A stretch of 10,971 nt of DNA from Caedibacter taeniospiralis (GTDB lineage Bacteria; Pseudomonadota; Gammaproteobacteria; Francisellales; Francisellaceae). This document shows, piece after piece, positions 1-10,971 of this stretch. The notes below the pieces were generated by a model that had not been told where the DNA came from, did not search any database, and saw nothing but the letters and a program-made list of their open reading frames with translations. Both the position numbers and the translations under genes were made by a program. Location: contig NZ_PGGB02000018.1 of the NCBI RefSeq assembly GCF_002803295.2, positions 18,164 to 29,134 on the forward strand, written 5' to 3'. How positions within the stretch are numbered: position 1 is the stretch's first letter; every line of letters begins with the position of its first letter.

Positions 1-231
1 GCTTAACAAATCTAATGGAATCTTTAATTCACCTATACCTTTATTTTTTCCATCATCGCCGTAACATTCAATAAGTCGATCATATGAATCTTGACTAATT
101 ACATGTTCATCGCCATCAATTATTATATAATTTTTTACCTCATCGGTATAAATTGACTGAATATGGTTAATATTAACCCACTCTGAAGTTTGATGTGATG
201 GGTACCTTATAAGTATAAACTGCGTATTCAT
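1..231 (-). CDS. hypothetical protein, 3' end cut by the window edge (77 codons visible: MNTQFILIRYPSHQTSEWVNINHIQSIYTDEVKNYIIIDGDEHVISQDSYDRLIECYGDDGKNKGIGELKIPLDLLS...)
   Basis: Hand translation of the minus strand. ATG at 231-229, AGGAA (plus-strand ttcct 239-243) 7 nt upstream, open to position 1 with no stop. Absent from the ORF track, presumably because no stop lies in the window. No recognisable family. Confidence 0.45.
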   Translation of the reverse strand, partial: MNTQFILIRYPSHQTSEWVNINHIQSIYTDEVKNYIIIDGDEHVISQDSYDRLIECYGDDGKNKGIGELKIPLDLLS

Positions 232-560
232 TTTTTATTTCCTAAATACTTCAATCATGGTTTTAAACCAGCTAAAATATTATATCATAACACCTTATTT
301 ATTTGTATTTTTTTAGCCAAAAATCAATATTTTAATAGCCCTGCGTATTAAAAATTTGAAAAATATTCGTGTCTCTCTAGTAGAGAATATAGTACTAATA
401 TTGTTATCATGGAACTACTGTGCTTAAACTCAAAATAGAAGTTGAAAAGACACAGCACTGGCGAGTAGTGGTGTTCATGATCTACCACAGTGCTTTCACC
501 TAAAAATTTTGAATATAGCTTAAAAGAGAGTTATTTAATCTAAAAAATAACGGGAATTAC

Positions 561-1361
561 ATGAAAAATTTAAAGTTGAATAAAGTGATCCTGGCGCTAT
601 TTGCAGTGAGTGCACTTAATGGCATTGCCTTTGCAGAAACAGATGCTGAAAAAATCGTACGCTTAGAGCTTGAATTAAAAGAATACAAAGAGATCTCAAA
701 CAAATATAGAGCTGATTTGGATATATCACATCAAACGTATCAACAATATCAAATAGAAATGGATCAATCATATGCCTTAATAAATGAAAAACTTAAAGAA
801 GTAACTCAGGGATCATACAAAGTTTTTGATGAACAACAAGAGAAATTTGAGAATGAACTTACAGAAGAAGTTACAAAAACCGACAATATTAAAAATAATT
901 TAGATACGATTGGAAATAAAATAAAATCCTTAGAAAAAGAGGAAAAAAAATTAAAAGATGAAAAAAATCAACTGATTAATGATTTCAATCAAAAGATAAA
1001 AAACTTAAATGAAGAATTACTAAAACAAACAGAAGAATCTACACATGAGCTTGATCAAAAAATCAAAGAACTAAATACTGCCAGACAAAACGAAGATGTG
1101 CTAAAAAAACAACTCATAGATATAATTGAGCAACATAAGAAAAATTTAAGTGCGTCTAAAATACGTTTTAAACAGCGAGAAGCAGGTATAGTTGAGCACT
1201 ATAAAACTGTCGGTTCCACATTAGAAGCTCGGCTCAAAGTTATTACTAATACAAAAAGTGTTACAGTAGAACAACTGAAAAAAAATCAGGGTGCCTCGGG
1301 CCTCATGATAGATTTTGTATATCCATACACAAAATCGAATCGGCTATCCTCGGCGGTATAA
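561..1361 (+). CDS. secreted coiled-coil protein; the last ~24 codons and the stop codon lie inside repeat-element copy A
   Basis: ORF track. N-terminal signal peptide MKNLKLNKVILALFAVSALNGIAFA|ETD (K-rich n-region, hydrophobic core, AFA-E cleavage motif). The rest is K/E/L/N-rich and heptad-like. The sequence from codon 244 (GASGLMIDFVYPYTKSNRLSSAV*) is encoded by the GC-rich element starting at 1288. Confidence 0.75.
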   Translation: MKNLKLNKVILALFAVSALNGIAFAETDAEKIVRLELELKEYKEISNKYRADLDISHQTYQQYQIEMDQSYALINEKLKEVTQGSYKVFDEQQEKFENELTEEVTKTDNIKNNLDTIGNKIKSLEKEEKKLKDEKNQLINDFNQKIKNLNEELLKQTEESTHELDQKIKELNTARQNEDVLKKQLIDIIEQHKKNLSASKIRFKQREAGIVEHYKTVGSTLEARLKVITNTKSVTVEQLKKNQGASGLMIDFVYPYTKSNRLSSAV

Positions 1362-1579
1362 ATTTTGCCCGGGCCGCCCGCCTCAACGGTGCTTGTCCTC
1401 ACAAATTCGCTACGCTCATTCCGAACAGACAACACGTTTCCGATTCTACTCTACGCCTTGGGTAAAAGCTTTTTCACAGACTTCGCTCTGGCGCCTTCGG
1501 CACGTCGCTTGCTGATCAACAGCGCAAGGCTACCCGGGTCTACTCGCCCTCGCGTTCCGCTATCCATGGCTCGCAGCGA
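1288..1579 (+). mobile_element. GC-rich non-autonomous repeat element, long form, copy A (292 bp, AGGGTGCCTCGGGCC...GGCTCGCAGCGA)
   Basis: Direct alignment by eye with 7493-7782 (reverse complement) and 6391-6503 (short form). Composition is much more GC-rich than the flanks. Subterminal hairpin GATTTTGTATATCCATACACAAAATC at 1311-1336. No transposase gene inside. Confidence 0.8.
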
Positions 1580-1754
1580 TTGAGGATGTGGTAAGACTAA
1601 CCGAACGCTTGAAAATTAACCCTTGATACAAGTTTTAGAAAATTTTGAACCTTAGATGGTCTGTTAATCTAAGCGTGTAAATTTTACATAGGTTATAATG
1701 TAATCAAATTTATACTTAAGCAAACTATTAAAAACTACACATGGACATCGACTG

Positions 1755-2063
1755 ATGGATGATCTGAATACAAATCTCATTTGCGGTATCACTGATAAGA
1801 ATTACAAGATAACTCTACATACTAACTTAAGTAATCATCGTTTAAATGCTGAGAAAAAAATGGAGTCCTTTGATGACGAGAATTATAAAAAGCTTATTGA
1901 AATCGGTAAAAAAGCTGTATATGAAATCTCAGAGATCGAAGCACTGCCTTCGTTTTTGAACATGTATTACAAAGGTAAAGCGACTCTACTTTTCGAGATA
2001 GATATTAGTAAGTCTTCTACATTCACACATCCAGATAACCACGCTCGAGTAGTTCCGAGGTAA
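1755..2063 (+). CDS. hypothetical protein (102 aa)
   Basis: ORF track only. No recognisable motif and no clear ribosome-binding site seen. It is the only sizeable ORF in this interval. Confidence 0.4.
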   Translation: MDDLNTNLICGITDKNYKITLHTNLSNHRLNAEKKMESFDDENYKKLIEIGKKAVYEISEIEALPSFLNMYYKGKATLLFEIDISKSSTFTHPDNHARVVPR

Positions 2064-2157
2064 ACACTGGGTACACTAGCCACTTACGCTTTAATTTCGC
2101 GGGTAAATCGTTTCCATTGAGACTATTGAAGATAGTTCTTGATTTAGATCAAGTATT

Positions 2158-2343
2158 TTATGCCGATATAGCAATCTTGTAAGCCAAACATCCTAAAGTA
2201 ATCAAAAGGATGAAAGACACTGCTATAATGCACTTTTTCATATCTATCTCTAACGCCATCATCCGTTTTAAGTATCGTTTAAACGAATGGCAGATCGGAT
2301 TTAATTTGTTCATTTTCTTTATCATAGTCACCTCTTCTATCAA
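2158..2343 (-). CDS. small membrane protein with a C-terminal hydrophobic helix (CIIAVSFILLITLGCLAYKIAISA)
   Basis: ORF track. GAGGTGA lies just upstream of the internal ATG at 2325, so the real start may be MIKKMNKL (55 aa). It begins 13 nt downstream of the 78-aa ORF's stop codon (2357-2359), consistent with co-transcription. Confidence 0.45.
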   Translation of the reverse strand: MIEEVTMIKKMNKLNPICHSFKRYLKRMMALEIDMKKCIIAVSFILLITLGCLAYKIAISA

Positions 2344-2356
2344 TGATTAAACTCGC

Positions 2357-2593
2357 TCAAAAGGAGATTTCATCATCCTGAAAATTATTAACCGCTGCTG
2401 CTATTTCTTCAGCTGTTGGGAGTTTTTTGGCTTCAATATGAGAAGGTTTGCTCCCTTTCATCTGAGCATATTGATTGACTTTCTCTTGCCCATCTATGGG
2501 TTTATCAGATGGTCTTGCGTAGTGTATTAATATATTCAAAATATCATATATTTTATCATACAAATAAATATTTTTTAGAGTAGTTTTGAGCAT
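2357..2593 (-). CDS. hypothetical protein (78 aa)
   Basis: ORF track. Codirectional with and closely spaced to the 61-aa ORF. No recognisable family. Confidence 0.45.
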   Translation of the reverse strand: MLKTTLKNIYLYDKIYDILNILIHYARPSDKPIDGQEKVNQYAQMKGSKPSHIEAKKLPTAEEIAAAVNNFQDDEISF

Positions 2594-2731
2594 TTTTAAA
2601 ATAGACGAGGCTATAGCTGTTTTTGAAGAAAAAAGTCATCAACCTCAAATAACACTGACCTATATCAAAATCTGTCAAAAACGCTCACACTACATGTCGC
2701 TGTTCTTTGACAGCATGAACACAACCAATCA

Positions 2732-3631
2732 CTAGTGCTGTGTCTGTTCCACTTCTTTTTTCAGTTTAAGCACAGTGTCCTGATCAAGACCTGTTCCTTT
2801 AACCACCTGTTCAGCAGATAACCCCATCAGTAAGAAATTACGTGCGGTTGTTTGTATTCCTTTTTGTATTCCTTTTTGCTCCCATTGTTCTGCTACCGTC
2901 ATAACATCACCTCTTAAATCTGGTTTGCTGTATATTAGTTTATCATGAAAATCCTTGGTTTCCATGTCCGAATATTGAGACATATACCGAATCAGTACTT
3001 GTCGTGCAATATGGTCATACGCTTCAATCTGATTAATCGCAATATCAAGCTTGCCATCGATGTTCTTTTCTCTGATGGCTTTTAAAATTAATTCGTATCC
3101 TGCAATAAAACCGTGTTCTAAAATTTCCTCGTCACTGTAACGATTAAGGTCAATGAATTGTGTCGTGAAGGCGTATTTTTTAGCTAACTCTGTATTGGCA
3201 AAATAATCATGGATATTAAGACTGTGACTAAATGGCTTTTGATTGGCATAGTAGATAATCGATACCACTAACGGCAAACCTTTTACTGTCTTGTGCCTTT
3301 TAATATAATCCAACAAGTAGCTGGTTTGATAATGTCTTGTGCGGATTAATATAGTGCCATCATCTCCAGTTTGCGATTCAATATGGACGAATACGGCACC
3401 GTTTTTACCATCCTTGAATTTAAAAAGAAAAGTTAAATCGGACTGTTCTTTTTGCTTTTGATTGTCCTTTTGCTGTTGTCTAACATGCTCAACATTCGCG
3501 GACTCAAGCTTGACAGTTTGCCAGTCAACTAACTCGACAAGTTCTTTAGGCAAGTAGGTCATCAAAAAAGAGACGGCAAAATCTCTATTAGCGATTAAAT
3601 CTTTAAAAACTGAATCATGTACATTTTTCAT
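2732..3631 (-). CDS. Rpn family recombination-promoting nuclease / putative transposase (YhgA-like, PD-(D/E)XK)
   Basis: N-terminal HDSVFKDLIANRDFAVSFLMTYLP matches the family-typical HDxxFKxx...FLxxxLP opening. There is a core VHIESQT motif (hhhEhQS). The C-terminal EQWEQKGIQKGIQTTARNFLLMGLSAEQVVKGTGLDQDTVLKLKK tail is typical of Rpn proteins. Recognition is by memory of the family, not by search. Confidence 0.85.
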   Translation of the reverse strand: MKNVHDSVFKDLIANRDFAVSFLMTYLPKELVELVDWQTVKLESANVEHVRQQQKDNQKQKEQSDLTFLFKFKDGKNGAVFVHIESQTGDDGTILIRTRHYQTSYLLDYIKRHKTVKGLPLVVSIIYYANQKPFSHSLNIHDYFANTELAKKYAFTTQFIDLNRYSDEEILEHGFIAGYELILKAIREKNIDGKLDIAINQIEAYDHIARQVLIRYMSQYSDMETKDFHDKLIYSKPDLRGDVMTVAEQWEQKGIQKGIQTTARNFLLMGLSAEQVVKGTGLDQDTVLKLKKEVEQTQH

Positions 3632-3774
3632 TAATGAAATTAGTGTTTTTTTCTTCGACTAAGGAGGATGAGATAACAGTAACACAAATTTGATTTTTAG
3701 CAATTCTGTCATGGTTAACCAGAAAAAGTTCTCAAAAAAAGCATTTTTAAGTGTGTGTTTATGTGTTGCTATTT

Positions 3775-3848
3775 GGCTTTTATTTGATTTAATTATTAAA
3801 TAAATATTTATTATAATTGAATTTTATATGGACAAATAATTACAAATT
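3775..3848. promoter_or_regulatory. nearly pure A/T tract next to the tandem array; candidate DNA-unwinding element
   Basis: The sequence gcttttatttgatttaattattaaataaatatttattataattgaattttatatggacaaataattacaaatt has very few G/C and directly abuts the repeat array. No DnaA box was recognised. Confidence 0.3.
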
Positions 3849-4824
3849 GAGCCATGAGAAATGAGCCATGAGAATGAGCCATGAGCCATTAGCGGATTAG
3901 CTATTAAACCCTTAAGCCATAAGGATTTGAGCCATTACCCATTGAGCATTACCCATTGAGCATTACCCATTGAGCCATTACCCATTACCCATTAGCGGAT
4001 TAGCTATTAAACCCTTAAGCCATAAGGATTTGAGCCATTACCCATTGAGCATTACCCATTGAGCCATTACCCATTACCCATTAGCGGATTAGCTATTAAA
4101 CCCTTAAGCCATAAGGATTTGAGCCATTACCCATTGAGCATTACCCATTGAGCATTACCCATTACCCATTAGCGGATTAGCTATTAAACCCTTAAGCCAT
4201 AAGGATTTGAGCCATTACCCATTGAGCATTACCCATTGAGCCATTACCCATTGAGCCATTACCCATTACCCATTAGCGGATTAGCTATTAAACCCTTAAG
4301 CCATAAGGATTTGAGCCATTACCCATTGAGCCATTACCCATTGAGCATTACCCATTGAGCATTACCCATTGAGCCATTACCCATTGAGCATTACCCATTG
4401 AGCCATTACCCATTACCCATTAGCGGATTAGCTATTAAACCCTTAAGCCATAAGGATTTGAGCCATTACCCATTGAGCATTACCCATTGAGCCATTACCC
4501 ATTGAGCATTACCCATTGAGCATTACCCATTGAGCATTACCCATTGAGCCATTACCCATTGAGCCATTACCCATTGAGCATTACCCATTGAGCCATTACC
4601 CATTGAGCATTACCCATTGAGCATTACCCATTGAGCATTACCCATTGAGCCATTACCCATTACCCATTAGCGGATTAGCTATTAAACCCTTAAGCCATAA
4701 GGATTTGAGCCATTACCCATTGAGCATTACCCATTGAGCATTACCCATTGAGCCATTACCCATTACCCATTAGCGGATTAGCTATTAAACCCTTAAGCCA
4801 TAAGGATTTGAGCCATTACCCATT
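3849..4824. repeat. two-tier non-coding tandem array: 8 x 39-bp anchor units plus 40 x 14/15-bp short repeats (candidate iteron or centromere array)
   Basis: The anchor TAGCGGATTAGCTATTAAACCCTTAAGCCATAAGGATTT starts at 3890, 3993, 4082, 4170, 4274, 4421, 4668 and 4771. Runs of GAGC(C)ATTACCCATT follow the anchors in counts of 4, 3, 3, 4, 7, 14, 4 and 1. Every run except the last is closed by ACCCAT. A degenerate GAGCCAT lead occupies 3849-3889. No ORF is present on either strand. Confidence 0.95.
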
Positions 4825-4835
4825 GAACGAATAAA

Positions 4836-6272
4836 TTATTGAATTTCGTAATACGCGTGTCTACCTTTTCCAAACAATTTAATTTTTGTTTTTGACTTAA
4901 GTCTTTGCAGCCAAATTTTAACCATTTCTCTTGATTTGTCAGGAAATAACTCCATAGCCTCTCTAGTCGTTATTTTACCGTGCTTTTGAATATGTTTAAC
5001 AATCGCATTTTCTGCCAAATTTTCATCGTTTTTTAGTGGTTGATTTGGTTGAGTTTTTTCCTCTAAATCAGGTGTATTTTCCACTTTAATTTCATCATCT
5101 TTTTGAGCTATAATTGCTTCTGCAAATTTCTCTATTGATTGAATAGTAGCGATTTTGCCGTTTAGAAGCTCATCAAGAGACTTTTTTGTTATACTCGTAG
5201 GGTTGTATAGGATGATATCTTTTAATTCAAAGGCGAGCTTCCTAGACGCCTTTAAATCGGTGTTTAGATGATACTGTAGCGTTAATCCATTTTTTCTCCA
5301 CCATTTATTGATTATTTCAAAGTTTTCTTCTGACTGCTTCACTTGTGCTTGTTTTTCTTCATTTAATACCTCTGTATCGTTTGTATTTAAAGGCTTAAAG
5401 CCATTTTCAAGAAGTTTGCATAAATAGCCTGCAAGATTATGAATTTTACTTTTTTTGTTCTCGTTGTAAATTGTCTCAAACCCTTGTTCTATCTTGTTTT
5501 TACCATGTTTTTTAATTAATCCCATAGCGTTTTCTGATGAAAATCCCATATCCATCAATTCAGAAAAACAAAAAAAATCATCATCAAAATCAGTCACGTT
5601 TTCTGCGTAATGAGATTCGTCTGTTTGCAAAATTTCTTTGCGCGCGGTGATGATTGATCTCTTGTTTTCTTCTGTATTCTTATGTAGGGAGCTGTCTACG
5701 CCTTGCAGTGTATGGGTTTGAGAGGTGTTGACAATACACGGTTTGTCCATTTTTTTCCCCGTTTTGTCCATTTTTTTCCCCGTTTTGTCCATTTTTTTCC
5801 CCGTTTTGTCCATTTTTTTCCCCGTTTTGTCCATTTTTTTCCCCGTTTTGTCCATTTTTTTCCCCGTTTTGTCCAAAAAGCCCTGGTTTGTACAATTTTG
5901 GGTTATTTTTAGTTCTGTCTTGTTTTTTTTCTGAATGTTTCTTTTAATAGCTTCGTCAACAACCCATATTTTTCTCTGCAAAATAGAATTGTTGTTGAGA
6001 TCTTTTTTCCGATGAAGATAGCCAAAAGAGGCTAGTTTATCGATATGTCTCTTAATTGATTTTTTACACATATTAAAAAATTTCGCAAAAAAATCGTCAC
6101 TGGCGTAACAAACTCCTTCGTCATTACTCGATAGCATTTTGATTTTAGACAATAGACCAACCTGTATCAAAGACACACCTTCTAACAAAAAATATGACTT
6201 CGGAATTTTTACCATATCCTTTTCTTCATCGTTTAAAACTTGAGTTTGTTTCATGTGATAAATTTGATTCAT
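4836..6272 (-). CDS. HTH-domain replication-initiator-like protein (478 aa) with an internal DKTGKKM x6 repeat
   Basis: The ORF-track start at 6320 is a TTG. The ATG at 6272 is preceded by AAGGAG (plus-strand ctcctt 6281-6286) with 8-nt spacing. The N-terminal segment LLSKIKMLSSNDEGVCYASDDFFAKFFNMCKKSIKRHIDKLASFGYL resembles HTH_36 / phage-plasmid replication-organiser winged helices. A second HTH-like segment lies at the C-terminus (ITTREAMELFPDKSREMVKIWLQRL). The gene abuts the tandem array. The function is inferred. Confidence 0.55.
   Translation of the reverse strand: MNQIYHMKQTQVLNDEEKDMVKIPKSYFLLEGVSLIQVGLLSKIKMLSSNDEGVCYASDDFFAKFFNMCKKSIKRHIDKLASFGYLHRKKDLNNNSILQRKIWVVDEAIKRNIQKKNKTELKITQNCTNQGFLDKTGKKMDKTGKKMDKTGKKMDKTGKKMDKTGKKMDKTGKKMDKPCIVNTSQTHTLQGVDSSLHKNTEENKRSIITARKEILQTDESHYAENVTDFDDDFFCFSELMDMGFSSENAMGLIKKHGKNKIEQGFETIYNENKKSKIHNLAGYLCKLLENGFKPLNTNDTEVLNEEKQAQVKQSEENFEIINKWWRKNGLTLQYHLNTDLKASRKLAFELKDIILYNPTSITKKSLDELLNGKIATIQSIEKFAEAIIAQKDDEIKVENTPDLEEKTQPNQPLKNDENLAENAIVKHIQKHGKITTREAMELFPDKSREMVKIWLQRLKSKTKIKLFGKGRHAYYEIQ
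5739..5874 (-). repeat. 21-bp tandem repeat inside the rep-like CDS (6 perfect copies plus 1 degenerate)
   Basis: Plus-strand CCCCGTTTTGTCCATTTTTTT, with cores at 5757, 5778, 5799, 5820, 5841 and 5862. A degenerate CGGTTTGTCC lies at 5739. It encodes DKTGKKM x6. Confidence 0.95.
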
Positions 6273-6359
6273 TTTTGGGACTCCTTTTTCATGGATTGAA
6301 CAGACCACAGAAGTGAACAAAAAAGCTCTTTCACATCCTGCGATATGATAGTTATTTGA

Positions 6360-6390
6360 GATTTTTGATTTTTGATTTTTGATTTTTGAT
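6360..6390. repeat. 7-bp microsatellite GATTTTT x4.4 upstream of the rep-like gene
   Basis: Direct reading gives gattttt gattttt gattttt gattttt gat. It lies 88-118 nt upstream of the ATG at 6272 and directly abuts element copy B. Confidence 0.9.
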
Positions 6391-6503
6391 AGGGTGCCTC
6401 GGGCCTCATGATAGATTTTGTATATCCATACACAAAATCGAATCGGCTATCCTCGGCGGTATAAATTTTGCCCTCGCGTTCCGCTCTCCATGGCTCGCAG
6501 CGA
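6391..6503 (+). mobile_element. short form (113 bp) of the GC-rich repeat element, copy B
   Basis: It has the same left 82 nt and right 31 nt as the long copies. It lacks the central 179 bp, and the junction falls in a shared GCCC. Confidence 0.8.
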
Positions 6504-6516
6504 GCGATATCCCTAT

Positions 6517-6693
6517 TTAGGCATGATTATTTTCATCGGTGTGCTCAATATCTTTTTCAATAATTTGAACTTCCTTTTCAACGAATTTTGCACCTTCTTC
6601 GGCGAGTTTAATCTCAACCAGTGGACCTATCGTACATCCTCCTAGAATGATTGATAAAGATAGCACTGTCAAAACTTTTGAATATTTTTTCAC
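6517..6693 (-). CDS. small lipoprotein (58 aa: MKKYSKVLTVLSLSIILGGCTIGPLVEIKLAEEGAKFVEKEVQIIEKDIEHTDENNHA)
   Basis: Hand translation; not in the supplied ORF track. GTG start at 6693. Canonical lipoprotein signal peptide (KK n-region, hydrophobic core, lipobox L-G-G-C). TAA stop at 6519-6517. It lies antisense to the element-seeded plus-strand ORF 6418..6645. Confidence 0.55.
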   Translation of the reverse strand: MKKYSKVLTVLSLSIILGGCTIGPLVEIKLAEEGAKFVEKEVQIIEKDIEHTDENNHA

Positions 6694-6754
6694 TTTAATT
6701 TTCTTAAAAAGAAATTACATATTATATATATAAAATAAATATATTTTAATTGCA

Positions 6755-7306
6755 TTAACTTTCTAGTTCATCTTTGTTTTTTGTATCCTTAAAAAAAATT
6801 TTTGGTCTCCCTCTTGGTCGCTTTGGTTTATCTTCTATCGAAGATTTTTGTACTATTTTTTTTGGACGACCCCTTGGCTTCTTATCTAAATTATCAACGT
6901 AATCCAAGAGATTATCTGGATTAGGAATATGTGCTTCATCAGAAATCAAGGCTTTAAATTCATTTGCAAATTTAAAAAGCACTACGCGTTTCTCTCTCGG
7001 CTTTATTTTTTCCATAGTACGTGGGTTATGAGCATTTTTTCTAAAACTTACTCGTGTCTCAAAGCGCCCAAGCCCTTCAAGTAAAATAATCCGATTATTA
7101 AGCAACTGCTCACGTAAAAGATTCATTAACTCATAAAAGAAATGATTACAATCTTCTCTACTAAATTTCGTCTTGAGTGATAAATGTTTAATCAACTCAT
7201 TTCGACTCATAGATCGATTATCTTTCTTACATGGTCTTCCCCTACCCCTTTTAAGCACTTCTTGTTTGTCATTTTCTTGATTTAGTTTTTTTTCTGCGTT
7301 TATCAT
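6755..7306 (-). CDS. HU/IHF-fold DNA-binding protein with N- and C-terminal AT-hook extensions
   Basis: The core MSRNELIKHLS...LEGLGRFETRVSFRKNAHNPRTMEKIKPREKRVVLFKFANEFKALI follows the HU/IHF pattern (MNKxELI start, GxGxF, R..RNPxT.E.I.I, V.FK). AT-hook-like RGRGRPCKK sits before the core, and PRGRPKK and PRGRPK after it. The internal Met33 is an alternative start. Confidence 0.7.
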   Translation of the reverse strand: MINAEKKLNQENDKQEVLKRGRGRPCKKDNRSMSRNELIKHLSLKTKFSREDCNHFFYELMNLLREQLLNNRIILLEGLGRFETRVSFRKNAHNPRTMEKIKPREKRVVLFKFANEFKALISDEAHIPNPDNLLDYVDNLDKKPRGRPKKIVQKSSIEDKPKRPRGRPKIFFKDTKNKDELES

Positions 7307-7380
7307 TTTTTTTCATCTAACTACTGAATGATTCATCGAGCCTTATGTTGGTTATCCTCTGTCGAATAGAGCAGTATCAA

Positions 7381-8021
7381 TCACTTCCAACTCGCGATTT
7401 CAGCAATTCTCTTGTCTGAATTCAAACGATTTTTTATGGCTTCTGCTCTTTTCAACGTGTTTTCTATGTAAACATCATCAGAATTTATACACTCGCTGCG
7501 AGCCATGGAGAGCGGAACGCGAGGGCGAGTAGACCCGGGTAGCCTTGCGCTGTTGATCAGCAAGCGACGTGCCGAAGGCGCCAGAGCGAAGTCTGTGAAA
7601 CAGCTTTTACCCAAGGCGTAGAGTAGAATCGGAGGAGTGTTGTCCGTTCGGAATGAGCGTAGCGAATTTGTGAGGACATGCCGAGGAGGCGGACGGCCCG
7701 GGCAAAATTTATACCGCCGAGGATAGCCGATTCGATTTTGTGTATGGATATACAAAATCTATCATGAGGCCCGAGGCACCCTATTGAGTTTATTCTCAAA
7801 GGACACTCTGTTTGATGCACTTCTTGATAACACTCAACCATTTCCAGGGTCAGCGATCCTCTTGAGTGTTTCTCTTTTAAATATTCAATATCTGACCACC
7901 GTGCTTTACGGATGTCATCTCTGTAAAAATTCATGAAACTTCTTTTTGTTTCAAACACCCCGTAACGTTTATTGATTGCTCTAATAAAAAAATCGTCAAA
8001 AGTTATCACCATCTTATTCAC
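7381..8021 (-). pseudogene. small hypothetical gene interrupted by element copy C; the N-terminal part is fused to element-encoded residues in the 154-aa track ORF
   Basis: Native codons run from 8021 (GTG; or more likely the ATG at 8012, preceded by AGGTGA) to 7783. The element occupies 7782-7493. The downstream tail CINSDDVYIENTLKRAEAIKNRLNSDKRIAEIASWK* (7491-7381) is in frame with the upstream part once the 290 bp are removed. Confidence 0.6.
7493..7782 (-). mobile_element. GC-rich non-autonomous repeat element, long form, copy C (290 bp, inverted relative to A)
   Basis: Its reverse complement aligns end to end with 1288-1579. The first ~89 nt are identical. About a dozen substitutions and a 2-nt indel are clustered in the central segment. 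Confidence 0.8.
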
Positions 8022-8097
8022 CTAAAAATATTTTTTATGATTCAAAAACCATCTCGCCATCTTCTCTCACCAACGGAATCGTCATCTTCTTGTCTTT

Positions 8098-8445
8098 TTA
8101 TACCGCTCGAAGGTAATATGAATATTCATAACCGTCTTTGGTTAATTTCTTCTCCCACGAGCTCAAATGCTCTGGCATGAACAGCGTTTCTTTATTTTTA
8201 ACACTTTCTACAGGATACGTATACGGCTTCTTCGTGTAAAAAATTCCCGTGTACCGATAGCCAATAGGTAAACTATCTTTTTTCTTTTCAAAACAGACTA
8301 TCGCTTCGTTAAAATACGAAATCACCTTCTTAAATTTTTCTTCACCTGAATAATCAATCAACACTTTTTCTTTCTGCATAATAAGCTCAATAATACGCTT
8401 TATGTTTTGGATGTCTGTTTTTAGCTTTTGACGTTCACTACTCAT
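8098..8445 (-). CDS. hypothetical protein (115 aa), translationally coupled to the upstream gene
   Basis: The ATG at 8445 overlaps the upstream TAG (8440-8438) as ATGAGTAG. AAGGAG lies 10 nt upstream. No recognisable family. Confidence 0.6.
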   Translation of the reverse strand: MSSERQKLKTDIQNIKRIIELIMQKEKVLIDYSGEEKFKKVISYFNEAIVCFEKKKDSLPIGYRYTGIFYTKKPYTYPVESVKNKETLFMPEHLSSWEKKLTKDGYEYSYYLRAV

Positions 8446-10126
8446 TTTTTCTTATCTCCTTTTCTTTTTCACGTTGTTTTTGTTTTAAAGCTTCAATGGA
8501 TTTTTGAGCTTCGATGTGGCTTGTTGCCTGTTGTTCTTGACAGCTATAACCATCAACCAAAGCCCAATGCCGTTTTTTAAATGTTCCGATAAAGACATGC
8601 TTAGGATTATTAATCGCTTTTTCATCCCACCTTTTACTTATATCTTCCCATTGATAAGTCATTTGATGTTCAAAATGCCTTAAGAAAATTTGCAGTTGAA
8701 GTGGGTTCATTTCTATGTTATTTTCTTCAGCGTTAATTTTGATTTTATTGATGTCCGATGAATAGAAGGGTGCTTTCCCCATGCTTTTCAATAGGTCGTT
8801 GATTTTGGTAAGGTCGATGGTTTCGTAAGTAAGGTCAAGATTAACATCGCTTAGATTGACATGACTTAAAGTCAGAGAGTCTGTTTTGTTTAATTCATCT
8901 CTAGTGGTTTCGTTTGTTTTAGTTGCTTCTGAGTTATTTAAAGTAATTTTTCTTAAATCATGATTTTCTTTAACGAGCAGTTCGTATTGCTCTTTTATAA
9001 ATTCCAATTCTTCTGTTAATTTTTCAACGTCATTAGATTGACTATATTTAGAACTGTCTGTTTTTTCATCTTGTCCCATATTACATAACATACTATGCTC
9101 TTCTATTTTATCTATATTATAAATATGGGAGTCGCTTTCATTTTTTTGTGGTGTGTTTTTTTCAAAGTCACCTTGTGTACTTTGTAGGCTTTTTACGTAC
9201 TCAAAAACGTCTGGTCTGATCTGATATTTTACCCATCCATTTCGACCTGTTTTACGCTCGTAAACTGAAATGTAGTTCTTCTTTTTGAGGCGGTAAATTG
9301 CTTTTTTTACAATGTCTTTATTAGATTTTATCTGCTTAATTATATTGTTAGTGTTGATATGACATGTGATTAGTAAACATAAATTTTCTAAGCTAGAAAT
9401 CATAATTCTTATAACTATAAATTGACACCCGTTCAGTTGGATTTTATTTCCTGTTTCTTGAGACATGTCCTCCGTTTTGTCCCCTATTTCTTGAGACATG
9501 TCCTCCGTTTTGTCCCCTGTTTCTTGAGACATGTCCCCCGTTTTGTCCCCTATTTCTTGAGACATGTCCTCCGTTTTGTCCCCTGTTTCTTGAGACATGT
9601 CCTCCGTTTTGTCCCCTGTTTCTTGAGACATGTCCCCCGTTTTGTCCCCTGTTTCTTGAGACATGTCCTCCGTTTTGTCCCCTGTTTCTTGAGACATGTC
9701 CCCTGTTTTGTCCCCTGTTTCTTGAGACATGTCCCCTGTTTTGTCCCCTGTTTCTTGAGACATGTCCCCCGTTTTGTCCCCTGTTTCTTGAGACATGTCC
9801 CCTGTTTTGTCCCCTGTTTCTTGAGACATGTCCCCTGTTTCTTGAGACATGTCCCCCGTTTTGTCCCCTGTTTCTTGAGACATGTCCCCCGTTTTGTCCC
9901 CTATTTCTTGAGACATGTCCTCCGTTTTGTCCCCTGTTTCTTGAGACATGTCCCCCGTTTTGTCCCCTGTTTCTTGAGACATGTCCCCCGTTTTGTCCCC
10001 TGTTTCTTGAGACATGTCCTCCGTTTTACCGTGGTTATTTATAAATGGGTTATCCCATGGTCGATATTTTTTAGGAATATATTCTTTTTTAGACACTAAA
10101 ATAGTGATGTTTTCAATTTTAGGCAT
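8438..10126 (-). CDS. repeat-containing winged-helix protein in the ParB position (562 aa); candidate centromere-binding or Rep-like protein
   Basis: The ATG at 10126 lies 1 nt after the parA stop codon (TAAAATG). Residues 37-230 are 18 tandem DMSQETGDKTG/E units. An HTH-like segment follows (IKQIKSNKDIVKKAIYRLKKKNYISVYERKTGRNGWVKYQI). No ParB/Spo0J motifs were recognised. Confidence 0.7.
   Translation of the reverse strand: MPKIENITILVSKKEYIPKKYRPWDNPFINNHGKTEDMSQETGDKTGDMSQETGDKTGDMSQETGDKTEDMSQEIGDKTGDMSQETGDKTGDMSQETGDMSQETGDKTGDMSQETGDKTGDMSQETGDKTGDMSQETGDKTGDMSQETGDKTEDMSQETGDKTGDMSQETGDKTEDMSQETGDKTEDMSQEIGDKTGDMSQETGDKTEDMSQEIGDKTEDMSQETGNKIQLNGCQFIVIRIMISSLENLCLLITCHINTNNIIKQIKSNKDIVKKAIYRLKKKNYISVYERKTGRNGWVKYQIRPDVFEYVKSLQSTQGDFEKNTPQKNESDSHIYNIDKIEEHSMLCNMGQDEKTDSSKYSQSNDVEKLTEELEFIKEQYELLVKENHDLRKITLNNSEATKTNETTRDELNKTDSLTLSHVNLSDVNLDLTYETIDLTKINDLLKSMGKAPFYSSDINKIKINAEENNIEMNPLQLQIFLRHFEHQMTYQWEDISKRWDEKAINNPKHVFIGTFKKRHWALVDGYSCQEQQATSHIEAQKSIEALKQKQREKEKEIRKNE
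9437..10027 (-). repeat. 33-bp tandem repeat inside the CDS (16 full units, one 21-bp unit, one degenerate terminal unit)
   Basis: GAGACATG recurs at 9460, 9493, 9526 and onward with a 33-nt period, with a single 21-nt step (9823 to 9844). The plus-strand unit is CCCCTGTTTCTTGAGACATGTCC[C/T]CCGTTTTGT. Confidence 0.95.
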
Positions 10127-10127
10127 T

Positions 10128-10971
10128 TTAAATTCCCAATATTTCGGATGTTAATAAACTAAAATCTTCTTTTTCTGGAGTTTTTTTAAAACTATCAAAG
10201 ACTGATATAGACGCTGCTATACAGTTCTCTATAGATTGAAGCGACCTTATATAGCTTCTTAATAAAATTGAGTTGCACTGTTTATTTTTTAATACATATT
10301 TCATTACTTCATGCGATAGATTTGTTCTTGAATCAAATTTATTAAACAATATCTTCAAAACTATATCTTTATCATATTTTTCACATAAATTTAAAATTTC
10401 ATGATGAGTTAATTCAAGACCAGCTAAAGCATAATCAGTTGGAGTGATAGGCATTATTATTTCATCTGATGCAAGTGTAGCAGCAGATACTGCTGACCCT
10501 ATAGATGGTGGACAGTCAATAACAATAATATCATATTTGTTTTTTAATTCTGAAAAAGGTTTATTAAAAACCTTATCTAATGGATGCTTACCAAGCATTA
10601 AAGAGTTATCAAGTAAGGCATTATCTACCCTGCTTGGTATAAAATCTAAACCATCAAATATATTTATAAGTAAATCACTTATCTCTAATTTGTCATTTAT
10701 ATAATCAATAAGAACAGGTTTTTTTCTGGCATCAACCCCCAATGTTCTTGTAAGATTTGCTTGTTGGTCTAATTCAATAAGAGCCACTTTAGCACCTAAG
10801 ATGGCAGCTCTAATCGCAAAATTTAATGATATAACTGTTTTACCAACCCCTCCTTTAACTAATTGGAATGAATATATCTTATTGGGGAATTTATAATTAA
10901 AAAGTTTTTTTGCAGTGTTATGAGAAAAATATACTCTTCTACCAAAATTTTTAGTTTGAAGCCCGCTGTTC
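10128..10971 (-). CDS. parA: ParA/Soj-family partition ATPase, 5' end beyond the window edge
   Basis: The track ORF starts at a GTG (10787), but the frame stays open to 10971 by hand translation: ...NSGLQTKNFGRRVYFSHNTAKKLFNYKFPNKIYSFQLVKGGVGKTVISLNFAIRAAILGAKVALIELD. Deviant Walker A KGGVGKT is encoded at about 10842-10862. Walker B-like IIVIDCPP is present. Confidence 0.9.
   Translation of the reverse strand, partial: NSGLQTKNFGRRVYFSHNTAKKLFNYKFPNKIYSFQLVKGGVGKTVISLNFAIRAAILGAKVALIELDQQANLTRTLGVDARKKPVLIDYINDKLEISDLLINIFDGLDFIPSRVDNALLDNSLMLGKHPLDKVFNKPFSELKNKYDIIVIDCPPSIGSAVSAATLASDEIIMPITPTDYALAGLELTHHEILNLCEKYDKDIVLKILFNKFDSRTNLSHEVMKYVLKNKQCNSILLRSYIRSLQSIENCIAASISVFDSFKKTPEKEDFSLLTSEILGI

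Follow-up and report, generated by a model that had tools for sequence, protein, structure and literature searches.

The question raised by this locus is what kind of sequence has been repeated within it and by what route that sequence moves. The analysed stretch of 10,971 nucleotides (hereafter the window) matches the published plasmid pKAP298 and is part of the R-body plasmid of Caedibacter taeniospiralis, a symbiont of Paramecium. Repeat search and BLAST recovered the three copies listed in the initial annotation, two of them full-length and one internally deleted. Copy 1 (1287 to 1578, plus strand, 292 nt) runs from CAGGGTGCC to GCTCGCAGCG, copy 2 (6390 to 6502, plus strand, 113 nt) retains the first 83 and the last 30 nucleotides, and copy 3 (7494 to 7783, minus strand, 290 nt) represents a 96% variant lineage. 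The long copies share 96-97% identity with each other, and their differences are concentrated in the central part (alignment columns about 91-165), as had been described. The high G+C content of the element was also borne out (0.548, against about 0.25-0.37 in the surrounding DNA); overall, an element of 54% G+C stands in DNA of about 33%.

Comparison with pKAP298 provides an empty site for copy 1. Window positions 1-1286 correspond to pKAP298 25914-27199 and positions 1579-10971 to pKAP298 27200-36592, so that the 292 nucleotides of copy 1 are the sole difference at the junction between 27199 and 27200, where pKAP298 reads aaaaaaaat/attgagg (the slash marks the insertion point). No boundary bases are shared and the junctions are unambiguous. 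Since the pKAP298 site is empty, copy 1 is an exact, strain-specific insertion of 292 bp without target duplication. The copies had thus been located correctly, but their exact limits had not, as each boundary shifts by one base: one additional 5′ base belongs to the element, and the 3′ A earlier counted in it is flank: other copies vary at this position, and the empty site has the base as well. The absence of target duplication, which had been proposed from the flanks, can be read directly from the empty pKAP298 site and also holds at 33 further sites, where no duplication of any length or offset was found. Nor are there convincing terminal inverted repeats, in agreement with the earlier reading: the best local alignment of the left end with the reverse-complemented right end scores 16, compared with 14.2 ± 2.9 for shuffled sequences, 123 of 500 of which score at least as high.

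Among the 40 sites available for flank comparison, the only invariant base is a G at +4, that is, four bases 3′ of the insertion point (40/40). Other positions are looser, with C at +1 in only one of the 40 sites and A or T at +5 in 35, and the plus-strand flank 5′ of the element shows no conservation across the 40 sites, the preceding base being any of the four. In the window, the target tetranucleotide is ATTG at copy 1 (1579 to 1582, plus strand), where it abuts the right end and occurs once in the empty pKAP298 site; its equivalents are AGCG at copy 2 (6503-6506, plus strand) and, written as plus strand, CACT at copy 3 (7490-7493). Read on the minus strand, the flank is CNNN followed by the element, with C at -4 in 40/40 sites and with -3 to -1 free except that G is avoided at -1. 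A G four bases past the right end is the sole fixed target requirement. The left terminus of the element reads CWGG on the plus strand (CCWG at the 3′ end of the complement), and therefore carries the same G at +4, or C at -4 on the complement, as the flank rule.

The element is not confined to the plasmid. Near-identical copies were found on 19 metagenome contigs, and 34 copies of 288 nt, with 89% identity to the window element, were found in one Francisellaceae MAG. The family is thus present in C. taeniospiralis, on the plasmid as well as on chromosome-like contigs, and in this related MAG. Two copies in pKAP298 (21747-22038 and 38854-39145) match copy 1 at 100% identity, and the 34 MAG copies form a burst varying at only 4 positions. 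The element has been active recently. Between the Caedibacter and MAG lineages it is 89% identical, whereas the sole stretch of host DNA that they share is 67% identical. Every one of the 34 MAG copies, like every full Caedibacter copy, stops at the same base. The single open frame in the 288-nt MAG form could have arisen by chance. The view of the initial annotation that this is a discrete non-autonomous mobile element is upheld and reinforced; no match was obtained to a described IS or MITE bounded by inverted repeats and target duplications, nor did the sequence prove to be a conserved gene fragment.

It is also evident that the element disrupts genes, into which it inserts in either orientation. 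Copy 1 splits a plus-strand host gene (561 to 1626) whose ORF stops within the element at 1361; the CDS is intact in pKAP298 (257 aa), and in-silico removal of copy 1 restores it. Copy 3 lies in the sense orientation in a minus-strand host gene (7381 to 8021), where removal of exactly 290 nt gives a 116-aa ORF and removal of 289 or 291 nt gives only 81-84 aa. Similarly, removal of the pKAP298 copy at 21747 restores a 605-aa ORF, and long ORFs are restored at 15 of the 34 MAG sites (9 antisense and 6 sense). Antisense copies are also found inside glgC and yhcG-like genes. The resemblance to Rickettsia palindromic elements (RPEs) suggested earlier is that of repeats which spread through the genomes of intracellular bacteria and sit inside ORFs, as the QMITEs of Coxiella also do. 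The analogy fails beyond this: RPEs are in-frame and translated, whereas none of the lengths here (292, 290 and 113 nt) is divisible by three, host ORFs are truncated inside the element, and the empty site is defined exactly, along with a rule for the target.

The two ends differ from each other: one carries a near-perfect palindrome 24 nt from its tip, the other an imperfect hairpin at a distance of 2 nt. The palindrome, GATTTTGT...ACAAAATC (1311 to 1336; element positions 25-50, as noticed earlier, and helix 243-268 on the minus strand), has 12-bp arms with one mismatch, and the arms become perfect in the MAG family. Because this end does not abut the conserved flank base, we call it the ter-like end. 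At the opposite, ori-like end, the imperfect hairpin (1540 to 1576, minus strand) contains a GCG-GAA-CGC mini-hairpin, and its helix (3-11/31-39) shows one compensatory change (C:G to A:T) when the Caedibacter lineage is compared with that of the MAG. The two lineages conserve both terminal hairpins, and the GC-rich hairpin CTTGCTG-ATCAA-CAGCGCAAG is present as well. The proposal that the element acts as a structured RNA fares poorly: Rfam, including its IS605-associated RNA models, gives no match at E<=1, and the folding z-scores of +0.48 and +0.53 for the two strands indicate no excess folding energy. RNAalifold identifies 4 compensatory pairs on the minus strand.

We further examined how the insertions are oriented relative to replication. 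In the MAG, 28 of the 34 loci, read in the orientation of the element, have negative flanking GC skew (binomial p=2e-4), which places the putative active strand on the G-rich strand, i.e., the lagging-strand template, if the leading strand of the MAG is assumed to be G-rich. The bias persists in genes of both orientations (-0.049 and -0.089) and is not accounted for by the availability of target motifs (expected 0.47). Under the same assumption of a G-rich leading strand, the orientation of the element in the MAG is tied to the replication strands; Caedibacter-type contigs show no such bias (10 versus 8).

We consider it fairly probable that these sequences form a new family of non-autonomous elements of about 288-292 bp that move by single-strand (HUH-type) transposition, with IS91/Helitron and IS200/IS605 as the nearest relatives, although the family fits neither group fully. 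The transferred strand would be 5′-CGCTGCGAG...GGCACCCWG-3′, which is complementary to the strand given for copy 1. An HUH-type single-strand nuclease/transposase acting in trans would cut twice, each time 3′ of a C-N-N-N tetranucleotide, the first cut falling in the flank that adjoins the 5′ end of the element and the second at the 3′ terminus of the element itself (CCWG). The enzyme might then release or copy a single-stranded circle, which could be pasted 3′ of another CNNN in single-stranded DNA of the lagging-strand template, and such pasting would produce no duplication. The hypervariable first base of the element in Caedibacter counts against an HUH reading.

The layout, with a tetranucleotide at the ori-like end and a palindrome before the ter-like cut, is closest to that of the IS91/ISCR/Helitron rolling-circle elements. 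In IS91 there is no duplication, a tetranucleotide lies beside oriIS, a related tetranucleotide is found at the terIS cut, palindromes are subterminal, and the substrate is a bottom-strand ssDNA circle (PMC13181058). The present element likewise lacks inverted repeats and target duplication and has two functionally different ends, a non-duplicated tetranucleotide abutting one end only, a related tetranucleotide where the other end is cut, and a subterminal palindrome ahead of the ter cut; as in IS91, the target tetranucleotide would lie 5′ of the element on the transferred strand (PMC13181058). In this group less than 90 bp per end is enough for a mini-element, which would apply to the present element as well. 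On the other hand, the target CNNN has one fixed base, whereas IS91 uses CAAG or GAAC (CTTG or GTTC on the opposite strand, where position 2 is always T and position 1 almost always C or G), and the tetranucleotides of the element differ from CTTG, GTTC and CTCG. There is also no sequence similarity to the group, and neither one-ended transposition nor flank transduction past ter was seen among the 34 MAG copies and the full Caedibacter copies. To our knowledge, non-autonomous derivatives of 290 bp are not a described feature of bacterial IS91.

The kinship with IS200/IS605-derived elements suggested in the initial annotation holds in its direction, given the filled and empty pair, the one-sided invariant base and the strand bias, but not as strict membership. 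As in IS608 and ISDra2, insertion is free of duplication and appears to be strand-specific and 3′ of a short motif, subterminal hairpins take the place of inverted repeats, excision and insertion are precise, and non-autonomous hairpin-bearing derivatives exist (PATEs and Nezha-type MITEs). The coupling to replication in the MAG, again with the leading strand assumed to be G-rich, matches the description for this group, in which IS608 and ISDra2 have their active strand on the lagging-strand template and insert 3′ of a tetranucleotide (PMC5027513; PMC3597680). However, the left linker of IS200/IS605 (15-19 nt) is longer than the right (8-10 nt) (PMC3597680), whereas the linkers here, taken on the putative active strand, are 2 nt at the 5′ end and 24 nt at the 3′ end, in reversed order; complementarity between guide and cleavage site is not evident, and the target has one invariant base rather than a tetra- or pentanucleotide. 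Strict membership was rejected on this linker geometry and on the lack of a conserved tetranucleotide on the strong-hairpin side.

REP/REPIN sequences (RAYT, TnpA-REP) are likewise short, G+C-rich, hairpin-bearing, multi-copy and non-autonomous, with a presumed single HUH gene acting in trans, but REPs are intergenic palindromes of 20-40 nt or doublets of about 100 nt with a GTAG guide, whereas the element is 290 nt long, asymmetric and often intragenic. Other classes were considered and rejected. A classical MITE derived from a DDE transposase is contradicted by the absence of both inverted repeats and a fixed-length target duplication, and IS110/IS1111 (bridge-RNA guided) by flanks unrelated except for one base and by the lack of a dinucleotide repeated at the junctions. 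A group I intron or IStron does not agree with the empty Rfam search, the antisense intragenic copies and the free choice of the base before the element; copies inside genes in both orientations speak against intron-like behaviour in general.

A search for the enzyme was made with phmmer, using IS608 TnpA as the query, motif scans and Pfam. The roughly 300 kb covered, made up of 171 kb from the MAG, 80 kb from metagenome contigs and the plasmid of 49 kb, yielded no HUH transposase, neither a Y1 enzyme (TnpA) nor a Y2 enzyme as in IS91/ISCR/Helitron; the six-frame ORFs of this DNA contain no HPHxH or HTWG motif, the hypothetical proteins of pKAP298 contain no HUH motif, and TnpB was not found in the sampled DNA. 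In line with the initial annotation, no cognate transposase gene was identified in the window, whose one transposase-like gene (Rpn/Transposase_31, 2732-3631) shows no link to the element. It is a less probable but conceivable reading that the element represents a third kind of bacterial single-strand transposon, apart from IS200/IS605 and IS91, whose putative nuclease would require only one base 4 nt from the cut and could be either an HUH enzyme of a new type or one of the Rpn/PD-(D/E)XK "putative transposases" found alongside the element in Caedibacter. That an uncharacterised nuclease family such as these Rpn/YhgA-like proteins, which are multi-copy in the lineage, moves the element seems unlikely to us. 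Besides the gene in the window, two further Transposase_31 genes and one PDDEXK_2 protein lie on element-carrying Caedibacter-type contigs, and the features of the element taken together fit no known transposase family; yet Rpn genes never adjoin the element ends, and the 171-kb MAG sample holds no Rpn homologue despite the very recent burst there. We also know of no transposon substrate for the Rpn family.

Equally unlikely is movement by a tyrosine or serine site-specific recombinase through a double-stranded circle with loose targets, as for Tn916, Tn554 and IS607-type elements. The lack of target duplication and inverted repeats would suit such a route, a "coupling" base derived from the donor could account for the variable base at the end, pKAP298 encodes a tyrosine recombinase (10168-11016), and the joined ends of the MAG form would make an 8-bp palindrome, CAGCG/CTG. 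This palindrome is lacking in all Caedibacter variants (CAGCG/CAG, /TAG or /AAG), however, and the two junctions have no dinucleotide in common, which serine recombinases require; no homologue of the plasmid recombinase occurs in the 171 kb sampled from the MAG, and the 28:6 replication-strand bias is not expected from double-strand recombination. Spread through an RNA intermediate, for instance by the group II intron reverse transcriptase of the plasmid, appears very unlikely. One pKAP298 copy is followed immediately on its 3′ side by a degenerate group II intron (RT ORF 39601-40626; domain V/VI match 40945-41058), insertion is exact, and group II retrotransposition likewise favours the lagging-strand template; but there is no ribozyme or Rfam signal, 288-292 nt is far under the size of a group II intron, the target is one invariant base rather than a pairing site of 10-13 nt, the MAG sample (171 kb) has no RT homologue, and the element shows no sign of an internal promoter or a 3′ tail. 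The least likely account of all sees in the element mainly a functional RNA gene, or a self-splicing intron able to tolerate being inserted in genes. Three intragenic plasmid copies in sense orientation, a G as the last base and the compensatory pairs from RNAalifold would favor it, against which stand the Rfam and folding results, the antisense copies in glgC, yhcG-like genes and 9 MAG sites, a 5′ flank base that is not U, and lengths that are not multiples of three.

The internally deleted copy 2 is also found in pKAP298 at the identical site (32012-32124). Its deletion joins two GCCC microhomologies, and this copy is probably immobile.

Caedibacter taeniospiralis is an endosymbiont of Paramecium, and pKAP298 is its R-body ("killer") plasmid. 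By BLAST, pKAP298 is 99.8% identical to the window, with pKAP298 25914-27199 corresponding to window 1-1286 and 27200-36592 to window 1579-10971. Because these flanks are contiguous in pKAP298, window 1287-1578 (292 nt) is an insertion between ...aaaaaaaat and attgagg..., and it is the only element-sized difference from pKAP298 found in the window. The first and last inserted bases of this copy differ from the adjacent target bases, so its boundaries are unique and target DNA has been neither duplicated nor lost. The empty-site comparison gives the element unit as CAGGGTGCC...GCTCGCAGCG; the ends of the element are CWGGGTGCC... (left) and ...CTCGCAGCG (right). The initial annotation had placed the copies one base off at both ends, as the empty site in pKAP298 reveals; its three copies were recovered by repeat search and BLAST, at 1287-1578 (+), 6390-6502 (+, short) and 7494-7783 (-), and the GC-richness it described is evident (0.548 G+C in the element, against ~0.25-0.37 in the surroundings).

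The target gene of the first copy is an intact 257-aa CDS in pKAP298, whereas the corresponding ORF in the window enters the element and then stops. In silico excision of exactly 290 nt at window 7494-7783 regains a 116-aa ORF, and excision of 292 nt at pKAP298 21747-22038 unites a pair of annotated CDSs in a single 605-aa ORF. The element accounts for several split or "hypothetical" genes on this killer-trait plasmid. In the short copy, the deleted stretch runs from one GCCC microhomology to another, and this copy occupies the same site in the window plasmid and in pKAP298. Immediately 5′ of it lies a GATTTTT repeat of 4.4 units (window 6360-6390), the last unit of which is its left flank.

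pKAP298 contains four full copies and the short copy (BLAST). A search with the left-end pattern identified 19 metagenome contigs with copies of 95-100% identity; these contigs carry chromosomal housekeeping genes, and nearly all of them end within the element, as is expected of a multi-copy repeat. A pseudo-translation search added 34 loci, all from one Francisellaceae metagenome-assembled genome (MAG), JBMSHD01, and every one has a complete 288-nt copy with 89% identity to the window element. Only four positions are variable among these 34 copies, and this near-uniformity of sequence indicates a recent burst. With at least 34 near-identical copies and many genes interrupted in this relative, the element is a tangible driver of gene loss among these host-associated bacteria. 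The sole stretch of host DNA common to the Caedibacter and MAG samples is 67% identical, compared with 89% for the element, which implies either horizontal mobility of the element or constraint on it. At two MAG loci (L038 1-396 and L047 1-455), copies in the same orientation are 62 and 116 nt apart, and a third (L049 1-49) has an additional copy at the contig edge, which suggests that MAG insertions cluster locally.

The two ends do not form inverted repeats, and a search for hidden ones was negative, in agreement with the initial annotation. At one end, 24 nt from the tip, lies a palindrome whose arms are 12 bp long (window 1311-1336), with one mismatch in Caedibacter and none in the MAG. 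At the other, just 2 nt from the tip, lies an imperfect hairpin with the core GCG-GAA-CGC (window 1540-1576, minus strand), in which one compensatory change, C:G to A:T, separates the Caedibacter and MAG lineages. Three further compensatory pairs in a central hairpin lend weak support to that structure, which was built from the same sequences, effectively of two lineages. A strand asymmetry of G:T wobble pairs in the hairpins was dropped as evidence for the active strand (the complement of the copy-1 strand), since it follows from base composition; the two strands have equal folding z-scores.

Flank statistics were obtained from the 40 sites for which both flanks are available, 33 in the MAG and 7 in Caedibacter. 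No target duplication was found at lengths of 2-9 nt and offsets of 0-4, or at the empty pKAP298 site; the initial annotation had likewise noted no consistent duplication. The left flank is not conserved and is just A/T-rich at -4 to -7. On the right, position +4 is G at 40 of 40 sites, +5 is A or T at 35, and +1 is C at just one. The +4 G belongs to the target DNA, as it is present in the empty pKAP298 site, and the left terminus of the element, C-W-G-G, likewise has G at its fourth position. On the complementary strand, both cuts fall 3′ of C-N-N-N, the junctions being flank CNNN followed by CGCTGCGAG... and ...GGCACCCWG followed by flank. Two copies have seven bases in common past the right end, and these largely match the preferred target T-C-A-T-W of the active strand. 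The first base of the Caedibacter copies (window 1287, 6390 and 7783; L002-L020) is C in 8, T in 12, A in 5 and G in none, and copies differing at this base are otherwise 98-100% identical; in the MAG, it is C in 34 of 34.

Intragenic copies occur in both directions, for example in a glgC-like ORF truncated at its N-terminus (recognized from its translation) and in a yhcG-like ORF (confirmed by Pfam), and at the MAG intragenic sites nine are antisense and six sense. Splicing of the element or translation through it is therefore not its mode of toleration. When the MAG loci are oriented on the element, the GC skew of the flanks is negative in 28 of 34 (P = 2×10−4), and it is negative inside genes of either orientation; a position-weight model of the target predicts the observed orientation for just 47% of insertions. 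The leading strand is usually the G-rich one, and under this rule the strand 5′-CGCTGCG...CCCWG-3′ is on the MAG's lagging-strand template. Among the Caedibacter-type contigs, strand bias is absent (10 vs. 8). The active strands of IS608 and ISDra2 are likewise reported on the lagging-strand template (PMC5027513).

It is essentially certain that the repeat is a non-autonomous, duplication-free and recently mobile DNA element, and the MAG gives good support to its moving as a single strand at the replication fork. HUH single-strand transposases make their cuts 3′ of a short motif, one in the flank and the other at the far end of the element (PMC5027513, PMC3597680, PMC13181058), and the two CNNN cuts obey the same logic. 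We infer that the enzyme is an HUH nuclease, which would cleave 3′ of CNNN both in the flank and at the far end of the element; this single-strand, HUH-type model is the reading that we favor with moderate confidence. In the ~300 kb sampled (plasmid, metagenome contigs and MAG loci), no Y1 or Y2 transposase was found, and no other candidate that the Caedibacter and MAG samples have in common. The kinship with IS200/IS605 proposed in the initial annotation holds in part: the lagging-strand bias in the MAG, the cuts 3′ of a motif and the lack of duplication agree with it, but the element breaks the rule that the left linker exceeds the right in length (PMC3597680), and an IS608-type target at the left flank is ruled out, as the left flanks of 25 Caedibacter and 34 MAG copies show no conservation. 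A tetranucleotide target by one end and a palindrome before the cut at the other end match the oriIS/terIS layout of IS91 as published (PMC13181058). We classify the repeat as a hairpin-bearing non-autonomous transposon without inverted repeats or duplications, with an unusually small target requirement and a non-canonical end geometry. Since this substrate is compact (<300 bp) and well bounded, and since it comes with both a filled and an empty site, a target rule of one base and a replication-strand bias, the enzyme search and the minimal target information for a single-strand transposase are directly testable.

Other identities fared less well. The element had also been suggested to be a structured RNA, yet Rfam gave no match at E ≤ 1, and neither strand folds better than shuffled sequence (z-scores +0.48 and +0.53). 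A group I intron or IStron was initially promising, given the exact insertion after T and the final G, but was rejected because Rfam gave no match, the base 5′ of the element varies and intragenic copies occur in antisense. A diversity-generating retroelement or retron acting through the plasmid reverse transcriptase (RT) was rejected because this RT is part of a degenerate group II intron and the variation among copies is not specific to adenines; the intron happens to adjoin one pKAP298 copy as a chance neighbor. A coding fragment was rejected, as a search with the element's peptide gave no homologous protein and no recorded gene has its internal ORF, and the junction sequences rule out a serine-recombinase dinucleotide. 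The element is not in phage or viral-contig collections, its sole match in the plasmid collection is pKAP298, and the exact left-end pattern has no match among reference genomes. A literature search found the terminal sequence in no paper and no description of the repeat, which the original pKAP298 paper (Jeblick & Kusch 2005) might mention.

pKAP298 48084-48130, in an A/T-rich region upstream of the CDS 47257-48015, is 81% identical over 47 nt to the left end, decayed palindrome included, and may be an old remnant. At the Caedibacter-type locus L010 (1-400 and 2894-3011), the end of another insertion sequence (GGAATTACCGGCAAGTAGCC...) cuts a copy off after 25 nt; the identical end, inverted, terminates the other side of the contig, and a second remnant of AGGGTGCCT plus this end lies 83 nt upstream. 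At L004 1-557, the sequence to the right of a full copy opens with a decayed transposase N-terminus, which we take to be IS66-like from its ...NSSKPPSSDG motif, fused to an rve-type C-terminus; this region is a graveyard of insertion-sequence fragments. The degenerate group II intron in pKAP298 (39146-41058) directly adjoins the 3′ side of an element copy. It contains an RT ORF with a frameshift (39601-40626) and a match to domain V/VI of the Rfam model Intron_gpII (40945-41058), and appears to be missing its 5′ part.

The window plasmid is probably pKAP51, a sister of pKAP298 that is reported to be 41.65 kb in size and to differ from it mainly by the absence of Tn5403 (PMC7297999). A ~1-kb array at window 3848-4826, with 14/15-nt units (TTGAGCCATTACCCA) and higher-order periods of 29 and 89-103 nt, directly adjoins an HTH_36 replication-like gene (4836-6320) and has the appearance of an iteron or origin region; its arrangement differs between the window and pKAP298. 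Within ORF 4836-6320, a perfect 21-bp repeat of 6.4 copies (5742-5875) encodes (KTGKKMD)n. A 33-bp repeat of ~17 copies (9450-10027) encodes (GDKTGDMSQET)n within the 562-aa ORF 8438-10126, and this region aligns to pKAP298 at only ~91% identity. The region where the new element copy landed is flanked by a 63-nt inverted repeat (417-479 and 2714-2776; 86% complementary), the right arm of which overlaps the 3′ end of an Rpn/YhgA-like "Transposase_31" gene (2732-3631), and the left arm resembles an orphan 3′ fragment of a second gene of this type.

What the first reader, a model, noticed from the sequence alone, without database searches (positions are those of the whole stretch)
3849..4824. About 1 kb two-tier satellite-like array directly downstream of the rep-like gene
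Eight 39-bp anchors alternate with runs of 4, 3, 3, 4, 7, 14, 4 and 1 copies of a 14/15-bp repeat (GAGCATTACCCATT or GAGCCATTACCCATT), 40 short units in total. Each anchor contains the dyad CCTTA-N5-TAAGG and a TTAGC-GGA-TTAGC direct repeat. Each run starts with the 15-bp variant, and every run except the last is closed by ACCCAT. The short unit itself has a 7-nt sub-period (GAGCCAT and TACCCAT), and a degenerate GAGCCAT lead precedes the array at 3849-3889. The array is non-coding. It ends 11 nt from the stop codon of the rep-like gene and is bordered on the other side by an almost pure A/T tract. Typical plasmid iteron sets have a handful of 17-22-bp units. Forty short sites plus eight dyad anchors is far larger and hierarchically organised. 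It could be an oriV, a centromere for the ParA system, or a titration (handcuffing) array for copy-number control.
Basis: seen in the sequence. Interest (0 to 1): 0.8.

Follow-up and report, generated by a model that had tools for sequence, protein, structure and literature searches.

The report
Amplified iteron array beside plasmid replication gene
The 1-kb repeat array is real and sits on the R-body plasmid of the Paramecium symbiont Caedibacter taeniospiralis, where it is most likely an eight-fold amplified set of binding sites (replication origin plus copy-number control) for the replication-initiator-like protein encoded right next to it.

Summary
There are 8 identical 38/39-bp anchors, 40 short units (21 of 15 bp, 19 of 14 bp) in runs of 4,3,3,4,7,14,4,1, a degenerate lead and an AT-rich tract. 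The window is plasmid pKAP51 of Caedibacter taeniospiralis. The array is base-for-base identical in the independently sequenced pKAP298, so it is not an assembly artefact.

The array is tied to the neighbouring gene. That 494-aa protein has an N-terminal HTH_36 domain like those of phage replication initiators and a C-terminal winged helix. Its closest full-length homologue (about 25-28% identity, metagenomic contig L004) is followed by the same layout. The first TCAATGG core lies 8 nt after its stop codon (9 nt here). Then come 14-bp tandem units, GCTAATCYGCT and an AT-rich stretch, but only one module of five units. No ParA gene lies on that contig.

Best reading (confidence about 0.55): an iteron-type origin and control region whose ancestral module was amplified eight-fold. 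The extra sites probably titrate or handcuff the initiator. A centromere role is not excluded.

It is a new variant of a known kind. Unit length, site number and the interleaved palindromic 39-mers are atypical, and the two site classes recall Vibrio cholerae chromosome II. Binding and replication are untested.

The parts
3770..3848 (.). AT-rich tract (89% A+T) at the end of the array far from the rep-like gene; candidate DNA-unwinding element. It holds one inverted copy of TTTGTCCAT (3828-3836), the core of the in-gene 21-bp repeat. It also lies upstream of the Rpn gene start (3631).
3849..3889 (-). Degenerate lead: GAGCCAT / GAGAA(A)T heptamers.
3890..4808 (-). Eight identical 38-nt anchors (starts 3890, 3993, 4082, 4170, 4274, 4421, 4668, 4771). 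Each has the direct repeat ATTAGC-GG-ATTAGC (GCTAATCCGCTAAT in gene orientation) and a 23-bp dyad AAACCCTTA-AGCCA-TAAGGATTT. The GCTAATCYGCT part has a counterpart after the L004 array.
3928..4823 (-). Forty 14/15-bp units in eight runs: 3928-3992, 4031-4081, 4120-4169, 4208-4273, 4312-4420, 4459-4667, 4706-4770 and 4809-4823. In gene orientation the units read TCAATGG-GTAATG(G)C, with 33 full TCAATGG cores spaced 14 or 15 bp apart. Run 6 is an internal duplication, (LSLSSSL)x2, where L is the 15-bp and S the 14-bp unit.
4836..6320 (-). Rep-like gene, 494 aa. It has an N-terminal HTH_36 / phage replication-initiator-like domain, a 7-aa x6 linker repeat, a central UBA-like region shared with homologues, and a C-terminal winged helix (residues 431-494).
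5742..5875 (-). Perfect 21-bp x6.4 repeat inside the rep-like gene. This is a rival or additional iteron set, as in lambda O.
6755..7306 (-). HU/IHF-family protein with three RGRP AT-hook-like motifs; a possible accessory architectural protein. HU-family genes also lie near rep homologues in L006 and L007.

Best explanation
The array is the cis-acting binding-site region of the adjacent replication-initiator-like protein, that is, an iteron-type origin and control region.

Inferred history. The ancestral module is still seen in single copy next to a distant homologue. It consists of a few 14-bp direct repeats with a TCAATGG core that start 8-9 nt after the rep stop codon, then GCTAATCYGCT, then an AT-rich unwinding stretch. 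In the Caedibacter plasmid this module gained a 23-bp palindrome and was amplified eight-fold by unequal recombination or slippage.

Inferred mechanism. Initiator monomers coat the 14/15-bp units through a winged-helix domain. The C-terminal winged helix is favoured, because only homologues with a similar one carry TCAATGG arrays. A dimeric form, or the second DNA-binding domain, reads the palindromic anchors. The module next to the AT tract opens for helicase loading, possibly helped by the plasmid's own HU/AT-hook protein. The other roughly 35 sites act as a sink and pairing surface (titration or handcuffing) that holds copy number low.

What is shown: the anatomy, the identity of the array in two plasmids, initiator-like domains in the neighbour gene, and conserved synteny in one homologue. 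What is inferred: binding, origin firing and copy-number control.
For: - The array sits 11 nt after the stop codon, with no terminator in between, and an 89% A+T tract lies at its far end.
- The neighbour protein passes the Pfam HTH_36 gathering score. It matches PHROG replication-initiation and O-like families and the N-terminal domains of phage proteins annotated 'replication initiation protein'. HTH_36 Rep proteins are a recognised plasmid initiator class (PMC3832669).
- The C-terminal 60 residues fold as a winged helix (pLDDT 73-90; Foldseek rmsd 1-2 A to AspA, DsrD, ArsR/MarR and DIP2311).
- The homologue P0015 (E 4e-10) in locus L004 has the same layout. Its first TCAATGG core is 8 nt after the stop (9 nt in the window). 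A perfect 14-bp x5.2 array follows, then GCTAATCTGCT (10 of 11 matches to the anchor) and an AT-rich stretch.
- The local alignment score between the two regions is 82. Shuffles gave 43 +/- 6.7, and 0 of 3140 real control segments reached 82 (maximum 74).
- L004 carries a Xer-like recombinase, a LuxR-like protein and an MFS transporter, but no ParA.
- The units and anchors occur nowhere else on the 49-kb plasmid.
- Precedents exist. SaPI iterons lie immediately 3' of rep and are read by a C-terminal winged helix (PMC9371898). Extra initiator sites restrain initiation in V. cholerae chromosome II (PMC3401445).
Against: - There is only one informative comparator locus. The second full-length homologue (L005) shows no array in the 242 bp before its contig ends, and the shorter homologues (L006-L008) have none.
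- Unit length (14/15 bp), number (40) and lack of helical phasing depart from classical iterons (PMC4980987).
- No DnaA box with one mismatch or fewer occurs anywhere in the window.
- Cumulative GC skew of pKAP298 turns at about 36 kb and 12.5 kb, not at the array. Those points coincide with switches in gene orientation, so this is weak evidence.
- A perfect 21-bp x6.4 repeat inside the rep-like gene could be the real origin, as in lambda O.
- No binding or replication data exist.
Confidence: 0.55

Rival explanations
1. The array is the partition centromere of the plasmid's ParA system. A centromere-binding protein (the 562-aa or 115-aa product downstream of parA, or the winged helix of the Rep-like protein) coats the heptad-based repeats, and ParA segregates the complex.
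For: - It is the only non-coding repeat array on the plasmid.
- No iterated motif lies in the parA upstream region.
- parA, the 562-aa ORF, the 115-aa ORF, the HU gene, the rep-like gene and the array all lie on one strand.
- The 7-bp sub-period recalls heptad centromeres such as the pSM19035 omega sites and pTAR (own knowledge, not tested here).
- The C-terminal winged helix is structurally similar to the centromere binders AspA and TubR, though these are generic winged-helix matches.
Against: - The array is 3.3 kb and at least three genes away from the end of the par operon (8098).
- No unit copy sits at the parA promoter, as type Ib autoregulation would predict.
- The homologous module in L004 accompanies the rep homologue with no ParA on the contig.
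- The proteins in the ParB position have no recognisable ParB or ribbon-helix-helix domain.
Confidence: 0.15
2. The true origin is the 21-bp x6.4 repeat inside the rep-like gene, as in lambda O. The downstream array is then purely a negative-control and incompatibility locus, like P1 incA or F incC.
For: - The 21-bp repeats are perfect and lie in the linker after the N-terminal DNA-binding domain.
- Homologues carry 21-bp repeats at the same position (L007 x3.7 perfect, L004 x2.6).
- The N-terminal domain matches PHROG 'replication initiation O-like' families.
- The core 9-mer TTTGTCCAT recurs once, inverted, in the AT tract beside the array, one of only two non-repeat copies on 49 kb.
- P1 incA lies directly downstream of repA (own knowledge).
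Against: - The in-gene unit and the array unit share only AATGG-like fragments, so recognition by the same domain is not evident.
- The sequence following the in-gene repeats is not AT-rich (57% A+T).
- The in-gene repeats may simply encode a disordered linker; a similar repeat sharing 13 nt sits in the unrelated 562-aa ORF.
- The L004 module has the classical layout of iterons plus an AT-rich stretch downstream of the gene.
Confidence: 0.15
3. The large size has no function. A small ancestral iteron set expanded neutrally (slippage, unequal crossing-over, weak selection in an obligate endosymbiont), and most copies are dispensable satellite DNA.
For: - Copies are perfectly identical (8 of 8 anchors; only two unit variants), and run 6 is an obvious internal duplication.
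- Two other perfect tandem expansions lie in nearby genes, which suggests a repeat-prone replicon.
- The homologue manages with five units.
Against: - The array is identical in two plasmids that differ elsewhere by an insertion, a transposon and point changes. That argues against rapid drift in copy number, although about one difference would be expected in 976 bp.
- Extra initiator sites are rarely neutral in iteron systems.
Confidence: 0.1
4. The array is a phage-type packaging (pac/cos) or other recombination site of the defective prophage from which the plasmid is thought to derive.
For: The plasmid carries terminase and other phage-like genes. Some pac and cos sites contain repeated terminase-binding motifs (own knowledge).
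Against: - The terminase genes are more than 4 kb away, with four unrelated genes between them and the array.
- The L004 homologue has the module without any phage structural genes on its contig.
- No tyrosine or serine recombinase lies next to the array in the window.
Confidence: 0.03

Closest known systems
Iteron-type plasmid origins and control loci (F ori2/incC, P1 oriR/incA, R6K, RK2, pPS10)
   Same: Direct repeats lie next to the initiator gene beside an AT-rich stretch. Surplus repeats outside the minimal origin restrain initiation by titration or handcuffing. A palindrome related to the repeat is available for dimer binding.
   Different: Units are 14/15 bp rather than 17-22 bp. There are 40 units plus 8 anchors rather than 2-7 (PMC4980987). 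There is no 11/22-bp phasing and no DnaA box. The initiator is not of the Rep_3/RepE type: it has HTH_36 at the N-terminus and a second winged helix about 350 residues away.
Vibrio cholerae chromosome II origin (RctB with 11/12-mers and 29/39-mers)
   Same: There are two classes of site in one origin region: short iterons that vary by one nucleotide in length, and sites of about 39 bp that act negatively. One multi-domain initiator with several winged-helix surfaces reads both classes (PMC3401445, PMC5397143).
   Different: The protein has no similarity to RctB. The units contain no GATC. The anchors are strictly interleaved with unit runs and repeated eight times. Function is untested here.
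SaPI (staphylococcal pathogenicity island) origins
   Same: Short iterons begin immediately downstream of the rep ORF and are read by a C-terminal winged-helix domain, with an AT-rich region as part of the origin (PMC9371898).
   Different: SaPI Rep is a self-loading helicase, its 6-12 iterons flank a central AT region, and they point in opposite directions. Here there is no ATPase domain, all units have one orientation, and the AT tract is at one end.
Lambda O-type origins
   Same: The N-terminal domain of the protein matches O-like and DnaD-like phage initiator families. A perfect repeat set lies inside the gene after that domain.
   Different: The array under study is outside the gene and about ten times larger than the four lambda iterons.
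Heptad or short-repeat plasmid centromeres (pSM19035 omega sites, pTAR parS, F sopC)
   Same: They have long runs of short direct repeats with a 7-bp sub-period. F sopC has repeated dyad-containing units.
   Different: The array is not adjacent to the par operon, no recognisable ParB or RHH partner is present, and the homologous module travels with rep rather than with parA.

Membership tests
Iteron-type oriV / control region | Multiple direct repeats close to the initiator gene | tested here: met
   40 units starting 11 nt after the stop codon.
Iteron-type oriV / control region | Adjacent A+T-rich unwinding region | tested here: met
   3770-3848 is 89% A+T. An AT-rich stretch also follows the L004 module.
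Iteron-type oriV / control region | Cognate initiator with (winged) HTH DNA-binding domain encoded alongside | tested here: met
   HTH_36 scores 32.8 bits against a cut-off of 25. PHROG replication-initiation families match, as do phage initiator N-terminal domains. The C-terminal winged helix is supported.
Iteron-type oriV / control region | Repeat set co-inherited with the rep gene in relatives | tested here: inconclusive
   Present in 1 of 2 full-length homologue loci (L004 yes; L005 has none within the 242 bp before the contig end). Absent from 3 shorter homologues that lack the C-terminal winged helix.
Iteron-type oriV / control region | Classical dimensions: 17-22 bp units, 2-7 copies, helical phasing | tested here: not met
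   Units are 14/15 bp and number 40. Anchor spacings are 88-247 bp with no constant phase. Reference values come from PMC4980987.
Iteron-type oriV / control region | Host-factor boxes (DnaA) | tested here: not met
   No TTATCCACA match with one mismatch or fewer in the window.
Iteron-type oriV / control region | Initiator binds the repeats; the fragment replicates autonomously or exerts incompatibility | not testable with these tools
   Needs EMSA or footprinting and mini-replicon assays.
Plasmid partition centromere | Site immediately up- or downstream of the parAB operon | tested here: not met
   The par operon ends at 8098 and the array starts at 4824. The HU gene, a small ORF, the rep-like gene and a MITE-like element lie between them.
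Plasmid partition centromere | Recognisable centromere-binding protein (ParB HTH, RHH, ParR) | tested here: inconclusive
   The 562-aa and 115-aa ORFs have no ParB or RHH hit in Pfam, PHROGs or NCBIfam. The only homologue found was the protein itself.
Plasmid partition centromere | Site copies at the par promoter (type Ib autoregulation) | tested here: not met
   No unit or anchor occurs outside the array on pKAP298. The parA upstream region has only AAAACTTTAA x2.
V. cholerae chrII-type dual-site origin | RctB-family initiator | tested here: not met
   No RctB or related family hit.
V. cholerae chrII-type dual-site origin | Two site classes: short iterons with 1-nt length variants plus ~39-bp sites | tested here: met
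   14/15-mers and 38/39-mers are present. This is a resemblance of layout only.
SaPI-type origin | Iterons on both sides of a central AT region in opposite orientations; Rep is a helicase | tested here: not met
   All units share one orientation and the AT tract is terminal. No ATPase domain was found.
CRISPR array | Identical repeats separated by unique spacers | tested here: not met
   The 'spacers' between anchors are themselves runs of two repeated units. No Rfam family matched the window at gathering threshold. The presence of cas genes was not specifically tested.

The most novel reading that the evidence does not exclude
An initiator family unrelated to RctB has independently evolved a two-site logic. 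One protein with two widely separated winged-helix domains reads 14/15-mer iterons with one domain and a 23-bp palindrome inside each 39-mer with the other (or as a dimer). The number of interleaved modules then works as a recombination-tunable rheostat for plasmid copy number in an obligate endosymbiont. The same protein-coated kilobase might also serve as the segregation handle for ParA.
Probability: 0.15. Interest if true: 0.7.

Novelty: new variant of a known kind. Interest (0 to 1): 0.45.

Why it matters
pKAP plasmids carry the R-body killer trait of Paramecium symbionts, and how they replicate and are kept at low copy number is unknown. This work pins the cis-acting region to a specific neighbour protein and provides a one-module homologue for comparison. 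That gives a concrete, testable replicon: rep, array and AT tract. If the interleaved iteron and 39-mer design works as proposed, it would be a second, independent example of the two-site initiator control so far best known from Vibrio cholerae chromosome II. It would also be an extreme case for studying titration and handcuffing. It could supply a replicon for genetic tools in Fastidiosibacteraceae and related intracellular bacteria.

Tried and rejected
- **DNA-level relatives.** Two tandem units were searched as a pattern. Viral and metagenome contigs gave 0 hits. Genome contigs gave one exact two-copy match in a Synechococcus MAG (L003), with no array and taken as chance.
- **Periodic TCAATGG core in viral contigs.** The pattern found 40 loci. 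None encodes a Rep-like relative. The best ones are 7-bp heptad arrays between phage head genes, or coding repeats, so they were rejected as unrelated.
- **Protein-based searches.** The word-index searches returned only the plasmid's own protein and, with the alignment, P0015. Scans for related loci in metagenome and viral contigs found nothing. tblastn against plasmids found only pKAP298 and one weak N-terminal match.
- **RNA reading.** No Rfam family matched. The anchor and a whole module fold no better than shuffles as single strands (z -0.3 to -1.0). The dyad is therefore read as a protein operator, not a structural hairpin.
- **Coding reading.** No ORF of 60 aa or more crosses the array.
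- **DnaA boxes.** None found.
- **GC skew.** It turns where gene orientation switches, so it does not locate the origin.
- **Structure.** The full-length AlphaFold model was poor (pLDDT 41.7), and only the C-terminal 60 residues are usable.
- **Literature.** The primary pKAP298 paper (Jeblick & Kusch 2005) is not in the held library. I could not check whether it mentions the array. The held papers that cite pKAP298 and that I read (PMC7297999, PMC3583457) say nothing about an origin or iterons, and a search for 'Caedibacter' plus 'iteron' returned only an unrelated Wolbachia paper.

Full report
**Source and reality of the feature**

The window is 99.9% identical to plasmid pKAP298 of Caedibacter taeniospiralis (NC_005915.1), the R-body 'killer' plasmid of a Paramecium endosymbiont. 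It is not the same sequence. It carries a 292-bp insertion at 1287-1578, resolves two N positions, and differs by 7 substitutions and 2 single-base indels. Its 562-aa protein is on record from a 41,651-bp C. taeniospiralis contig. That matches pKAP51 of strain 51K, assembled from Illumina and Nanopore data (PMC7297999). None of the differences falls in 3849-4824. Two independent sequencing efforts therefore give the same array, base for base.

**Anatomy**

- There are 40 units, 21 of 15 bp and 19 of 14 bp, in runs of 4,3,3,4,7,14,4,1.
- Each run opens with the 15-bp form, and all but the last are closed by an extra TACCCAT.
- A degenerate lead occupies 3849-3889.
- TRF sees periods 7, 14, 15, 29 and 89.

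- The dyad extends to 9-nt arms (AAACCCTTA-N5-TAAGGATTT).
- Run 6 is a tandem duplication of a seven-unit block.
- In the orientation of the neighbouring gene, the unit is best written TCAATGG-GTAATG(G)C. This gives 33 full TCAATGG cores spaced 14 or 15 bp apart, with the 1-nt length difference lying outside the core.

Further observations:
- No ORF of 60 aa or more crosses the array.
- No Rfam family matches it.
- The anchors fold no better than shuffled sequence.
- There is no terminator between the gene and the array.
- The far flank, 3770-3848, is 89% A+T.
- Units and anchors occur nowhere else on the 49-kb plasmid.
- It is the only non-coding tandem array on the plasmid.

**The neighbour gene**

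The 494-aa ORF (4836-6320, minus strand) passes the Pfam HTH_36 threshold. It matches PHROG families annotated as replication initiation, O-like. Its N-terminal domain aligns to phage proteins annotated 'replication initiation protein'. HTH_36 proteins are a recognised class of plasmid initiators (PMC3832669).

An exhaustive HMMER search found mostly low-complexity matches to its heptapeptide repeat. It also found two full-length homologues, P0015 and P0050, at 24-28% identity by alignment, and three shorter ones.

The alignment shows a conserved C-terminal module. In the AlphaFold model this is the only confident part (pLDDT 73-90, helix-helix-helix-hairpin). It superimposes on winged-helix DNA binders at 1-2 A, and sub-threshold Pfam winged-helix hits agree. 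The protein therefore has two separated DNA-binding domains and no ATPase domain.

In pKAP298 a 1-nt indel at window 4968 removes this C-terminal domain from the annotated CDS. Whether that is real or a sequencing error is unknown.

**Comparative evidence**

The contig that encodes P0015 (L004) shows the following order after the gene:
- The stop codon.
- 8 nt of spacer (9 nt in the window).
- A perfect 14-bp x5.2 array, TTTCAATGGTCACC.
- TTTG.
- GCTAATCTGCT, against GCTAATCCGCT in every window anchor.
- An AT-rich stretch.

The period, the 7-nt core, the start position, the follow-on motif, the order and the orientation are all the same as in the window.

A local alignment of the last window module plus its flank against this region scores 82. 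Mononucleotide shuffles gave 43 +/- 6.7. None of 3140 real 300-nt segments from loci not chosen by pattern reached 82; the maximum was 74.

L004 also encodes a LuxR-like protein, an MFS transporter and a Xer-like recombinase, but no ParA. The other full-length homologue (L005) has a divergent C-terminal winged helix and no array in the 242 bp before its contig ends. The short homologues lack the C-terminal domain and have no 14-bp array.

The sample is small. Arrays appear in 2 of 2 proteins with the 'GKGR-wing' winged helix and in 0 of 4 others. This pattern is what one would expect if that domain reads the TCAATGG units.

**Interpretation**

The most economical reading is an iteron-type origin and control region belonging to the adjacent initiator, in which a single ancestral module has been amplified eight-fold and has acquired a palindrome.

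Classical iteron origins hold 2-7 repeats of 17-22 bp (PMC4980987). Here there are 40 units of 14/15 bp, so this is not a standard member of that class.

Two precedents make the layout plausible.
- SaPI origins consist of short iterons immediately 3' of rep, read by a C-terminal winged helix (PMC9371898).
- The V. cholerae chromosome II origin combines short iterons that vary by one nucleotide with inhibitory 39-mers. Both are bound by one multi-domain initiator (PMC3401445; PMC5397143).

By analogy, the module beside the AT tract would fire, and the remaining sites would titrate or handcuff the initiator. The plasmid's HU-family protein with three RGRP motifs (6755-7306) is a candidate accessory factor, and HU-family genes also accompany the rep homologues in L006 and L007. 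All of this mechanism is inferred.

**Rivals**

*Centromere for ParA.* This remains possible. No other candidate site exists and the parA promoter region lacks repeats. Against it are the position of the array, the L004 synteny and the absence of operator copies.

*Origin inside the gene.* The perfect 21-bp x6.4 repeat inside the rep-like gene (5742-5875) could be the real origin, as in lambda O, leaving the array as a pure control locus.
- Homologues carry 21-bp repeats at the same place.
- The core 9-mer recurs once, inverted, in the AT tract 12 nt from the array.
- However, the in-gene repeat is not followed by AT-rich DNA, and it may simply encode a linker.

*Neutral expansion.* Neutral satellite-like expansion would explain the size but not the conserved module.

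*Packaging site.* This is unlikely given the distance from the terminase genes.

GC skew is uninformative because it follows gene orientation. No DnaA box is present.

**Novelty and verdict**

The sequence has been public since the pKAP298 record. I found no description of the array in the held literature. I could not read the original 2005 paper.

The feature is a real, stable and highly unusual repeat organisation. It is most probably a new variant of iteron-type replication control attached to a barely characterised initiator family. It is of moderate interest: surprising in scale and layout and directly testable, but within a known conceptual framework.

Noticed in passing
window 5742-5875 (inside rep-like ORF); L007 1-77; L004 3348-3401; window 3828-3836: A perfect 21-bp x6.4 repeat (DKTGKKM) lies in the linker of the rep-like gene. 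Homologues carry 21-bp repeats of different sequence at the same position. The core 9-mer TTTGTCCAT occurs on the 49-kb plasmid only in these repeats, once at pKAP298 position 5285, and once inverted in the AT tract next to the array. These may be lambda-O-like in-gene iterons.
   Followed up: partly
window 9450-10027 (562-aa ORF downstream of parA): A 33-bp x17.5 in-frame repeat (GDKTGDMSQET) shares the 13-mer CCCCGTTTTGTCC with the 21-bp repeat of the rep-like gene. The two proteins are otherwise unrelated. The 562-aa protein has no homologue other than itself, and pKAP298 has Ns and a frameshift here.
   Followed up: partly
window 1287-1578, 7490-7782 (inverted), partial 6391-6503; pKAP298 21746-22038, 25356-25650, 33112-33404, 38841-39162: A roughly 293-bp GC-rich MITE-like repeat element is present. 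The copy at 1287-1578 is an insertion absent from pKAP298 and alters the 3' end of the 266-aa ORF. One pKAP298 copy lies just upstream of a reverse-transcriptase gene (39601-40626). No Rfam family matched the window copies.
   Followed up: partly
window 4968: pKAP298 has one extra G here relative to the window. This truncates its annotated rep-like CDS (437 aa) and removes the conserved C-terminal winged helix. It may be a sequencing error or a real difference between strains.
   Followed up: no
window 6755-7306: An HU/IHF-family protein carries three RGRP AT-hook-like motifs in N- and C-terminal extensions. HU-family genes also lie near rep homologues in L006 (6151-6483) and L007 (2256-2573).
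   Followed up: partly
window 417-479 and 2714-2776: A 63-nt inverted repeat (86% complementary) brackets the block that holds the two plus-strand ORFs and two small minus-strand ORFs. Its right arm overlaps the 3' end of the Rpn-family gene.
   Followed up: no
window 6360-6390 and 6660-6760: (GATTTTT)x4.4 and the most AT-rich stretch of the window (about 90% A+T) lie upstream of the rep-like gene. These could be promoter elements or an alternative unwinding element.
   Followed up: no
L010, L017, L022, L027, L040 (IMG/VR contigs), e.g. L040 2130-2370: Related prophage-like contigs carry a non-coding block of about 20 TCAATGG/TCAATGA heptads followed by about 25 heptads of a different, AT-rich ATCATT/TTCATT type, between two head-gene-like ORFs. 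No Rep-like relative is present, so TCAATGG heptad arrays also occur in unrelated contexts.
   Followed up: partly
L003 5843-5870 (Synechococcus MAG RKSC01000049.1): There is an exact two-copy tandem of the 14-bp unit TGAGCATTACCCAT with no further array. It was taken as coincidence.
   Followed up: yes
L004 4410-4434 and 4800-4825; L005 1804-1837 and 2165-2180: In both full-length homologues a 12-bp in-gene repeat (TGAGGCGGTGAG, coding SEAV repeats) has an inverted, related copy (CACCGCCTCACCG / TACCGCCTTACCG) just downstream of the gene. Its meaning is unknown.
   Followed up: no

Follow-up and report, generated by a model that had tools for sequence, protein, structure and literature searches.

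Genes and repeats at the locus

The DNA analysed here, a window of 10,971 nucleotides, is part of the Caedibacter taeniospiralis plasmid pKAP51/pKAP298 (R-body plasmid, 49 kb). It carries a rep-like gene, a gene for an HU/IHF-like protein, and a ParA gene followed by that of its partner. Tandem repeats lie inside the rep-like and partner genes and downstream of the former (Table 1).

Table 1. Features of the window, with the evidence on which each assignment rests
Feature	Position	Strand	Evidence
14/15-bp repeat field, unit CAATGGGTAATG(G)CT, about 60 copies	3848–4826	-	TRF, sequence
478-aa rep-like gene	4836–6272	-	Pfam HTH_36 at 6e-8; PHROGs; homologues
Rep C-terminal winged helix	about 4839–4985	-	part of 478-aa rep-like gene
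21-bp in-ORF array of rep-like gene	5742–5875	-	TRF, sequence, homologue arrays
Rep N-terminal HTH_36 / lambda-O-like winged helix	about 6015–6137	-	Pfam HTH_36, PHROGs
HU/IHF-like DNA-bending protein gene	6755–7306	-	Pfam Bac_DNA_binding at 1e-15, HU-HIG
562-aa ParA-partner gene, putative centromere-binding protein (CBP)	8438–10126	-	ORF, synteny, alignments, AF2 model
CBP winged-helix domain	about 9218–9430 (about aa 225–345)	-	alignments, AF2 model
33-bp in-ORF array of ParA-partner (CBP) gene	9450–10027	-	TRF, box search, sequence, family analogy
CBP N-terminal K/R-rich peptide	10028–10126	-	part of 562-aa ParA-partner gene
ParA-family Walker ATPase gene	10128–10971 (5' end ~80 nt outside window)	-	Pfam AAA_31 at 1e-23; NCBIfam ParA partition

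The rep-like protein (Rep) consists of an N-terminal winged helix, a repeat linker, a central conserved region and a C-terminal winged helix. It matches the PHROGs families 'replication initiation protein' and, at the N-terminus, 'replication initiation O-like'; in Pfam the only significant match is HTH_36, with none to Phage_rep_O or RepA_N. Homologues were found (P0065, P0146, P0095, P0062, P0092 and P0170). Judged by its sequence, the protein is a lambda-O-like initiator.

The 14/15-bp repeat field begins 10 bp past the rep stop codon and is followed by AT-rich DNA (3640–3860). Two Rep homologues also have a repeat field right after the stop codon. We regard the field as a candidate set of oriV iterons, possibly part of one replication module with the array inside rep. 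This conserved field may also supply the actual iterons, in which case the in-ORF array would have no evident function. The HU/IHF-like protein has RGRP (AT-hook-like) tails, and HU-HIG genes adjoin rep homologues in two further loci (L014 and L016).

The ParA gene is annotated in RefSeq with 924 nt, and the CBP gene starts 2 nt past its stop codon. CBP is built from an N-terminal K/R-rich peptide, a repeat linker, a winged helix and a C-terminal domain that aligns with the Bandiella homologue. The AF2 model of its DNA-binding domain is a winged helix-turn-helix (pLDDT 74), whose PDB neighbours are MarR/PadR regulators and two centromere binders, TubR and AspA. No sequence similarity was found between CBP and ParR, TubR, StbA or AspA.

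A 13-nt core is shared by the two arrays

Both arrays lie inside minus-strand ORFs. By TRF, the 21-bp array comprises 6.4 copies of ATGGACAAAACGGGGAAAAAA with 100% matches and encodes MDKTGKK; the 33-bp array has about 17 units with 92–96% matches, one of them lacking 12 nt, and encodes GDKTGDMSQET. The 13-mer GGACAAAACGGGG (plus-strand CCCCGTTTTGTCC) occurs exactly six times in the former (5757–5874) and seven times in the latter (9536–9998), where nine further copies have one mismatch (six read CTCC..., three CCCT...). All 16 cores of the 33-bp array keep GTTTTGTCCCC. In both genes the core has the same strand and frame and is read D-K-T-G. These counts bear out the preliminary description, including its variant copies and invariant part, with one correction: the cores of the second array begin at 9470, not 9437, and the first exact copy is at 9536. 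Its proposal of helical phasing also holds, as 21 bp corresponds to 2.0 turns and 33 bp to 3.1.

A chance match had been called very unlikely, and the numbers agree. In the complete 49-kb pKAP298 record, allowing up to two mismatches, the core is found only in the two arrays, plus one match at chance level. Dinucleotide-preserving shuffles predict 0.01 matches, and the analytic expectation for any 13-mer common to 21-bp and 33-bp units of such base composition is ~5e-5. Scans of viral and metagenome sequences returned no relative of either array.

Could the identity merely reflect selection on the proteins? Both arrays are in-frame, uninterrupted, low-complexity hydrophilic repeats read in one frame, as expected if they served only as flexible, charged, disordered linkers in which D-K-T-G is favoured and DNA identity is incidental. 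The codons GAC-AAA-ACG-GGG are rare, with a probability of 0.004 given DKTG and the plasmid's codon usage; peptide and codon bias thus do not explain the core. The shared frame has a 1-in-3 prior, and the core contains no stop codon in any frame. All boxes in the window fall in a single frame (12, 21 and 33 are all divisible by 3), so the test by frame comes from relatives only. There, as described below, boxes occur in three frames, encoding different peptides, and in non-coding DNA. We consider selection on the peptide alone very improbable.

The 33-bp array is built from boxes of a putative CBP family

The 33-bp unit resolves into 12+12+9 bp: a box AAACAGGGGACA, a box AAAC[G/A]G[G/A]GGACA and a 9-bp spacer TGTCTCAAG. 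The array therefore contains about 33 head-to-tail 12-bp boxes AAAC[A/G]GGGGACA, and the 13-mer is the junction of two adjacent boxes.

CBP homologues occur in Legionella, Piscirickettsia and Bandiella as well as in several MAGs. On Piscirickettsia, Bandiella and Legionella plasmids they lie directly 3' of parA, and 24 genome loci contain further homologues. In at least 15 CBP loci one 9-mer is repeated 5–28 times within the ORF, always on the coding strand and in all three frames (6/5/8 copies per frame in Piscirickettsia, 8/10/10 in locus L020). The boxes measure 11–12 bp, with all copies on the same strand, and the consensus is ...ACAAAC-GG-NN-(C)ACA at 11–12-bp spacing, with which the pKAP box agrees. 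In many relatives the non-coding DNA upstream of parA contains another cluster of boxes. In Piscirickettsia and Legionella-type loci this amounts to 9–17 extra copies, 1.2–1.7 kb upstream of the CBP start; that this DNA is non-coding was verified in the RefSeq annotation of only two of them, L. antarctica and Piscirickettsia. The Bandiella gene has the same 12+12+9 = 33-bp unit as pKAP, but a different box, and no second cluster was found anywhere in this closest subfamily (Bandiella and L015).

The occurrence of family boxes in three frames and in non-coding DNA supports a cis-acting site in the ParA-partner array, so the earlier suggestion of a cis site within a coding linker is well supported for this gene. 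Apparently, the ParA partner belongs to an undescribed family of putative winged-helix centromere-binding proteins. By family analogy, the 33-bp array is probably the plasmid centromere, its boxes placed in the sequence coding for the disordered linker of their own predicted binder. In the mechanism we propose, the C-terminal winged helix would bind the boxes, with AAACGGGGGACA-containing DNA as the predicted target, and the K/R-rich peptide would engage ParA.

The centromeres tubC and stbS and the sites of AspA consist of short direct repeats, arranged head to tail, to which small centromere-binding proteins bind, and TubR is a winged-helix protein. The pKAP family, with its 11–12-bp boxes, shares same-orientation short direct repeats with R1 parC/ParR, pBtoxis tubC/TubR, R388 stbS/StbA and pNOB8 AspA, and the CBP model resembles TubR and AspA. 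It differs in its motor, a Walker ParA with an N-terminal extension in place of ParM or TubZ, and in having its boxes within the ORF of their predicted binder, where they are translated. The plasmid-prophage N15 has dispersed centromere sites, and in B. subtilis parS is found within spo0J. As with N15, the pKAP plasmid derives from a phage (PMC7297999). In SCP2 the centromere also lies within the coding sequence of its binder, where parS inside parT can be mutated synonymously (PMC12260392). The SCP2 and spo0J sites are single inverted repeats with ParB-fold binders, whereas pKAP has dozens of direct-repeat boxes and a winged-helix protein. The two box clusters that flank the ATPase gene in the Legionella and Piscirickettsia relatives recall the split centromere parC of R1 (PMC2241845).

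The 21-bp array resembles in-gene iterons

Of the five remote Rep homologue loci read, four (L011, L012, L014 and L016) have 21-bp arrays at the aligned position of the linker. Their sequences differ from the pKAP unit; the L016 unit AAACGCCCAAAAAATGGGTAC, whose first half is in a different frame, is similar to AAACGGGGAAAAAAATGGACA of pKAP. In each pKAP unit an A4 tract and an A7 tract are separated by about one helical turn, and this phasing would be expected to bend the DNA. Unlike the homologues' units, the pKAP unit has no dyad symmetry. The six copies are fully identical and lack a dyad, a state that recent remodelling or conversion would explain as well as selection would; it counts against a box shared with the partition gene.

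Lambda iterons are dyad-symmetric, whereas the pKAP unit is a direct repeat. Otherwise pKAP Rep is organised as lambda O and pSK41 Rep are, with an N-terminal winged helix and, after it, a linker encoded by tandemly repeated DNA, and the period of about two helical turns and the A-tracts are also alike. In pSK41, the N-terminal domain of Rep binds four Rep boxes central in rep, and the ori-encoded region is a protein linker (PMC5703833). In contrast to these two systems, pKAP has another repeat field, far larger, immediately 3' of the gene, and origin function is here a prediction. The homologous arrays and the lambda-O-like protein give the cis-site reading moderate support for this gene, and by analogy we lean towards an iteron-type element in the linker-coding part of the initiator gene.

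Does one box serve both genes?

Our explanation as a whole is that the shared 13-mer is a DNA-level sequence in the class of boxes bound by the winged helix of the ParA partner, a reading to which we give nearly even chances. The 21-bp unit bears a box junction, GGACA followed directly by AAACGGGG, that matches the full box at 10 of 12 positions. No complete 12-bp box is present in the rep unit; the best, AAACGGGGAAAA, has two mismatches, a level expected by chance about four times per 49 kb. That CBP also binds the rep array is speculative, and we hold it to be possible but somewhat doubtful. The six units would then be six phased near-cognate sites and might stand in for the second box cluster kept upstream of parA in the Legionella and Piscirickettsia relatives. 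Both gene families together were found in no other replicon fetched, so sharing of the box is seen only in pKAP51 and pKAP298.

The opposite direction, with the 13-mer as an iteron core recognised by the N-terminal O-like domain or C-terminal winged helix of the initiator, would turn the partition gene's 16 copies into additional iterons by which Rep is titrated or handcuffed. Such control of copy number is known from P1 incA and F incC. The position of the rep array is indeed the very one at which O-like and RepA_N initiators have the sites they bind (PMC5703833). Furthermore, the best alignment of the CBP winged helix is to that at the Rep C-terminus (hhalign probability 45%, E = 2e-4), from which related specificities could follow, but the match is a weak one, of a kind generic to winged helices. 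By its class of box, the 33-bp array goes with the CBP family rather than the rep family: such boxes occur in CBP genes on replicons without a homologue of this rep (within the ~10-kb flanks fetched), and the in-ORF units of Rep homologues are quite different. This arrangement is distinctly unlikely.

A centromere and a set of iterons with different binders could also share the 13-mer as a relic of recombination without function, through microhomology-mediated template switching or gene conversion seeded on the common GGACA, followed by unit expansion. Homologous rep units are of the ...GTCCA-A-tract-TGGA(C) type. In the pKAP unit the right arm TGGAC is retained, GGGG stands where the left arm would be, and there is no inverted repeat; the unit looks like a homologue's with the left half-site swapped for box-like sequence. 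The identity of the six copies indicates recent expansion from one unit, and the sharing is confined to one plasmid lineage. The 13-mer also arises naturally as a two-box junction in the CBP array, a layout that Bandiella has as well. On the other hand, 13 nt would be a very short tract for conversion, and the unit flanks differ wholly on either side of the core. ACAAACG is already present at the corresponding place in the L016 rep array, which makes that portion of the core older than any transfer. Array sequence and copy number are identical in pKAP51 and pKAP298, a weak argument because the plasmids are almost identical overall. We judge such a relic, which corresponds to the repeat-seed exchange put forward as the second proposal of the preliminary description, less likely than not but a serious rival.

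Implications

The preliminary description had called the architecture unusual. For each array alone this was overstated, since in-gene iterons and in-gene parS are already known separately (PMC5703833, PMC12260392); one box working in both genes is plausible. There is a parallel on chromosome II of Vibrio cholerae, where ParB2 binds an origin 39-mer directly. The V. cholerae partition protein acts on replication control, and by contacting DNA of the replication module it couples replication to segregation (PMC3688505). The pKAP counterpart is predicted only, and its place would be within the coding sequence of the initiator. If CBP does bind the rep array, the origin or rep expression of pKAP would likewise be tied to the partition complex.

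The shared core at the DNA level

Two tandem arrays in different genes of the window, one with a 21-bp period in the rep-like gene and one with a 33-bp period in the gene behind parA, had been reported to share a 13-nt core. We recovered the same counts: six copies in the 21-bp array, and seven exact copies plus nine with one mismatch in the 33-bp array, where all 16 cores retain GTTTTGTCCCC. Both arrays lie within minus-strand ORFs that read the core as D-K-T-G in a common frame, and no copy is present on the 49-kb plasmid besides those in the two arrays. A chance match is unlikely, as was argued in the preliminary description: the expectation for a 13-mer common to two such units is about 5e-5. 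From the codon usage of the plasmid (GC 37%; GAC, ACG and GGG make up 25%, 20% and 11% of their respective synonymous sets), the probability that DKTG is spelled GAC-AAA-ACG-GGG is only 0.004. The identity is therefore a fact of the DNA and not a product of a common peptide and codon bias, and the original observation is confirmed.

Coordinates of the features discussed, in the window unless another sequence is named
Feature	Sequence	Position	Remark
MITE-like element, copy 1	window	1287-1579	absent at this site in the pKAP298 record
MITE-like element, copy 2	window	7489-7794	
MITE-like element, partial copy	window	near 6418-6480	
AT-rich DNA	window	3640-3860	
14/15-bp repeat field	window	3848-4826	minus-strand unit
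rep-like gene	window	4836-6272 (-)	478 aa
21-bp array	window	5742-5875	codes aa 134-177
HU/HU-HIG gene	window	6755-7306	
115-aa ORF	window	8098-8445	
CBP gene	window	8438-10126 (-)	562 aa; start at 10126
33-bp array	window	9450-10027	
parA stop codon	window	10128	
Single-base indels	window	4969; 10054	NC_005915.1: 30590; 35676
Aligned part of pKAP298	NC_005915.1	21742-36592	
Rep_3 initiator gene	L012	64-1335	
Array behind rep homologue	L011	4691-4763	TTTCAATGGTCACC x5
Array behind rep homologue	L012	8726-8755	TTCACTGG x3.8+
HU/HU-HIG gene	L014	6151-6483	
HU/HU-HIG gene	L016	2256-2573	

An array of boxes inside the ParA-partner gene

The 33-bp unit consists of AAACAGGGGACA, then AAAC[G/A]G[G/A]GGACA, then the spacer TGTCTCAAG; that is, two adjacent 12-bp boxes and 9 bp. 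Written out, the box is AAACAGGGGACAAAACGGGGGACA, and a box search found about 33 copies of the form AAAC[A/G]GGGGACA in the array. One unit is missing its second box, which produces a local 21-bp period. The 13-mer is the junction between two boxes, with GGACA ending one and AAACGGGG beginning the next. A perfect 8-bp palindrome, GACATGTC, is formed where box and spacer meet, once per 33-bp unit (18 copies). It could be a second type of site, for another protein; it is not found in the Bandiella array, whose layout is equal.

The 562-aa protein (CBP, a putative centromere-binding protein) is encoded directly downstream of parA, 2 nt apart and translationally coupled. It has no Pfam or NCBIfam assignment, and a search for the ParBc CTPase and HTH domains of type Ia ParB/Spo0J proteins gave no ParB match in Pfam or NCBIfam at E <= 0.01. 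The repeat-free region matched only its own record in a word-indexed search, where relatives were reached only with an alignment as the query. Using tblastn with residues 231–339, we found homologues directly behind parA on plasmids of Piscirickettsia salmonis, Candidatus Bandiella woodruffii and Legionella antarctica; each gene contains a tandem array in its 5' part, with a different unit in each. The same position behind a gene for a ParA-family ATPase is seen in the homologues at four fetched loci (L003, L004, L005 and L015). With a profile built on the conserved domain we retrieved 50 proteins, mainly from Legionella (E = 4e-123 for CBP itself, and from 1e-26 to 1e-9 for its relatives), and 24 genome loci, which include Legionella, Tatlockia, Piscirickettsia and metagenome-assembled genomes of Bacteriovoracaceae and Verrucomicrobia.

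Members of the family share one plan: a short N-terminus rich in K and R (MAIKKGAF... or MP.I...) is followed by a repeat linker and then by a winged helix, the wing of which reads GRGGWVKY. In alignments the CBP domain conforms to the family pattern K-x-G-R-[GN]-G-W-[VS]-x-Y. AF2 modelled the CBP domain as a winged helix-turn-helix with a mean pLDDT of 74 and values above 80 over most of the core; its neighbors in the PDB are winged-helix regulators of the MarR/PadR type and also include the centromere binders TubR and AspA. No description of the family was found in the literature searched, and it is apparently undescribed so far. A parS site inside a gene is already known from SCP2 ParT (PMC12260392). 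Downstream, the last 8 nt of the CBP gene, stop codon included, are shared with a 115-aa ORF. Pfam, NCBIfam and PHROGs place this ORF in no family, and it may belong to the par operon as a third gene.

Boxes in related loci

A scripted test for in-gene boxes, run over all loci, looked for one 9-mer with at most one mismatch within the ORF. In at least 15 loci a single 9-mer occurs 5–28 times inside the CBP ORF, in every case on the coding strand. At 11-bp spacing the boxes span all three reading frames (6/5/8 in Piscirickettsia, 8/10/10 in L020 and 3/3/3 in L019, two further CBP loci). Since they fall in three frames, the peptide read from identical DNA varies; in Piscirickettsia, three repeats of AAACGGAACAC encode N-G-T-Q-T-E-H-K-R-N-T. 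Another 9–17 boxes of the same orientation, often in 11-bp-spaced pairs, lie 1.2–1.7 kb upstream of the CBP gene in Piscirickettsia and in Legionella-type loci. These boxes precede parA in non-coding DNA; two cases, L. antarctica and Piscirickettsia, were checked for this in the RefSeq annotation. On L. antarctica pTUM19329-1, GGTTCACAA is present in both the upstream and the in-gene cluster.

Compared across 16 loci, the boxes of different lineages form one consensus class, ...ACAAAC-GG-NN-(C)ACA.... The Caedibacter array belongs to the AAAC-GG-NN-(C)ACA class, with many same-strand boxes of 11–12 bp in the region that encodes the N-terminal linker, and its 12+12+9 unit layout is common to Bandiella. 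Boxes upstream of parA, the second cluster of the Legionella/Piscirickettsia subfamily, are absent from pKAP298, and such a non-coding cluster is also absent in Bandiella and L015. The sole other box-like cluster on the pKAP plasmid is the one in rep. Extra box matches in L015 were rejected as chance; they are located in an IS256-like transposase gene.

Units of in-gene arrays in rep homologues and CBP genes
Element	Unit	Dyad
rep array, L011 and L012	GTTTAAAAATTAAACCAAAAA (21 bp)	6-7 bp
rep array, L016	AAACGCCCAAAAAATGGGTAC (21 bp)	CCCA-A5-TGGG
rep array, L014	AACTGTCCAAAAATCTGGAAC (21 bp)	TCCA/TGGA
CBP box, Legionella	AAACGGTTCACA	
CBP box, Piscirickettsia	AAACGGAACACA	
CBP box, L029	AAACAGGTAACA	
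CBP box, Bandiella	GA[G/A]TCAGGTACA	
CBP box, Caedibacter	AAAC[A/G]GGGGACA	

Judged by this comparison of sequences, the family boxes are elements of the DNA. We conclude that the 33-bp array is a putative centromere or operator array, located inside the coding sequence of its own presumed binder.

Head-to-tail clusters of CGGGGACA(N3-4) at 11-bp spacing also recur in unrelated metagenome contigs (L041–L071). In L042, five copies lie about 160 bp downstream of a gene whose product is a tyrosine integrase that has an arm-binding domain; in the L041 group the cluster is between aspartokinase and hipA. No relative of the window proteins is encoded on these contigs.

The rep-like gene and its array

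The N-terminus of the 478-aa protein matches Pfam HTH_36 (6e-8), phrog_270 (3e-11) and phrog_391 ('replication initiation O-like', 2e-7), as well as phrog_8540 and phrog_678; the PHROG matches include 'replication initiation protein'. These point to a winged-helix DNA-binding domain related to O-like initiators. No window protein matches Rep_3 (Rep3_N/Rep3_C), the initiator of iteron plasmids of that type. The contig of one rep homologue (P0146, locus L012) also encodes a classical Rep_3 initiator, so the HTH_36 protein need not be the sole initiator of that replicon.

True homologues of rep are few: an exhaustive HMMER search found about six, at 20–25% identity, and with the full-length protein it mostly matched the repeat region (query residues 132–177). 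A word-indexed search with the full protein returned its own record only among the matches listed, and searches of genome and metagenome contigs with alignments of the rep family found nothing. The homologues have in common the N-terminal winged helix and a central region, and four of the seven aligned sequences have a C-terminal winged helix.

The array, 6.4 copies of the 21-bp unit ATGGACAAAACGGGGAAAAAA, lies immediately behind the part encoding the N-terminal domain. Each unit contains the box junction and a 10/12 match to the full box (AAACGGGGAAAA), with A4 and A7 tracts spaced about one helical turn. At the aligned linker position, a 21-bp-period array is present in four of the five readable rep homologue loci, each with its own unit. 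The 4-bp dyads of L014 and L016 are each within chance expectation, by our estimate, and only the 6–7-bp dyad of L011/L012 stands out. In one register the pKAP and L016 units are identical at 13 of 21 positions, with the first half in a different reading frame. Unlike all four relatives, the pKAP unit has no inverted repeat: it has GGGG at the place of GTCCA in L014, the sequence complementary to the right arm of the pKAP unit, TGGAC. For this reason the pKAP array resembles one typical of the family, but with a left half that has turned box-like.

Repeats within an initiator gene are known from lambda O and ori-lambda, and the rep homologues have the same arrangement, with the repeats in the linker-coding part of the gene. 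Likewise, the N-terminal domain of pSK41 Rep binds Rep boxes inside rep, and the segment encoded by ori is a protein linker (PMC5703833). By analogy, an origin bound by the initiator is a candidate role for the repeats in rep. The GC-skew minimum of the plasmid lies at about 36–37 kb, where the gene strand also switches; as a pointer to the origin, skew is thus confounded with gene orientation and uninformative.

Three otherwise unrelated loci (the window, L014 and L016) have a gene for an HU/HU-HIG DNA-bending protein close to the rep-like gene; the window copy carries RGRP (AT-hook-like) extensions at both ends. This protein may be an accessory factor that bends the origin or the centromere.

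A further repeat field begins 10 bp past the rep stop codon. In it a 14/15-bp unit (minus strand CAATGGGTAATG(G)CT) is present about 60 times, broken up by a recurring 44-bp spacer. Short-period arrays likewise begin 7 bp after the stop codon of the rep homologues in L011 and L012, and TCA(A/C)TGG is common to all three fields. In the window and L011, AT-rich DNA comes after the field; the L012 contig ends inside the array. The downstream field may be the real iteron set, and is a candidate for the iteron field of oriV or for the target of the C-terminal winged helix of Rep.

One box with a possible role in two genes

The proposal of a cis-acting element in tolerant coding linkers is borne out in part, with unequal strength for the two arrays. 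Such an element in the CBP linker is strongly favored as the best explanation of the 33-bp array, and moderately favored for the array in rep. A function of one motif in both genes is a reasonable hypothesis, which we hold tentatively. In its favor, the junction ACAAAC-GG is the most conserved part of the family box class, the rep array presents six phased near-cognate sites, and a second box cluster outside the gene does exist in relatives. Against it, rep contains no complete box, the second cluster is absent in the nearest subfamily, and the six rep copies are recent, as they are identical. A serious rival, only slightly less probable, is that the 13-mer is a relic of recombination, moved between the arrays without a function.

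The sharing could also center on Rep, with the core recognized by the initiator and the copies in the partition gene acting as extra iterons. This reading is kept alive by an hhalign comparison of the CBP winged helix with the C-terminal winged helix of rep, which gave a weak 45% match that we treat as generic winged-helix likeness. Direct homology between rep and CBP was rejected, since BLASTP matches the repeats alone. In tblastn searches with all rep-family proteins against every fetched locus, the rep and CBP families occur together only on the pKAP plasmid, and box sharing is known only from this plasmid lineage. Exact-pattern scans of viral contigs for either array gave no match. A metagenome scan gave 31 loci with the core in tandem, which encode no ParA, CBP, rep or HU relatives; they adjoin integrases, hipA or eukaryotic genes, and were rejected as unrelated repeats.

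Comparison with the pKAP298 record

The window is 99.9% identical to the Caedibacter taeniospiralis plasmid pKAP298 (NC_005915.1) and probably derives from pKAP51, a plasmid of 41.65 kb that encodes the R-body in strain 51 (PMC7297999). Copy number and variants of both arrays are identical between the two plasmids. Among the few other differences are single-base indels and Ns of the older (2004) record, which break the 562-aa ORF there and probably account for the gene being unlisted; this ORF is intact in the window. The same defects truncate rep to 436 aa in that record, with loss of the C-terminal winged helix, whereas the window version is intact.

Relative to pKAP298, the window contains one extra repeated element of about 293 bp, a copy of a MITE-like element of about 295 bp. 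The pKAP298 record lacks this copy at that site and has at least four others in the 21-kb stretch compared, suggesting that the element has recently been mobile between these plasmid isolates. Rfam gave no match anywhere in the window, the MITE-like element included.

Implications

Each ingredient of the finding already has precedents, and the putative in-gene centromere across the family is the most valuable by-product of the analysis. ParA systems of this kind may form a widespread and as yet undescribed class among bacteria that live inside cells or as predators (Legionella, Piscirickettsia, Caedibacter, Midichloriaceae, Bacteriovoracaceae), with the centromere in the part of the CBP gene that encodes its disordered linker. 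CBP is predicted to bind the boxes and stimulate ParA; the boxes would be selected and the peptide would be a by-product. On pKAP the box would additionally have been installed in origin-type repeats within the initiator gene, giving one code for partition and replication. We consider this joint reading, as a whole, doubtful.

If the boxes are real binding sites, they would be a clear case of dual coding, in which selection on an array in the DNA dictates the sequence of a translated, disordered linker; boxes in three frames together with non-coding copies are a signature of this, readable from sequence alone, that the family comparison provides. A centromere and its binding protein would then be defined for many plasmids of Legionella, Piscirickettsia and endosymbionts, where the partner gene is now annotated 'hypothetical' or 'partial'. 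A box in common with rep, if functional, would provide a compact coupling of replication and segregation through one recognition code. In Caedibacter, the system would help to explain how a plasmid carrying R-bodies, a killer trait, is maintained in an obligate endosymbiont.

What the first reader, a model, noticed from the sequence alone, without database searches (positions are those of the whole stretch)
5739..5874. Iteron-like 21-bp array inside the initiator-like gene, arranged like lambda ori inside gene O
Six perfect and one degenerate 21-bp direct repeats sit just after the N-terminal winged-helix segment of the 478-aa HTH protein. They encode a simple DKTGKKM linker. In phage lambda the origin iterons lie within the O initiator gene, in the region encoding the interdomain linker, next to an A/T-rich segment. 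Here the array is likewise followed on the plus strand by T-rich sequence at 5875-5945. The unit length is a multiple of 3, so the frame is preserved. An origin embedded in its own initiator gene is a plausible reading, and an alternative to the 1-kb array being the origin.
Basis: partly seen in the sequence, partly recalled or inferred. Interest (0 to 1): 0.7.

Follow-up and report, generated by a model that had tools for sequence, protein, structure and literature searches.

The report
Origin-like repeats inside a plasmid initiator gene
Six perfect 21-bp repeats inside the replication-initiator-like gene of the Caedibacter R-body plasmid sit where phage lambda keeps its origin, and relatives show that this stretch is conserved as DNA, so it is most likely an initiator-binding origin element of a known kind.

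Summary
TRF finds 6.4 perfect 21-bp copies at 5742-5875, flanked by one degenerate copy on each side. They encode (DKTGKKM)x6, just after the N-terminal winged helix of a 478-aa HTH_36 protein. The window is plasmid pKAP51/pKAP298 of Caedibacter taeniospiralis.

Comparative evidence favours a cis-acting DNA element over a mere protein linker:
- Relatives carry 21-22-bp-spaced repeats at the same place with different sequences. One has a 22-bp spacing that cannot give a protein repeat.
- Between two relatives that are 56% identical, the repeats are the best-conserved DNA of the gene.
- In another pair, the winged helix and the repeats diverge together between identical flanks.
- Phage initiators with a homologous N-terminus, and lambda O, have iterons at the same position.
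- The array is the most curved DNA predicted in the window, as in the lambda control.

Caveats:
- The "AT-rich" flank is unremarkable.
- No helicase-loader gene is present.
- The unit has no dyad symmetry.
- The perfect identity implies recent amplification.
- A 1-kb array with a truly AT-rich flank lies just after the stop codon and is a rival origin.
- The 13-bp core of the unit recurs in a 33-bp array inside the neighbouring ParB-position gene.

Verdict: a new member of the lambda-O kind of origin inside the initiator gene. Origin activity is unproven.

The parts
5742..5875 (-). Perfect 21-bp tandem array (6.4 copies). The unit on the coding strand is GGACAAAACGGGGAAAAAAAT and encodes (DKTGKKM)x6.
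   Evidence: TRF, 100% matches, score 268; translation; predicted to be the most curved DNA of the window.
5736..5893 (-). Extended site cluster of eight copies of the 13-bp core: one degenerate, six perfect, one degenerate. Spacings are 21 bp six times, then 19 bp.
   Evidence: Pattern search with up to 3 mismatches. The copy at 5881-5893 is out of frame with the others.
4836..6272 (-). Initiator-like gene, 478 aa (WP_100550347.1): N-terminal wHTH, repeat linker, conserved helical middle domain, C-terminal wHTH.
6015..6137 (-). Coding region of the N-terminal HTH_36 winged helix (aa 46-86), the proposed reader of the 21-bp units.
   Evidence: Pfam E=5.7e-8; tblastn to phage replication initiation proteins.
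4839..5033 (-). Coding region of the C-terminal winged helix (aa ~414-478), the proposed reader of the downstream array.
   Evidence: AF2 pLDDT 86-91; weak HTH_DeoR/HTH_39 matches; present only in family members that have a downstream array.
5875..5945 (.). T-rich flank (A-rich on the coding strand). A possible but unremarkable unwinding region.
   Evidence: 71.8% A+T, 77th percentile.
3840..4826 (-). 1-kb array of 14/15-bp units starting 10 bp after the stop codon. In gene orientation it holds 33 copies of TCAATGG. It is a rival or partner origin, or a copy-control site.
   Evidence: TRF; motif count and the same core after the stop codon in L002 and L003.
3775..3840 (.). Strongly AT-rich stretch (88% A+T) at the far end of the 1-kb array. 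The best unwinding-element candidate in the region.
9450..10027 (-). 33-bp array (~17 copies) inside the ParB-position gene. It carries the same 13-bp core GGACAAAACGGGG in the same reading frame.
8438..10126 (-). 562-aa gene directly downstream of parA (ParB position), with a central winged helix.
   Evidence: The homologue after parA in Piscirickettsia plasmids has 11-bp repeats in its N-terminal coding part.
6755..7306 (-). HU-family DNA-bending protein with AT-hook-like RGRP motifs. An HU gene lies near the initiator-family gene in four loci.
   Evidence: Pfam; synteny in L004, L005 and L006.

Best explanation
The 21-bp array is a cluster of binding sites (iterons) for the N-terminal winged helix of the protein whose gene contains it. 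This is a lambda-O-type replication origin, or the initiator-loading part of one, embedded in the linker-coding segment of the initiator gene of plasmid pKAP51/pKAP298. Proposed mechanism (inferred): several initiator molecules bind the eight sites, which are spaced two helical turns apart on one face of DNA that is already curved. They wrap this DNA into an O-some-like complex, possibly helped by the neighbouring HU-like protein. Adjacent A+T-rich DNA opens for a host helicase. Transcription of the gene itself runs through the site, as in lambda. The six identical central units are a recent amplification or homogenisation of an older, degenerate array. As a by-product they lengthen a disordered protein linker by 7 aa per unit. 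Shown here: the repeat, its position, the protein class, the DNA-level constraint in relatives and the predicted curvature. Inferred: binding, origin firing and the role of HU.
For: 1. Protein class. Pfam HTH_36 matches at E=5.7e-8. PHROG replication-initiation and O-like families match at 3e-11 to 2e-7. tblastn hits only the N-terminal domain of phage 'replication initiation proteins', which are followed by DnaC-like loaders. BFVD fold hits include replisome organizers and 'GpO N-terminal'.
2. Position. Lambda's annotated iterons lie at aa 117-145 of O with spacings of 20/24/23 bp. Staphylococcus phage 77, Pseudomonas phage Skulduggery and Lactobacillus phage c5 each have 3-4 repeats spaced 20-24 bp right after the wHTH coding part. 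The window array covers aa 134-175.
3. Family. Repeats of 21-22 bp lie at the same linker position in L002, L003, L004, L005, L008 and L010, with unrelated sequences. In L010 the palindromic unit CGCCAAATTTGACG recurs at exactly 22 bp, which is not a multiple of 3, and there is no protein repeat.
4. DNA-level constraint. L002 and L003 are 56% identical overall, but 78-83% identical across the repeats. That is higher than in the wHTH part, at 63-68%.
5. Co-variation. L005 and L008 are 100% identical up to about aa 33 and again from about aa 138. They diverge through the wHTH recognition part and most strongly in the repeats.
6. An out-of-frame degenerate copy lies at 5881-5893.
7. A wedge model ranks the array as the most curved DNA of the window (z about -8). 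The lambda control peaks on its iterons. L004, L008 and L010 also rank first at their repeats, and L006 ranks near the top. Iteron bending and the six-iteron Stx phages are documented in PMC7466680.
8. No other Rep-like protein was found among the pKAP298 proteins scanned, and the gene sits in the par/HU maintenance cluster.
Against: - The unit has no dyad symmetry, unlike lambda iterons and most relatives.
- The six units are 100% identical, which fits recent slippage and gives no information on selection.
- L006 has a C-terminal part about 90% identical to that of L004, which carries a perfect array. L006 has no detectable array, only one GGACAAAACAGG and phased A-tracts.
- The flank is not unusually AT-rich.
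- There are no DnaA boxes and no loader gene.
- The cumulative GC-skew minimum of pKAP298 lies at 36.5 kb, in parA, not at the array. This is confounded by the gene-orientation switch there.
- The L003 contig also encodes a Rep_3 initiator, so family members need not be the only replicon.
- The protein does not reach Pfam Phage_rep_O, and BLASTP against lambda O is not significant.
- The same core in the par-gene array allows a different binding protein.
Confidence: 0.5

Rival explanations
1. The origin of pKAP is the 1-kb array plus its AT-rich end (3775-4835), as in a classical iteron plasmid. The in-gene 21-bp array is an auxiliary initiator-binding site (autoregulation, copy control by handcuffing) or a vestige of a phage-type origin.
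For: The array starts 10 bp after the stop codon and holds 33 TCAATGG cores in one orientation. The same core starts 7-10 bp after the stop in L002 (TTCAATGG x5) and L003 (TTCACTGG, at least 3 copies), although the proteins are only 21-24% identical. It occurs only in members with the extra C-terminal wHTH. The only strongly AT-rich stretch (88% A+T) adjoins it. L002 also has AT-rich DNA after its array.
Against: Short family members and phage initiators lack any downstream array yet keep the in-gene repeats. About 60 units over 1 kb is far more than known origins use and looks more like a sink or a centromere. L009, a long member, has only two TCACCG copies.
Confidence: 0.2
2. The array is only an in-frame slippage product (a coding VNTR) in a disordered, lysine-rich linker, with no function as DNA.
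For: The period is a multiple of 3. The six copies are identical. The region is predicted disordered. L004 has a perfect array, while L006, about 90% identical to it in the C-terminal part, has none. The A-runs are slippage-prone. The single LDKTGK of P0138 shows that the unit arose from pre-existing linker sequence.
Against: It does not explain the 22-bp out-of-frame repeats of L010. It does not explain why the repeats are the best-conserved DNA between L002 and L003, nor the co-divergence with the wHTH. It does not explain the out-of-frame degenerate copy at 5881-5893, the positional match to lambda and other phage iterons, or the identical 13-bp core in a second array.
Confidence: 0.2
3. 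The units are bound by the ParB-position protein (562 aa), not by the initiator. The array is then a second centromere-like or silencing site that links partition to expression of the initiator.
For: The 13-bp core GGACAAAACGGGG is identical in both arrays and occurs nowhere else on the 49-kb plasmid. The Piscirickettsia homologue downstream of parA has 11-bp AAACGGAACAC clusters in its own N-terminal coding part, a related ACAAACGG motif that is not frame-preserving.
Against: The initiator family has linker repeats in loci with no par genes. GGACAAAACAGG is ancestral to the initiator linker (L006). The two proteins share no similarity outside the repeats.
Confidence: 0.07

Closest known systems
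Phage lambda ori inside gene O (and lambdoid/Stx phages with 4-6 iterons)
   Same: The initiator has an N-terminal winged-helix DNA-binding domain. Direct repeats about two helical turns apart lie inside its own gene, just after that domain, in the linker-coding part. The DNA is intrinsically curved. Iteron number varies between relatives and adds residues to the protein. The right half of lambda iteron 1, CAAAACGAGGGAAAA, resembles the unit CAAAACGGGGAAAA. This resemblance is a lead only.
   Different: There is no significant sequence similarity to O. The units are perfect, contiguous and lack dyad symmetry. There are eight sites rather than four. The A-rich flank is on the other side and is not exceptional. 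There is no P/DnaC-like loader gene. The protein has an extra C-terminal wHTH and a second array after the stop codon.
Phage 'replication initiation protein' + DnaC-like loader modules (Staphylococcus phage 77, Pseudomonas phage Skulduggery, Lactobacillus phage c5)
   Same: The N-terminal domain is homologous (28-42% identity). There are 3-4 repeats spaced 20-24 bp directly after it inside the gene.
   Different: Those proteins are about 250 aa and are followed by a loader. Their repeats are imperfect and not frame-preserving. Origin function in those phages was not checked in the literature here.
RepA_N plasmid replicons of Gram-positive bacteria (pAD1, pSK41, pLS32)
   Same: From my own knowledge, not tested here: the origin repeats lie in the central part of the initiator gene, bound by the N-terminal domain, and further short-repeat arrays lie nearby for partition or incompatibility.
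   Different: There is no RepA_N Pfam match. The host is a gammaproteobacterium. The domain layout is different.
P1 / F iteron plasmids (origin iterons plus a second iteron cluster after the rep gene for copy control)
   Same: There are two repeat clusters around one initiator gene, one starting right after the stop codon (from my own knowledge of incA and incC; layout here).
   Different: Here the two clusters have unrelated sequences and would need two different DNA-binding domains. There is no Rep_3/RepA-type fold and no DnaA box.

Membership tests
Lambda-O-type origin inside the initiator gene | The initiator carries an N-terminal winged-helix domain of the O-like / replisome-organizer class. 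| tested here: met
   HTH_36 E=5.7e-8; PHROG replication initiation / O-like families 3e-11 to 2e-7; phage initiator hits; BFVD hits to replisome organizers and GpO N-terminal.
Lambda-O-type origin inside the initiator gene | Sequence membership in the O protein family (Pfam Phage_rep_O, PF04492). | tested here: not met
   The window protein has no PF04492 match at E<=0.1. One family member matches at 0.0013. BLASTP against lambda O gives E=0.43.
Lambda-O-type origin inside the initiator gene | Three or more direct repeats about two helical turns apart inside the gene, just after the DNA-binding domain. | tested here: met
   6.4 perfect units plus 2 degenerate copies, with 21-bp (once 19-bp) spacing, at aa 134-182. 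The lambda control lies at aa 117-145.
Lambda-O-type origin inside the initiator gene | Each iteron has internal dyad symmetry. | tested here: not met
   No inverted repeat of 8 nt or more in 5700-5960. Dyad symmetry is present in the relatives L002/L003 (GGTTTAA..TTAAACC), L004 and L010, and in phage 77.
Lambda-O-type origin inside the initiator gene | Intrinsically bent iteron DNA. | tested here: met
   By the wedge model the array is the most curved stretch of the window (z about -8), and the lambda control peaks on its iterons. The model's parameters were entered from memory, so this is qualitative.
Lambda-O-type origin inside the initiator gene | An adjacent AT-rich unwinding region. | tested here: inconclusive
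   5875-5945 is 71.8% A+T. That is close to lambda's roughly 75% in absolute terms but only the 77th percentile here. The other flank is 54.5% A+T.
Lambda-O-type origin inside the initiator gene | A partner helicase-loader gene (P or DnaC-like) next to the initiator. | tested here: not met
   The neighbours are the 1-kb array, an Rpn nuclease and an HU-like gene. No loader is annotated on pKAP298.
Lambda-O-type origin inside the initiator gene | The initiator binds the repeats, and replication starts there. | not testable with these tools
   This needs EMSA or footprinting, replication assays, or marker-frequency mapping.
Classical iteron plasmid replicon (Rep_3 / RepA / pi type) | A Rep protein with the Rep_3-type double winged-helix fold. 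| tested here: not met
   No Rep_3 match. The PDB fold search gives only generic winged helices.
Classical iteron plasmid replicon (Rep_3 / RepA / pi type) | DnaA box(es) at the origin. | tested here: not met
   No TTATCCACA with up to 1 mismatch in the window, against 3.6 expected.
RepA_N replicons | A RepA_N N-terminal domain (PF06970). | tested here: not met
   Absent from the Pfam results for the window protein and its relatives.
Coding VNTR / protein-level tandem repeat | The repeats preserve the reading frame across the family, and the constraint acts on the peptide. | tested here: not met
   Frame-preserving in the window, but the spacing is 22 bp in L010 and 20-24 bp in phages. The repeats are the best-conserved DNA between L002 and L003. 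The flanking copy in the window is out of frame.

The most novel reading that the evidence does not exclude
The maintenance region of pKAP may be a coupled three-array system in which the cis sites are written into, or abut, the genes of the proteins that use them. The same 13-bp core (GGACAAAACGGGG) fills 6-8 sites at 21-bp spacing inside the initiator gene and about 17 sites at 33-bp spacing inside the ParB-position gene. One protein could therefore read both arrays and link replication initiation to partition or copy control, for example by handcuffing the origin to the par-gene array. A second, C-terminal winged helix of the initiator would read the 1-kb TCAATGG array. Partition-adaptor genes that carry their own centromere-like repeats, as also seen in Piscirickettsia plasmids, would be a little-described arrangement.
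Probability: 0.15. Interest if true: 0.7.

Novelty: new member of a known kind. Interest (0 to 1): 0.45.

Why it matters
The replicon of the R-body ("kappa") plasmids of Caedibacter does not appear to have been defined. The two genome papers I could read do not mention an origin, and I could not access the 2005 pKAP298 paper. Identifying the initiator and its cis sites gives a concrete minimal-replicon candidate. That could help build vectors for Fastidiosibacteraceae and related intracellular bacteria. More generally, the comparison shows that a poorly annotated family of HTH_36 proteins, labelled "helix-turn-helix", "UBA domain" or even "transposase", follows the lambda-O rule of an origin inside the initiator gene. 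It also offers simple sequence signatures for annotating such origins: repeats spaced 21-22 bp after the winged helix, a curvature peak, and co-divergence of the winged helix with the repeats.

Tried and rejected
- The word-indexed homologue search with the whole protein returned only the protein itself, because the repeats saturated the candidate list. The exhaustive search was also dominated by low-complexity hits to the repeat, and only about 8 true relatives emerged.
- Scans of genome and viral contigs with the family alignment found nothing.
- Exact searches for two tandem units in genome and metagenome collections found nothing, so copy-number variation beyond pKAP51 and pKAP298 (same count in both) could not be assessed.
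- Rfam, tRNA, promoter/terminator and ssDNA folding checks were all negative or at chance level. An RNA or hairpin role for the array is therefore rejected.
- The short ORFs in other frames across the array (5680-5895, 5703-5912, 5725-5934) are by-products of the repeat.
- GC skew was tried as an origin locator. Its minimum coincides with the switch in gene orientation at parA, so it is uninformative.
- Descent of pKAP from the L006-type phage was rejected, because only the initiator gene is shared.
- The 2005 pKAP298 paper could not be read.

Full report
**What the window is.** The window matches plasmid pKAP298 of Caedibacter taeniospiralis (NC_005915.1), the R-body "kappa" endosymbiont of Paramecium. 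Identity is 99.9% over window 1579-10971, which corresponds to record 27200-36592. The window has one extra copy of a 293-bp GC-rich repeat. The 478-aa protein is WP_100550347.1, encoded on a 41,651-bp contig. That size is the one reported for pKAP51 (PMC7297999). In the older pKAP298 record an extra G (record 30590) truncates the gene to 436 aa.

**The observation.**
- TRF finds period 21, 6.4 copies and 100% identity at 5742-5875.
- On the minus strand the unit GGACAAAACGGGGAAAAAAAT encodes DKTGKKM six times (aa 134-175), followed by a degenerate DKPCIVN.
- A mismatch-tolerant search adds a degenerate copy at each end, at 5736-5748 and 5881-5893. The second lies 19 bp from its neighbour and is therefore out of frame.
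- The array follows the HTH_36 winged helix at aa 46-86. It lies in a segment that AlphaFold2 leaves disordered.
The "T-rich/AT-rich" flank is real but ordinary for this sequence, at 71.8% A+T and the 77th percentile.

**What the protein is.**
- Pfam gives only HTH_36.
- PHROGs give "replication initiation protein" and "replication initiation O-like" families for the N-terminal third.
- tblastn against phages hits only the N-terminal domains of annotated replication initiation proteins. In Staphylococcus phage 77, Pseudomonas phage Skulduggery and Lactobacillus phage c5 these are followed by a DnaC-like loader.
- A fold search against viral models returns HTH proteins, replisome organizers and "lambda GpO N-terminal".
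- Direct similarity to lambda O is not significant. The PDB offers only generic winged helices.
- True relatives are few. An exhaustive search found about eight, mostly from metagenomes and one from Cysteiniphilum, which belongs to the same bacterial family.
- These relatives share the N-terminal wHTH, a variable linker and a conserved helical middle domain. A "long" subgroup that includes the window protein also has a C-terminal wHTH.

**Is the repeat a DNA element or a peptide repeat?** Five lines of evidence point to DNA.
1. *Position in relatives.* The relatives carry repeats at the same linker position with unrelated sequences.
   - L002 and L003 have 21-bp units with the palindrome GGTTTAA-AAA-TTAAACC.
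   - L004 has at least 3.7 perfect 21-bp units at a contig end.
   - L005 and L008 each have two units 21 bp apart.
   - L010 has the near-palindrome CGCCAAATTTGACG three times at exactly 22 bp, plus an inverted copy. Because 22 is not a multiple of 3, the protein there has no repeat.
2. *Conservation.* The L002 and L003 genes are 56% identical overall. The best-conserved 60-bp windows (78-83%) are the repeats in the supposedly disordered linker. The winged-helix part is only 63-68% identical.
3. *Co-divergence.* L005 and L008 are 100% identical over the first ~100 nt and again from about aa 138. Between those points, the recognition part of the winged helix and especially the repeats have diverged together. 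From my own knowledge, lambdoid phages show the same pattern: the O N-terminus and the iterons form a type-specific unit.
4. *Lambda and other phages.* Lambda's annotated iterons lie at aa 117-145 of O, spaced 20/24/23 bp. The three phage initiators above have 3-4 repeats spaced 20-24 bp directly after the winged helix.
5. *Curvature.* The unit places an A4 and an A7 tract 10.5 bp apart. A wedge-model calculation ranks the array as the most curved stretch of the window (z about -8). The same calculation peaks on the iterons in the lambda control. It also peaks on the linker repeats in L004, L008 and L010, and is near the top in L006. I entered the model parameters from memory, so this result is qualitative. 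Iteron bending, the location of the lambda origin in the middle of O, and the six-iteron Stx phages with 13 extra residues in O are documented in PMC7466680.

**What argues for caution.**
- The window unit has no dyad symmetry.
- The six units are identical, which implies recent amplification and says nothing about selection.
- L006 has a C-terminal part about 90% identical to that of L004, which carries a perfect array. L006 has no detectable array, only one GGACAAAACAGG encoding LDKTGK. This shows that the window unit was amplified from ancestral linker sequence.
- There is no loader gene, and there are no DnaA boxes.
- GC skew bottoms out at parA, where gene orientation switches, so it is uninformative.
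- The contig of L003 also encodes a Rep_3 protein.

**The other two arrays.** The plasmid has only three large arrays, and all are in this window.
- *The 1-kb array (3840-4826).*
   - It begins 10 bp after the stop codon. In gene orientation it holds 33 TCAATGG cores.
   - L002 has TTCAATGG five times and L003 has TTCACTGG at least three times, each starting 7-10 bp after the stop codon. L009 has two TCACCG copies.
   - This feature occurs only in the long members that have the C-terminal wHTH, which is therefore its likely reader (inference).
   - Its far end adjoins the only strongly AT-rich stretch, at 88% A+T. It is a credible alternative origin or a copy-control site.
- *The 33-bp array (9450-10027).*
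   - It lies inside a 562-aa gene immediately downstream of parA. It contains the same 13-bp core, GGACAAAACGGGG, in the same reading frame, and that core occurs nowhere else on the plasmid.
   - The two proteins are otherwise unrelated.
   - The homologue of the 562-aa protein in Piscirickettsia plasmids also follows parA. It carries 11-bp AAACGGAACAC clusters in its N-terminal coding part, again not frame-preserving.
   - The shared core is far beyond chance. It implies either gene conversion between the arrays or a common binding protein. I cannot tell which.

**Conclusion.**
The lambda-O analogy is supported by homology of the DNA-binding domain, by position, and by DNA-level conservation and co-variation in relatives.
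- It fails on dyad symmetry, on the loader partner and on a distinctive AT-rich flank. Origin activity remains untested.
- I file the array as a new member of a known kind, an origin or initiator-binding iterons inside the initiator gene, recently amplified, with confidence of about 0.5.
- The main rivals are that the downstream 1-kb array is the real origin, or that the perfect copies are a functionless VNTR.
- The coupling suggested by the shared core with the par-gene array is the most novel reading that remains open.

Noticed in passing
window 9450-10027 (inside ORF 8438-10126, minus strand): A 33-bp array of about 17 copies encodes DKTGDMSQETG inside the gene that follows parA. It shares the exact 13-bp core GGACAAAACGGGG, in the same frame, with the 21-bp array. 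The core occurs nowhere else on the 49-kb plasmid.
   Followed up: partly
L016 (Piscirickettsia salmonis plasmid NZ_CP038958.1) 1222-1463: The homologue of the 562-aa protein also sits directly after parA. It has four clusters of 11-bp repeats (AAACGGAACAC) in its N-terminal coding part. This is not a multiple of 3, so it is a DNA-level motif and possibly a centromere inside the adaptor gene.
   Followed up: partly
window 3840-4826; L002 4691-4763; L003 7975-8004: A short-period array with a conserved core (TCAATGG / TCACTGG, one orientation) starts 7-10 bp after the stop codon of the initiator-like gene. It is seen only in family members that have a C-terminal winged helix. It is about 1 kb long in the window.
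   Followed up: partly
window 1287-1579, 7489-7794, about 6394-6690; pKAP298 21746-22038, 25356-25650, 33112-33407, 38841-39145: A GC-rich repeat element of about 293 bp is present in several copies. The copy at 1287-1579 is absent from the corresponding site of pKAP298, so the element is polymorphic or mobile (MITE-like). It has no Rfam match.
   Followed up: partly
window 4968 / NC_005915.1 position 30590: The pKAP298 record has an extra G that truncates the initiator-like gene to 436 aa and removes the C-terminal winged helix. This is either a real difference between strains or an old sequencing error.
   Followed up: partly
window 4836-6272: PHROG family phrog_151, annotated 'transposase', matches aa 98-435 at E=2e-188. 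This is far stronger than the replication-initiation families. The label is probably misleading, or the profile is dominated by a close relative.
   Followed up: no
window 6755-7306; L004 2256-2573; L005 6151-6483; L006 12813-13130: An HU-family gene lies within a few kb of the initiator-family gene in four independent loci. The window copy has added RGRP AT-hook-like motifs. This may be a conserved accessory DNA-bending partner.
   Followed up: no
window 6360-6390: A perfect 7-bp repeat (GATTTTT x4.4) lies about 90-120 bp upstream of the initiator start codon, next to a copy of the GC-rich element.
   Followed up: no
L009 1804-1837 and 2160-2176; L002 4410-4434 and 4783-4800: The 12-bp repeats TGAGGCGGTGAG lie inside the C-terminal coding part of the long family members. 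An inverted, similar motif (TCACCGCCTCACCG / TTACCGCCTTACCGC) lies just after the stop codon.
   Followed up: no

What the first reader, a model, noticed from the sequence alone, without database searches (positions are those of the whole stretch)
9437..10027. 194-residue DMSQETGDKTG/E tandem domain (18 units) near the N-terminus of the ParA-partner protein
About one third of the 562-aa protein is a near-perfect 11-aa repeat starting at residue 37. Variation is limited to G/E and T/I switches, one synonymous ACG/ACA change and one unit shortened by exactly 12 nt. All changes preserve the frame. Such near-identity implies very recent expansion or ongoing homogenisation, and predicts length polymorphism between isolates. 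The acidic, probably disordered domain separates a short basic N-terminal peptide (MPKIENITILVSKKEYIPKKYRPWDNPF) from the winged-helix segment. That layout is compatible with a ParA-stimulating tail on a flexible tether.
Basis: partly seen in the sequence, partly recalled or inferred. Interest (0 to 1): 0.65.

Follow-up and report, generated by a model that had tools for sequence, protein, structure and literature searches.

The report
Protein-binding DNA repeats hidden inside gene
The 18-fold repeat is real, but relatives show that such repeats in this gene family are DNA binding sites for the gene's own winged-helix protein, embedded in the coding sequence, so the peptide repeat is largely a by-product in a previously undescribed plasmid-maintenance family.

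Summary
Window 9437-10027 (- strand) holds 17 units of 33 nt and one of 21 nt, in frame, forming residues 37-230 of a 562-aa ORF ("X") that starts one base after the parA stop.

The window is Caedibacter taeniospiralis R-body plasmid pKAP51. pKAP298 carries an identical array, so the one isolate comparison available shows no length polymorphism.

X belongs to an unannotated family found in Fastidiosibacteraceae, Piscirickettsia, Legionella, Bdellovibrionota and MAGs. The shared plan is a conserved basic N-terminal motif, a low-complexity repeat zone, a winged helix (K.GRGGW) and a helical C-terminal domain. The gene follows parA wherever its upstream side could be read.

In 16 of 17 relatives the repeat zone is built from an 11-bp DNA motif (..GA[GA][AC]CAAAC..). 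The motif lies on one strand only, falls in all three reading frames, and is spaced at multiples of 11 nt. In two relatives it also occurs in non-coding DNA upstream of parA. These are DNA sites.

The Caedibacter unit keeps the core (GGGGACAAAAC) and the 33-bp period. Its 13-nt core recurs seven times inside the plasmid's O-like rep gene.

Best reading: an expanded array of X-binding sites (centromere- or iteron-like), with the acidic peptide serving as a spacer. Whether X is a ParA adaptor, a replication initiator (DnaB helicase follows it in close relatives), or both, remains open.

The parts
9437..10027 (-). Tandem array: a partial unit, then 17 units of 33 nt, one of 21 nt, and a degenerate last unit. 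The coding-strand unit is GACATGTCTCAAGAAACAGGGGACAAAACGGGG. It holds the family-type core GGGGACAAAAC, a second GGGGACA 12 nt further on, and the 8-bp palindrome GACATGTC. It encodes residues 34-230.
   Evidence: AGGGGACA 20 times, spacings 33/21/12; autocorrelation: lag 33 = 0.90, lag 21 = 0.49, lag 12 = 0.47, lag 11 = 0.29; the motifs occur nowhere else in the plasmid except the rep array.
8438..10126 (-). ORF X, 562 aa. Member of an unannotated family of winged-helix proteins encoded directly downstream of parA.
   Evidence: all relatives are 'hypothetical'. No Pfam or NCBIfam family.
10019..10126 (-). N-terminal module, residues 1-36 (MPKIENITILVSKKEYIPKKYRPWDNPF...). It is basic (pI 9.5) and carries two motifs conserved in the family. 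Inferred to be the ParA-contacting peptide.
   Evidence: alignment of N-termini: MPKLDDVLKE..KKSYRPWD, MPKINSI..KVSYRPWD..KKRRPWFE..TRPWQEN; consensus MPxxxxxLKK...RP. The function is inferred and was not tested.
9173..9436 (-). Winged helix-turn-helix domain, residues about 231-318. It carries the family-invariant T, R, K, K, G-R-x-G-W (KTGRNGW in this protein).
   Evidence: invariant columns; pLDDT 82-95; Foldseek: MarR/PadR, TubR, AspA, DnaD-N, E 3e-3 to 2e-2; weak HTH_36, MarR and TFIIE_alpha hits.
8441..8839 (-). Helical C-terminal domain ending in a long helix. Family motifs are GF.K.H..QL, VQESI.HFAW.L and NP...L.G.LKKG..W. No known fold was found.
   Evidence: pLDDT 67.5; no PDB match with E below 6.
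10128..10971 (-). parA (Walker-type ATPase, AAA_31/CbiA). Its 5' end is cut by the window edge. Its stop codon lies one base before the X start.
   Evidence: phrog_164 ParA-like, E 1e-51. The gene is 307 aa in pKAP298.
8098..8445 (-). 115-aa ORF overlapping the end of X by 8 nt. Orphan; it is not conserved next to X in relatives.
   Evidence: no family. Relatives carry toxin-antitoxin genes or dnaB at this position.
5742..5875 (-). 6.4 perfect copies of a 21-bp unit (GACAAAACGGGGAAAAAAATG, DKTGKKM) inside the O-like rep gene, just after its N-terminal HTH. It shares the 13-nt core GGACAAAACGGGG with the X array, on the same strand and in the same frame.
4836..6320 (-). Rep-like ORF (494 aa from the first TTG; 436 aa as annotated in RefSeq). 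It has an N-terminal HTH_36 and PHROG 'replication initiation O-like' hits. Its C-terminal 447-493 weakly resembles the X winged helix.

Best explanation
The 18 x 33-bp array is an expanded and recently homogenised block of DNA binding sites for the winged-helix protein X, which the same gene encodes. As in all relatives, the sites lie inside the coding sequence, between the conserved N-terminal motif and the winged-helix segment. The DMSQETGDKTG peptide is what these sites happen to encode. At the protein level it needs only to be a hydrophilic, unstructured spacer.

Shown here:
- The array, its frame and its core.
- The family.
- The frame-independent 11-bp site motif in relatives, and its reuse in non-coding DNA upstream of parA.
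- The fit of the Caedibacter core to that motif.
- The second array with the same core inside the rep gene.

Inferred:
- X molecules bind side by side along the phased sites (33 bp is about three helical turns) and build a large nucleoprotein complex on the plasmid.
- In pKAP51/pKAP298 this complex is the cargo handle (centromere) of the ParA-X system.
- The N-terminal basic peptide, held away from the DNA by the roughly 190-residue spacer, stimulates ParA.
- The seven matching sites in the rep gene couple this complex to replication or copy control.
- In the wider family the same sites, together with a conserved AT-rich inverted repeat inside the gene, probably also form a replication origin.

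The confidence of 0.55 is for this whole reading, including the centromere-like role in pKAP. The narrower claim that the array is a set of DNA-level binding sites, whatever its downstream role, I put at about 0.8 (this reading plus the initiator/copy-control rival).
For: 1. **Frame-independent motif in relatives.** In 16 of 17 relatives an 11-mer occurs 10-27 times inside the X ORF. Every copy but two is on the coding strand. Copies fall in all three reading frames, against 1-6 expected per locus on both strands together. The top autocorrelation lags are 11, 22, 33 and 44. A period of 11 nt cannot come from selection on a peptide.
2. **Reuse in non-coding DNA.** In the P. salmonis plasmid (L004), 12 copies of AACGGAACACA lie in the intergenic region upstream of parA and 10 lie within the N-terminal coding part of X, all on one strand. 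Three 11-mers make 33 nt, which reads as NGTQTEHKRNT. In L023, clusters of 2-3 phased sites lie upstream of parA.
3. **Fit of the Caedibacter unit.** The core GGGGACAAAAC fits the family consensus (TAGAGACAAAC, TTGAGCCAAAC, GGAACACAAAC). The array sits at the homologous place, on the same strand, with the family's 33-bp period.
4. **Recognition helix tracks site type.** VRKA.QRLE goes with GAGCCAAA, VKK(T/S)IQRL with GAGACAAA, AQVT.RRL with AGAACAAA and SIKTT..RL with ACACAAA. Caedibacter has IVKKAIYRL with GACAAA.
5. **Same core in a second gene.** GGACAAAACGGGG recurs about 7 times at 21-bp spacing inside the rep gene, in a different peptide context (DKTGKKM). By my own estimate, a 13-nt match between two such units is about 2e-5 by chance.
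6. **Invariant core.** Nucleotides 19-29 of the unit are identical in all 17 full units. Variation is confined to positions 17, 30 and 32.
7. **Peptide properties are not conserved.** Neither the peptide sequence nor its charge is conserved between relatives.
8. **Coupling to parA.** X follows parA with small gaps or overlaps in every locus readable upstream, and the N-terminal motif is conserved.
Against: - No binding experiment exists. All function is inferred.
- In Caedibacter the diagnostic three-frame signature is lost. All sites are in one frame, and the sub-structure is 12 + 21 nt, not 11 + 11 + 11. The array could therefore be a relic of ancestral sites that expanded as a neutral coding minisatellite.
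- This plasmid has no sites in non-coding DNA, none upstream of parA, and no second cluster after the winged helix.
- The helix-to-site correlation is confounded by shared ancestry.
- Whether the complex serves partition, replication or copy control cannot be settled in silico. The shared core might be read by the Rep-like protein rather than by X.
- The acidic 190-residue stretch could have a protein-level role of its own, for example DNA mimicry or auto-inhibition.
Confidence: 0.55

Rival explanations
1. X is chiefly a replication initiator of the lambda O / P22 gp18 type, with its origin inside its own gene. The repeats are iterons. In pKAP51/298 the 18-unit array acts as origin-associated or copy-control iterons that titrate or handcuff (like P1 incA), working together with the matching iterons in the O-like rep gene. 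It is not a centromere.
For: - In the closest relatives a DnaB-type replicative helicase gene follows X, either 4-12 nt downstream (Cysteiniphilum L009, Facilibium L007, gamma MAG L008) or after one intervening DUF2786/DUF7168 gene (Cysteiniphilum L005). Pfam DnaB_C E 1e-98 to 1e-101.
- The family gene contains two iteron clusters followed by the lowest-GC stretch of the ORF. This stretch is a DNA-conserved inverted repeat, CTAGTAGTAGTAGT - AT-rich - ACTACTACTAG, read as SSSS..TTTT in most members and as PIVVV in others. The order is that of ori lambda: iterons, then an AT-rich region, inside gene O (PMC5043065).
- The complete plasmids pBdHAGR5 (10.9 kb) and pBdHAGR3 (15.4 kb) carry parA-X and no recognisable Rep.
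- For P. salmonis plasmids pPSLF89-1, -2 and -3 no initiator, oriV or iterons could be found (PMC6963756). A 33.8-kb P. salmonis plasmid has parA-X plus a separate canonical parAB pair.
- In P. salmonis the upstream sites are followed by an AT-rich stretch.
Against: - pKAP51/298 has no dnaB. Its X lacks the second cluster and the inverted repeat. The plasmid has a separate O-like Rep with its own array.
- X has no sequence or fold match to known initiators. The C-terminal domain has no PDB match, and Pfam gives only one marginal Rep3_N hit in one member.
- Eleven-bp abutting sites are more typical of centromere-binding proteins than of Rep iterons (own knowledge).
- ParA needs a partner, and X is the only conserved neighbour.
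Confidence: 0.25
2. One reading: the repeat matters only as protein. It is an acidic, disordered tether that separates a ParA-stimulating N-terminal peptide from the DNA-binding domain. The DNA sequence of the array has no cis function.
For: - Composition typical of disorder (net charge -41, GRAVY -1.72).
- Conserved N-terminal motif and domain order.
- In Caedibacter all units are in one frame and all indels are multiples of 3.
- No copies lie in non-coding DNA of this plasmid.
Against: - It does not explain the 11-nt, three-frame, single-strand motif in 16 relatives, or its reuse upstream of parA.
- It does not explain the same 13-nt core in the rep gene.
- It does not explain why peptide sequence and charge are not conserved.
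- Two of the three variable sites are non-synonymous, so there is no sign of purifying selection on the peptide.
Confidence: 0.12
3. The array is a neutral or contingency minisatellite. Ancestral sites became slippage-prone and expanded without present function, or copy-number changes tune or switch the protein.
For: - Ninety-six percent unit identity and higher-order patterns (E-I pairs at units 3-4, 14-15 and 16-17) indicate recent unequal exchange.
- Relatives in the same bacterial family also have homogenised super-units.
Against: - The array is identical in two isolates whose flanks differ, which argues against rapid turnover.
- The core is invariant in all full units.
- The location, strand and core are conserved family-wide.
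Confidence: 0.08

Closest known systems
Phage lambda O (and P22 gp18) with ori inside the initiator gene
   Same: - Binding-site repeats for a winged-helix protein lie inside that protein's own gene and encode a linker.
- An AT-rich region follows (PMC5043065).
- In X relatives a DnaB-type helicase gene comes next. P22 gene 12 sits in the same position (own knowledge).
- The neighbouring pKAP Rep-like gene hits PHROG 'O-like' families and has its array right after its HTH.
   Different: - No sequence homology of X to O.
- Sites are 11-bp direct repeats in two clusters flanking the winged-helix-coding DNA, not four 19-bp inverted repeats.
- X is co-transcribed with parA and has a conserved N-terminal basic motif.
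- The Caedibacter copy lacks the AT-rich inverted repeat and the helicase.
Centromeres made of short phased direct repeats: R1 parC/ParR (10 x 11 bp in two clusters), pBtoxis tubC/TubR (12-bp repeats, winged-helix binder), F sopC (12 x 43 bp)
   Same: - Many abutting sites phased with the helical repeat, in two clusters.
- The binder is the small-operon partner of a segregation NTPase.
- TubR is among the Foldseek matches of the X winged helix.
- Eighteen units of 33 bp, each with an 8-bp palindrome, resemble sopC in scale.
   Different: - Those centromeres are non-coding. Here the sites are inside the binder's gene.
- The motor is a ParA (Walker) ATPase, not ParM or TubZ.
- X is far larger than ParR or TubR and has an extra C-terminal domain.
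- The properties of parC, tubC and sopC are quoted from my own knowledge and were not tested here.
RepA_N plasmids (pAD1, pSK41) and repC of repABC replicons: origin inside the rep coding sequence
   Same: - Repeats in the middle of the initiator gene serve as the origin.
- The module neighbours parA-like genes.
   Different: - No homology (Pfam RepA_N was not hit).
- Different phyla.
- These systems have a separate small adaptor (RepC of pAD1, RepB of repABC). Here no separate adaptor is conserved. Quoted from my own knowledge.
parS inside spo0J/parB of Bacillus subtilis
   Same: A partition site lies within the coding sequence of the protein that binds it.
   Different: It is a single 16-bp palindrome for a ParB/Srx-fold protein. 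It is not a tandem array and does not shape a repeat peptide. Quoted from my own knowledge.
P1 incA and other auxiliary iteron arrays (copy control by titration or handcuffing)
   Same: A second, larger array shares the core of the origin-proximal iterons and lies next to the par operon.
   Different: - incA is non-coding.
- It is unknown here which protein reads the core. Quoted from my own knowledge.

Membership tests
ParB/Spo0J (type Ia centromere-binding protein) | ParB/Srx-like N-terminal domain (ParBc) and ParB-type HTH | tested here: not met
   No Pfam, NCBIfam or PHROG ParB hit for X or for 12 relatives. No PDB sequence match.
Type Ib ribbon-helix-helix adaptors (ParG, omega) | Small (under about 120 aa) RHH DNA-binding protein | tested here: not met
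   X is 562 aa. Its DNA-binding domain is modelled as a winged helix.
ParA adaptor / centromere-binding protein (functional class) | Encoded directly downstream of parA in one operon | tested here: met
   The X start lies one base after the parA stop. The same holds in P. salmonis, Cysteiniphilum, Facilibium and Bdellovibrio plasmids and in metagenome contigs.
ParA adaptor / centromere-binding protein (functional class) | N-terminal basic peptide that stimulates the ParA ATPase | tested here: inconclusive
   A conserved basic N-terminal module exists. Neither interaction nor stimulation could be tested.
ParA adaptor / centromere-binding protein (functional class) | Specific binding to repeated cis sites on the same replicon | not testable with these tools
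   The sites are inferred from frame-independent motifs and from the helix-to-site correlation. No binding data exist.
Lambda O-type initiator with intragenic origin | Repeated binding sites inside the initiator's own gene | tested here: met
Lambda O-type initiator with intragenic origin | AT-rich unwinding region next to the sites | tested here: inconclusive
   Most relatives have a GC 0.13-0.24 inverted-repeat element after cluster 2. The Caedibacter X has only a short AT-rich stretch at residue 334, far from the array.
Lambda O-type initiator with intragenic origin | Helicase or helicase-loader gene downstream | tested here: not met
   dnaB follows X in L005, L007, L008 and L009. In the window a 115-aa orphan follows, and pKAP298 has no dnaB.
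Lambda O-type initiator with intragenic origin | Sequence homology to phage O / Rep families | tested here: not met
   X has no Pfam or NCBIfam hit, and its only PHROG hit is a marginal one to a DNA-binding protein family (phrog_1456, E 0.0059). The O-like hits belong to the neighbouring 494-aa ORF.
Iteron-plasmid Rep (WH1-WH2, Rep_3/RepA) | Two winged-helix domains and a Rep_3 profile match | tested here: not met
   One winged helix is modelled. The only profile hit is a marginal Rep3_N match (E 0.062) in one of 12 members.

The most novel reading that the evidence does not exclude
parA-X is a self-contained two-gene maintenance cassette in which one winged-helix protein does two jobs. It binds helically phased 11-bp sites embedded in its own coding sequence. 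There it serves both as the replication initiator (opening the intragenic AT-rich inverted repeat and recruiting a DnaB helicase) and as the ParA adaptor. Origin and centromere would then be the same nucleoprotein complex. If so, this is the missing replicon of the P. salmonis plasmids and of small Bdellovibrio plasmids. The Caedibacter array would be a copy specialised towards partition and copy control.
Probability: 0.25. Interest if true: 0.85.

Novelty: new variant of a known kind. Interest (0 to 1): 0.68.

Why it matters
- **A new family.** It defines a widespread, wholly unannotated family of plasmid proteins. Every database member is labelled 'hypothetical' or 'predicted transcriptional regulator'. 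The cis sites of these proteins are written into their own genes.
- **A clean example of double coding.** An 11-bp DNA motif read in three frames produces an 11-residue peptide repeat. A conserved inverted repeat is read as SSSS..TTTT in some members and as PIVVV in others.
- **A candidate for an open problem.** It offers concrete candidates for the replication origin and/or centromere of Piscirickettsia salmonis plasmids. A dedicated study found no initiator, oriV or iterons for three of the four LF-89 plasmids (PMC6963756). The same holds for the maintenance region of the Caedibacter R-body (killer) plasmids.
- **A caution for annotators.** Near-perfect peptide repeats in DNA-binding proteins of mobile elements may be protein-binding DNA arrays rather than protein domains.

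Tried and rejected
- **Close homologues.** A word-indexed search with residues 231-562 found only the protein itself. The exhaustive HMMER search was needed to find the family.
- **Profile libraries.** Pfam, NCBIfam and PDB sequence searches gave nothing beyond weak generic winged-helix hints, and PHROGs gave only a marginal hit (E 0.0059) to a DNA-binding protein family.
- **Foldseek, whole model.** Only generic winged-helix folds, which do not decide function.
- **Foldseek, C-terminal domain.** No match.
- **hhalign, family against the 494-aa Rep-like protein.** Only a non-significant match to its C-terminal winged helix (probability 1.4%). I therefore do not claim paralogy. BLASTP between the two proteins aligns only the DKTG repeats.
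- **Other isolates or copies of the unit.** None in metagenome or IMG/VR contigs, so copy-number variation could be tested only between pKAP51 and pKAP298.
- **Sites upstream of parA in pKAP298.** None found.
- **Expression data.** None for this gene in the Dual-Seq paper or its supplement.
- **Rfam.** No hit in the window.
- **IMG/VR scan for the family.** One locus only, and none in the phage collection. The family is therefore plasmid-borne rather than phage-borne.
- **Similarity of the 15-bp satellite unit to part of the 33-bp unit.** Eleven of 15 positions match. I judged this not significant (about 0.1 by my estimate) and dropped it.
- **GC-skew origin mapping.** Considered and not run. 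The two candidate regions in pKAP are only about 4 kb apart, and the P. salmonis plasmids are mosaics of IS elements.
Full report
**1. Provenance**

The window matches Caedibacter taeniospiralis R-body plasmid pKAP298 (NC_005915.1) at 99.9% identity. The 562-aa protein sits on a 41,651-bp contig. That is the size reported for pKAP51 of strain 51 (PMC7297999).

Against pKAP298 the window has an extra 292-bp repeat element at 1287-1578. The remaining 9.4 kb shows eight point differences (two of them Ns in the record) and two single-base indels.

One of those differences is a missing C in pKAP298 at window position 10054, inside the N-terminal codons of the ORF. Another is an N inside unit 1. This probably explains why the gene table for that record lists no CDS here. 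The window's frame reads KKYRPWD, a motif conserved in relatives, so the window version is the correct one.

**2. The observation**

- There are 18 units covering residues 37-230. Seventeen are 33 nt. Unit 6 is 21 nt and lacks exactly GACAAAACGGGG. The last unit is degenerate, and a 9-nt partial unit precedes unit 1.
- Units 1-17 vary at only three nucleotide positions: T/I in three units, G/E in six, and a synonymous ACG/ACA change in three.
- The encoded stretch has net charge -41, pI 4.05, and almost no order-promoting residues.
- The array is identical in pKAP51 and pKAP298. The predicted length polymorphism is therefore not seen in the one comparison available. No further copies of the unit exist in the metagenome or IMG/VR collections.

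**3. The protein family**

The protein, called X here, has no close homologue and no Pfam, NCBIfam or PDB sequence match. Its only PHROG hit is a marginal one to a DNA-binding protein family (E 0.0059). An exhaustive HMMER search and follow-up searches uncovered a family. Members occur in:

- Piscirickettsia salmonis plasmids (75 records);
- Cysteiniphilum and Facilibium, which belong to the same bacterial family as Caedibacter;
- Legionella and Fluoribacter plasmids;
- a Cardinium plasmid;
- small Bdellovibrio plasmids;
- many metagenome contigs.

Every member is labelled 'hypothetical' or 'predicted transcriptional regulator'.

The shared plan is as follows:

- an N-terminal module, MP.(I/L)(D/N/E)..(L/I)LKK, then a basic patch, then RP(W/Y)(D/Q);
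- a low-complexity repeat zone;
- a winged helix with invariant K.GRGGW;
- usually more repeats after the winged helix;
- an S-run/T-run stretch;
- a helical C-terminal domain.

AlphaFold2 models the Caedibacter winged helix with pLDDT 82-95. Foldseek returns MarR/PadR folds, including the segregation proteins TubR and AspA and the DnaD N-domain, at weak E-values. The C-terminal domain has no PDB fold match.

A ParA-type ATPase gene lies immediately upstream in every locus whose upstream side could be read.

**4. The repeats are DNA sites**

*P. salmonis.* In locus L004 the 11-mer AACGGAACACA occurs 22 times with at most one mismatch, all on one strand. Twelve copies lie in the intergenic region upstream of parA, in blocks of one to three. 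Ten lie inside the N-terminal part of X. Three abutting 11-mers make 33 nt and read as NGTQTEHKRNT.

*Across relatives.* In 16 of 17 relatives an 11-mer with the common core ..GA[GA][AC]CAAAC.. occurs 10-27 times inside the ORF. Every copy but two is on the coding strand, and copies fall in all three reading frames. They form two clusters that flank the winged-helix-coding 300 nt. Chance expectation is 1-6 per locus on both strands together.

*Periodicity.* Autocorrelation of the pre-winged-helix coding DNA peaks at lags 11, 22, 33 and 44. Lag 11 scores 0.36-0.57, against 0.26-0.38 for lag 12.

*A second non-coding example.* Locus L023 carries about seven clusters of 2-3 phased sites in non-coding DNA upstream of parA.

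A period of 11 nt, use of one strand only, and reuse in non-coding DNA cannot come from selection on a peptide. The recurring peptide pattern x-x-x-Q-x-x-x-K is simply CAAA read in two frames.

*Recognition helix.* The predicted recognition helix tracks the site type: VRKA.QRLE with GAGCCAAA, VKK(T/S)IQRL with GAGACAAA, AQVT.RRL with AGAACAAA, and SIKTT..RL with ACACAAA. This is suggestive, but it is confounded by shared ancestry.

**5. The Caedibacter array in this light**

The unit contains GGGGACAAAAC, which fits the GAGACAAAC type. Its helix is IVKKAIYRL, which matches the helix of that site group.

The array lies at the homologous position and on the same strand, and it keeps the family's 33-bp period. 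Its internal structure, however, is 12 + 21 nt. GGGGACA recurs at those spacings and lag 11 is at background, so all sites fall in one frame. The core is invariant in all 17 full units.

Each unit also holds the palindrome GACATGTC. X in Caedibacter has no second cluster. The plasmid has no sites upstream of parA.

The 13-nt core GGACAAAACGGGG recurs in 6.4 perfect 21-bp units inside the neighbouring Rep-like gene, just after that protein's N-terminal HTH. It is on the same strand and in the same frame, but it encodes DKTGKKM there. GGGGACA occurs 27 times in the 49-kb plasmid, always within these two arrays.

The Rep-like protein matches PHROG 'replication initiation O-like' families. In lambda the origin iterons lie inside gene O and are followed by an AT-rich region (PMC5043065).

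**6. Centromere, origin or both**

*For an adaptor (centromere) role:*
- strict coupling to parA;
- no other conserved partner for ParA;
- the conserved basic N-terminus;
- abutting, helically phased short sites in two clusters, which are typical of centromere binders such as ParR/parC and TubR/tubC (own knowledge);
- sites in the parA promoter region in two relatives.

*For an initiator role:*
- In Cysteiniphilum (two loci), Facilibium and a gammaproteobacterial MAG, a DnaB-type helicase gene follows X. In three of these loci the gap is 4-12 nt, and in L005 one DUF2786/DUF7168 gene lies between.
- Most family members carry a DNA-conserved inverted repeat right after the second site cluster: CTAGTAGTAGTAGT, then 12-23 AT-rich nt, then ACTACTACTAG. 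It is the lowest-GC part of the ORF. It is translated as SSSS..TTTT in most members and as PIVVV in others.
- Two complete small Bdellovibrio plasmids carry parA-X and no recognisable Rep.
- For P. salmonis plasmids pPSLF89-1, -2 and -3 no initiator, oriV or iterons had been found (PMC6963756).
- One 33.8-kb P. salmonis plasmid has parA-X in addition to a canonical parAB pair.

*For pKAP51/298 specifically.* There is no dnaB, no inverted repeat, and a separate O-like Rep. I therefore favour a centromere-like role for the expanded array, with cross-talk to the rep-gene sites. I keep the origin/copy-control reading as the main rival.

**7. Verdict**

The repeat is best understood as an array of protein-binding DNA sites embedded in coding DNA. 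This is a new variant of a known theme (lambda O, RepA_N, repC, parS in spo0J), found here in an undescribed ParA-coupled winged-helix family.

All functional statements are inferences from sequence. No binding, stability or expression data exist.

Noticed in passing
window 3848-4826: A 980-bp non-coding satellite of about 61 copies of a 14-15-bp unit (TTGAGCCATTACCCA), with higher-order periods of 29 and 89 bp. It starts 10 bp after the stop of the Rep-like gene and is identical in pKAP298. Its role is unknown (origin-associated, centromere or spacer). Its unit is 11/15 identical to part of the 33-bp unit, but that is not significant.
   Followed up: partly
window 5742-5875 (within ORF 4836-6320, - strand): 6.4 perfect 21-bp repeats inside the O-like rep gene, just after its N-terminal HTH. 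They encode DKTGKKM. This looks like a lambda-style origin inside the initiator gene, and it shares a 13-nt core with the array under study.
   Followed up: partly
window 1287-1578; also 7490-7782 (reverse) and a deleted copy at 6389-6504: A roughly 292-bp repeat element with no Rfam match. pKAP298 has four full copies and one internally deleted copy. The window (pKAP51) has an extra copy at 1287-1578 that pKAP298 lacks at that site, so the element is or recently was mobile (MITE-like). The short ORFs beginning MYIHTQNRIGYP... are artefacts of it.
   Followed up: partly
NC_005915.1 (L001 15620, 16899, 16934; window 8739, 10018, 10054): The pKAP298 record has two Ns and a one-base deletion inside the X gene. 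No CDS is listed for X in that record. This is likely sequencing error rather than a pseudogene, because the window's frame restores the conserved YRPWD motif.
   Followed up: yes
L014 2205-2260, L015 6335-6395, L021, L023, L024, L026, L027, L029 and others (inside X homologues): A DNA-level conserved inverted repeat: CTAGTAGTAGTAGT, then 12-23 AT-rich nt, then ACTACTACTAG. It sits inside the coding sequence just after the second site cluster. It is translated as SSSS..TTTT in most members and as P-I-V-V-V in others. It is absent from the Caedibacter and P. salmonis copies. It could be an unwinding element, a hairpin or an RNA structure.
   Followed up: partly
L005 7849-9210, L009 7009-8364, L007 3808-5163, L008 1011-2366: Plasmid- or contig-borne DnaB-type replicative helicase genes lie downstream of X in Fastidiosibacteraceae relatives and in a gammaproteobacterial MAG. 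In L005 a DUF2786/DUF7168 gene lies between X and dnaB.
   Followed up: partly
window 6755-7306 (- strand): An HU-family DNA-binding protein (Bac_DNA_binding, E 1e-15) extended at both ends by AT-hook-like GRGRP / PRGRPKK motifs. It is encoded between the rep gene and the parA-X operon and may be an architectural factor for these arrays.
   Followed up: no
window 2732-3631 (- strand); L026 12956-15478: An Rpn/YhgA-like (Transposase_31) gene lies next to the maintenance region. The same family sits near parA-X on an unrelated 18-kb metagenomic contig. An 83%-identical copy is on a Cysteiniphilum plasmid.
   Followed up: no
L004 3518-4457 and L003 1033-1914: In some P. salmonis plasmids the module is damaged. 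parA is split into two ORFs in NZ_CP061199.1. X is truncated by an IS6 element in NZ_CP038958.1, although the site arrays are retained.
   Followed up: no
window 4836-6320, residues 114-451: The Rep-like protein scores E 3.5e-190 against phrog_151, which is annotated 'transposase'. However, tblastn against 50,697 phage genomes finds only weak N-terminal HTH matches. The PHROG hit may be driven by repeat or compositional content, or by a mislabelled family.
   Followed up: no
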